A DNA stretch of 63,877 nt, counting the filler, from Octopus bimaculoides (lineage: Eukaryota), in NCBI RefSeq assembly GCF_001194135.2. It is 7 parts of 7 records of this genome, joined end to end, with 100 filler letters (N's around TTAATTAATTAA, not from the genome) between each part and the next. Parts side by side here need not be neighbours in the genome. Positions count along the whole stretch, not along the records: positions 1 to 9,875 come from NC_069000.1; 6 more parts are not named here. One strand, 5' to 3'. Within the stretch, counting starts at the first letter, position 1; every line of letters begins with the position of its first letter. This document shows, piece by piece, positions 1-63,877 of the stretch. The position numbers and the translations under genes are program-made. Below the pieces are notes generated by a model that was not told where the DNA came from, made no database searches, and saw nothing but the letters and a program-made list of their open reading frames with translations.

Positions 1-689
1 ATATATATATATATATATATAACTACGCAGTTTTAACGCGAGGTTATAACACATGCGTATGTATATACGTATGTCCGTGTGTGTGTGTTTATGTATGTGT
101 GTTTATGCATATACGGATGTATGTAATGTATGTATATCTTCATATATATTTACTCCTATATGTTTGTATGTGTACTTGTATGCATACAAATGTATACATA
201 ACACATGCACATACATAAACACACAAACACACACACACACACACGTATATATATATATGTACGTCCGTATGTATGTATGTATGTATGTATGTATGTACAC
301 ATATACATGCAAGTATATATAGATGGATACATATAGGGAGATATATAGTTCATATACATATAAAAAGACATTATCAACGAGGATAAAATCTTAATTAATC
401 CATTTACCATCTTTCACAATATTTCCGATGCTACGTTGTTTAAGAACCTTCTTTTTTTTATATATGCTACTGCATCAAATTGAACCTCGCGTATACATCC
501 TTGTCATTAATAAAAATGTTTAAATGGCACGAAGTTGTAGAACTGATCCTAAAGCCTTCCATTATCGCATTCATCATCTTGAGAACTTGTTCAAAAAAAA
601 ATAAATAACAACACTGATCGCAGATGAAGGCTTTCGTTCTAAAATTCTGGATTTGAACAAACAAGATATTACGATGGACAAAGGAGATT

Positions 690-697
690 ATTGTTAC

Positions 698-749
<52 letters not shown>

Positions 750-765
750 GTTATTGTTATTATTA

Positions 766-797
<32 letters not shown>

Positions 798-975
798 GTT
801 ATTATTATTGTTATTGTTATTATTATTATTATTATTATTGTTATTGTTATTATTATTATTATTATTATTGTTATTTTTATTGTTATTATTATTATTATTG
901 CTGTTATTATTAGTAGTAGTAGTATTGTTATTGTCGTTATTATTATTATTGTTGTTGTTGTTGTTGTTGTTATCA
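690..975. repeat. Compound (TTA)n/(TTG)n trinucleotide microsatellite
   Basis: Directly visible; accounts for the poly-Y/L/I ORFs in the ORF track. Confidence 0.97.
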
Positions 976-1418
976 TCATTAGTGTGTTGTTTTTGTTGTT
1001 GTAGATTCTCAATGAATAGACATAAAAATAGGGCTAAATTTACATAGTTAATCTGGGTGCTAACAATGTGTATGAGAAAGAAGAAATATTAATTGAATTT
1101 ATTTCTAACGGAAGAGAACAAACCCATACTTTAATAACTAAATTTGATTAAGAAAGGCGGAAGAGACAACCCGAGAAATTTTTAATTAATTAACTTAGAG
1201 ACAAACATAGAGTAGAGAATAAATCTGATATTTTTAATGCTTGTGCGTTTGTCTCTGTGCATTTTTTTTTTTTATCACGTGCTTCCATTTGTCGAATAAC
1301 ATTTCCTGAAGAAGACCAAAGACAGGGATTGAAATAGAAACAACGGTTTATATGGTTGTCTGTTGAAGAAGATCGTTTTCCGAAATCTAGGTTTCGTGCA
1401 TGATAATTAATATGCAAC

Positions 1419-1512
1419 AGACTTAAAAAGAATAAGTCCTGGTGTCGATTTATTCGACCAAAGGCGATGCTTTAGCATGTCCACAGTCAAATGACTGACC
1501 GACGTAAAAGAA
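1419..1512 (+). mobile_element. SINE family A, 3' fragment
   Basis: aataagtcctggtgtcgatttattcgacc...cagtcaaatgactga matches the 3' end of the full copy at 34584-35028. Confidence 0.8.
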
Positions 1513-1728
1513 TATATGTGTGTNNNNNNNNNNNNNNNNNNNNNNNNNNNNNNNNNNNNNNNNNNNNNNNNNNNNNNNNNNNNNNNNNNNNNNNNNNNNN
1601 NNNNGGTACATAAATATCTCGCATCCATTTCTTGGTACGTTTATCTTAGCCTTTTTGATGTGACTTTACTCTGTGCTGTTCTTGTTCCCCATCCTTCACT
1701 AATTCCTTTTTTCTCCCCTTCTCCGTTT

Positions 1729-1766
<38 letters not shown>

Positions 1767-2385
1767 TCTCTCTCTCTCTCTCTCTCTTCCCTCTTTCTCT
1801 TTTCTCTTTCTCTCTCTCATTGCTCAAAGGTGACCATCGTCCATCTTTCTTTGCCTGCACGCCGTCCTAAAGACTGGACGTTTATATCATTAATACTCTG
1901 CGGTTCGCTGAACGTCATAAACATGTTATTTCAGGCAATGTGTACGCATTGCTTGAAATGTGTGCGCATTAACTGTGTACGCATTAACCGAATCGGATTT
2001 TGCACTAGTTCAGGAATTGCAACGTTGTCTGCGATTCTCATGTGATATGAAGCGTAGGAACGTAAGAATTTCGTTGGTTCATCCACTAAACCATCTCTAA
2101 ATGTTAATTTGTTTGACAAACTTATCTGGAATAGCATTAATATTGTCGGTATGATAACCGGCGGGTGTACGACAGATAATCAAGAGGATTTGTTCACTTA
2201 TCTCTCTTTAAATTCGTGCCTTATATATAATGCTTTAGTAATGAAATAGTAATCGTTAACGTCACAGTTAATTACCATATATGTTTATAAATATATATAT
2301 AGGGAGAATTCACAAAAAAACAGAGGAAGACAGGTGGTGTTGAAAATAAATAAATGTATTAGTATAACCCTCGGGAATTGAGAAA

Positions 2386-2424
2386 GTCTTTAACGTTTCG
2401 AGCCTACGCTCTTCTACAAAAAGG
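2386..2424 (-). ncRNA. Degenerate or variant minimal type-I hammerhead ribozyme fold within a small interspersed repeat (~2300-2465)
   Basis: Reverse strand reads CCTTT-TTGTAGA-A-GAG-CGTAGG-CTC-GAAA-CGT-T-AAAG: helix I CTTT/AAAG, helix II GAG/CTC, palindromic helix III ACGT. Core differs from CUGANGA at positions 3 and 6. Confidence 0.45.
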
Positions 2425-2467
2425 AACACGAAAAAAAACAAGGAGAGAAACAAGGACAGAAACAAGG

Positions 2468-2717
2468 AGACGTAAACACACCAACATCGGTTGTCAAGCG
2501 ATGGTGGGGGACAAACACAGACATACACACACATACATATATACATATATATACATATACGACGGTCTTCTTTCAGTTTCCGTCTCCCAAATCCATTCAC
2601 AAGGATTTGGTCGGCCCGCGGCTACAATAGAAGACATTTGCACAAGGTTCCATGCAGTGGGACTGATTCCAGAGACATGTGCTTGGTACGCAAGCTACTT
2701 ACCAGACAGCCACTCCT
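2468..2717 (-). mobile_element. SINE family A, 5' two-thirds (tRNA-derived head, internal microsatellite)
   Basis: Reverse complement aligns with 34584-34870 (ggagtggctg...ggcaccttg(t)gcaa...gaaactgaaagaag...cgcttgacaaccgatg). Confidence 0.85.
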
Positions 2718-2749
2718 AATCCAGATGATGAAGGGAAAGCAAAATGTCG

Positions 2750-3010
2750 TGGCTTAGCGTTTCAGGCGCTTCACTCATGATCGTAAAGTCGTCGTTTCGA
2801 TTCACGGACCAGGCAATGTGTGATGTTTTCGAGCAAAATACATCATTTCACACTGCTGCAGTTCGCGTAGCTGTAAATAGGTTCCAGTAATAATTGAGAA
2901 GTTAAACCTGCGACAGATCGGCGTTCCACTCAGGTGTGAGTGAGCGTTATAATCTCATTTATTTATACGCCATGGAAACCGAGTGATACTCTGCGTTTAT
3001 GAGTGCTAGG
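2750..3010 (+). mobile_element. Old tRNA-derived SINE related to family B
   Basis: A-box-like gtggcttagcg and B-box-like gtttcgattca, followed by gttttcgagcaaaatacatcatttcacactgct, similar to the reverse of 34060-34130. Confidence 0.55.
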
Positions 3011-3110
3011 GTTCATGAAATACCTAAGTGAACCCCGAGAAGCAGAGTAATATACATAACAATCTGCATTTTACAAAAATTTATTACAACGGTTGTAATA
3101 ATAAATCAAA

Positions 3111-3420
3111 TTATGATTCGTTAAATGGTAATTCTAAGCACAGTAATGTAGTCTGTAAGTATACTGTAACAGATTTTGTAGTATTGGTATTCAACGAAAT
3201 AATAATAGAAACTTCCAAAATGATGATTCGTTAAATGGTAATTCTAAGCACAGTAATGTAGTTTGTAACAGATTTTGTAGTATTGGTATTCAACGAAATA
3301 ATAATAGAAACTTCCAAAATTATGATTCGTTAAATGGTAATTCTAAGCACAGTAATGTAGTTTGTAACAGATTTTGTAGTATTGGTATTCAACGAAATAA
3401 TAATAGAAACTTCCAAAATT
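3111..3420. repeat. Three near-identical tandem copies of a 99-bp unit (first copy 110 bp)
   Basis: Units start at 3111, 3221 and 3320 (t(t/g)atgattcgttaaatggtaattctaagcacag...gaaacttccaaaa). Copy 1 has an 11-bp insertion. Confidence 0.95.
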
Positions 3421-3877
3421 AGATACGATAAATTATACAAGATTTCATTTCTGATAAATAAAAAAAAATAGAAACATCCTCCCACATAACATGAACGCCA
3501 TAATAATATATATGGAATTCAGAATCAAGACATTAGAGAAGGAAATAACAAAATATTATTGTCTCAAACAAAATTTTTGTTGAGGTCACAACCCGAAAAA
3601 ACTGACGGTAAAACACTGTTCAAAATCATAAGTAGTATTCATAATTCTGACAACGCCCATGATATACCATATGTCCCAATACCTTCAAGCAATGTATAAC
3701 GTGCTCACACTTCAATAGCAAACGGAATTATCAAAAGTAAAACAAAGCGTGTCCAGAATCAATCACCAAAACCCACATACAGAAATGAGAGTTACAATAG
3801 ACCACATAAATATTTTCAAACTAGGCTTGATCTATTCCATCAAATACCTGGGGAGCAAAATGTAAATACACAACTCA

Positions 3878-3880
<3 letters not shown>

Positions 3881-3968
<88 letters not shown>
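3881..3968. repeat. (GATA)n microsatellite
   Basis: Directly visible. Confidence 0.97.
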
Positions 3969-3969
<1 letters not shown>

Positions 3970-5182
3970 GTAATTATATGAAAGCGTTCAGATACATCTG
4001 CAACACGTCAGAATATTATCATTTAAGATCAGGCTAAGAAAACTATCCATCCCATTCACATACACACAAAAATGTTTTCTAACTATCCACAAACACTTTG
4101 CTGCAATAAATGCCAACAGAGATTAGATCCCAGGAACAACTGCTCTGGCGTTCTAACTGAAAAGACTTTCACTGAAGCCACCAACAGAGCCTACATGCAT
4201 TCAAGAACAAGCTGAACAGCAGGGCTAGCTTGAGCAAGTCCTGACGGCTACACTGAGTTACAAATGTAACTAGGCAGAATATCTGAAGCACTGAACATGC
4301 ACAATAGATCAACGGAGCTAATCTAATGCTACGCAGTGCAAATACGTTGAGTTATCATTTCTTTATATGACAAATAAGATATGAATTTGTGATATTTTTC
4401 TTCTGGCTGAACACCTAACATCCAAAAGGCGTTGGTCTACCGACAATTAGACATTAATACATGTAATGTGATTTGTTTTAAAACACATGGCTTTCCTCGG
4501 TGTTCAATTATAGTAAAGGAGGTAATCTTGTTTTAGATCAAACATGGCGCGATCAGAAGTTTGAATTTTAAACCGAAGAAAAAGAGAAACAACAAAACAA
4601 GAAAGCAACTACATAGAATATACGTATTTAATTTCTTTGTATTGTTTCAGGTTTTTTTTCTTGCTTTTTTTTAATTTTTGCTTTGCTTTTTTATTACCGA
4701 GATCTTCAAATTTCTAGTCATAGGTAATCGTGTATAACGCAATTTCATTCTTATCAGAAATCTTCAGCATAATATAACCCGAAGCAAATAAATTAAACGA
4801 AATTAAACATTTTAGGAAGAAAAACAAATTAGTTTTGAAAAAGTCTCATGAAATCTGTTTTATATATTTCTTCATGTTTCCTTCGTCTTTCGTCATAGAT
4901 CGTTCATAGTTCGGTAAACAAAGTAAAACTTCATATTTTGTTGTATCAACGGGGTAATGTAATCTTTACAGCAATTACTTAGTTTGATTTATGCTAACAG
5001 AGTTTGCTTTCGCTTCTGATATTAAATTAAAATTTACAAAAGAATGATATTTACTTTGTTTACATTAAAATTGGATATTAATTGATTATATAGAGAACAG
5101 GAAAAAGACGAAATCGCTTGCTATCTGACTGGTTTTGTTCTAGTCCATTTAATGTATATATGCATGCGTATGTATGTATATG

Positions 5183-5236
<54 letters not shown>

Positions 5237-5848
5237 TGCGTGTATGCATATCTATATATATTATAAAATATATATTTGTACGTATATGGTCATAAACATA
5301 TGTATATGTATAAATACATATATGTATGTATTTATATACGTATATTCATGCACACATACATACATACATACATACATACATACATACATACATACTTATA
5401 TATATATTTACATTTTTAGATGATATTTTTCAATGTGGCTTTATGTGACTTTTAAAAGATAGAGGCTTATAAAATAACCAAATATAAAATGAAAACAGAG
5501 AAAACATTGAAATGATTTTTAGACATTTATAAGAAACATGAAATAAATAAACGAGGAAATAACTATAATATACAACAACGTATAAATATAAGAATATGAA
5601 TATGAAATGTGAGCGTGCCTCAGTTGTAAAGAAACTGCTCAGCGGTGGTTGTTATGATATTTCAGCCATTGCTATTGTGACACAGGGAGTTGTAGTTCTG
5701 TGTGAGGCATACAGTTGTATAGAGGTTATGTACCTTCGGCTATTTGGGTCTAACGAGTCGCCAATACTGCTAAGCGCCTTATGGGTGCGAAACCAATGGT
5801 CGCTCTATGATCGGTCATAACGTTTAACTTCCTATATGGGAATGCAGT

Positions 5849-6068
5849 ATAATTCTTTCTGTTAAGAGCACAAGGCCTGAAATTTTATGTGAAGTGGTTA
5901 TTCGATTACATCGAATCCCAGTGCCCAACTGGTACTTATTTTATCGACCCCGAAAAAGGAAAAGGTGACGTCGACTTCAACGGAATTTGAAATCAGATCG
6001 TAAAGCCAGTTGTACTGCCGCTAAGCATTTAGCTCGATCTACTAACGATTATGCTAGTTCGCCACCTT
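5849..6068 (-). mobile_element. SINE family C (tRNA-derived, (TTA)n-tailed)
   Basis: Reverse complement aligns with the copy at 46684-46900 (ggtggcgaact...caaattccg...ggggtcgataaaataagtaccag...ggccttgtgc). Confidence 0.85.
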
Positions 6069-6093
6069 TAGCTACTTTGTCATAATACGTGTA

Positions 6094-6478
6094 GTGGAGG
6101 TGCAATGGCCCAGTGGTTAGGGCAGCGGACTCGCGGTCATAGGATCGTGGTTTCGATTCCCAGACCGGGCGTTGTGAGTGTTTATTGAGCGAAAACACCT
6201 AAAGCTCCACGAGGCTCCAGCAGGGGATGGTGGCGAACCCTGCTGTACTCTTTCACCACAACTTTCTCTCACTCTTACTTCCTGTTTCTGTTGTACCTGT
6301 AATTCAAAGGGTCAGCCTTGTCACACTTTGTGTCACGCGGAATATCCCCCGAGAACTACGTTAAGGGTACACGTGTCTGTAGAGTGTTCAGCCACTTGCA
6401 CATTAATTTCACGAGCAGACTGTTCCGTTGATCGGATCAACTGGAACCCTCGTCGTCGTAAGCGACCGAGTGCCAACA
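6094..6478 (+). mobile_element. SINE family B, near full length
   Basis: tRNA-like head with A-box tggcccagtgg (6106-6116) and B-box ggtttcgattcc (6149-6160). The body (caaagggtcagccttgtcacact...) recurs inverted at ~34000-34050. No tRNA 3' acceptor stem. Confidence 0.85.
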
Positions 6479-7353
6479 TAATACGTGTGTATGTACGTTT
6501 ATGTGTGGAGAGAGAAAAAGAAAGAAGGTGTACGGGAAAAGAGAAAGTGTGATTAAAGAACGACAGAGAGAAGAGACAAGCAAGAACGGGAAACAGATTA
6601 GAGCTTTATGTTGTCCACTTTACAAACATTTTTATTTATATTGGAAAAGAACGTAAGGAATAAAATTTATACGATTTTGAAACTTTTTAGGAAGAAACTT
6701 GTGTGGTACAATTAATCATTGTAATTAATTCTTACTAAATCATTCAGTCTACGTTGTTAGATTACTTTCAACACTAATGAAATAAGGTTTCATTTCATTG
6801 AATATATAATATCCGGTTTAATTTAAATTTGTTTCGGAAATGAAGGATGCCGTTTTAAACACCAAATACAGACTGCAATATATTTAATTAAATTTCTATG
6901 AAAGTTTTATTGGAATTTACCAAAGCGCTTTTCCGTTGTTACTTTTGTTGCCATGGAGATACTGCGCAAATTTCAGAACTGTCTACATGAGAGGCCATGA
7001 CTAGCGAAGTTGGTGGTAATTAATTTTGTAATTAGTTAATTTCTGTAGATGAGTGACGAAATTCATTCCGGATAAGACTCCACGTCTATGGAAGTGTTAT
7101 GCCTCCAACTGCAATATAGTTAGTCTATCCTCCAATCTGAGATATTGACCAACTTTACGAGGATTCAAATATGTTGGACTGTCAGATAAATTCGCTCGTT
7201 TTTGTTTTGTTTTGTTGTTTTTTTTTTCAAATGTTATTTGAATTAACACAAAACAATATTTTTATTATAAAGCAGTTGCATACTGTCAACTTAATGTGAC
7301 AGTCCCAATAAGGGAATCATACTGCTGCTATTTAGCCCTAGGAAGCTGGACCG

Positions 7354-7445
<92 letters not shown>

Positions 7446-8076
7446 AATAACAATAAATGGAGCAAAACGCATATAAATAAAAGTTCCTTTAATTCCTATA
7501 CATGTTCCAAAATATATGTGTGCTCTCCCCCAAAGAAGTAAGAGCTGCGAATTCCACATATATTCATCTTCACGGAATCAATATATAAAAGCAAGACAAA
7601 TGCGAAATAATGAGGTAACTTACGAGCTATAATATTACATGTCCAAGTAAGTGACCGTTAGAAGTATATGTATGTATATATATATATAGGATGTTAACTA
7701 TATGGACGGTCATAGACTGACCAATGGTTTTGCATTTATAAAGAGCTTAGACTTATAAACGGCTGGTCAGTTTCCAAACTCTGAGTGCATTACGGATGCG
7801 AAGACATTTCTCACTCTTATTGGCCATATAATTAACTTCCTGTAAATACATTACTGCTCTCGTGATTAAAGTGTGTTTCTTTTTCGGATATATGATCCAC
7901 TGACGATATGGTAGCTGTCTATTCCATATGCAGAGTTTGAGCACCTCTTGTGCCTAATTCTTAGATCCATCATGGCGTCTGATGAGGCTTTTTAAACCAC
8001 TCACGATATACATACATACATACGGATAGTGTGAGAGAGATGGCGAGTGAGTGATATTGCAATTTATAAATCGTAA

Positions 8077-8145
<69 letters not shown>

Positions 8146-8763
8146 CTCTCACCTAAACGTTTTGTTTTGCCTTCGTTTCAGCAGAGATTGGCAAAGATTG
8201 AAACTATATGGAAAAGATGTAGATGGTTGTTCGAAAACGAAAGCACGAGAACGAAAGCAAAGAGATATTCAAAATGAATGTTTGAAATAACATAAGAGTT
8301 ATTTTAATCTTTCGTTTGATGTTTCAAAATTCCAGGGAATGGAATGCACAAAAATAGAATAGGAAAGATTGAAAGCAGTATAACATAACGATTGAATCTG
8401 AGAATTGGCAAATATACAAACAGCCTGCTTTAGTGACAATACGTTTTGGCGCTGGAGGCAAACATACTCACGTTTACAGACACACGCACGTTCAAATATG
8501 TGCACATACAACTAGAATAGAAAACGTACGAGAAAGAGGGGGAGAGATACATTATAATTTATAAATGAAATACGATTAACATAAACAGTGTCCCTCTCTT
8601 CGTGTACGTAGATAGAAATATCCTTCCACACATAGAGAGAGGGGGAAGAGAGAGAGAGGGGGGAAGAGAGAGAGATGCATTACAGTTTATTCATTAAACA
8701 TGATTGATATAAACACTTTTTTCTCTCCTCATAAAGAGATACATGCGCACACATATAAACAGG

Positions 8764-8813
<50 letters not shown>

Positions 8814-8893
8814 GAGCGAAGCATTAAAACGAGAGAAACATTAATACATCTAATGTCAAATAAAATAGCGTCGAATCAGAGTCACCAAGTAAT

Positions 8894-9000
8894 GACAACC
8901 GGTGTTGGTTTGTTTATACACCCGAAATTTTGGCAAAAGAGTCTGATAGAATAAGTATCAAGCTTTTAAAAATAATGACTGATGCCGATTCGGTCGACCC
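8894..9000 (+). mobile_element. Old SINE family A 3' fragment
   Basis: gacaaccggtgttggtttgtttat...aaaagagtctgatagaataagta resembles 34846-34935. Confidence 0.6.
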
Positions 9001-9170
9001 TTCAGTTTGGTGTCGGTTTGTTTACGGTGTTGGGATAGTGGTGGGTGGGGGCAGAACTACTGTGACAAACCGTGTCTTAACCACTAATTGTTGCTGATGC
9101 AACCCTACATTTTGCATTAAATGCTTTTACGAAATTTTTAGTTGAAGGGAAATAAAGTGATATGAAATTA

Positions 9171-9535
9171 GAACGTATTAAAGTTTCTTTGCTTGTCCAA
9201 AGGATTTTCGCAAATTTGTTTGTCCTAAACGTCCTTGATTGTTCCAAAACTTCTAGATTGCTCTCGTTTCATGCATTCTGAGTAATGCAAAGCTCTCTGT
9301 CATATGTCTCAAATGACTCTGGTAGTTGAAAAATCGTCTAACGTTCGGTGAAGAGCGAGACTCGAAACGATGACTGGTATGTTTCTTCTTCGTGCATTAG
9401 AATCTAACAGAACGCATTAAAGTTTCTTTGGCTGTCCAAAGGATTTTCGAAAATTTGTTTGTCCTAAACGTCCATGATTGTTCTCAGACTTCTAACTTGC
9501 CCTCGTTTCATGCATTCTCTTTCATATGTCTCAAA
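9171..9535. repeat. 1.5-unit direct repeat, period 239 bp
   Basis: 9171-9314 is repeated, diverged, at 9410-9535 (gaacg(t/c)attaaagtttctttg...catatgtctcaaat). Confidence 0.9.
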
Positions 9536-9700
9536 TTAATCGTGTAGCAGAAAAAAAACAATTGAAAGCAGGTAACATATATGATGCACGGAAATATGTC
9601 CCGTCCGCCACATGTAATACACAGGCAAGGGAAGTGCTGAAAATAAATATGCAGGTCATCGTATACATGTTCAGCTGTATACGATATATATATATATCGG

Positions 9701-9746
<46 letters not shown>

Positions 9747-9795
9747 ATTAAATCAAGGATATAAATTCCCTCCTAAAGGGATATCTGTATGCAAG

Positions 9796-9875
9796 TTCGC
9801 CGGTTTAATCCTGCGCCAGTGAAAAGTCTATCTAAAATCTTTGGCTTTTCACTGGTGCAGGATAAAATCGGTGAA
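9796..9875 (+). ncRNA. Candidate pri/pre-miRNA hairpin (33-bp stem, 14-nt loop)
   Basis: Arms 9796-9828 and 9843-9875 form 28 Watson-Crick pairs, 4 G.U pairs and 1 A.A mismatch on the + strand. No known miRNA recognised. Confidence 0.4.
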
Positions 9876-9975
9876 NNNNNNNNNNNNNNNNNNNNNNNNN
9901 NNNNNNNNNNNNNNNNNNNTTAATTAATTAANNNNNNNNNNNNNNNNNNNNNNNNNNNNNNNNNNNNNNNNNNNN
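9876..9975. other. Artificial 100-bp scaffold join (44 N + TTAATTAATTAA + 44 N); the same spacer occurs at 32588, 51275, 57684, 60097 and 61976
   Basis: Identical 12-mer centred in fixed-length N runs; contains stops in all six frames. Confidence 0.9.
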
Positions 9976-10160
9976 GGTCCTGTGCTTTGTATTGCAGTGA
10001 AATTTCATTTTTTAAGAATAAAAAATATTCCTAAAAAAATTATCTTCGTTAAAAGACCGCTTCCTTCAAATCTTCCACCGGTTCTTTTGGCTAATTCCAT
10101 CGATGTTATTGGATTAGATATGTTTTTGTATAGGGAGCCCGGTGTAGCACATCCATGTTG

Positions 10161-10223
<63 letters not shown>

Positions 10224-10225
<2 letters not shown>

Positions 10226-10432
10226 GTCGGAGAGCTAAGAGAATTATAGCACTCGGGGCAGAATGGTTTGCGGCATTACGCCCGTTTTACTTTCTGAGAT
10301 CAAATTCCACCAAGGTTGAATTTAGCTCTCATTCTTTGAGGATGGATGAAATAAATACTTGTTAACTAGTGGAATCGATGTAACGACGTGTCCCCCACAT
10401 AAGAAGAAATGATGGGGTCTTGTGCCTACAAT
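10224..10432 (+). mobile_element. SINE family C, diverged, embedded in a (TTA)n array
   Basis: Aligns to 46684-46900; flanked by (TTA)n on both sides. Confidence 0.8.
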
Positions 10433-10542
10433 GATAATTATTATTATTGCTATTATTGTTATTATTATTATCATTATTATTATTGCTGTTGTTGTTGTTA
10501 TTGTTATTATTATTGCTATTGTTGTTGTTGTTGTTGTTGTTG

Positions 10543-10600
<58 letters not shown>

Positions 10601-10624
10601 CATTATTATTATTATTATTATCGT

Positions 10625-10945
10625 TGTTTCGGTCGTATTTGTTTGTTTGTTTGTTTGTTTGCTTGTCCGTGGATAAGATATCTTGGATGAAACTTTCAGG
10701 GATATTTGGCCTCGTGACTGGTACGAACTAATTAGATTTTGGGATCGATCCGGTACCGGACAAGGATTCTGGATTGTTTCCTTTTTTTTTTTTACTTTAC
10801 TTTTGATTTCAATTTTAGTTCTCTAGTTTGTGAGAGCAGTCGAATTTATTTCAGATGCTGTCATTTCAAACATCATCTCCGCCTAATCGTTAGTAGGACG
10901 TTCGTGTTGCCTTGGCGGAGGATTGCGTTCTCTGAGTGCTCTTGC
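10625..10945 (+). mobile_element. Non-autonomous Helentron-associated (HINE/DINE-1-like) element
   Basis: Internal (GTTT)n near the 5' end, subterminal ccttggcggagg motif, 3' hairpin GCGTTC-TCT-GAGTGC just before the end, inserted in T-rich repeats. Class assigned by architecture only. Confidence 0.5.
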
Positions 10946-11206
10946 TATTATTATTATCATTATTATTATTATTATAATTATTATTATTATTAGCACGGCA
11001 GATTACAAGAATATTAAGAACGTGAGGCAAATATATCATGGGATCAAATTAGCTCGGCTTTACATTGTATTTCACTTGTTATATTTCGAAAAGTAAACCA
11101 CGTGTCATTCACGGAGTGGAGTCAATGGTCTGCCATTAAAATTGCTGCCCTACTGCCCACATTAGAAACTTATATAATAATTGTTGTCATTGTTATTACA
11201 GTGATT

Positions 11207-11290
11207 ATGAATCTTCTCACCGTTGCAGTGGGACTTGCAGTTGTCCTTGGATATGTTAGTCCACTAACCGGGATGATACCAAGCAAAAAT
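11207..11290 (+). CDS. First coding exon of an unidentified, probably secreted protein (MNLLTVAVGLAVVLGYVSPLTGMIPSKN)
   Basis: Acceptor ttgtcattgttattacAG (11200-11201), ATG at 11207, 28 codons with a 13-residue hydrophobic core, then a consensus phase-0 donor GTGAGT at 11291. Not part of any repeat seen here. Confidence 0.55.
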
Positions 11291-24512: not shown

Positions 24513-26940
24513 ATGTTAGGACGTGCTGTGTGGAGGTGCTGACCTACTCTGTTCGAAAATATTAGGGCACAGAATTTTTTGTGTCGTATAGCCAGCTGGA
24601 AACGATGTTTCCTGGGGCTAAATAAATCTAACAGTCGTTCCATTCTGGGACTGCCACATTGTGTAAGCAAAAAGTCATTGCTTTATGGTGCTGTCACTGT
24701 ATATTTCTCTTTGAGAGATTTAGAAATAATAATATCTCTATTTAGTAGATCAGTGACTGTGTGTCACTTTGAAATCTATATATTTTCGACAGCAGTTCAA
24801 TAGCGACAACTATCCAACCAAGCTACTTCACGCTGATAAAGGGCGATAAACTATAAACCGGTCCGTGAATTCGAGTAACATTCGTCCCATCTCGGGACTG
24901 CAACATTATGCTGGCAAAAAGTCATTGCTTTATGGTGCTGTCACTGTATATTTCTCTTTGAGAGATTTAGAAATAATAATATCTCTATTTAGTAGATCAG
25001 TGANNNNNNNNNNNNNNNNNNNNNNNNNNNNNNNNNNNNNNNNNNNNNNNNNNNNNNNNNNNNNNNNNNNNNNNNNNNNNNNNNNNNNNNNNNNNNNNNN
25101 NNNNNNNNNNNNNNNNNNNNNNNNNNNNNNNNNNNNNNNNNATATATATAAACACGTTTGTGTGTGCATTTGTTTATTTGTAAATGCAAGTTTGTTTGTA
25201 TGTTCCTGGTTATGTTTTTGATCTGGAACATAAAATTAACTATATATTTACTATATACATTAGTATTCGTACAGATTTACAGATTTAAAATCGAAATCGT
25301 CTCTTTCGGAATGTAACTGAAAATATATACCGAGATTACATTACGTATGGTTGAGCATTATTTTCAACGAATTTTACTCAGCCATTCCGGTATGACTACG
25401 TAAAAATTAAATTGAAATATAAATATATTGTTTATGCCTTCCTTAGTCATAGCTTTTGTAGTTTCAAGATAGACAAATGATTTAATCCAGTGTTCAGTCA
25501 TTTATAAAACTTTCAAATATATTCCACAGCATGTATGTATAAGTATAGACTCATGTGTTTTTTTTTTTTGTGTGTGTGTGTAAGCATATCTGCATGCTTC
25601 ACTAAAATAACTTGTAGAACATTGACAATTATTCTCAATCTAACTTTGAACAAAATAATTAAATACACAAATATAATTATGTAACCCTTCAGATTTTTTT
25701 AAGTGGCATTGTTTGTTGTTAATATTATTATTCAAGTGTGTATAGTTTCTGAAGAGTTTCTTGTGAATGCTGATCACGAAGTCTTTGAGTTCCGCTCGGT
25801 AAGCAGATTTTACGAAATGCGTGTTGGCTGTTGGGAAGTAGCACATCTCTGCTAGCAGGCAAAGAAAATGGTCGTCTTTTTTGGAATTGTCATTGACAGC
25901 TGCTGCATAAAATCATGACGTGAAACTAAAGGATATGACACTGTCACCATATATTACAAGATACAAACTACGTTCTAATTTATTTGGATGCAACGTACAA
26001 AAACAAAACAGAACAGAATAAATGATTTATATACGTATATAATACATACGTATGTATATACATAAACATGTAGAGTATATAAAAATATATATATATATAA
26101 GTATCTAAATATATATGTATACCTATCTATCTATCTATCTATCNNNNNNNNNNGTGTGTATGTTATTCACTTAAGATATCGGACATTTCTCATATATTTG
26201 GTTGCATATTCACAGGAAACGGTAAAAGCAGAAGTTACAATGTAGCAGAAACCGAAGAGGAAATAAGCTAGCATATGTCATTTTGATAGCAATAATGATA
26301 AAAAGCCGAAGATATGCGGCCTAAAGTATGGAATTCAATGAGAGACTGAGATATTGGGAGAGTTTACTACAACAAAGAACTGGAAAAGATAGCTGCAAAC
26401 AGAAGATATTACATGGCCATTTCGGGCCACAAAGAAATTTTTTTTAAATTAAAGATTTATGAAGTGAAAAATGGTTGTTGTGGCTGACAGATGAAAGACT
26501 GGTTTAGAGCGTATGGTATATGCATATGTACAAACACATACATGGAGGAGAGAGAGAACAAATGGGCAATGTGTAGAAAACTGAAGGTAAGCATTGATCA
26601 CACGAGTCTACATAGGCTTTGGTGTTTAGGAAATAGACAATATTCCTGTACAAAATCGGCTGCCTGAATCCAAATATAACCATCTTTTTGACCTGTCAAA
26701 TCTAGCTTTTTAAGTTATTGAACATCCCTATAGTCACTATGTATGTATGCCCAGTAATATGTATGTATGTCCAGTACTATGTATGTCCAGTACTATGTAT
26801 GCATGTCACTGTGTATGTATGTATGTCACTATGTATGTATGTATGTCCAGTACGCAATGTTCGTAACCTTATTCTAATTCTAAGATTTTTTTTTCTTTTT
26901 CCATACTTTGTAAATGCTGTGGTGAACTAAGCAATACAAA

Positions 26941-28384
26941 ATGAGCAAGATGTCCTCTTCAAGAAAGTGTTGCGTTAATTCTCCAAATGTATTTTGTTAT
27001 GTTTGTGGAGAATACACCTTACCTGAAAATTGAAAAAACATCACTGATTTTGTTGAAAGAGCGTATATGCCATATTTTGGAGTCAAGATGGGAGACCAAG
27101 ATAAATATTGGGCTCTGAATAGTATCTGTAAACAATGTACAGATCATTTGCGGCAATGGAGTAAAGTGACAAGAAAAGTATGAGGTTTGCGATACCAATG
27201 ATATGGCAGGAGCCCTATAATCACATTGACGACTGCTACTTTTGTAACCTAAATTTGAAGGGTATTAACCGGAAAAATCAAGAGGCGCTTGTGTATCCTA
27301 ATCTTACCTCTGGTATTAGACCGGTTCCACACAGTAAAGAGCTTGCAGTTCCTGTCTTCAATGCCTTGCCTCAGGTAAATTTAGCCTTATCTAAAGAAGA
27401 TTCATCACCTGAAGATGACACTAGAGATCAAGACTTTTCAGTTGAGAATTTACCTCAGCTATTCTCGTAGGAAGAACCGAATGACCTAGTTCGTGACTTG
27501 AACCTCCCAAACAATTCTGCAGAACTATTGACTTCCCGACTGAAAGAGAAGAATCTTCTAGAGAATGGAGTCTGTATAACCTCTTACCAGAGTCGGCATG
27601 AAGGGTTCCTCTCTTTCTTCACAAAAAAGAAGAGCTGGTTTACTGCAAAGTTGTCAGTGGATTTCTTAATAAACTTGGCATTGAAGAATACAGACCAGAG
27701 GAATGACATCTTTTTATAGACAGCACAAAGCCTAGGTTAAAATGTCTATTGTTGCACAACGGAAATGTGTATTGGTCTGTCTCACTCAGCCACTCAACAA
27801 CTGTGAAGGAAAAAATATGAAGAAATTAAGTTGGTTTATAGAAGATACTGCACCATAACCATAAATGGGTCATCTGCGTCGACTTAAAGATGGCGAATAT
27901 TCTCAAGGGACAGCAATCTGATTATACTAAATACCCATGCTTTCTTTGCATAGGGGAAAGTGAAGACCGAGTAAAACACCATGTTAAGAAAGACTTAAAA
28001 CCTGGAGCAAATATGGCTCCATGTAATACTGAAAATAATATATTGGAAGAACCTTTAGTTGAACGAGATAAGAACAACTTCTCCTTGCACTTCAAACGCG
28101 GATTGATCAAGAAGTTCGTCAAAGCCCTTAACAGAAAGGGGGAGTGTTCCAAGTATATCTGCAGTGTATTTCCAGACTTTGGTAAAGTTGTGCAAAATTT
28201 CCTTCGGAAACACAAGCGAGAAGACTATAGAGATCTTGTTACCAGTTTGATATTAACTTTTTGTGATACTGGCGCAAATATTAGCATCAAAACGCATTAT
28301 ATTTTTAGACATCTGGATTGCTTTCCTAAAAATCTCGGAGATGTTAGTGATGAACAAGATGAACGATTCTGTCAGGACATCTAG
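26941..28384 (+). mobile_element. Chapaev3 (CMC superfamily) transposase pseudogene, truncated
   Basis: MSSSRKCCVNSPNVFCYVCGEYT...GDQDKYW...MRFAIPMIWQEPYNHIDDCYFC...RPVPHS; LVRDLNLP; YTKYPCFLC; HLDCFPKNLGDVSDEQDERFCQDI. Stops, frameshifts and deletions; no TIR identified. Confidence 0.85.
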
Positions 28385-28414
28385 GAAAGTAGCCCATCTC
28401 GCGCAAAAGGTGCT

Positions 28415-28538
28415 TGATGCAGTACCAGGCAGTGTCTAATACCCTGATGCAGTACCAGGCAGAGGCTCTACGTCATTATGCAGTACCATGCAGTGGCTCC
28501 ATGCCTTGATGCAGTACCAGGTAGTGACTGTCATGGCT
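28415..28538. repeat. Four ~30-31 bp tandem units (tgatgcagtaccaggcag...) within an interspersed repeat (~28385-28815) that truncates the Chapaev3 copy
   Basis: Unit starts at 28415, 28445, 28476 and 28507. Confidence 0.85.
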
Positions 28539-28870
28539 TCTCATGTTAACTGATTGCAAGTGTTATAATGTACATTGTTTGTCTTTGTATAAAAGATGGG
28601 CTACTAAAAATATTCTGCTCAATATTACAGATTTGCTTGTCATTTGTTTGACCTTAACTAGTTGAGCATATCCGTTAGTGGCTGACGATATGTGCATCAC
28701 TGATCACGAGCAGATGTACTAGTGGGAGCATCATATCCATGTGTTGAGATGAACTTTGGGGGGTTTGGATAAATAACCTTTGGACATATGGGTGCTTCGT
28801 TCAACATCCTTAAACATCATTTATGTATGTGTTTATGTATGTATGTATGTATGTATGTATGTATGTATGT

Positions 28871-28979
28871 AGAGTGGCTGTGTGGCACCTTTGGCAAGTG
28901 TCTTCTACTATAGCTTCGGGCCGACCAAAGCCTTGTGAGTGGATTTGGTAGACGGAAACTGAAAGAAGCCCGTCGTATA

Positions 28980-28980
<1 letters not shown>
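28871..28980 (+). mobile_element. SINE family A, 5' part with internal deletion
   Basis: gagtggctgtgtgg joined directly to caccttt...gaaagaagcccgtcg; ~50 bp missing relative to the 34584 copy. Confidence 0.85.
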
Positions 28981-29013
<33 letters not shown>

Positions 29014-29869
29014 NNNNNNNNNNNNNNNNNNNNNNNNNNNNNNNNNNNNNNNNNNNNNNNNNNNNNNNNNNNNNNNNNNNNNNNNNNNNNNNNNNNNNNN
29101 NNNNNNNNNNNNNNNNNNNNNNNNNNNNNNNNNNNNNNNNNNNNNNNNNNNNNNNNNNNNNNNNNNNNNNNNNNNNNNNNNNNNNNNNNNNNNNNNNNNN
29201 NNNNNNNNNNNNNNNNNNNNNNNNNNNNNNNNNNNNNNNNNNNNNNNNNNNNNNNNNNNNNNNNNNNNNNNNNNNNNNNNNNNNNNNNNNNNNNNNNNNN
29301 NNNNNNNNNNNNNNNNNNNNNNNNNNNNNNNNNNNNNNNNNNNNNNNNNNNNNNNNNNNNNNNNNNNNNNNNNNNNNNNNNCATTGACGCAAGCCTCCTT
29401 CAAACTCTTTTATGTTTTTGCAAGAGCGGCTTGTAACTTTCTTTTCTTCACTTTATTTGATAAAATTGTCAAACACGGACGGATAATATTTACAACGTTT
29501 CACTCCGTTCGTCTTTTGGGAGGGAAAGCTGCCCCATATCCTTATCTCCTGTACATTTGCGTTGTATACATTTCGACTACTGCCAGTAACAATATTTAAA
29601 AATGTATTTTTCTCACTATTTTTCGCAGTATGAATGTTTGTAATTTTACTTGCAATTACATGTTTGATTATTTGACCGAGAATTTTGTTTTTTCTCTTTT
29701 TATAGCCTGCATTTATATTTTTCACAATTTTCAAACGATTTTTCTTACAGTTTGTACGCTACATTGCCGAAAACATTTATTCTAAAAGATAACATACACG
29801 AATTCTCGCTGCAGTTATGAATTTTAAACCCACTAGTTTCATTATTCTGTTTCATATACGTTATTGATT

Positions 29870-30058
29870 TTAAGTATTGGCACAAGACCAGCAAGTTCGT
29901 GTGACGGTATTAGTCGACTACATCGATCCCAGTATTCAACTGGTGCTTATTTCACCGACGCTGAAAAAATGAAAGGTGATGTTGGCGTCAGATACGTTCG
30001 TAGTCCCATTGTATAAGTGGACGAATCATGGCCAACGATCTTGAAAGTTCGCCACCCT
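29870..30058 (-). mobile_element. SINE family C, diverged
   Basis: ggcacaagacc...tagtcgactacatcgatcccagt...gttcgccacc is the reverse complement of family C. Confidence 0.75.
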
Positions 30059-31231
30059 TTCATTAGTTAAATAAAAAACATTACCTCAGTCTATCATACC
30101 AAATATATACGTCTGCGTATGCCTGTATATATACATGTATGTGTGTGTATGTATGAGTGTGTGTGTGTGCATACGTGTTTGTATACATGCGTAGATACAG
30201 GATGGATGAATCTATGCATATATGTATAGGCATATATATATATATATATATATANNNNNNNNNNNNNNNNNNNNNNNNNNNNNNNNNNNNNNNNNNNNNN
30301 NNNNNNNNNNNNNNNNNNNNNNNNNNNNNNNNNNNNNNNNNNNNNNNNNNNNNNNNNNNNNNNNNNNNNNNNNNNNNNNNNNNNNNNNNNNNNNNNNNNN
30401 NNNNNNNNNNNNNNNNNNNNNNNNNNNNNNNNNNNNNNNNNNNNNNNNNNNNNNNNNNNNNNNNNNNNNNNNNNNNNNNNNNNNNNNNNNNNNNNNNNNN
30501 NNNNNNNNNNNNNNNNNNNNNNNNNNNNNNNNNNNNNNNNNNNNNNNNNNNNNNNNNNNNNNNNNNNNNNNNNNNNNNNNNNNNNNNNNNNNNNNNNNNN
30601 NNNNNNNNNNNNNNNNNNNNNNNNNNNNNNNNNNNNNNNNNNNNNNNNNNNNNNNNNNNNNNNNNNNNNNNNNNNNNNNNNNNNNNNNNNNNNNNNNNNN
30701 NNNNNNNNNNNNNNNNNNNNNNNNNNNNNNNNNNNNNNNNNNNNNNNNNNNNNNNNNNNNNNNNNNNNNNNNNNNNNNNNNNNNNNNNNNNNNNNNNNNN
30801 NNNNNNNNNNNNNNNNNNNNNNNNNNNNNNNNNNNNNNNNNNNNNNNNNNNNNNNNNNNNNNNNNNNNNNNNNNNNNNNNNNNNNNNNNNNNNNNNNNNN
30901 NNNNNNNNNNNNNNNNNNNNNNNNNNNNNNNNNNNNNNNNNNNNNNNNNNNNNNNNNNNNNNNNNNNNNNNNNNNNNNNNNNNNNNNNNNNNNNNNNNNN
31001 NNNNNNNNNNNNNNNNNNNNNNNNNNNNNNNNNNNNNNNNNNNNNNNNNNNNNNNNNNNNNNNNNNNNNNNNNNNNNNNNNNNNNNNNNNNNNNNNNNNN
31101 NNNNNNNNNNNNNNNNNNNNNNNNNNNNNNNNNNNNNNNNNNNNNNNNNNNNNNNNNNNNNNNNNNNNNNNNNNNNNNNNNNNNNNNNNNNNNNNNNNNN
31201 NNNNNNNNNNNNNNNNNNNNNNNNNNNNNNN

Positions 31232-31280
<49 letters not shown>

Positions 31281-31428
31281 TATATATATATACATATACA
31301 AATATATATATGTATCATGTATCATGTATGTATAATCATATAGATATATTCATATATATCCTATACATATACACATACGTATTTATATATACATATATAC
31401 ATATGCAGATACATACAACACACATACA

Positions 31429-31466
<38 letters not shown>

Positions 31467-32361
31467 TAAATATGTACCATATGTGTATACTGCAAAGTGT
31501 AAGCCTCATTCCATTTCTCGAATCGTCACTAATAAAAGACATTAATTGCCTCGTACTATAATGCATGTAACGGAATTTATGAAAATTATTCCAATGCCTT
31601 TATGACGTTGGATATAAACATTAAGAAATATGACAGAAACAATTCAAAGAACAAATAGAAATGACATTATAAAAGTTGGGACTATATAAACTGTAGAGTA
31701 ATTCACATGTGAAGGATTAAGTAATAGAAAAAGCAAACATATTCTAAAGACTTCAGTCGACTATCAACTGTAAAATAAATAGTCTGTCGTTAGTTGAAAT
31801 TCCCAGCAGGTACAACTATAAAGTCACAGTTATATGAAACAAAAAAAAAGCCGTAAATAATATGTTTATATGCGATGAGGGATGCTGATAATGACGCTTA
31901 AGACAATAAATGTAACAATTAAAAAGAAGCAGCAGTAATAGTAATATTATTATGATTCTAGCACTTAATAATAATTGATGGAAAAAAGAAACATAACACA
32001 ATAATACAACAACACTGTAAACAATGCCAGCAGGGAAAAAAATCAATTGAAACAGTAACAATAAAAACCATGTTTAGTCGGGAAGAAAATTAGTAGATGA
32101 CTAAGAAAACTAATTAAAAGCTATGCAATTTGAGTAACAATAAAGAATCTGCTTCTGCACATTAGATTTACTATTCAGTCTTGGGTTTATCCTTGGGGAA
32201 AGACTGTCAGCCAATTCATTTAAAAAGAGTCAGCTTCCACAATCTATCATATTCCATTTCTTCATGTGCTGTTAGGCAACGAAGAAATCACTTTAAAATA
32301 CGACCTTAATTAATACTATATTATTATTATTATTATTAATATTATTATTATTATTATTATT

Positions 32362-32543
32362 GTTCAGTAGTTTCATTTTTATAACGTGCTTTCACTTCAC
32401 TACCGAGCGCAGCTCTGTGCGCCTTGGGTATGTGCTGTGGTTTGCTGTGGTGCTCTTATGTTTACTGTATTGAAAGTGTTTTGCGTAGAATGTGTGCAGT
32501 ACCCAGTAATGTAATTTTCTGTATGTCATATATATTTGTAAGT
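32362..32543 (-). mobile_element. R4/Dong lineage A 3' end (truncated by gap)
   Basis: Close reverse complement of ~18150-18332; its 3' end abuts (TTA)n on the + strand, i.e. (TAA)n on the element strand. Confidence 0.9.
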
Positions 32544-32754
32544 NNNNNNNNNNNNNNNNNNNNNNNNNNNNNNNNNNNNNNNNNNNNTTAATTAATTAAN
32601 NNNNNNNNNNNNNNNNNNNNNNNNNNNNNNNNNNNNNNNNNNNTTTTTTTTTTTTTTTTGTGGCGTTTTAAACTTATGAATGGTTCACTCTGTCTGTGTT
32701 TGTTCACAAAATGAAAGTAAATAGAGAAGAAAAAAAAGTTTTGGTTTTGCTTCG

Positions 32755-32918
<164 letters not shown>

Positions 32919-33150
32919 GGCGGTGAGATGGCAGAATCGTTAGCACGCCAGGTGAAAGGGTGAAATGCTGAGCGATATTTCGTCCGTCTGTTCTGAGTTC
33001 AATTTCTGCCGATGTCGACTTTGCTTTTCATCCCTTTCTTTCGAGGTCGATAAAATAAGTACAACACCAGTTGAACACCGGTCAATTTAATCAACTTATA
33101 ATCCTCCCTCAAAATTATGGCCTTGTGCCAAAATTTGAAACCATTATCAT
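32919..33150 (+). mobile_element. SINE family C immediately after a ~160-bp (TTA)n array
   Basis: ggcggtgagatggcagaatcgttagcacg...gttcaatttctgccga...ggccttgtgccaaaatttgaaacc. Confidence 0.88.
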
Positions 33151-33153
33151 TAT

Positions 33154-33869
33154 GTATTCTTTTTATCTCAGGTTTTGTTGTAACTACTGGAGTCTTGCAT
33201 GCGAAGCGGGATTGCTGCTACGGCACCTGCAGCCTGTTCTTTTCAACTATCTAATACTTTTCTGATTATTCTGGCCGTGCCAAGGAAGCAAACCTTTTGT
33301 AACAGTTCTACTGGGTACTCTATTCCGATTTGCTTTATGTTCTTCTTGATGCCTTCTGATACTGTCCCCAAGGAACCAACTATAATTGGCACTACCTTCA
33401 CATTTATTTTTCATAGCTAGTTCGTACTTAAGATGATTGTATATATCTATTTTATCACCTTCCTTCTATATTGTTCATGAGTCAAAGTGTCACGCAATAT
33501 CAACTATGTAGCACATGTGGTGCATTTTGTCCACCACCACTAGATCCAGTCTGTTATGCTCTAGCACCTGGTCTGTTTGGATCGGGAAATCCCAGACGAT
33601 TTTGCAGGTCTCCGACACTGCCACTCTCTGCTGTTTGTGCTCATACTACATCTTGCCTCTCTCTAATCCTCACTTTTCGCATTTTCCAATGTAGCGTTTT
33701 TCTCTACTTCATCGTGTCGCCACAACTTGTAGTAGTTTTGGACAAGTCTAGGGTATTCGTTCGCGATATGGGCAATGGTTTCGTCCACTCTATTACAGAT
33801 GCCTCACAATGGAGACATTTGATCATTCCTAAGGTTGACCCTCCAATTCGGGACCAAAGCTTGGAGTGA
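33154..33869 (-). mobile_element. R4/Dong-clade retrotransposon 3' portion (lineage D): CCHC knuckle plus REL
   Basis: KCLHC.../DETIAHI...RHDEV...KIVWDFPIQTDQVLEHNRLDLVVVDK...IVDIA*.../VKVVPIIVGSLG...LLQKVCFLGTARIIRKVLDS*. Confidence 0.87.
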
Positions 33870-33889
33870 GAAAATGTATTATAAATTGT

Positions 33890-34130
33890 ATATTACGCAG
33901 TTTCCGTCAACCAAATCAGCTCATAAGGCTTTGGTCTGTCCGGGGCTATAAGTAGAAGCCATGCAATGGAAGTGACTCCAAGACCACATCAGAGAGATTC
34001 AGCGTGACACAGAATATGACAAGGCTAGCCCATTGAAATACAGGTACTACTCATTTCTGCCAGCTGAGTGGAGCGACGTGAAATAACGTGTCTTACTCAA
34101 GGACACAACGCGCCGCCGGGAATCGACCTA
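33890..34130 (-). mobile_element. Adjacent fragments of SINE family A (33890-33980) and a family B-related SINE (33990-34130)
   Basis: tttccgtcaaccaaatc...ggctttggtc (family A, reverse); cagcgtgacacaga...aaggctagccc...cagctgagtggagcgacgtgaaataa (family B, reverse). Confidence 0.7.
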
Positions 34131-34583
34131 CTCTACTTCGTTCATTGAGGTTGTGGGTCCTTATGAACTATACTCTAATATGAAAACAAGGAATTAATGC
34201 AGCGTATTAAGATATGTTAAATTTTTGCCCACTTACCTCTATGGTAGCAGAATAATATTATTAACAGATGTCTTCAATTCCGTTCGATAGTTAAAATTAT
34301 TTACACTTGGCGTAAAGTGGAAAATAATAGATAACAACTTTCAATGTAAAAGAGGATTCATTGTATATAAAAAAAAGAATATAACTTTCAGAGATGTCTC
34401 CTAAAAACTGTACATTCAATACTACCTATGCAGAATATTTCACACTCTTTTATGCGTTTCAGCCCAAAGGCTGTGGCGTTTGAAGAGAAATTATATATTC
34501 TATGGTTCTCAATATTCTTCCAACCATCTTAACAGTTTTCAAAATAGCGATAGAATTTCCACAGATATTGCTAATTATTTATA

Positions 34584-34759
34584 GGCGCAGGAGTGACTAT
34601 GCGGTAAGTAGCTTGCTTACCAACCACATGGTTCTGGGGTCAGTCCCACTGTGTGGCACCTTGGGCAAGTGTCTTCTACTATAGCCTTGGGCCGACCAAA
34701 GCCTTGTGAGTGGATTTGGTAGACAGAAACTGAAAGAAGCCCGTCGTATATATGTATGC

Positions 34760-34807
<48 letters not shown>

Positions 34808-35028
34808 ATGTTTGTGTATTTGTGGTTGTCCTCCCAACATCGCTTGACAACCGATGCTGGTGTGTTTACGTCCCCGTAACCTAGCGGTTCGGCAAAAGAA
34901 ACCGATGGAATAAGTACTAGACTTACAAAAAATAAGTCCTGGGGTCGATTTGCTCGACTAAAGTCAGTGCCCCAGCATGGCTGCAGTCAAATGACTGAAA
35001 CAAGTAAAAGAGTAAAAGAGAGTAAAGA
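34584..35028 (+). mobile_element. SINE family A, full length (~445 bp)
   Basis: tRNA-like head (ggcgcaggagtgactatgcgg...ggggtcagtccc), CORE-like ggcaccttgggcaagt, internal (TA)/(TG) microsatellite, 3' (AGTAAAAG)-type tail. Other copies in the window. Confidence 0.9.
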
Positions 35029-38000
35029 ACTATATCCAGATTTTTGTATACATCATCAAAATTTAACTAATATCTATCATATATGATTACAATACTAACA
35101 AAAATTCTAACGATATTTTAAAAGTAAACAAAATTGTCATTTATTGACCGAAATCGCATAAATATTTAAAGATTATATTTGAGTATATATATATATAAAA
35201 GAAAAACAATGCATATATGTTGCTCTTGATTTAGCTGAGAAAATAAATACTAAATAATTTTGAAGTCGACGTCATTTTTAAATGACGTCGATCACAACTT
35301 CAGTCTGCTCATTTTCTTTATTACGTCACTTCTTATTTTTGTAATCTCTTATATTTTCAAAACATTGCAATAATTGTTTTAGAAGAAATCTTGATAATCA
35401 GTATTCTGCTGTGTTCTGAAAATATTATTTCAAATTAGCAAACAAACTGTCACAATAACCCACGTCAAAGATATGAACACATTTTTGTTGCTTTTATGCT
35501 GTTTTACTAGAATATAATATAATCACCTTTTATTAAATTCGATTTCTTGATATAACAATGGAAGCATACATTTTCATTAAATCTTTGGTGTTGCAATCTA
35601 CTTTAAGAGAGAAAGAGTAAACAAACATTTTATTATTTCTTTTGTAGAAGTAACATGCAATATAAATGTCTCAAGCCATCGTGAAACAGTATCAAAGGAT
35701 ACTTTCTCCTATCGCTAGTGAACCATATATGTATCTACATGAAATAATTTCCATAGAGTTGGCGTTTAGGTCATCGTAAGTAGTCCGAAAGAAACATTAC
35801 ATTGCGTTGAGACACAAGGCAAATATGATTTTATCCATTATTTAATATATTGGTCATCAAACTTAATTCCTATAGTTTCTAACTACACACATATCAACTT
35901 CCCCCTCCATCGCGCGCGCTCTCTCGCTCCCTCTCTTTTTCTCTCTCTTGCAGCTGCTTGTGTATCATTAATCAATGTCTATACATACTTTGTTTCGAAG
36001 TTCCATTTTCATAAATCAATAATAATACTCTAAAATATTAATATTCCAGTCGTTAGTGAGTTTAAGTTATTCTGTATTCCTTGTCACTTTGGGGGTCAGC
36101 TATAATTTCATACAAGCCTATTGACTTTGAAGTGCAATTGCCTCTTATATGATTTATGAACTGCGCAATAATATTGCTATAAAGTTGTATATACAACAGC
36201 TGGGCTGATATCGACAATTATACTACATTCCGTTCTTTTATGCGAGCTACTTTTACATACAATTTGCATATACTTTTGTCAGGAGGCGGAAATGTTTGTT
36301 TTTATTGATAAATTGAAAATGAACCGTACCGATTAACTCATAATCCCTAAGAGATATACTTTTGTTTAGCCCTCATCAATTTTTAGCCCTTTACCAGTTG
36401 ATATTTTTGTATATCTAAGACTACATTGATCAGTGTGTTCTTTCCTTTTTAAGAAGGTAAAGTATGATTTTAGAAAATTCGGCTATTATTTTTTGCAGAT
36501 CGAGTGACTACGTAGACGTTCCCTTCTTCGCTAGAGAAGAATACATAATTCGACTTGGTTTGTTTGATTTGTGCTGACAGGAGATAGGGAGTAGGCTTGA
36601 TGCCAAACGTCAAACTTTTTTTAAAATCAAATAACCAATTTTTTTTTTCATTTTGAACATTTTTTATCACACAGTATGTTGTTATTTTTGCTAAAGATTA
36701 AGAAGTATTCTTTCAGCGTTACATCATAACCGTTCTATAATTTTTCCTATAGCACTATGTCATCTGAGATGTTGCCAATGTTGATTTGATTTCTAGAAAG
36801 CAATCAGCTACTGTTTGCTGAAATTCATTACAATGCTGAAATTCATTACAACGATATAAAATTTATAACTGTATAAAATGTTGTTATATATGTGGATCAA
36901 GATGCAATTGCAGCAGTTTAGCTTTATATCAACTCTGATCGAGCAGACCTAAGCTCAGAGACGTGCTCGCCATAACCATCCTACTTTCAGTGCTTCTAGG
37001 ACACATCATTTAGATTCCAGTACATCTAGGACACATCATCATCGTTTGACCAGCAGAGCAGATGGCCACAATCTTCTCCTACCAACTGCAGCTGATATAA
37101 ACAATTATAGTCCTGTTGACAGGGGATTAGTCCTGGACATCTTTAGGCAGAATTTGAACTCAGAACACAAAGATCCAGAATAGTTATCACAAAGCATCTC
37201 ACCTGATGCCCCCAAAATTCCACCAGTCAACTGCTCTCTACCAGAGAGCAATGGCTTGATTTATGAGAAATACTGAAAAGTGATATATTGCTGAAACCCT
37301 TAATGAAATATAGTCAGATGAAAGTATCTTGGCATATTTTTTTATTTATGCATCCTATTTTTGGTGAGTATAGCATATAAATAATATTTGGGGGTATAAA
37401 AGGCTGTTAGTAAAACCAAATTATTACATGGTTTAACATTACTGGTAAAATCATATAAGAATAAACTAAACTAAAGCTCCAAGGTCGTAAATCCTCTTTA
37501 GGTTATGTTTGAAAATGAAATTTAAATTTAAAGAATCATGGTAAAATTATTATCAGTGATTCAACACTATATTTTATGCTGATTAAAACAGCAAAAATTC
37601 TTGTGAGCCGAAGAAATATATACTTTTCTCTGTTAGTAATGTTTCTCAGTGAATCCAAAACATATAATGTGGCTTTCACATTGATAAATTATTTAGTAGG
37701 TATCAAAGGCAACTAAATCTGATGCTTTCAAGGAAATTCCTTCGTTAGTAAACTGAACCAATAAAACTGATTCTGACCTTTTGAGGAATGAAGTTAATCA
37801 ATATAAAGATGCTTTTGGATTCAATTCCTATAAAAATAGAAATAACAGACTGAGCAATTTCAACTTTGATACTTCCGGACTTCAATGAATAATTTTAAAG
37901 AATATTTAATGGGATTAATAATGTTAAATCAAAGTTAAGAATTAAAATTCAGTTAAAGCTTTTCAATGTTATTTAATGCATCAAGTTTGATTTCATTTGG

Positions 38001-40204
38001 CATAATAAATGCTACTTCAGTCATGAAACTCTCTAGCAAACAAACAAGATACAAGAAAAATGTTAACCTAGAAACTGCAAATATTTATGAGCAAAGCCAA
38101 TCTACTTCAAACATTAAGTTAACTGTAATTAATATTTTAATTTATCATTATAAATTCTTTTTTAAAAACTTTAAAAAAAAATATATTTAAACAATGTCAT
38201 AAACACATTAAAACAATTTCGTAATACAATTTCTAGTTATTTGGGTACATTTTAAAAACTTTTTTTTAAAGAATTCTAACTATAACCCGCACCATATCAA
38301 GCTATAAAAATGAATTTTAATTTGGCAATTCTAGTTCATATCCATATACATGATTGCAAATACTTTGTAAGCAGAGCCTTTTACAAGTATCACAAGGGTA
38401 TCTAACCAGCTTGCACATATATTTTTATATAATCACGCAAACACACACACACATTTCTTTGGGGGTAGGGTGAATGTTGAAGCATATATGAAGCTAAAAG
38501 TAATAGTGTATGTATGTGTATGTATGTGTATGTATGTATGTATATAAGCATACATGTATGAATGAATATATACTGTAAAAGGAACCTTTCCGTTCATATG
38601 AAAAGGTTGCGTAGAAATCAAAGAAAGTTGAAGTTCGCTAGATCAATATCTGCGAATACAACCAATTGCATTCTCAACAATCATCTTCCGAACTATACTT
38701 ATATTTATCTACGCTATAATAGAAGTGTTTTTATTCCTTTTCAAGTCTACATAACTATTTTTCACTGCATTTAAGTTTGTACGTTCATTCTAACGCTTTA
38801 ACACTTCATTATATTCGTTAATATTAACTTTTCATTATATTCTATAGTTCTGTCGTCAAGTACAAGCTCTATTCATTATAAACTATTAATATGTATCCTC
38901 TTTGTTAACACCACAAAAACATCGTCGCAAACATATTCATGTGCTCATTATGCTGATGAGATATGTTGAATTAAACTTCTTTTTTTCTTTTGGTTTTTTT
39001 TTTTTACAAAATTGTGAATATCATTGATTATCTCTAATCTTATAACCATGACCTCTAGCTTTAAAACCGTTGGAACACATGTGTGAAGCAGAACCGTTAA
39101 ATTTCAAATTTAATTATATTGGATTAAAAAGTAATATAATGGAAATCGATCCAGCGAAGGGAAAAAGGTTTTCGGTTTTGAAAAAAAAGAATTTAAAAAT
39201 AAGTCTGTCTTATGTATATATAAAACATGACAAAAATTTGGAAGCAAATTGCGAAAATAGACTAGACTGAAATAGTGAAGAACACTTTCAAAAGAATTTT
39301 ATACACGATGATAGTCTACTGTGCTATTCCAATATATTTATACCCCTTTAATATATATGTTCTACCTTTGCCGCAATGATACCGCTTAAAGTACAAGACA
39401 TTGGTGTTTTTTATAATATATATCTTACCGAAAGGTCATGGCATAGGCAATTAATATCCAAAATTGTTCAAGCTTTACCTATGTTTTTAAAGTCTCCAAA
39501 CCCTCAATGACTACTACTGCTGTACGAATGAATGGTCCTTATATATATATTAATCCTGACTGTGAGTCCATCAAAAGAGACCATGTGTGTGTGTGCTTTT
39601 ATAAATTTACGATTGTTAGAAATGCCTGTTTGCATCTAGAACGGTGAAAATTCCTACATCGAGTAGAGGGGGAACTGGTACAAAAAAGGCATGCACAAAG
39701 ACACCGTCTCTTTCAGCAGCTACGTGATCGTCTGAGGCCTTTACACCTTTTTTGCATGGGACGTGCATTATCAAAAACTGGTCTAAGCCAGCTATTCTTA
39801 ACGTTTCCCACTTTGTTTGCATGAGAAGTTCATCCTTAGACACTGGTCTATGTCTACTATCCTTCTCGCTTCTGATGGTCAGCTCTTGATGCATTCCCTT
39901 AGTCATTCCATTGATATATTCCCTTTTTCGTTCCTTCAAGTTCCCTTATTCTCTTTCTTTCGCTCTCTCGCTGTTTTGTTCTCTCAGTATTTTGCATTCT
40001 ATCTATCTTTCTTTTCTCCATTTTTACAGCAACCTTTCTATAAACCAAGCAGGCATAGCTGATGATTATAAGTGAATTAGACTTTCGCAAAACTTTTAGT
40101 GATATAGTATGCTTTGTTTGTATTTCGACGGTGTGCGGTTTTATCAAACATGAACTACACCCTGTACATATGTGTGTTCGTGTATGTGTACACACACACA
40201 CATA

Positions 40205-40247
<43 letters not shown>

Positions 40248-40249
<2 letters not shown>

Positions 40250-40536
40250 AAGACTATAAAGTTTGGGTTCATAGGCGCATATGCGTAGTTTCAATAATTT
40301 TATTCAACTACATTAATGAATCACACATTTTCAACATGATTTTCACCATTAGTGATGCAAACTTCGATACGCATTGCGAGATTCACACGAACTCGATGTG
40401 GTAACCCCATTTGTCCGCCAATTTGAGCACATTCATTTAAGATGCATCCTTTCAGATGATTCATATCTGGAATTTTCATTGAGAACAACTTCTCCTTCAG
40501 CATATCCCAGAAAAAGACGTCTAGGGGACTAACACC
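40248..40536 (-). mobile_element. Tc1/mariner-superfamily transposase C-terminal fragment plus probable right TIR (DD37D/DD41D-like)
   Basis: SPLDVFFWDMLKEKLFSMKIPDMNHLKGCILNECAQI...RIEVCITNGENHVENV*; the end abuts (TA)n. Confidence 0.75.
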
Positions 40537-41015
40537 GTGTACTCGGACTCAGTGCCCTCATGGGTCTAGGGACCCAATTATGATTTACGTGTATGATGTG
40601 GTTTGCTGTCCATAAATAAATGCTATAGGGCTCAGTGCAGTGATTTTCCCAGGGTCCTTTAATACTGCTAAGATGGCTCTGCCCAGACTTTATGGTCGTC
40701 ATGCCTATATATATATTGTTACTGAATATAGGAGTATGATTGTAGCATAATGTTTAGTTGTTAATGGATCATGATGCAGTCGTTCGATTTGCTAAAAATC
40801 ACAGCCAAATATTCTTACAATCAGACTCTCCTATTTTAAGCACCATCTAAATAATCTGATACAATCACATCCTCTAAAGAACACAACAATTACACACACA
40901 AAAAATAACAAAAGAGATACGAACAGCAACACAAAAGATTGAGAATTTCGATTATTTGAAACAGAAATTCAAAGGGAATGGACTAAGCGGAGCAGGAGCG
41001 CGTACGAGGACGGAA

Positions 41016-41062
41016 AGTGTCGCTGAAGAGGTCACAGATGTCTGACGAAAGATTTCCGGACA
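41016..41062 (+). ncRNA. Minimal type-I hammerhead ribozyme with intact catalytic core
   Basis: TGTCG-CTGAAGA-G-GTCA-CAGATGTC-TGAC-GAAA-GATT-T-C-CG(G)ACA. Canonical CUGANGA and GAAA, 4-bp helix II, self-complementary helix III (AGAUUU), predicted cleavage after C41056, helix I 5 bp with one bulge. Confidence 0.65.
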
Positions 41063-41382
41063 ATGGACATAAGATAAAATACGAACAGTAAAACAGGAGT
41101 GAAGAACGAATATATAGTGCGTGTCTTTATTTGGCAAAAAAAAAAAAATGACCATCCTGAAATACAACAAAACCCAAAGAAGTTTTCGGGGAAGGGGAAA
41201 CTTATGGTCGGTGTGCTTATTCCGAAATCCTTCTAAATCAACTAGAGAAGAAAACAAATTTAATCCTAACAGGATAAGTCACATGTGTGGTTTTTAAAAA
41301 AGGGAAGCGATAAAGAAGTCAAGTTTAAAATGGAGTCAGGAAGTAGACATCACAGTCATTGTTCGATTTGGTTGAAAAATTA

Positions 41383-43294
41383 CACTAGTTTGCCTTTGGG
41401 ATTTTTTTTTTATTTCTATTCATGGATGTGATGTTACATATTCTTAGGTTGCTGATTTTAAATATCTAAACCATTTTGCTCTGTCACATAAGGATGTTGA
41501 ATAAATTACAATTAATAATAATAATAAATGTGAATTTTTAATAAATTACCTTATTAAAAGCAAGTAATCAAGGAAAAGCACATTTTAAGAACATATGTTT
41601 TCCCAATCAACATGAAATGAACCATATTCATCGTAAAATGAATCAGAATTATCAACATCAAACCAAATGAATGTAAAAAATATGCTCCTAATGGGTAGCC
41701 TACATATTGATTCAAAGGAAGAAGGACCGCTTTGATTTCCGCTTGTGCTGTGCATTGAGACCATCACGTTTCAATGACCAGCAGTAATCCGCTATCATGC
41801 TGACATTCCATTTGCCCTGGTATCGAGTTTCCACGGTGCAAATGTCTTGATGGAACCGCTCTCCTTGTTCCTCACTGTAGTCCCCACAATTCTTGAGAAA
41901 ATAGTCAAGATGCGAGTGCAAAAAATGCATCCTCACATTCATTCTAGACCCAAGTTGTTGGAAACTTAATATCAGGTCTTGGATCATTTTTCACACTCTG
42001 GGGAGCGAGCGGCTGTTTCCCAAGAAGTTTTGGGCAAATCTTCTTGAAGGAAAACCAGGCATTCACTTCGACACCTGCTAATGCTTCCTCAAAATGCTTT
42101 CCTGCACCAATTCCCGAATCTAGGTGTGGGGGGAACAAAGATTCCTACTTTTAGCTTGCCTTCACTTATACGAGGAAACTTTGACTCCAGGTACTTGAAA
42201 GCAGTTCCATTCTTGTTCAGGGCCTCCGCAAAATTTTTCATAAGCCCTAATTTGATGTGGAGTGGTGGCAGCAGAATTTTTTATGGGGTCAACTAGTGGC
42301 ACAGCTTTCATATTGTGATTTCCGGGTAAGAAGCTGGTTCTTGGTGGCCAGTTTTTTTGTTCATAGTGCTGGCTGTCTGCCCTACTATCCCGAAGACACG
42401 GAAAACAGGGATACTTAGTGTATCCCCCTTGAAGACCTAGTAGGAGAGCAATAACTTTTAAATCACTACAAATGAGAAAATTGTGATTATGGTACTTGAT
42501 TGCACTTATTACTGTCTTCATATTTTCGTAAGTCTCTACATTTGGACACTATGACCAATAGGCACAGATGCAGCTGTGTTACCATTGTAGAGAAGAACAG
42601 ACTTTAAACTTCTGTTAGAAGAATCAATGAAGAGCCTCCATGCATCTGCTTTGTACGACATCCCCATGTGTTGAAATAAGGCCAGAAATATTTGAACAGA
42701 AAACTAAAGAATCCTCTTTCTCAAAGAACTGAGTGAATTCCGCTTCACGATGACGGTACCAAACGAATGTTGTTCCAGGAGCAAGAAGCTTGTGTTCCTG
42801 CAGTCTAGAGCCAAGTAACTGTACACTTTCTTTTGGAAAGTTAAGGTCTCTAACCAAGTCATTGAGCTCAACTTGGTTGAAGGATGTGACATCGTCGTTT
42901 GTTGGTGGCTCATAGTCTACTTCCATCTCATTAGTATCACTAATGAGATGGGGTGAATTTCCTGCAGACGTAGCAGAATATATCTGGTGAATTGATGCAG
43001 CCTCTAGACATATTCACAGACTGAAAATAAAGAAAAATATATTAGACTTAACATTTAAATCAATATAAGGTAAACATTTTAATTTATCATTTACTGGTTA
43101 CACAAAAAGTGAAAAGTAACGTCTCCGTATAACTTGACAACCTAATGTGATAAAGATGAATAAAAAAAACACTAAGACTCATTATTTTTCATATTTATAG
43201 AGAAAAAGATACCATACAGCCAATAAAAAAGATACCATACAGCCAATAAAAAAGATACCATACAGCCAATAAAAAAAAATCATGCAGACCAGTG
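41383..43294 (-). mobile_element. Chapaev3 DNA transposon (1912 bp) with TIRs and TSD; transposase internally deleted and pseudogenised
   Basis: Termini CACTAGTTTGC / CACTGGTCTGC with TTA on both sides (41380-82, 43295-97). MSRGCINSPDIFCYVC, FNQVELNDLVRDLNFPKE, LQGGYTKYPCFPC, MHFLHSHLDYF..NCGDYSEEQGERFHQDI...YCWSLKRD. Confidence 0.92.
43202..43273. repeat. Three tandem 23-bp units (aaaaaagataccatacagccaat) in the Chapaev3 subterminal region
   Basis: Directly visible. Confidence 0.93.
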
Positions 43295-43410
43295 TTATGA
43301 AAGCAGCATTGAAGGATTTGAAATCATTTATGAAAATTACCTTTTTAGAGATATCTTTAAATTGTATTGTTATATTTCGGGATATTCATTTTATTTTATT
43401 TTAATTTATT

Positions 43411-43550
43411 TGCAAAATAAACACACGCACTATATATTCGTTCTTCACTCGTTTATTACTGTATCCTCCGGCTCCGCTTAGTCCATTCTAAGTGGAGCAA
43501 AAGCGTGTGTTTATTTGGCATAAAAAAATGACCGTCCCGAAGTATAACAG
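43411..43550. repeat. Inverted and partial direct copies of the small repeat at 40975-41170
   Basis: 43411-43490 is the reverse complement of 40978-40996 plus 41085-41137; 43503-43550 is a direct copy of ~41119-41170. Confidence 0.85.
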
Positions 43551-44697
43551 TATCTGTCTCAACAAATGTTTTCAAATCAGGAACCTTGCAACACAAATTC
43601 ATAAGCGTAACTTTAGATTCTAATTATCACGATTTTACTGCATTTATTTTAAACTGAACAGAACGTCTTTGTAGTTTAGGCAGCATTGAAGTATAATAAT
43701 ACGTTGTTTCTTTCTCCTCTCTAATTAGATATAATTAGAAGACCAAGAGAAAATATCTCAAGGGAACGTCCCGCGTACAAATACAATAGGATCTTACATG
43801 TGCAAATATAATGAGTTGAAAATTTTCGATCAGCTGAGATGATCTATGCAATTAAAAGGCAAAATTCCCTCCAGAGGTTTTGAAACTATTTCGAAGTATT
43901 CCACTCACTAGAGACTACCGTTTTAAGTAGTCTATTATTTTCGAGTAATAAGATTCAGTTGCAGCCTTGTAATCAATAAACTATTTTCCAGTCATTTTTG
44001 TGTTTTACTTTCAGTACATACTTTAGTTTATGCATCTTACGTAGTTTAGAGCTGAGATTTTATGAAACCTTGAGACCTTTTGGAGGTGCAAGTTTTTGAG
44101 GTTCTACTTGAGGAAAAAAAGGGGTGATTTATACTATTATGCATTATTACTGCCGTAAAACATCAAATTAGCTGAAAATTTCCATGTAATTTTATTCTTT
44201 ACAATGCTGCGATTAAATCTTATCATACGAGAATCGTAGAATAGCTTTTTCTTCTATATATTATTTTATTTGCCAAGTATTTTCTTCTTTCCACTGAATT
44301 TTTAAAACTACATTACAACTGAAAGAAGATTGAACTCAAACAATCTTACACATAAGCTATTTCAATTACGCTACTCGTTTATAACACTAAAACTTAACTG
44401 CTTTCCATGCTTTCAGTGGATTGGCCCGATCGTCAGAGCGCCGGATAAATGTCATACAGTATTTAATTACTCACTTTAACGTTCTAGGCCAAGACCCTTC
44501 GACGATCATCGTCTTTGCCACTCATTCTTTTGAGGGAGATAAAATAAAGTCCCGATGAAGTTCTAAGGACAATATAATCAGCTGTTACCCTTCTAGAACT
44601 TTGATGGTTTGTACCATCATCATAAATCAATATTACATCACTTAATTTCTAAGCGACTTTTCTTCGCCAAGATGGCTTTAATTTTAAATCGACGTAC

Positions 44698-44905
44698 GGC
44701 GGCGAGCTGGTAGAATCGTTACCGCAGCGGACAAGACACATAACGGCAGTTCTTACGTACTGAGTTCAAATTCCACTGAGGTTGACTTTGCGTTTCATCC
44801 TTTAATGGGTCAATAAAATAAGCACCAATCGAGCACTAGGGTCGATAAAATAGACTAAACTCCTCCCCCCAAATGTCAGACCTTGTGCCTATAGTAAAGA
44901 GACTT
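44698..44905 (+). mobile_element. SINE family C
   Basis: ggcggcgagctggtagaatcgtt...gttcaaattcc...ccttgtgcctatagta. Confidence 0.85.
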
Positions 44906-45466
44906 ATAAATCGATGTTTATTTATTTGATTTTTTTTTTTTTTTTGCTTGTTTGCTTTTTCAGTTAATCGATTATTTGCAATAAATTATTTACTTTAAAT
45001 CTCTTTTTCGCATCTCTAAACAAAGGCTTTGTAACAAATAAATTTGTTCTTCGCTGCAACACGTCAGAGAAAAATAAAACATAACGGTAAATTTCAAGTG
45101 AGATTCAGGCTATTAATATCATTCTTCTAATTTTATACAATTGCAAGACGAATATCAGTGGCAACACAAATCTTTTCAATGATGGTCTTTTTGGGTTTTT
45201 TTTTAGTTTTCTCTCTTTACAATTAGTAGTTCTCGAAATTCTAAAACTTTTAATAAACCAATTCTTTGCATTCTTCCCTTCTATTCTATATTTGCGTGTT
45301 GAGTTTTGAATAACTATGAAGCAGCACATAGCAACAGTCCACTCACTGCCCTTCCATCTCCATTTATCGTAATAACTTGAGCGCTCGCTACTACAAAGCA
45401 CACAGGAACACACAAAACGTGAAAATTAGACATCAGATTAGATTTTCCTAAAACTCTTTATGATTT

Positions 45467-45500
<34 letters not shown>

Positions 45501-46552
45501 GGACAAATGTAAAATTCTTTCAAGGCAGTTTGTGGAATGGTCTCTATTTGAAAGAAGCTAACAAAAATATTTGAACAATTCTCCTTTTTTTAAAATAAAA
45601 ATTTATTAAACCCTACATTTCAAATATCAAAAATGCGTTTAACATAAACACGTAATTTATAAAGTATATCTAGAGATCTGCAAATCTGTCAGTGAAAAAA
45701 TGTATATAATATTTGAAAAAAAAAAAAAAAAGGACAGAAAGCTCCACTCGTAGTTAAAATGTAAGTTTTCTGAGTCCTGATGTCAATGTTAGATTAGCGA
45801 TTGTTCATATGTAACTTGACTTGCCTCTGAGAGGCTAGGTAGTCTGAAACTTAGTTTTTATTGCCTTGTAGTATGTGGGGAAAAGTGTAGTTCATCTACC
45901 TCTCGCGTTCTCTCGTAACGTTGATCTTTTCTTGCCGGGATATATCCATAGGAGCCCTACCCGCCTAACTTCTGGCCAGAACTTAACGGCCAATTCCTTG
46001 GCCCCATGCGACTACCACGTCCTTTCTGAGTGACAGACCCAAAACAAAAGAAGCCTACGCTTGTCGATCTTCTGCTTACATAACCTCCCTGGCTTTTGTC
46101 AATCCGGCGTGACGTCACTGACTTCGGCTCCCCCTGAACTCCACATTCCTCTCTCATCTCCAAGATCACTCCATCACCTCACTCCATGTTAAAACCCGCT
46201 ATCCACCTGGGCAGACGTTTCATCCGTTGCGATCTCCGCAGTGATGGAGCACTGCTTGCATTCTCTCCGCTTCCTTTGTTGTCTGACAAATCGACGATCC
46301 TGTGGACATCCAAGTCATGACGGCGGCATTCCATCCACAGACACGTTGTTTCGAGAATTAACTACCGTTACTATTTCTCTTCCCCACCGAGGCGTGCAGC
46401 GCACATTTGGAGGCTTGACTCACACTGCATTCCCTAGCTGCACAAAGGGAGGCTCTCTCTCTCTCTCTCTCTCACTTCCACAAGTTGCTGTGATACCGTA
46501 CACAGATGTCACCATTTAAATTTGAATATCGCTGTGTAGCACTGGCTCCTCA

Positions 46553-46900
46553 GTATGTCCTCCTTTCGGAGTCGATGAATTAAATACCAGTTGCATACAG
46601 GGGCCGATCTAATCGACTGGCCCCTCCCACAAAGTTTCAGGCCTCGTGCTTATATTAGAAAGGATTATTATTATCAATAATTAAGGTGGCGAGCTGGCAG
46701 AATCGTTAGTACTCCGGGCGAAATGCTTAGCGGCATTTCGTCTGTCTTTATGTTCTGAATTCAAATTCCGCCGAGGCTGACTTTGTCTTTCGTCCCTTTC
46801 GGGGTCGATAAAATAAGCCCCAATTGAGTGCTGGTGTCGATATAATTGACTTACCCACTCCTCCGAAGTTCTGGCCTTGTGTCAAAATTTGATATTATTA
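46553..46900 (+). mobile_element. Head-to-tail SINE family C pair (3' half at 46553-46680, full copy at 46684-46900)
   Basis: The second copy begins right after the short ATT tail of the first; B-box ttcaaattcc. Confidence 0.88.
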
Positions 46901-47464
46901 TTTTTACGAAAGCCTAACGATAATTTAGAAAACCAGTCAGCAGCCACCTTTTATTTATTTATTGTTTCTAATAAATTCTAAAACGGAATAGTTTCATAAT
47001 AGCTGCTTTGAATTATCTTTAAATGAACTGGTTTGAGTGTAAATATAAACTAAGAGACAAATAACTATGAACTAAAGTTTCAGACTGAATACACATGCCG
47101 AGATAACATACAAAAGAATTTTAATATCAGAAGCAATAACCTATACAGATACTATTAATTCTTTAGCAAGTGTTCAGAATTTCTAATCGTTATCGTCAAT
47201 GAACTCGCTCTTAGCACATAACCGCTTAATACAATATATAATAAACAAATATGAATATTCTTATAGTCTTTCAATATACGACCACTTTATCAGACAGTAT
47301 TTTGGGGTTGTTTTTTCTTCTTTCTTTTTCATCTTACTTTTATGGCAAAACCACAATGGCTTATGGCTTAGGTTAGTTTTTCGCCAAAGAAATTCTCATA
47401 TTTTCAGACAGTGTTAGTTCTTCAAACTGATACAAAAAATTGGGGACGGGAGAAAAGAAAACTT

Positions 47465-47979
47465 GGTACTACTTTGGTACGCGATCTACGTGTCATGAAA
47501 CTGCTTTGATATGCGATCTAGATTTTATATTGTGATCTACAACAAGAAAAAGTTATACTTATCAAGAACAAGGAAAACACCTGTATCGGTTTCGAATGTC
47601 TTTTTACTAATAAATGTATTAAATAATAAATTTTAATAATACATGTAATTACGAGAAAATTAGTAAATTTGTTTCAAATTTGCTTCATTCTAATTTCTTT
47701 TTAATAATAACTGTATAAAATGTATAAAAATTTTAATTATTTATTTTTTACTCTTCTAGATTATGTTCGTTCGATTCGCCTGTTCGTTCGATTCGCCCAT
47801 AAAATTAGTAAACTTGTTTCAAAATGTTTCATTTTAATTTTTGAAACAAATGTATAAAAATGTAAGAATGATTTATTTAAGCCATAATAAATAAATGAAA
47901 CATGTGGATCGCATGCTAAAGTAGAATTTGACTCTTGTACATCACGTTGGCTACGTAGATCGCATACCAAAGTAGCACC
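47465..47979. mobile_element. MITE with 27-bp GG-initiated TIRs, a repeated subterminal motif and a degenerate 8-bp TSD (Merlin-like)
   Basis: GGT(A/G)CTACTTTGGTA(C/T)GCGATCTACGT at both ends, plus a second diverged motif copy inside each arm; flanks GAAAACTT / GAAAATTC. Confidence 0.7.
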
Positions 47980-48139
47980 GAAAATTCACTCTTTAGTGGG
48001 TTTTCCTTTTTTAATGGGTTTTTTTTTGTACCAATAGCGTGTGTTACATGTAATTTGTGGTTGAAAACGTCCATTTTGTATTAGCTTTCGTTAACACCAT
48101 TGTTTTTATTGATGTCAGAATATTTTACTTTCCAAAATA

Positions 48140-48698
48140 CTGGGTTGGCAAGAAAGTAATTTCGGTTTTTTAGTGTGAAATAGAAGTCGTTTTTTTTCAT
48201 ACAATGAATGAACCTTAATCAATTATATATTTTCCATTTTGTTCGATGACTTTTTGCCATCTTTCTGGCAACTTCATGATTCCGTGCTCATAGAACTTCT
48301 GGTCATTATCAGCCCAAAACTGAAGCAAGTACGATTTCAAGTCATCATCATTATTGAAGGTTTTACCATTCAAAGAATTTTGCAAACTTCGAAATAAATG
48401 GTAATCTGATGGCACAAGGGCAGGACTATATGGTGGACGTGACATCACTTCTCAACCAAGCTCCAGTCATTTTTCACGAGTTGGCAAAGACGTCTGTGGT
48501 CTAGCGTTGTCATGGTGGAATACGATTCCTTTACGATTTGCCAATTCTGGCTGTTTTTTTAATTTTTTTTTTTATTGCTTCCTTCAGTTTCATTAGTTAT
48601 TGACAGTAAACATCTGAATTGATAATTTGTTCCTTAGAATCAGCTCAAAATACACAACACCTTTGTAATCCCACCAGATTGACAGCATGACCTTTTTT
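48140..48698 (-). mobile_element. Mariner (DD34D) 3' half with right TIR
   Basis: KVMLSIWWDYKGV, FHHDNARP, PPYSPALVPSDYHLFRSLQNSL..., KLPERWQKVIEQNGKYIID*. TIR (ta)ctgggttggcaagaaagtaatttcgg resembles cecropia/mellifera-type TIRs. Confidence 0.92.
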
Positions 48699-49214
48699 AA
48701 GCAATTCAGACATTTTACAGAGCTAGAATGTCTTTTTCTGCTGTTCAAGTATCACGACTGTCAGTTAAGTTCAAGTCATTAAAGTAATAAAGAACATACT
48801 TTAAAAATAACAGAGGTATGGATTAGTCTACATTCAGATGATGACTTTCTGTGACACTTTTATTGTTACAACACCGACTGCTGATTTTTCTAATTGGTTA
48901 GTACCATGAACAATCCGTCGATTAGCAAATTCTCTTGGTATAGTCATGTTGACACATTTCTGTGTTGGTAGCCAATTGAATTTACACCAATACCTTCAGA
49001 CACAAACGATAAAGACATGATCTTTGGGGAGAAAACCCATTTTTACAAATTACTATGAAATTGTGCATTTGCATAGATCTGAAGAGATTAATGGAAAGTA
49101 AATTTGATAAAAATTCATTTAATTGTTTTAAAGTGAAAGCAAAGTGGTTATGATGGTACAGACAACGACACTATACAAGATTTGAAAAGTTCCAAATACT
49201 TTATTATAATAGAG

Positions 49215-49360
49215 ACATAAGTGTAGACAAGTGATTTAGAAATTCGCTTCGCAACCACATGGTCCCGTGCTCGAACACACGGCATTTTATGATGTGTTTT
49301 CTACTGTAGTCTCTTCATTGACCACTACCTTGTGAGCGGAATTCGGTTGGCAGAAACTCG
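49215..49360 (+). mobile_element. Old SINE family A 5' part
   Basis: gcttcgcaaccacatggtccc...ctactgtag...ccttgtgagcggaattcggttggcagaaact. Confidence 0.55.
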
Positions 49361-49379
49361 TGTGCGCGCGCGTGTTTCT

Positions 49380-49420
<41 letters not shown>

Positions 49421-49455
49421 GAATATTGTGTCAAACAATGTGACCGAGTGATTCG

Positions 49456-49496
<41 letters not shown>

Positions 49497-49988
49497 TAAA
49501 ACAATTACCGGTCGGAATAAGAATAGGGTGATTTGAAGACAGTACCCAAATGTGATCGCAGTTACAGAAAAAGAATGCATACTGACTTCGGAGGCGCTTG
49601 GAAATTAGTTGCCATTCTTCACCTGCGCCTCAATTTACAAGGGCCGTCAATATTATTCGTCAAAATCAGCAAATATCACTGAAAAAATTCTTATTCTTCC
49701 CACTTTCAACTATACTGTTATAATTGCACACTCTATTGAGTTAAACTTGTTTTTATATTACGAAAAGACGACCATAGCAATTGTAGCTAAAATATTACAG
49801 AGTTCTCTATATTTTAAATCACTGAAAATTTTCCAAATTCTAAAATATAACAGATTTTTCATGTAGAGAGTTGAAAATAATAAACTAGGGAACTAAAATA
49901 CTTATTGTATTTCGTATGATGAAATATTGTAGTCGTCAAATTATACTTTGAGAAGAAAAGAACTAGTAAATTTCTTTTACTTATGCTT

Positions 49989-50187
49989 TTCTACTCTAGG
50001 CACAAGGCCCGACATTTTGGGGGAGGGAGCCAGTCGATTAGATCGACATCAGTACGCAACTGATACTTAATTTAACGACCCCGAAAGGATGAAAGGCAAA
50101 GTTGACCCCGGCGGAATTCGAACTCAGAACGTAAAAACAGACGAAATACCGCTAAGCATAGCATTTCACTTGCCAGCTCGCCGCCTT
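49989..50187 (-). mobile_element. SINE family C
   Basis: ctaggcacaaggccc...gaccccgaaaggatgaaaggc...gaactcagaacg...gccagctcgccgcctt. Confidence 0.88.
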
Positions 50188-51173
50188 CTTTTGCTTATTA
50201 TGTCGTTATAATGTAGCTGATAAAAGGTGTTTAAAAACACAACTGTAATTAGTGTTGGTGTTATAATACAAACAATGAAGAGTATATTTTGTTTAGAAAG
50301 TTAGACTCAATAGTAAATTTATAACTAGTATGTAGAACACAATGAGGTTTTGTAAGGTGTACATTTCTACCGCGTTAAATTAGATAACGAAATGCTAGTT
50401 TGAACTAATAAGCTTCCGTTGCTAATAGCAAAATTTTTATATTACTATCACATCACCGATTCTATTTTGTTTCTCAAATAAGAAATTAAATACGTCTAGG
50501 CACACTTAACTTAGATAGCTTATACAGGTTTCGGCCAGTATAGGCCCAGGCCATGTCTAACTTAATAGCACCACCTGGTGAAGTCTTTTAGTCATATATG
50601 GGGCACCATGGCCCACTCTAGCAAAGTGTTATTGTTGTTGGAGACATATCCGGGTGTAGATAAAAATATTGAGAAAAAGAACTAGAAAATAACCAAAAAC
50701 CAATGTATAATTCGGGAGTCAACGTTACGATGGAATCCCCTTCTACGTCAGTAGGACACTGGTTATGTGTCTATATATTGAACAGAAATAATGTATATTG
50801 TCGACTGTAGAAAGCTGTCGGATCTAGCTAAGTTAAGAATAATATTAATCAAAGTTTGGCATATTAATATCTATTTTCTTTCATGAAAAAGAAATTAAAA
50901 ATTATAGATCCTCTTAGGTGAAACGCCTGGAACACTTGAAAAATGTCGAAAATCGTTCAAAGAACTAAAAATTCACAGTGATCTTTTACAAGGAAAAGTA
51001 AATAAAAGGCTTTGTCTAGAAATAGCAGACAAATCATAACAGAGATAACGGAGATAAAAGACTGACTAGAAATAGCGTGCCTAATTAACAATGACTAGAA
51101 AATCCATTTCAGCAGACGGTCATATTATTGTATATGCATAAGAACAAAACACTCCTAGTTACCATATTATTAA

Positions 51174-51230
<57 letters not shown>

Positions 51231-51942
51231 NNNNNNNNNNNNNNNNNNNNNNNNNNNNNNNNNNNNNNNNNNNNTTAATTAATTAANNNNNNNNNNNNNN
51301 NNNNNNNNNNNNNNNNNNNNNNNNNNNNNNTATATCCCTTCATCGGAGATGGCGTGAGAAGATGATTAAGTAATAATTAATTTAGATAAGATACGAAATA
51401 AATAGTGAATTGGATGAACGAAAATAGATGTGACCTATGCAGGGATATTACACTTGTAAATCTATTATTTAGGCGGAATTGTATACATATCACATTCCAA
51501 TACCTTATGATTAAAATCCAATAGTCTTTAAATTTGGTCATTCCGAGTATAGAGTTTGTACACAGTCTTATTGAATCAAGGGTTTTATTTAAAGTGACCT
51601 AAAAGTAAGGTCAAATCGAAAAGAGGAAGAGAGGAATACACAAAGGAATGAAGAAGGGGAAGAGAAGAGAAGAAAAAGGAAGAAGAAAAAATAATAAGAG
51701 GAATAAAGAAAAGAAAGACAAAAGGAATACAAATATACAGATAAGAGAAAGTATACCAGATAGTGGTCATTCGATATAGTTTGGAAGTAGGAATGGGGAG
51801 ATAAGTGTGATAGAGAGATAAAAGGTATTAGAGTGTAGAAAGATAGAAGGAATGGGGGTAATGGAGAGAGAGAGAGGGGTAAAATGTAAAGGAGTGTCAA
51901 ATGTGTCGTGATAGTGTCTAGGTGATGGGGCAGGGAGAGGGG

Positions 51943-52522
51943 TAGGTAGGTAGGTAGGTAGGTAGGTAGGTAGGTAGGTAGGTAGGTAGGTAGGTAGGCA
52001 GGTAGGNNNNNNNNNNNNNNNNNNNNNNNNNNNNNNNNNNNNNNNNNNNNNNNNNNNNNNNNNNNNNNNNNNNNNNNNNNNNNNNNNNNNNNNNNNNNNN
52101 NNNNNNNNNNNNNNNNNNNNNNNNNNNNNNNNNNNNNNNNNNNNNNNNNNNNNNNNNNNNNNNNNNNNNNNNNNNNNNNNNNNNNNNNNNNNNNNNNNNN
52201 NNNNNNNNNNNNNNNNNNNNNNNNNNNNNNNNNNNNNNNNNNNNNNNNNNNNNNNNNNNNNNNNNNNNNNNNNNNNNNNNNNNNNNNNNNNNNNNNNNNN
52301 NNNNNNNNNNNNNNNNNNNNNNNNNNNNNNNNNNNNNNNNNNNNNNNNNNNNNNNNNNNNNNNNNNNNNNNNNNNNNNNNNNNNNNNNNNNNNNNNNNNN
52401 NNNNGGGAGTATGGGAGGGAGGGAGGGAAGTACGGAGGTAGGTAGGTTGGTAGGTAGGTAGGTAGGTAGGTAGGTAGGTAGGTAGGTAGGGAGGTAGGTA
52501 GGTAGCTAGCTAGCTAGCTAGG
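51943..52522. repeat. (TAGG)n microsatellite spanning a gap
   Basis: Directly visible. Confidence 0.93.
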
Positions 52523-55500
52523 TATCTCTACTGTATTTTTATTAAAATTGTTCCCCTGAGAAAGGAGCTGGTTTCTAACAACAATGTAAAGTTCGATCAT
52601 TGGAATATAGATAACAAAACCGTGATCACATTTTAACCTTGAGAAAAACTGTGCATAGTTTTATTGTTCCACCAACAGATCATGTTTTTTAATGTGTGAG
52701 TAAGTTGCTTGATTTCTTTGAAAATCCTAGCTTGTCCAGAATCTCAGTTAAGCATTTAATCATAAAGACAAGTGCGCCAAATGTTGTTCCTAGAAATATA
52801 AATTATAATCTCTATAGAGAAGTTGGACATTTCGGAGCAGTTGTCCGGAGTTATCCTTTTTCTCTTTCATTTTCAAAGATATATGTAGGTATGTATGTAT
52901 GTATGTATGTTTCAATTCTGTATGCTGGATTTTAAATTAGTCCCTTTATAATCGATAAGTTCCTTGATAATCAAGTATTTAGAGAGACACTGATACATAT
53001 GTTAGCATACATTTAAGTTGTAGTTTCCTCAAGTTTATTTTTAAAGCTGTATTTAAATTGGCACTTTATAAATAGAAAACAAGGGGAACACACAAAGCAT
53101 GAAAACAAACCTAAAGAACTAGAATATGAATTAAATAATGCAATGTATATCATAAGTTCATTAAACATTGATATGATTATGAAAATGCACAGAAATACAT
53201 ATATACATTGAAGCAAAGAAATGCCAAAATAGAATACATGCTATCATTTTCAGGAATTTCAAAACCGGATACGAAGAGATCTACCTGTCGTGAATAGTAT
53301 GCACAGTAACAATTTATCCTTTCAAAACGGAAGCATCATTTTTCTATAGATCAGAATATAGCTTAAACTATTTACGTCGATGGTAAACTTTGACAAGAAC
53401 ACATTAAATGCACTATAAGAGATAAAGAGTGCACTCTAAACATGTTCAGCAATTAGGAATCTTGAAAGGATTTATGTAATATTATGCTCCCAGCGTTGTA
53501 TCGGCAAATTCTAATATACGTGGATTGGAAATCGTAAGGTTTATACCAAGTTCATGCATAGAGTTGCTGTTTTTTTAAACAGTTATATATAACTCTTATT
53601 CCATAAGTTCCGATATACTTCTCTAAAAGATGGAAAGATTGATAGCAAAACCCTATCGGAAAATACACGAATAAAAACAAGATCGATAGTCCCAGATCGT
53701 CATGTGATAAAAATTTTGAATATTTTCCCTTAAAGGTTTTCTTGTTTTGCATCACGATTAAATGTGTTAGTGGAAACATTAAACAGATTTATAGAAATGG
53801 ATGCTATATCGATGCGTATCATAACAATAATGGCACTTGAAATTACGAGATATCTCAACCAAGTATAAATGCCGCACTCTTTTAGATAGAGACGAACTAA
53901 AATACAACATACTCTAAGAATCTATTTGAATATCTTTGCAGAGATTTCATAATCACAAATGTCAGCAGGTAAATTGTATGAAAAGATTGGAAAAGTACAT
54001 AGACGTATAGAGAATAAGCAGCATATGTGTAGGGGACGTTTTACTGAAGTAAAATGAAAACGCATAGCTTACCCAAATACATAAAGGCATTCACCTTGTG
54101 GCAAGAAACTGGTTTAACCACATATAGATATTATCATAATCTAATCTCATAATAAATACTCTTCTGATGTCAATATTAAACATGGTAATTATGGCTTTGA
54201 TGTAATTAGCTATTAGACACGTGGTTTTGTTGTTCGCTGTATTATGTAGTTATAGATATCACGAAAATTGTGTGGCATTCCATATGCAATCATTCATTCA
54301 TAACCTACATACAGCCATACCATAATTTTATCGTGTTATTTCTACATGTCACTAAATACGTAGGCACTAAATTTGGGAAGATGTGCTACAGAAAATCAAT
54401 ATGGACATGGCTAATAAAGGAATTATATTTGTGTAGCATTGATGGAATTGTTAAAATATGGTAAACGTGTTTAGCATATGATAAATGCATGCATACCACA
54501 GTAGATGTGCAAATATATATGTAAGTTAGGAGAGGTATGTTAACACATGAAATGATATTTATGTCTTCAAATATATATATAACTTCACATACATATATCA
54601 GGTCATCCCATAAATTCTGTCCGAATTTTGAATAAAGAAAACCAGTGATCAAATGTTATATTTAATTGAAATTTAGTTTCGACCTCCTCAAGAAGTATAA
54701 ATCCTCAACCAAGTATAAATGCCGCACTCTTTTAGATAGAGACGAACTAAAATACAACATACTCTAAGAATCTATTTGCAGGATCTTGATTTAGAAATTT
54801 TCCTAAAATACTTATGTACAGGGAACACTTCAGCCCAATTCTGATTTTTTGTAAATGCTATTGAAGAAATGTAAGCCACAACTAAATAATCTATTACAAT
54901 ATACGATAGAATAAAAAAAAAACTCAGTTTATTGAACTCAACTGAAAACAATTAGAAACCAAGAAAAGAAAACTAACGGATTTGCTACTAAATTTGAGAC
55001 ATTATCTGAGACTAGTGTACAACTATGTATTACACATTTCCTAAAAACATTTGGTAAAATCACCTTCAGATAACTGGGGCTCTAGGAAAAAAGACATACA
55101 CATTCATATGACAGAGGCATTAGATTAACAGGTGATATCATAAGGAACTCAGCCAACTGGAACGCCAGATGACTATGGATTCATATTGGTCAAAAGTGAA
55201 CGAAGCAGTTGAAACACAAATTAAGTTACCAAGAAGTAGATCAACCAGAACACTGGACTGCTGCAAATACCGTGTGCAGTTACTTAGCCACGAATGATTC
55301 CAGGCCACACATGAATGCAAAAGAGAGACGCCATTGAGTTTATCACCAATGAGGATTTGATAATATATCTTAAATATCTTAAAATCCTATACATAAATAA
55401 CAATTTCAGCATAAAAGAGTTCAAGTTTTCATCAGCAAACCTAATGACAAATTCTCCTTCATGTTCTACAGCATTTGTAAACAATTTCGCTCTATCTTTT

Positions 55501-56834
55501 ATTTATCCTTTATTTATTTTATTTTTTTAGAAATTCATTTTGTTTTTAAGATAACTTATTGCATTAAAACCTAGTGAACTCTCGACCTTGCATTATTGTT
55601 ATAAAATTCATCGAATATTTGAGCTGAACCAGTGGAATTACTACGAATATATGATTATATATGTGTGTGTGTAAATTCATAGTACATTAATATTAGAAGT
55701 AATCATATATGGCACTGTTGTCGAAGTCACATTTATGGTTAGTATTAATATTATTATGAAAATGGATACTAATGTCCGTTTTGCGCTCAAAAATATATTT
55801 CCTTTAGTCTCTTATATTTACACAAACACATATTTCTAATAGAAAACCTTAGCTGCCCTCTACACTTATCGCTCTCAAAAATTCAGAAAATATGTCCCTG
55901 TCAAACTTGAAATATCTGATTAAATCGGCAATTACTTTCTACTCAGATATCTGGCTGTAGTTCAAAATGAATATATTTAATGTAAGTTTTTTTGTTTCAC
56001 ATATCCCTTGCTAGAGTCACGTAAATGCATTTAATGCATTAATACTTAATATAAAAATGTTGCTTTGAAAGACGTTCTTATTTAGAGTATATCTATTGGA
56101 GCAATTAACGAATTATTGTCAAACTTATTATGCTTCAGTTCCACTTTAGTACATCAGTCAGGAAAACAATGTCAAATCTTTTCTTAATACACATAAAATT
56201 TATGACTTGAAACTTTCTGTTTATTTAAGGTTACATTCATATTGATCACACGAGAAACAATCAGGAACATATCTTCGTTCTGTATCTATTGTATCAATAA
56301 CTTATGACCGTTTCCAATTTTATTTGTCAGCTAACAATTTATTTCATCTTGTACTTTGCTATATCTATATATCAGGTGTCTATTGTTGGAACTGAAACAA
56401 GATTGATATTGCCAAATTTCGATTTATTCAAATAACTGCATATTATTGACAAGAAGAAGATTGTATCAAATAATATCCACACAAATAATAAATATAGCAA
56501 CCACTCCTATATTCTCAACAAACAAAAACTGTGATAACTTTTGTCAATTCTTTTTTCACATCTTAATAAAAATAATTGTTATAAATATATGAAAGGAAAT
56601 GAAATGCGGGAAATAAAATAAATTTTAAATATATTAACAAATATATACTTTATTGGATAACGTCTTAAAGTTTAAACGTTGTGACTAATAATAGCGAATT
56701 CCCAACACATCGTTTCATGTCTAAATGTTTTATGTAATTAAGTATGTAAATTATAACTTACTGTAACTCATCTTTCCTTCTCTCACACAGAGGTACACAC
56801 AAACATACGTACACGCACACACACACGGACATAT

Positions 56835-56904
<70 letters not shown>

Positions 56905-58344
56905 ATGTAGATATATATACACACATAGACTTATTATCTAGTGTAATATTTATTACAACTGAGGATGTTTGTCTGATACATAGGTTAATGATATATAATT
57001 GCTTCTGCTGAATATTTTATTTCCGTAAAGTCTAAATCGTAGCTCGCATTCGAAATCAGTCTTCACCCGAAAAGCAAAGGTCAAACTGTCGGAATTATTT
57101 TAGCACTTCTATTTTAATGAAATCCTATTGGCCCATCCTTCCTCAGAAGATTATTATTGTTTGATGTCTATCCCTTTATGAAGCATAAAATAATTAAATG
57201 GATAATAAAAATCTTAATGCTCATGCAAACTAACACATACCATTAACATTTGGCTCAAGAACTTGATATGGTCAGAGACCTAGAGTAATTCCCATCTACC
57301 AGATTTGTATGTGGAAACTCGAAAGCCGCAGAATTGTATTGGTATCAAGCTTTACGTTGTCTCTTGAATAAAAGTGTAATTGGAAATTTATAAGCTGCGT
57401 CTGTTTACTTTATTAATAATGGATATTTAGGTTCCCATCATAAACCACGTTTAATTCTTTCACGATCCACTCATCTTCATCAACCACTTTTAAAGAAGAG
57501 TAATTGTAGGAGTCAAGGATGCAATGATATGTGTATGTGTTCATTTGTGTGTGTATGTACACACACGCACACACACATGTACACACACATGTACACACAC
57601 ACACACACATACACACACACACACACACATATATATATANNNNNNNNNNNNNNNNNNNNNNNNNNNNNNNNNNNNNNNNNNNNTTAATTAATTAANNNNN
57701 NNNNNNNNNNNNNNNNNNNNNNNNNNNNNNNNNNNNNNNAAAACTCAAGGCTCAAAACCAACAAAGCTCATAAAATTCACAAGCAGTCTCTAGGAATACT
57801 TAGAATGTAGAGGGATCATTACATTCACCAATACCTTCTATATTTATATTCACGCCTGAACCTCTACGTCGTCGCGCGACCTGTCAGAAATAGGAGACAA
57901 ATAACCTTCAAATTACACCCTACTGTCTTTAGAAAGAAAAGCACGTATTGAGTAATATAGTTCGAAATACTTCTAAATAACGGGATGATCATGGATGGAA
58001 TGAATTTGATAAAAGGATTCCTCAATCAGGTTTAACTTTGGGGCGAACAATGCCAACACTGTTAAATCTCTCAGAATGTGAAAGCTGATTAAATTGTAAT
58101 TCCAAAAGCTAACAAAGTCTGAAATAGAGCATCATTACACAGGACGACCACCTTCCTATGTACATACTTAAAAACCTAGAAATACTAACCTTTGACAACT
58201 CCAATTCACATATTCATCCCCCAACTTTACAATGATTCAGACAACTACACTCTTATAATTTGTTACATAACTAATAAATTTTATTCGCAGAATACATGAA
58301 GGCTTCGAAAATACAATAATCGCTTTGCACGCACCTACCGAACT

Positions 58345-58640
58345 ATCATCGACAGTAAAAAAACCATTTGACATCATTATTTGTTATTCACTTGTGAAGA
58401 TAATACACAAGCCATTCAAATGAAACGCTAGAAAATTCTAGATAATGAACTACTTCTCATGTCGCTAAGTTTATATAGTGAGCAGTAACAATAAATATAG
58501 AATCAGTGAGTTTCCGAATGGTGTATCATAAGGATCAGCATTTTAATCACCTCTTTTTTTAAGTTATAACCACATAACCTCTTCTGCATTCGCAACAGAC
58601 AGATACACTTTATATGCAGAGTGCATCGCAGTCACACCTT
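58345..58640 (+). mobile_element. Highly decayed CR1/L2-type LINE reverse-transcriptase remnant
   Basis: KPFDII (58361), NGVS*GS (58517) and LYAECIAV (58610) match KAFD / GVPQGS / YADD at the expected ~160 and ~90 bp spacing. Confidence 0.6.
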
Positions 58641-59591
58641 CACAACATTCCCCATATACCTCTGCATAAGCAGAAGAGATAATTAATTACATGAAGAATT
58701 TTTTTTAAATGTCGTATGATTAATAAGAGAAAGGTCAGCAAAAACAACAGGACATTTGTCATCAGAAGAAATAGAAAGGAGAATAAACAGAAAAAGAAAA
58801 ATTAATCTCAACACGAACTCAAAGAAAAGAGAAGATATAAAGGGAAAGAATTGCAAACGCAAGAGATAATGAAACTGAACAATATGTGAGGACAAAATAA
58901 TGCTCATATTATGAGACAATTAAGATCAAGATGCATATGTCTTGCGGTGAACCAAGACTCAAACTTATAACCGTGACAAAATGAATGATATCTGTTAATT
59001 CCGCACATCACTGAAAAATTAATTACAGGAACTGCTTCAACATAAGAGGGAATAAAAGATCTAAGCAACTGCATTCAGACGTTCTCAAATGACAAAAGAA
59101 AAGAAGAAAAAGAAAAATGGAGAATTTTTGATCCAAAGGACTGCCACATACAGAGAATAAGGCAATATAAAGTAAACAGTGATCACTTAAAGGAAGTGAA
59201 CATAGCAATATAATCATGGATGAATTAGAATTGCTTATTTGTTTTGTGTTTCATTAAACTGTTTACCAGAATATCCAACTGATGAAAAATTAAATAACAA
59301 CATACTCTTTACAAGGGCTCAAGTTTTATTAAGGCATCAGCGGGGTTTCCCTGAATATCTACGGTAGCTAATGAGCAACCCGGAGTAAAGATTACTATCA
59401 AAACTTCGGAAATAGCATTAAATAGTATAAGTCAGCTGGACGTGGTCCTTATTGTTTCAGAATGTACAGTCAAATCTATCATCGTACGTCTATCATGCTC
59501 CTAAATGATAGTGAACAGCGACAACTCTGAGTAATAAACATGTGAAAAGCAAATAACACTAAAATAAATAAAATATATAATTCAAGGTTGT

Positions 59592-59936
59592 TTGGTTGAA
59601 ATTTGCTTGATTCAAAATCTTGACCATTTCACAAGAGAAAATGATATATGGGGAAAAGTGTACAAAATATTAGAAGTCGAGTCTAAGGAAGAAGAGAAAG
59701 CTATGATAGAAAATAAGCACTTTCCTATTGTAAATATGATATTTAGGAGAGATAGAAATTCAGATAGAGAGCTATATAACTTAGCAACACTTGAAGTAGC
59801 CGTGATATTTACGAATGAAGATGGAGAACTACTATTCTAAAGACACTCTCGTGTATTTCTCATTGTGATAATTGTGATGTAACTAGACCCAATAACATAT
59901 ATATTATGTAATCCATTTGGAGACCCTAGATGGTAG
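59592..59936 (+). mobile_element. Helitron Rep/helicase pseudogene fragment (may extend upstream to ~58760)
   Basis: KVYKILEVESKEEEKA...PIVNMIFRRDRNSDRELYNLAT.EVAVIFTNEDGE..F and LDPITYILCNPFGDPRW resemble the Helitron 'YN.PT..EVA.IF...DGEPP' and 'DPM.YPL.FP.G..GW' motifs. Confidence 0.72.
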
Positions 59937-61822
59937 TTGAATATTCAGATAAATACGAAATCAACACCTTTTAAGTAATAAAATTACCATGTTAAAATAC
60001 AAGCAATGTATATTAGCACAGACTGCAATCAGCTAATATTTCAATTTAGCTTNNNNNNNNNNNNNNNNNNNNNNNNNNNNNNNNNNNNNNNNNNNNTTAA
60101 TTAATTAANNNNNNNNNNNNNNNNNNNNNNNNNNNNNNNNNNNNNNNNNNNNATATATATATATATATGTATTTATATATGTATGTATATATGTATGTAT
60201 GTACCTATGTATGTATATATGTACATATGTATATATTTAATGTGTGTTTTTACAGATATGTTTCTCCTTTGCACAGAATGCTCAATTCCAAACGTCGGCG
60301 TGGAAAAGAAACGTATTTTAAAACTGTTTCAATGATATTTCTGCAATCTGATCATGCTTTAGTGATAATCTATTTTCAAATATTTGACATGATGTCTTTC
60401 AGGTGAATCGAATAAAATAGATAAACGAGGGGACACATCGAGCGATAAACATTTGAACTGAAAATTTATTAGGGCTTTCAAAACAAAATGAAATCAAATC
60501 ATACACATCTGTATATCTATTTATGCATGGAGCAAGCTATTTATCAATCTATTTTCTTCCTATATTTTTCCATAGTATGCATTGTTATCAAAAATCTATC
60601 GTTTCTTGAATGAATGACAATATAGCATTCAAAGGAAACGTTTGTTAACGGGACCAGTAATTACCTAAACTTTAGGAAATGTTAGAAATGCGTTTTTATG
60701 TGGCATGTTCATCAGACAATACGTTGATGATAGCCGTTGTTTGATAAGCAAAATATGTGTTAAATTTAATAATTTACTCTCTAATTTATGAAACCACAGA
60801 CTTGAAACTGCTTGAACTTATCATTTCTATTTCTCTTCAAGTTTTTCAAATACTAACAGTTTCAAAAGCTAACTGCTTTCAGCTATTAAATTTAGAATCA
60901 GTGTTGGTTCAATTTCTTTGATATATTCTGAGGCATAATATAGCTGTCAAACAAATCACTGTTAACGAAGATTTCATTTATAAAATACATACACAATACG
61001 TATTATATCTACACATGCGATATTCTTTTTCCTGTGTGCATATTTTATACATCCTTATACATATTTATGTATATGTATAAGCATATATATATATATNNNN
61101 NNNNNNACATACATACAAACGTGTTGCAGGATTGAGTTACATTTTCTTAGGATAGATAGATAGATAGATAGATTAAGATAATTTTTGCCATCAAGTTTTA
61201 GTGTTTGACTCCTATTCTCTGGCACCCATAACATCTCTCTTCACAGCATATATTTGCACCCAGTGAAATGGAAATGACATAAGATATATACGGAATACTA
61301 ATATGGTTTAGTGCTCTCTTCAAGAATTAAAGAATACTGATAAAAAAATGCTGAGTAACAAAAGAGCAACAGCAACAAGAATAGTATTGAATGAAGCGAG
61401 AAATGATTAGCGAAGCAGTATGCAAAAATAAGTAGAAGGAATGTGGTGAACATTGGATGAATGAACGAGATAAAGAAAGGAAATGAAAAAATAGAGGAAG
61501 GAATGACGAATGAAAAGGGAAATAGGAAGAATAAAGAGAAGAAATAGGGAAAGAAAGGACGAAAATATAAAAAAAAACAATTGAAGAAAACAACAAAAGT
61601 ACTATGAAACAAGAAGAAAAGAAAATAAAAGTAAAAAAATGAAAGGAAGGCTGAATATTGCTCTATCATTTCATGTATGTATGTATTTACGTACGTACGT
61701 ACCTATGTGTGCCTGTGTGTGTGTGAGCATATATGCGTGTATGCATGTATGTATGTAATGCAGGTATGTATTCATCTATGTGTGCAAGCATGTACGTAAC
61801 TATCTATCTATATTTCGATCTA

Positions 61823-61888
<66 letters not shown>

Positions 61889-61889
61889 C

Positions 61890-61931
<42 letters not shown>

Positions 61932-62324
61932 NNNNNNNNNNNNNNNNNNNNNNNNNNNNNNNNNNNNNNNNNNNNTTAATTAATTAANNNNNNNNNNNNN
62001 NNNNNNNNNNNNNNNNNNNNNNNNNNNNNNNTTGATTCTGTCCAATAGTTTGCCTTAAAATTATGGTAGTTGAGAGATAGGCCTATTATTTTTATTCTCC
62101 TAAATTTTGGTGGGATTCTGTCCAATAGTTTGCCTTAAAATTATGGTAGTTGAGGGATAGTCCTATTCTCTTGAATGTTCTTTGATATTCACTCTCATAC
62201 TTTGCCCACAGTCATTACTCTTTAGCTGTATATGCGACTATTTGTTCTTTTGCTGAGGGGCCCAGATGGAGGGTGAAGTTAGACACAGGGGCCCAGGTCT
62301 GAGAGCGTTAAGACAGCTCCCAGC

Positions 62325-62395
62325 TGGCCAGTGTCATGTCAAATCATCCAACCCATGCCAGCATGGAAGGGAGATGTTAAATGACGGTGATGATA
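62325..62395 (+). mobile_element. RTE-type 3' tail fragment (similar tail at ~62750-62780)
   Basis: ccaacccatgccagcatggaa...atgttaaatgacggtgatgat; cggacattaaacgatgatgat. Confidence 0.45.
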
Positions 62396-62777
62396 AGCAG
62401 TGTCAAGTTAAAAAAAATAAACTATTTGTTCTCTCCTTAGTATTGTGTATCTTTTAGGCTCTATGTAAATTTATATGTCCATATATATATATATATATAA
62501 ATATCTATATGCTTGTACATATGAATTTGTCTTCTGAATATATTTAGCTTATGGGTGGGGTGCATCTACATGTATACATGTATATTTATATCAAGCCTGA
62601 TTGTGTTTATCTGCGTCGCTATCTCCATATCAGCTTAACCTGGATTCCTCTGATAGCCAGTCTTTACCCAGTGGACTTGTCCTCAAAGATTTCAGCGCTG
62701 AAGCTCAAATCATTTGAGCAGCACTACAACATGGCTTCTATGCTGAGCATTTCTTGCAAGCGGACATTAAACGATGA

Positions 62778-62820
<43 letters not shown>

Positions 62821-62836
62821 TATGTAATGTATGTAT

Positions 62837-62868
<32 letters not shown>

Positions 62869-63039
62869 GTATATATATGTATATATATGTATATGTGTGT
62901 GTTCTGTACTCTGGTTATTATTATTTTTTTGTCTACGTTTTGTTTGCAATGTCCTGAACCCAGATATGCACCTATATATACAGGTAGACGTAGGTATGCA
63001 CATACCTGTACGTATATATGCATATACTCATTTATTATT

Positions 63040-63071
<32 letters not shown>

Positions 63072-63674
63072 TTCTGTGTGAGTTAGAGGTTGAGAAACCA
63101 ACCAACTAAGGGATAGTACCTCTCCAACATACTGCTGGTAATGTGCCCAATTATTCATACCCAAGTGCTGGTTATTGCGTGGCAATCTCTTAATTGAGTG
63201 TTATATATGGGCCGCGGTAAAAAGTGGTTTACCTTTAATTTATATGGCAAATTAGAATCGAATGAAAAATGTGGAAACGCATAAAAGAGCATACACATAC
63301 ACACACAGACACAGACATTTTGAGTTTTTATAGATATATAAGGAGAGAGAGAGACAGACAGAGAGAGATTCAGACAGGCGTGTGTGTGTTTTATGTGTGT
63401 ATGTGTGTCAACAACAAGACTGTGAATGTTAGATCATGTTTTGTGTTAACAATTTTAATAATGTTATAATAATACGAATATAGATTTTGGATAGATATCT
63501 GTAACTGTATAAATTCATGAATAGACAGACAGATAATTGAAGTGTACATGTGTGTGTGTGTGTGAGAGTGTGAAAGAAACTTTCTTTGTAGCTTCTGGAA
63601 ACAATAATCAGTCTGTTCTAAATAACCAGCCGATCTGATCGGAAAAATTTCAAACCTGAGCAGGTGTGTCTAAC

Positions 63675-63742
<68 letters not shown>

Positions 63743-63785
63743 CTATATACATGAAAGTATGTGCATGTGTGTAGTATATATTACT

Positions 63786-63877
63786 CCTACTCTTTTACTT
63801 GTTTCAGTCATTTTGACTGCGGCCATGCTGGAGCACCGCCTTTAGTCGAGCAAATCGACCCCAGGACTTATTCTTTT
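63786..63877 (-). mobile_element. SINE family A 3' end (runs off the window)
   Basis: Reverse complement of 34930-35015. Confidence 0.88.

What the first reader, a model, noticed from the sequence alone, without database searches (positions are those of the whole stretch)
9796..9875. Candidate novel microRNA hairpin with strand-asymmetric G.U pairs
Seen: 33-bp stem and 14-nt loop. All four transition differences between the arms are G.U pairs on the + strand (they would be A.C on the - strand), and the single mismatch is 12 bp from the base. Established: Drosha substrates have ~33-35 bp stems cut ~11-13 bp from the base, and coleoid cephalopods have many lineage-specific miRNAs. Inference: 5p of about 9808-9829 (AUCCUGCGCCAGUGAAAAGUCU) and 3p of about 9843-9865 (GGCUUUUCACUGGUGCAGGAUAA). 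Caveats: two G.U pairs could come from CpG decay of a DNA palindrome, and the hairpin abuts an artificial gap.
Basis: partly seen in the sequence, partly recalled or inferred. Interest (0 to 1): 0.7.

Follow-up and report, generated by a model that had tools for sequence, protein, structure and literature searches.

The report
Near-perfect hairpin, unproven as microRNA
The last 80 bases of this piece are a real, almost perfect inverted repeat that would fold into a very stable RNA hairpin, but nothing I could test marks it as a microRNA gene, and it is more likely an ordinary decaying DNA palindrome in repeat-rich non-coding DNA.

Summary
Positions 9796-9828 pair with 9843-9875 (28 Watson-Crick pairs, 4 G.U, one A.A at 9807/9864) around a 14-nt loop. 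The + strand RNA folds at -51.8 kcal/mol (z -12.8). This is by far the most stable 80-nt fold in the piece. (1) The right arm runs to the last base of the piece, so "33 bp" is a lower bound, not a Drosha-sized stem. (2) All four transitions being G.U on one strand occurs in about 3-27% of simulated neutral palindrome decays (about 14-19% with realistic settings), and two of the four are CpG-to-TpG changes. (3) The stem is much more perfect than I recall for typical pre-miRNAs. It lacks the basal UG and apical UGU motifs. In Rfam it gives only generic sub-threshold hairpin hits, on both strands. No cephalopod genome, small-RNA data or MirGeneDB sequences were reachable, so copy number, orthologues and processing remain untested. 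Best reading: a non-genic inverted repeat, either a Made1-like palindromic MITE copy or a local inverted duplication (about 0.65). A young lineage-specific miRNA remains possible (about 0.1). Interest is low.

The parts
9796..9828 (+). 5' arm of the inverted repeat (33 nt visible). It keeps the CpGs at 9798-9799 and 9814-9815 that the other arm has lost.
9829..9842 (+). 14-nt AU-rich spacer or loop (UAUCUAAAAUCUUU)
9843..9875 (+). 3' arm of the inverted repeat. It runs to the last base of the piece, so it is cut off there. It carries T at 9856 and 9872 (CpG to TpG) and at 9868, each paired with G.

Best explanation
This is a non-genic DNA inverted repeat (a short palindrome with arms of at least 33 bp and a 14-bp spacer) in repeat-dense, non-coding, AT-rich eukaryotic DNA. 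It arose as a near-perfect inverted duplication. The more likely origin is insertion of a short palindromic MITE or foldback element of the Made1 type (my split: about 0.4). The less likely origin is a local template-switch inverted duplication (about 0.25). It has since decayed by five point substitutions, four of them transitions and two of those CpG-to-TpG. By modest chance, the four transitions all leave G.U rather than A.C on the + strand. If the locus is transcribed, the RNA would fold into a very stable hairpin that Drosha, Dicer or ADAR could sample, but no dedicated small-RNA gene is implied. Shown: the structure, its non-random nature, the substitution pattern, the lack of coding potential and the repeat-rich context. 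Inferred: the origin and the lack of function.
For: Five lines of evidence support this.

- The inverted repeat is far beyond chance, so a real duplication event made it.
- The arms differ only by substitutions, with no indels: 4 transitions and 1 transversion. Two of the transitions are at CpG sites that the other arm keeps. That is the signature of neutral decay.
- A neutral-decay simulation gives at most one broken pair on at least one strand in 3-27% of runs, and about 14-19% with ts:tv of 2:1 and CpG hypermutability of 5-10 fold. No selection is needed.
- The near-perfect duplex (AMFE -64.8, MFEI 1.52) matches how Made1 is described. Made1 is a palindromic MITE of 37+6+37 bp that forms highly stable hairpin loops. 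It had 7,850 annotated human copies and seven mir-548 genes derived from it (PMC1784062).
- The context is repeat-dense. It holds microsatellites and minisatellites, a tRNA-like SINE head at 6099-6167 (A and B boxes read), a local duplication at 9170-9333 / 9409-9555 and an (AT)n tract 50 nt upstream. No Pfam domain reached its curated cut-off in ten of the longer stop-free translated segments.

On priors, curated octopus miRNA genes number only 164 (PMC9699675). That is few against the thousands of comparable inverted repeats I would expect in a genome that is about 66% repeats (PMC13282606, abstract). The count of inverted repeats is my estimate, not a measurement.
Against: No second copy of the arm was found in the 9.9-kb piece, so a multi-copy TE origin is not shown. 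No target-site duplication can be seen: the two bases left of the visible repeat are AG, not TA, and the right flank is missing. All four transitions being G.U on one strand, with no indels, is what RNA-level selection would also produce. The visible dimensions happen to fit a Drosha substrate.
Confidence: 0.65

Rival explanations
1. This is a young, lineage-specific microRNA gene. The + strand transcript is cut by Drosha about 11-13 bp from the base and then by Dicer. That would give a 5p of about 9807/9809-9829 and a 3p of about 9842/9843-9865.
For: The stem is at least 33 bp with a 14-nt loop and is stable in context. The + strand is favoured by 16 kcal/mol because all four transitions are G.U. 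The arms are single-copy within the piece. Coleoids have gained many novel miRNA families, and the authors say their count is probably an underestimate (PMC9699675).
Against: The stem length is only a lower bound because of the edge. The asymmetry is not significant. The duplex is almost perfect, unlike what I recall of typical curated miRNAs. At the expected -14 position (9793-9795, AAG) there is no UG, and at the 5p/loop junction (9826-9832, GUCUAUC) there is no UGU or GUG. Rfam gives only sub-threshold generic hits on both strands. The arms and six candidate 8-mer seed sites are absent from the Zolotarov 2022 supplementary tables. Those files are truncated and hold no full miRNA sequences, so that last point is weak. 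The prior is low: 164 curated genes per genome.
Confidence: 0.1
2. The visible 80 nt is only the apex of a much longer inverted repeat that continues past 9875. If transcribed, it would give a long double-stranded hairpin RNA, a source of endo-siRNAs or an ADAR editing substrate, rather than a miRNA.
For: Pairing is unbroken right up to the last base of the piece (11 consecutive pairs, 9796-9806 with 9865-9875). No natural end of the stem is seen.
Against: There is no positive evidence. The upstream bases 9785-9795 cannot be checked against a partner. Long inverted repeats with so short a spacer tend, from my own knowledge, to be unstable.
Confidence: 0.15
3. This is an assembly artefact: a fold-back chimera built at the end of a contig.
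For: The hairpin sits at the very end of the piece. The piece contains an assembly gap (N run 1524-1604) and starts inside an (AT)n tract. That would fit a short scaffold from a fragmented assembly.
Against: Artefactual fold-backs are expected to be perfect copies. Here the arms differ at 5 of 33 positions, all by substitution, with a transition and CpG bias typical of real evolution.
Confidence: 0.05

Closest known systems
Made1 palindromic MITE, the source of the human mir-548 family (PMC1784062)
   Same: An element of about 80 nt made of two long inverted arms around a very short spacer. It is a nearly perfect palindrome and forms a highly stable hairpin if transcribed. This is the known route by which TE palindromes sometimes become miRNA genes.
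   Different: The arms here are at least 33 nt and the spacer 14 nt, against 37 and 6. Multi-copy status and a TA target-site duplication are not shown here. I did not compare the sequences, and the host lineage differs.
Canonical animal pri-miRNA hairpin (Drosha/DGCR8 substrate, MirGeneDB annotation criteria)
   Same: A single hairpin with a visible stem of 33 bp, a loop above 10 nt, and a mismatch in the lower stem.
   Different: The upper 21 bp are fully paired, and AMFE is -64.8 kcal/mol per 100 nt. The basal junction and 3' flank are unseen. No UG or UGU motif is present. There is no read evidence and no orthologue.
Coleoid and octopus novel miRNA families (Zolotarov et al. 2022, PMC9699675)
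   Same: The presumed host lineage is the same. That rests on my memory of octopus SINE sequences and was not verified with tools. These families include 35 restricted to Octopus.
   Different: Neither the arms nor six candidate seed-match 8-mers appear in that paper's supplementary tables. The paper required presence in two species and small-RNA reads, and neither could be tested here.
Rfam mir-1677, MIR8675, MIR7696 and mir-3747
   Same: The covariance models align end to end with the hairpin.
   Different: Scores are 33-37 bits against gathering scores of 63-91. Hits occur on both strands and to unrelated plant and bird families. These are generic long-hairpin matches, not homology.

Membership tests
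Animal microRNA gene (MirGeneDB-style criteria) | Hairpin with at least 16 complementary nucleotides between the two arms and a loop of at least about 8 nt | tested here: met
   32 of 33 positions pair and the loop is 14 nt
Animal microRNA gene (MirGeneDB-style criteria) | Stem of about 35 bp ending in a basal junction with single-stranded flanks | tested here: inconclusive
   Pairing runs to the last base of the piece (9796.9875), so stem length is at least 33 and the 3' flank is absent
Animal microRNA gene (MirGeneDB-style criteria) | Small-RNA reads from both arms with 2-nt 3' overhangs and uniform 5' ends | not testable with these tools
Animal microRNA gene (MirGeneDB-style criteria) | Presence of the hairpin in a second species (the criterion used for novel octopus families, PMC9699675) | not testable with these tools
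   No cephalopod genome was reachable. Protein-based routes returned nothing, and a positive control with a SINE open reading frame also returned nothing. Exact-product look-ups were empty.
Animal microRNA gene (MirGeneDB-style criteria) | Supporting processing motifs (basal UG at -14, apical UGU/GUG, downstream CNNC). These are supportive, not strictly defining. | tested here: not met
   Read directly: 9793-9795 is AAG, and the 5p/loop junction 9826-9832 is GUCUAUC. The CNNC position lies beyond 9875 and cannot be tested.
Any described miRNA family in Rfam 15 | Covariance-model score at or above the family's gathering threshold | tested here: not met
   The best hit is 37.4 bits against 90.8 (MIR8675). 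There are 24 sub-threshold hits on both strands.
Palindromic MITE (Made1-like, Tc1/mariner-derived) | Two long terminal inverted repeats around a very short internal sequence | tested here: met
   Arms of at least 33 nt, 85% complementary at the DNA level, with a 14-nt spacer. Made1 is 37+6+37.
Palindromic MITE (Made1-like, Tc1/mariner-derived) | Many dispersed copies in the genome | not testable with these tools
   There is only one copy in the 9.9-kb piece. Prokaryotic and metagenomic collections gave only 19-25-nt single-site matches, which I read as chance matches, and the viral contig scan gave none. No host genome is available.
Palindromic MITE (Made1-like, Tc1/mariner-derived) | Target-site duplication (TA) directly flanking the inverted repeats | tested here: inconclusive
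   The bases left of the visible repeat are AG (9794-9795). The nearest TA is at 9788-9789, six bases further out. The right flank is missing.

The most novel reading that the evidence does not exclude
The hairpin is a recently born, lineage-specific small-RNA gene (a proto-miRNA) that arose from an inverted duplication or palindromic MITE. RNA-level selection on the + strand would have filtered arm substitutions so that only G.U-compatible transitions survived in the stem.
Probability: 0.1. Interest if true: 0.35.

Novelty: new member of a known kind. Interest (0 to 1): 0.15.

Why it matters
If it were a real miRNA, it would add one more young locus to the coleoid miRNA expansion and give an example of miRNA birth from a palindrome. 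That would be useful but incremental. As an ordinary inverted repeat it matters mainly as a caution for sequence-only miRNA prediction. Near-perfect hairpins at a sequence edge can look Drosha-sized only because they are truncated. A four-out-of-four G.U asymmetry is also too little data to infer RNA-level selection.

Tried and rejected
**Protein-space search for repeat copies.** I translated the open frame across the hairpin.
- A 44-aa padded query found no candidate.
- An exhaustive HMMER search of the 33-aa frame against 1.84 billion representatives found 0 hits.
- As a positive control I searched a 124-aa open frame from a SINE-like element that I expected to be high-copy. It also found nothing. 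These databases therefore do not hold spurious ORFs from this kind of genome, and the negatives say nothing about copy number.

**Fetching the source contig to read past 9875.** Four exact-product look-ups of window ORFs were all "not on record".

**DNA pattern scans.** The 19-mer arm pattern gave 13 metagenome and 16 prokaryotic-genome hits. All are single-site matches of 19-25 nt without the second arm, so I read them as chance matches. A two-arm gapped pattern found nothing in viral contigs.

**Literature.**
- Full-text searches for 12 arm sub-sequences found nothing relevant; the single hit is a paper on zebrafish fin regeneration, which I did not open and take to be a coincidental match.
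- The Zolotarov 2022 supplements hold neither the arms nor candidate seed 8-mers. They contain no full miRNA sequences and are partly truncated.
- The supplement of the O. vulgaris repeat-annotation paper is tiny and has no TE library.
- No supplements are held for the MirGeneDB 3.0 paper.
- Searching SINE sub-sequences to confirm the organism found nothing.

**Readings considered and dropped.**
- tRNA-like or SINE origin of the 5' arm (GGTTTAATCC against a B box). ARAGORN found nothing, no acceptable T-arm can be drawn, and no A box lies upstream.
- A 37-bp Tc1-like mini-element bounded by CAGTG...CACTG inside the hairpin. Its flanks are inverted rather than direct, so there is no target-site duplication.
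- Coding context. No Pfam domain reached its curated cut-off in ten of the longer stop-free segments. The best was FAR1 at 19.6 bits against a cut-off of 28.1.

Full report
**The observation.** A pair-by-pair table shows 9796-9828 pairing with 9875-9843. There are 28 Watson-Crick pairs, four G.U pairs (9799.9872, 9803.9868, 9815.9856, 9827.9844) and one A.A mismatch (9807/9864, the 12th position from the visible base). The loop is 14 nt (9829-9842). As RNA, the + strand folds at -51.8 kcal/mol (z = -12.8 against dinucleotide shuffles). The - strand folds at -35.8 because the four G.U become A.C. As DNA the fold is -27.6. The hairpin is unchanged inside 200 nt of context.

In a sliding 80-nt fold of both strands of the whole piece, this is the best structure by a wide margin. 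The next best is -37.0 and lies in a microsatellite, and the mean is -11.1 with sd 6.6. The arm sequence occurs only in the two arms. The feature is therefore real and non-random: an inverted duplication event, or selection, produced it.

**The edge.** Pairing runs to the very last base of the piece (9796.9875), and the last 11 positions are all paired. The "33-bp stem" is therefore a lower bound set by where the sequence stops. The basal junction, the 3' single-stranded flank, the CNNC position and any right-hand target-site duplication are all invisible.

**The G.U asymmetry.**
- The arms differ at five positions, all substitutions: four transitions and one transversion.
- T9856 and T9872 sit where the other arm keeps CpG (9814-9815 and 9798-9799). 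They are ordinary CpG-to-TpG changes.
- All four transitions can be explained as C-to-T changes on the + strand.
- I simulated neutral decay of a perfect 33-nt palindrome until five arm differences had built up. At most one broken pair on at least one strand occurred in 3% of runs (ts rate twice each tv type) up to 27% (strong transition and CpG bias). It was about 14-19% with ts:tv of 2:1 and CpG hypermutability of 5-10 fold.

**Other miRNA features.**
- The hairpin has AMFE of -64.8 kcal/mol per 100 nt and MFEI of 1.52 at 42.5% G+C. Its upper 21 bp are fully paired. From my own knowledge, curated animal pre-miRNAs are usually much less perfect. This level of perfection is typical of young DNA palindromes and of MITE-derived hairpins.
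- If the 5p starts at 9807-9809, the basal UG would be expected near 9793-9795, which reads AAG.
- The apical UGU/GUG would be expected at the 5p/loop junction, which reads GUCUAUC. These motifs are supportive rather than required.
- Rfam 15 in permissive mode gives only sub-threshold matches. On the whole piece these are MIR8675 at 37.4 bits (gathering 90.8) and mir-1677 at 34.1 and 32.7 bits (gathering 84).
- On 9740-9875 alone, 24 families match on both strands. They include plant and chicken-specific families and reach at most 37 bits. Any long hairpin behaves this way. It is not homology.

**Context.**
- The piece is AT-rich (G+C 20-49% per 500 nt) and has no tRNA gene.
- No Pfam domain reached its curated cut-off in ten of the longer stop-free translated segments.
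- An assembly gap lies at 1524-1604.
- It is dense in simple repeats: an ATT-rich minisatellite at 687-997, a 99-bp tandem repeat at 3165-3433, (AGAT)n at 3880-3969, (TG)n at 7357-7442, (TC)n at 8079-8138, (GACA)n at 8764-8813 and (AT)n at 9684-9746, about 50 nt upstream of the hairpin.
- It carries tRNA-derived SINE-like sequence. At 6099-6167 there is a weak full-length tRNA model match with recognisable A and B boxes. Similar pieces lie near 2560-2720, 2750-2830 and 5860-6060. From memory these resemble octopus SINEs. I could not confirm that with tools.
- A local duplication (9170-9333 against 9409-9555, 79-90% identity) lies just upstream.

**Attempts to reach related sequences.** None succeeded.
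- Translating the open frame across the hairpin and searching protein space found nothing. A positive control with a SINE open frame also found nothing, so those negatives carry no information.
- Exact-product look-ups of four window ORFs, meant to recover the source contig and read past 9875, were empty.
- The arm 19-mer matched 29 prokaryotic or metagenomic loci. Each was a single 19-25-nt site without a second arm, so I read them as chance matches.
- A two-arm pattern matched no viral contig.
- Full-text sequence searches and supplement searches found nothing. The octopus miRNA paper's stored supplements hold no full miRNA sequences, so a match to MirGeneDB remains untested.

**Weighing.**
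- Curated octopus miRNA genes number 164 in O. vulgaris and 162 in O. bimaculoides, acknowledged as an underestimate (PMC9699675).
- The O. vulgaris genome is about 66% repeats (PMC13282606).
- Palindromic MITEs are a known source of exactly this shape. Human Made1 is 37+6+37 bp and had 7,850 annotated copies. Seven mir-548 genes had been traced to it when that paper was written (PMC1784062).
- The prior for any one near-perfect hairpin being a miRNA gene is therefore of the order of a percent. That figure is my estimate.
- The G.U pattern and the compatible dimensions raise it by perhaps tenfold. The over-perfect duplex, the missing motifs and the truncated stem pull it back.

My probabilities are:
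- about 0.65 for a non-genic inverted repeat (about 0.4 palindromic MITE or foldback copy, about 0.25 local template-switch duplication);
- about 0.15 for the apex of a longer inverted repeat;
- about 0.1 for a young miRNA;
- about 0.05 for an assembly artefact. The five transition-biased arm differences argue against this last one.

**Verdict.** The interpretation cannot be decided with the tools at hand and is, on balance, unlikely. The decisive tests are simple for anyone holding the genome: read the next 50-100 bases, count copies, check synteny in a second octopus, and map small-RNA reads. Novelty and interest are both low. At best this is one more young lineage-specific hairpin in a clade already known for many.

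Noticed in passing
window 6099-6470: A tRNA-derived SINE-like element. The head at 6099-6167 has an A box (TGGCCCAGTGG) and a B-box-like GGTTTCGATTCC, and gives a weak full-length Rfam tRNA match (11.6 bits, E=8). It is followed by a GC-richer body. From memory it resembles octopus SINEs. A 124-aa open frame across it has no homologue in the protein database.
   Followed up: partly
window 2560-2720, 2750-2830, 5860-6060: Further SINE-like fragments, for example CGACGGTCTTCTTTCAGTTTCCGTCTCCCAAATCC... at 2560. I recognise them only from memory as cephalopod interspersed repeats and did not verify this with any tool.
   Followed up: no
window 9170-9333 and 9409-9555: A local direct duplication of about 150-165 bp at 79-90% identity, with copies 222-239 bp apart, lying 240 bp upstream of the hairpin. 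The hairpin itself is not part of the duplicated unit.
   Followed up: partly
window 3165-3433 (partial copy 3055-3153): A 99-bp tandem repeat, 2.7 copies at 97% identity, with a more diverged partial copy just upstream.
   Followed up: no
window 687-997: A long ATT/GTT-rich minisatellite (period 3 and 30, about 300 bp). It produces spurious low-complexity ORFs on both strands.
   Followed up: no
window 1-21 and 1524-1604: The piece begins inside an (AT)n tract and contains an 81-base N run (an assembly gap). This suggests a short scaffold from a fragmented assembly, so the hairpin may sit at a true scaffold end.
   Followed up: no
window 215-294, 5148-5365: TA/TG-rich microsatellite palindromes give the highest Rfam scores in the piece (mir-297 at 59.7 bits, mir-3149 at 56 bits, both below gathering). 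These are low-complexity artefacts and show how easily miRNA models match repeats.
   Followed up: yes
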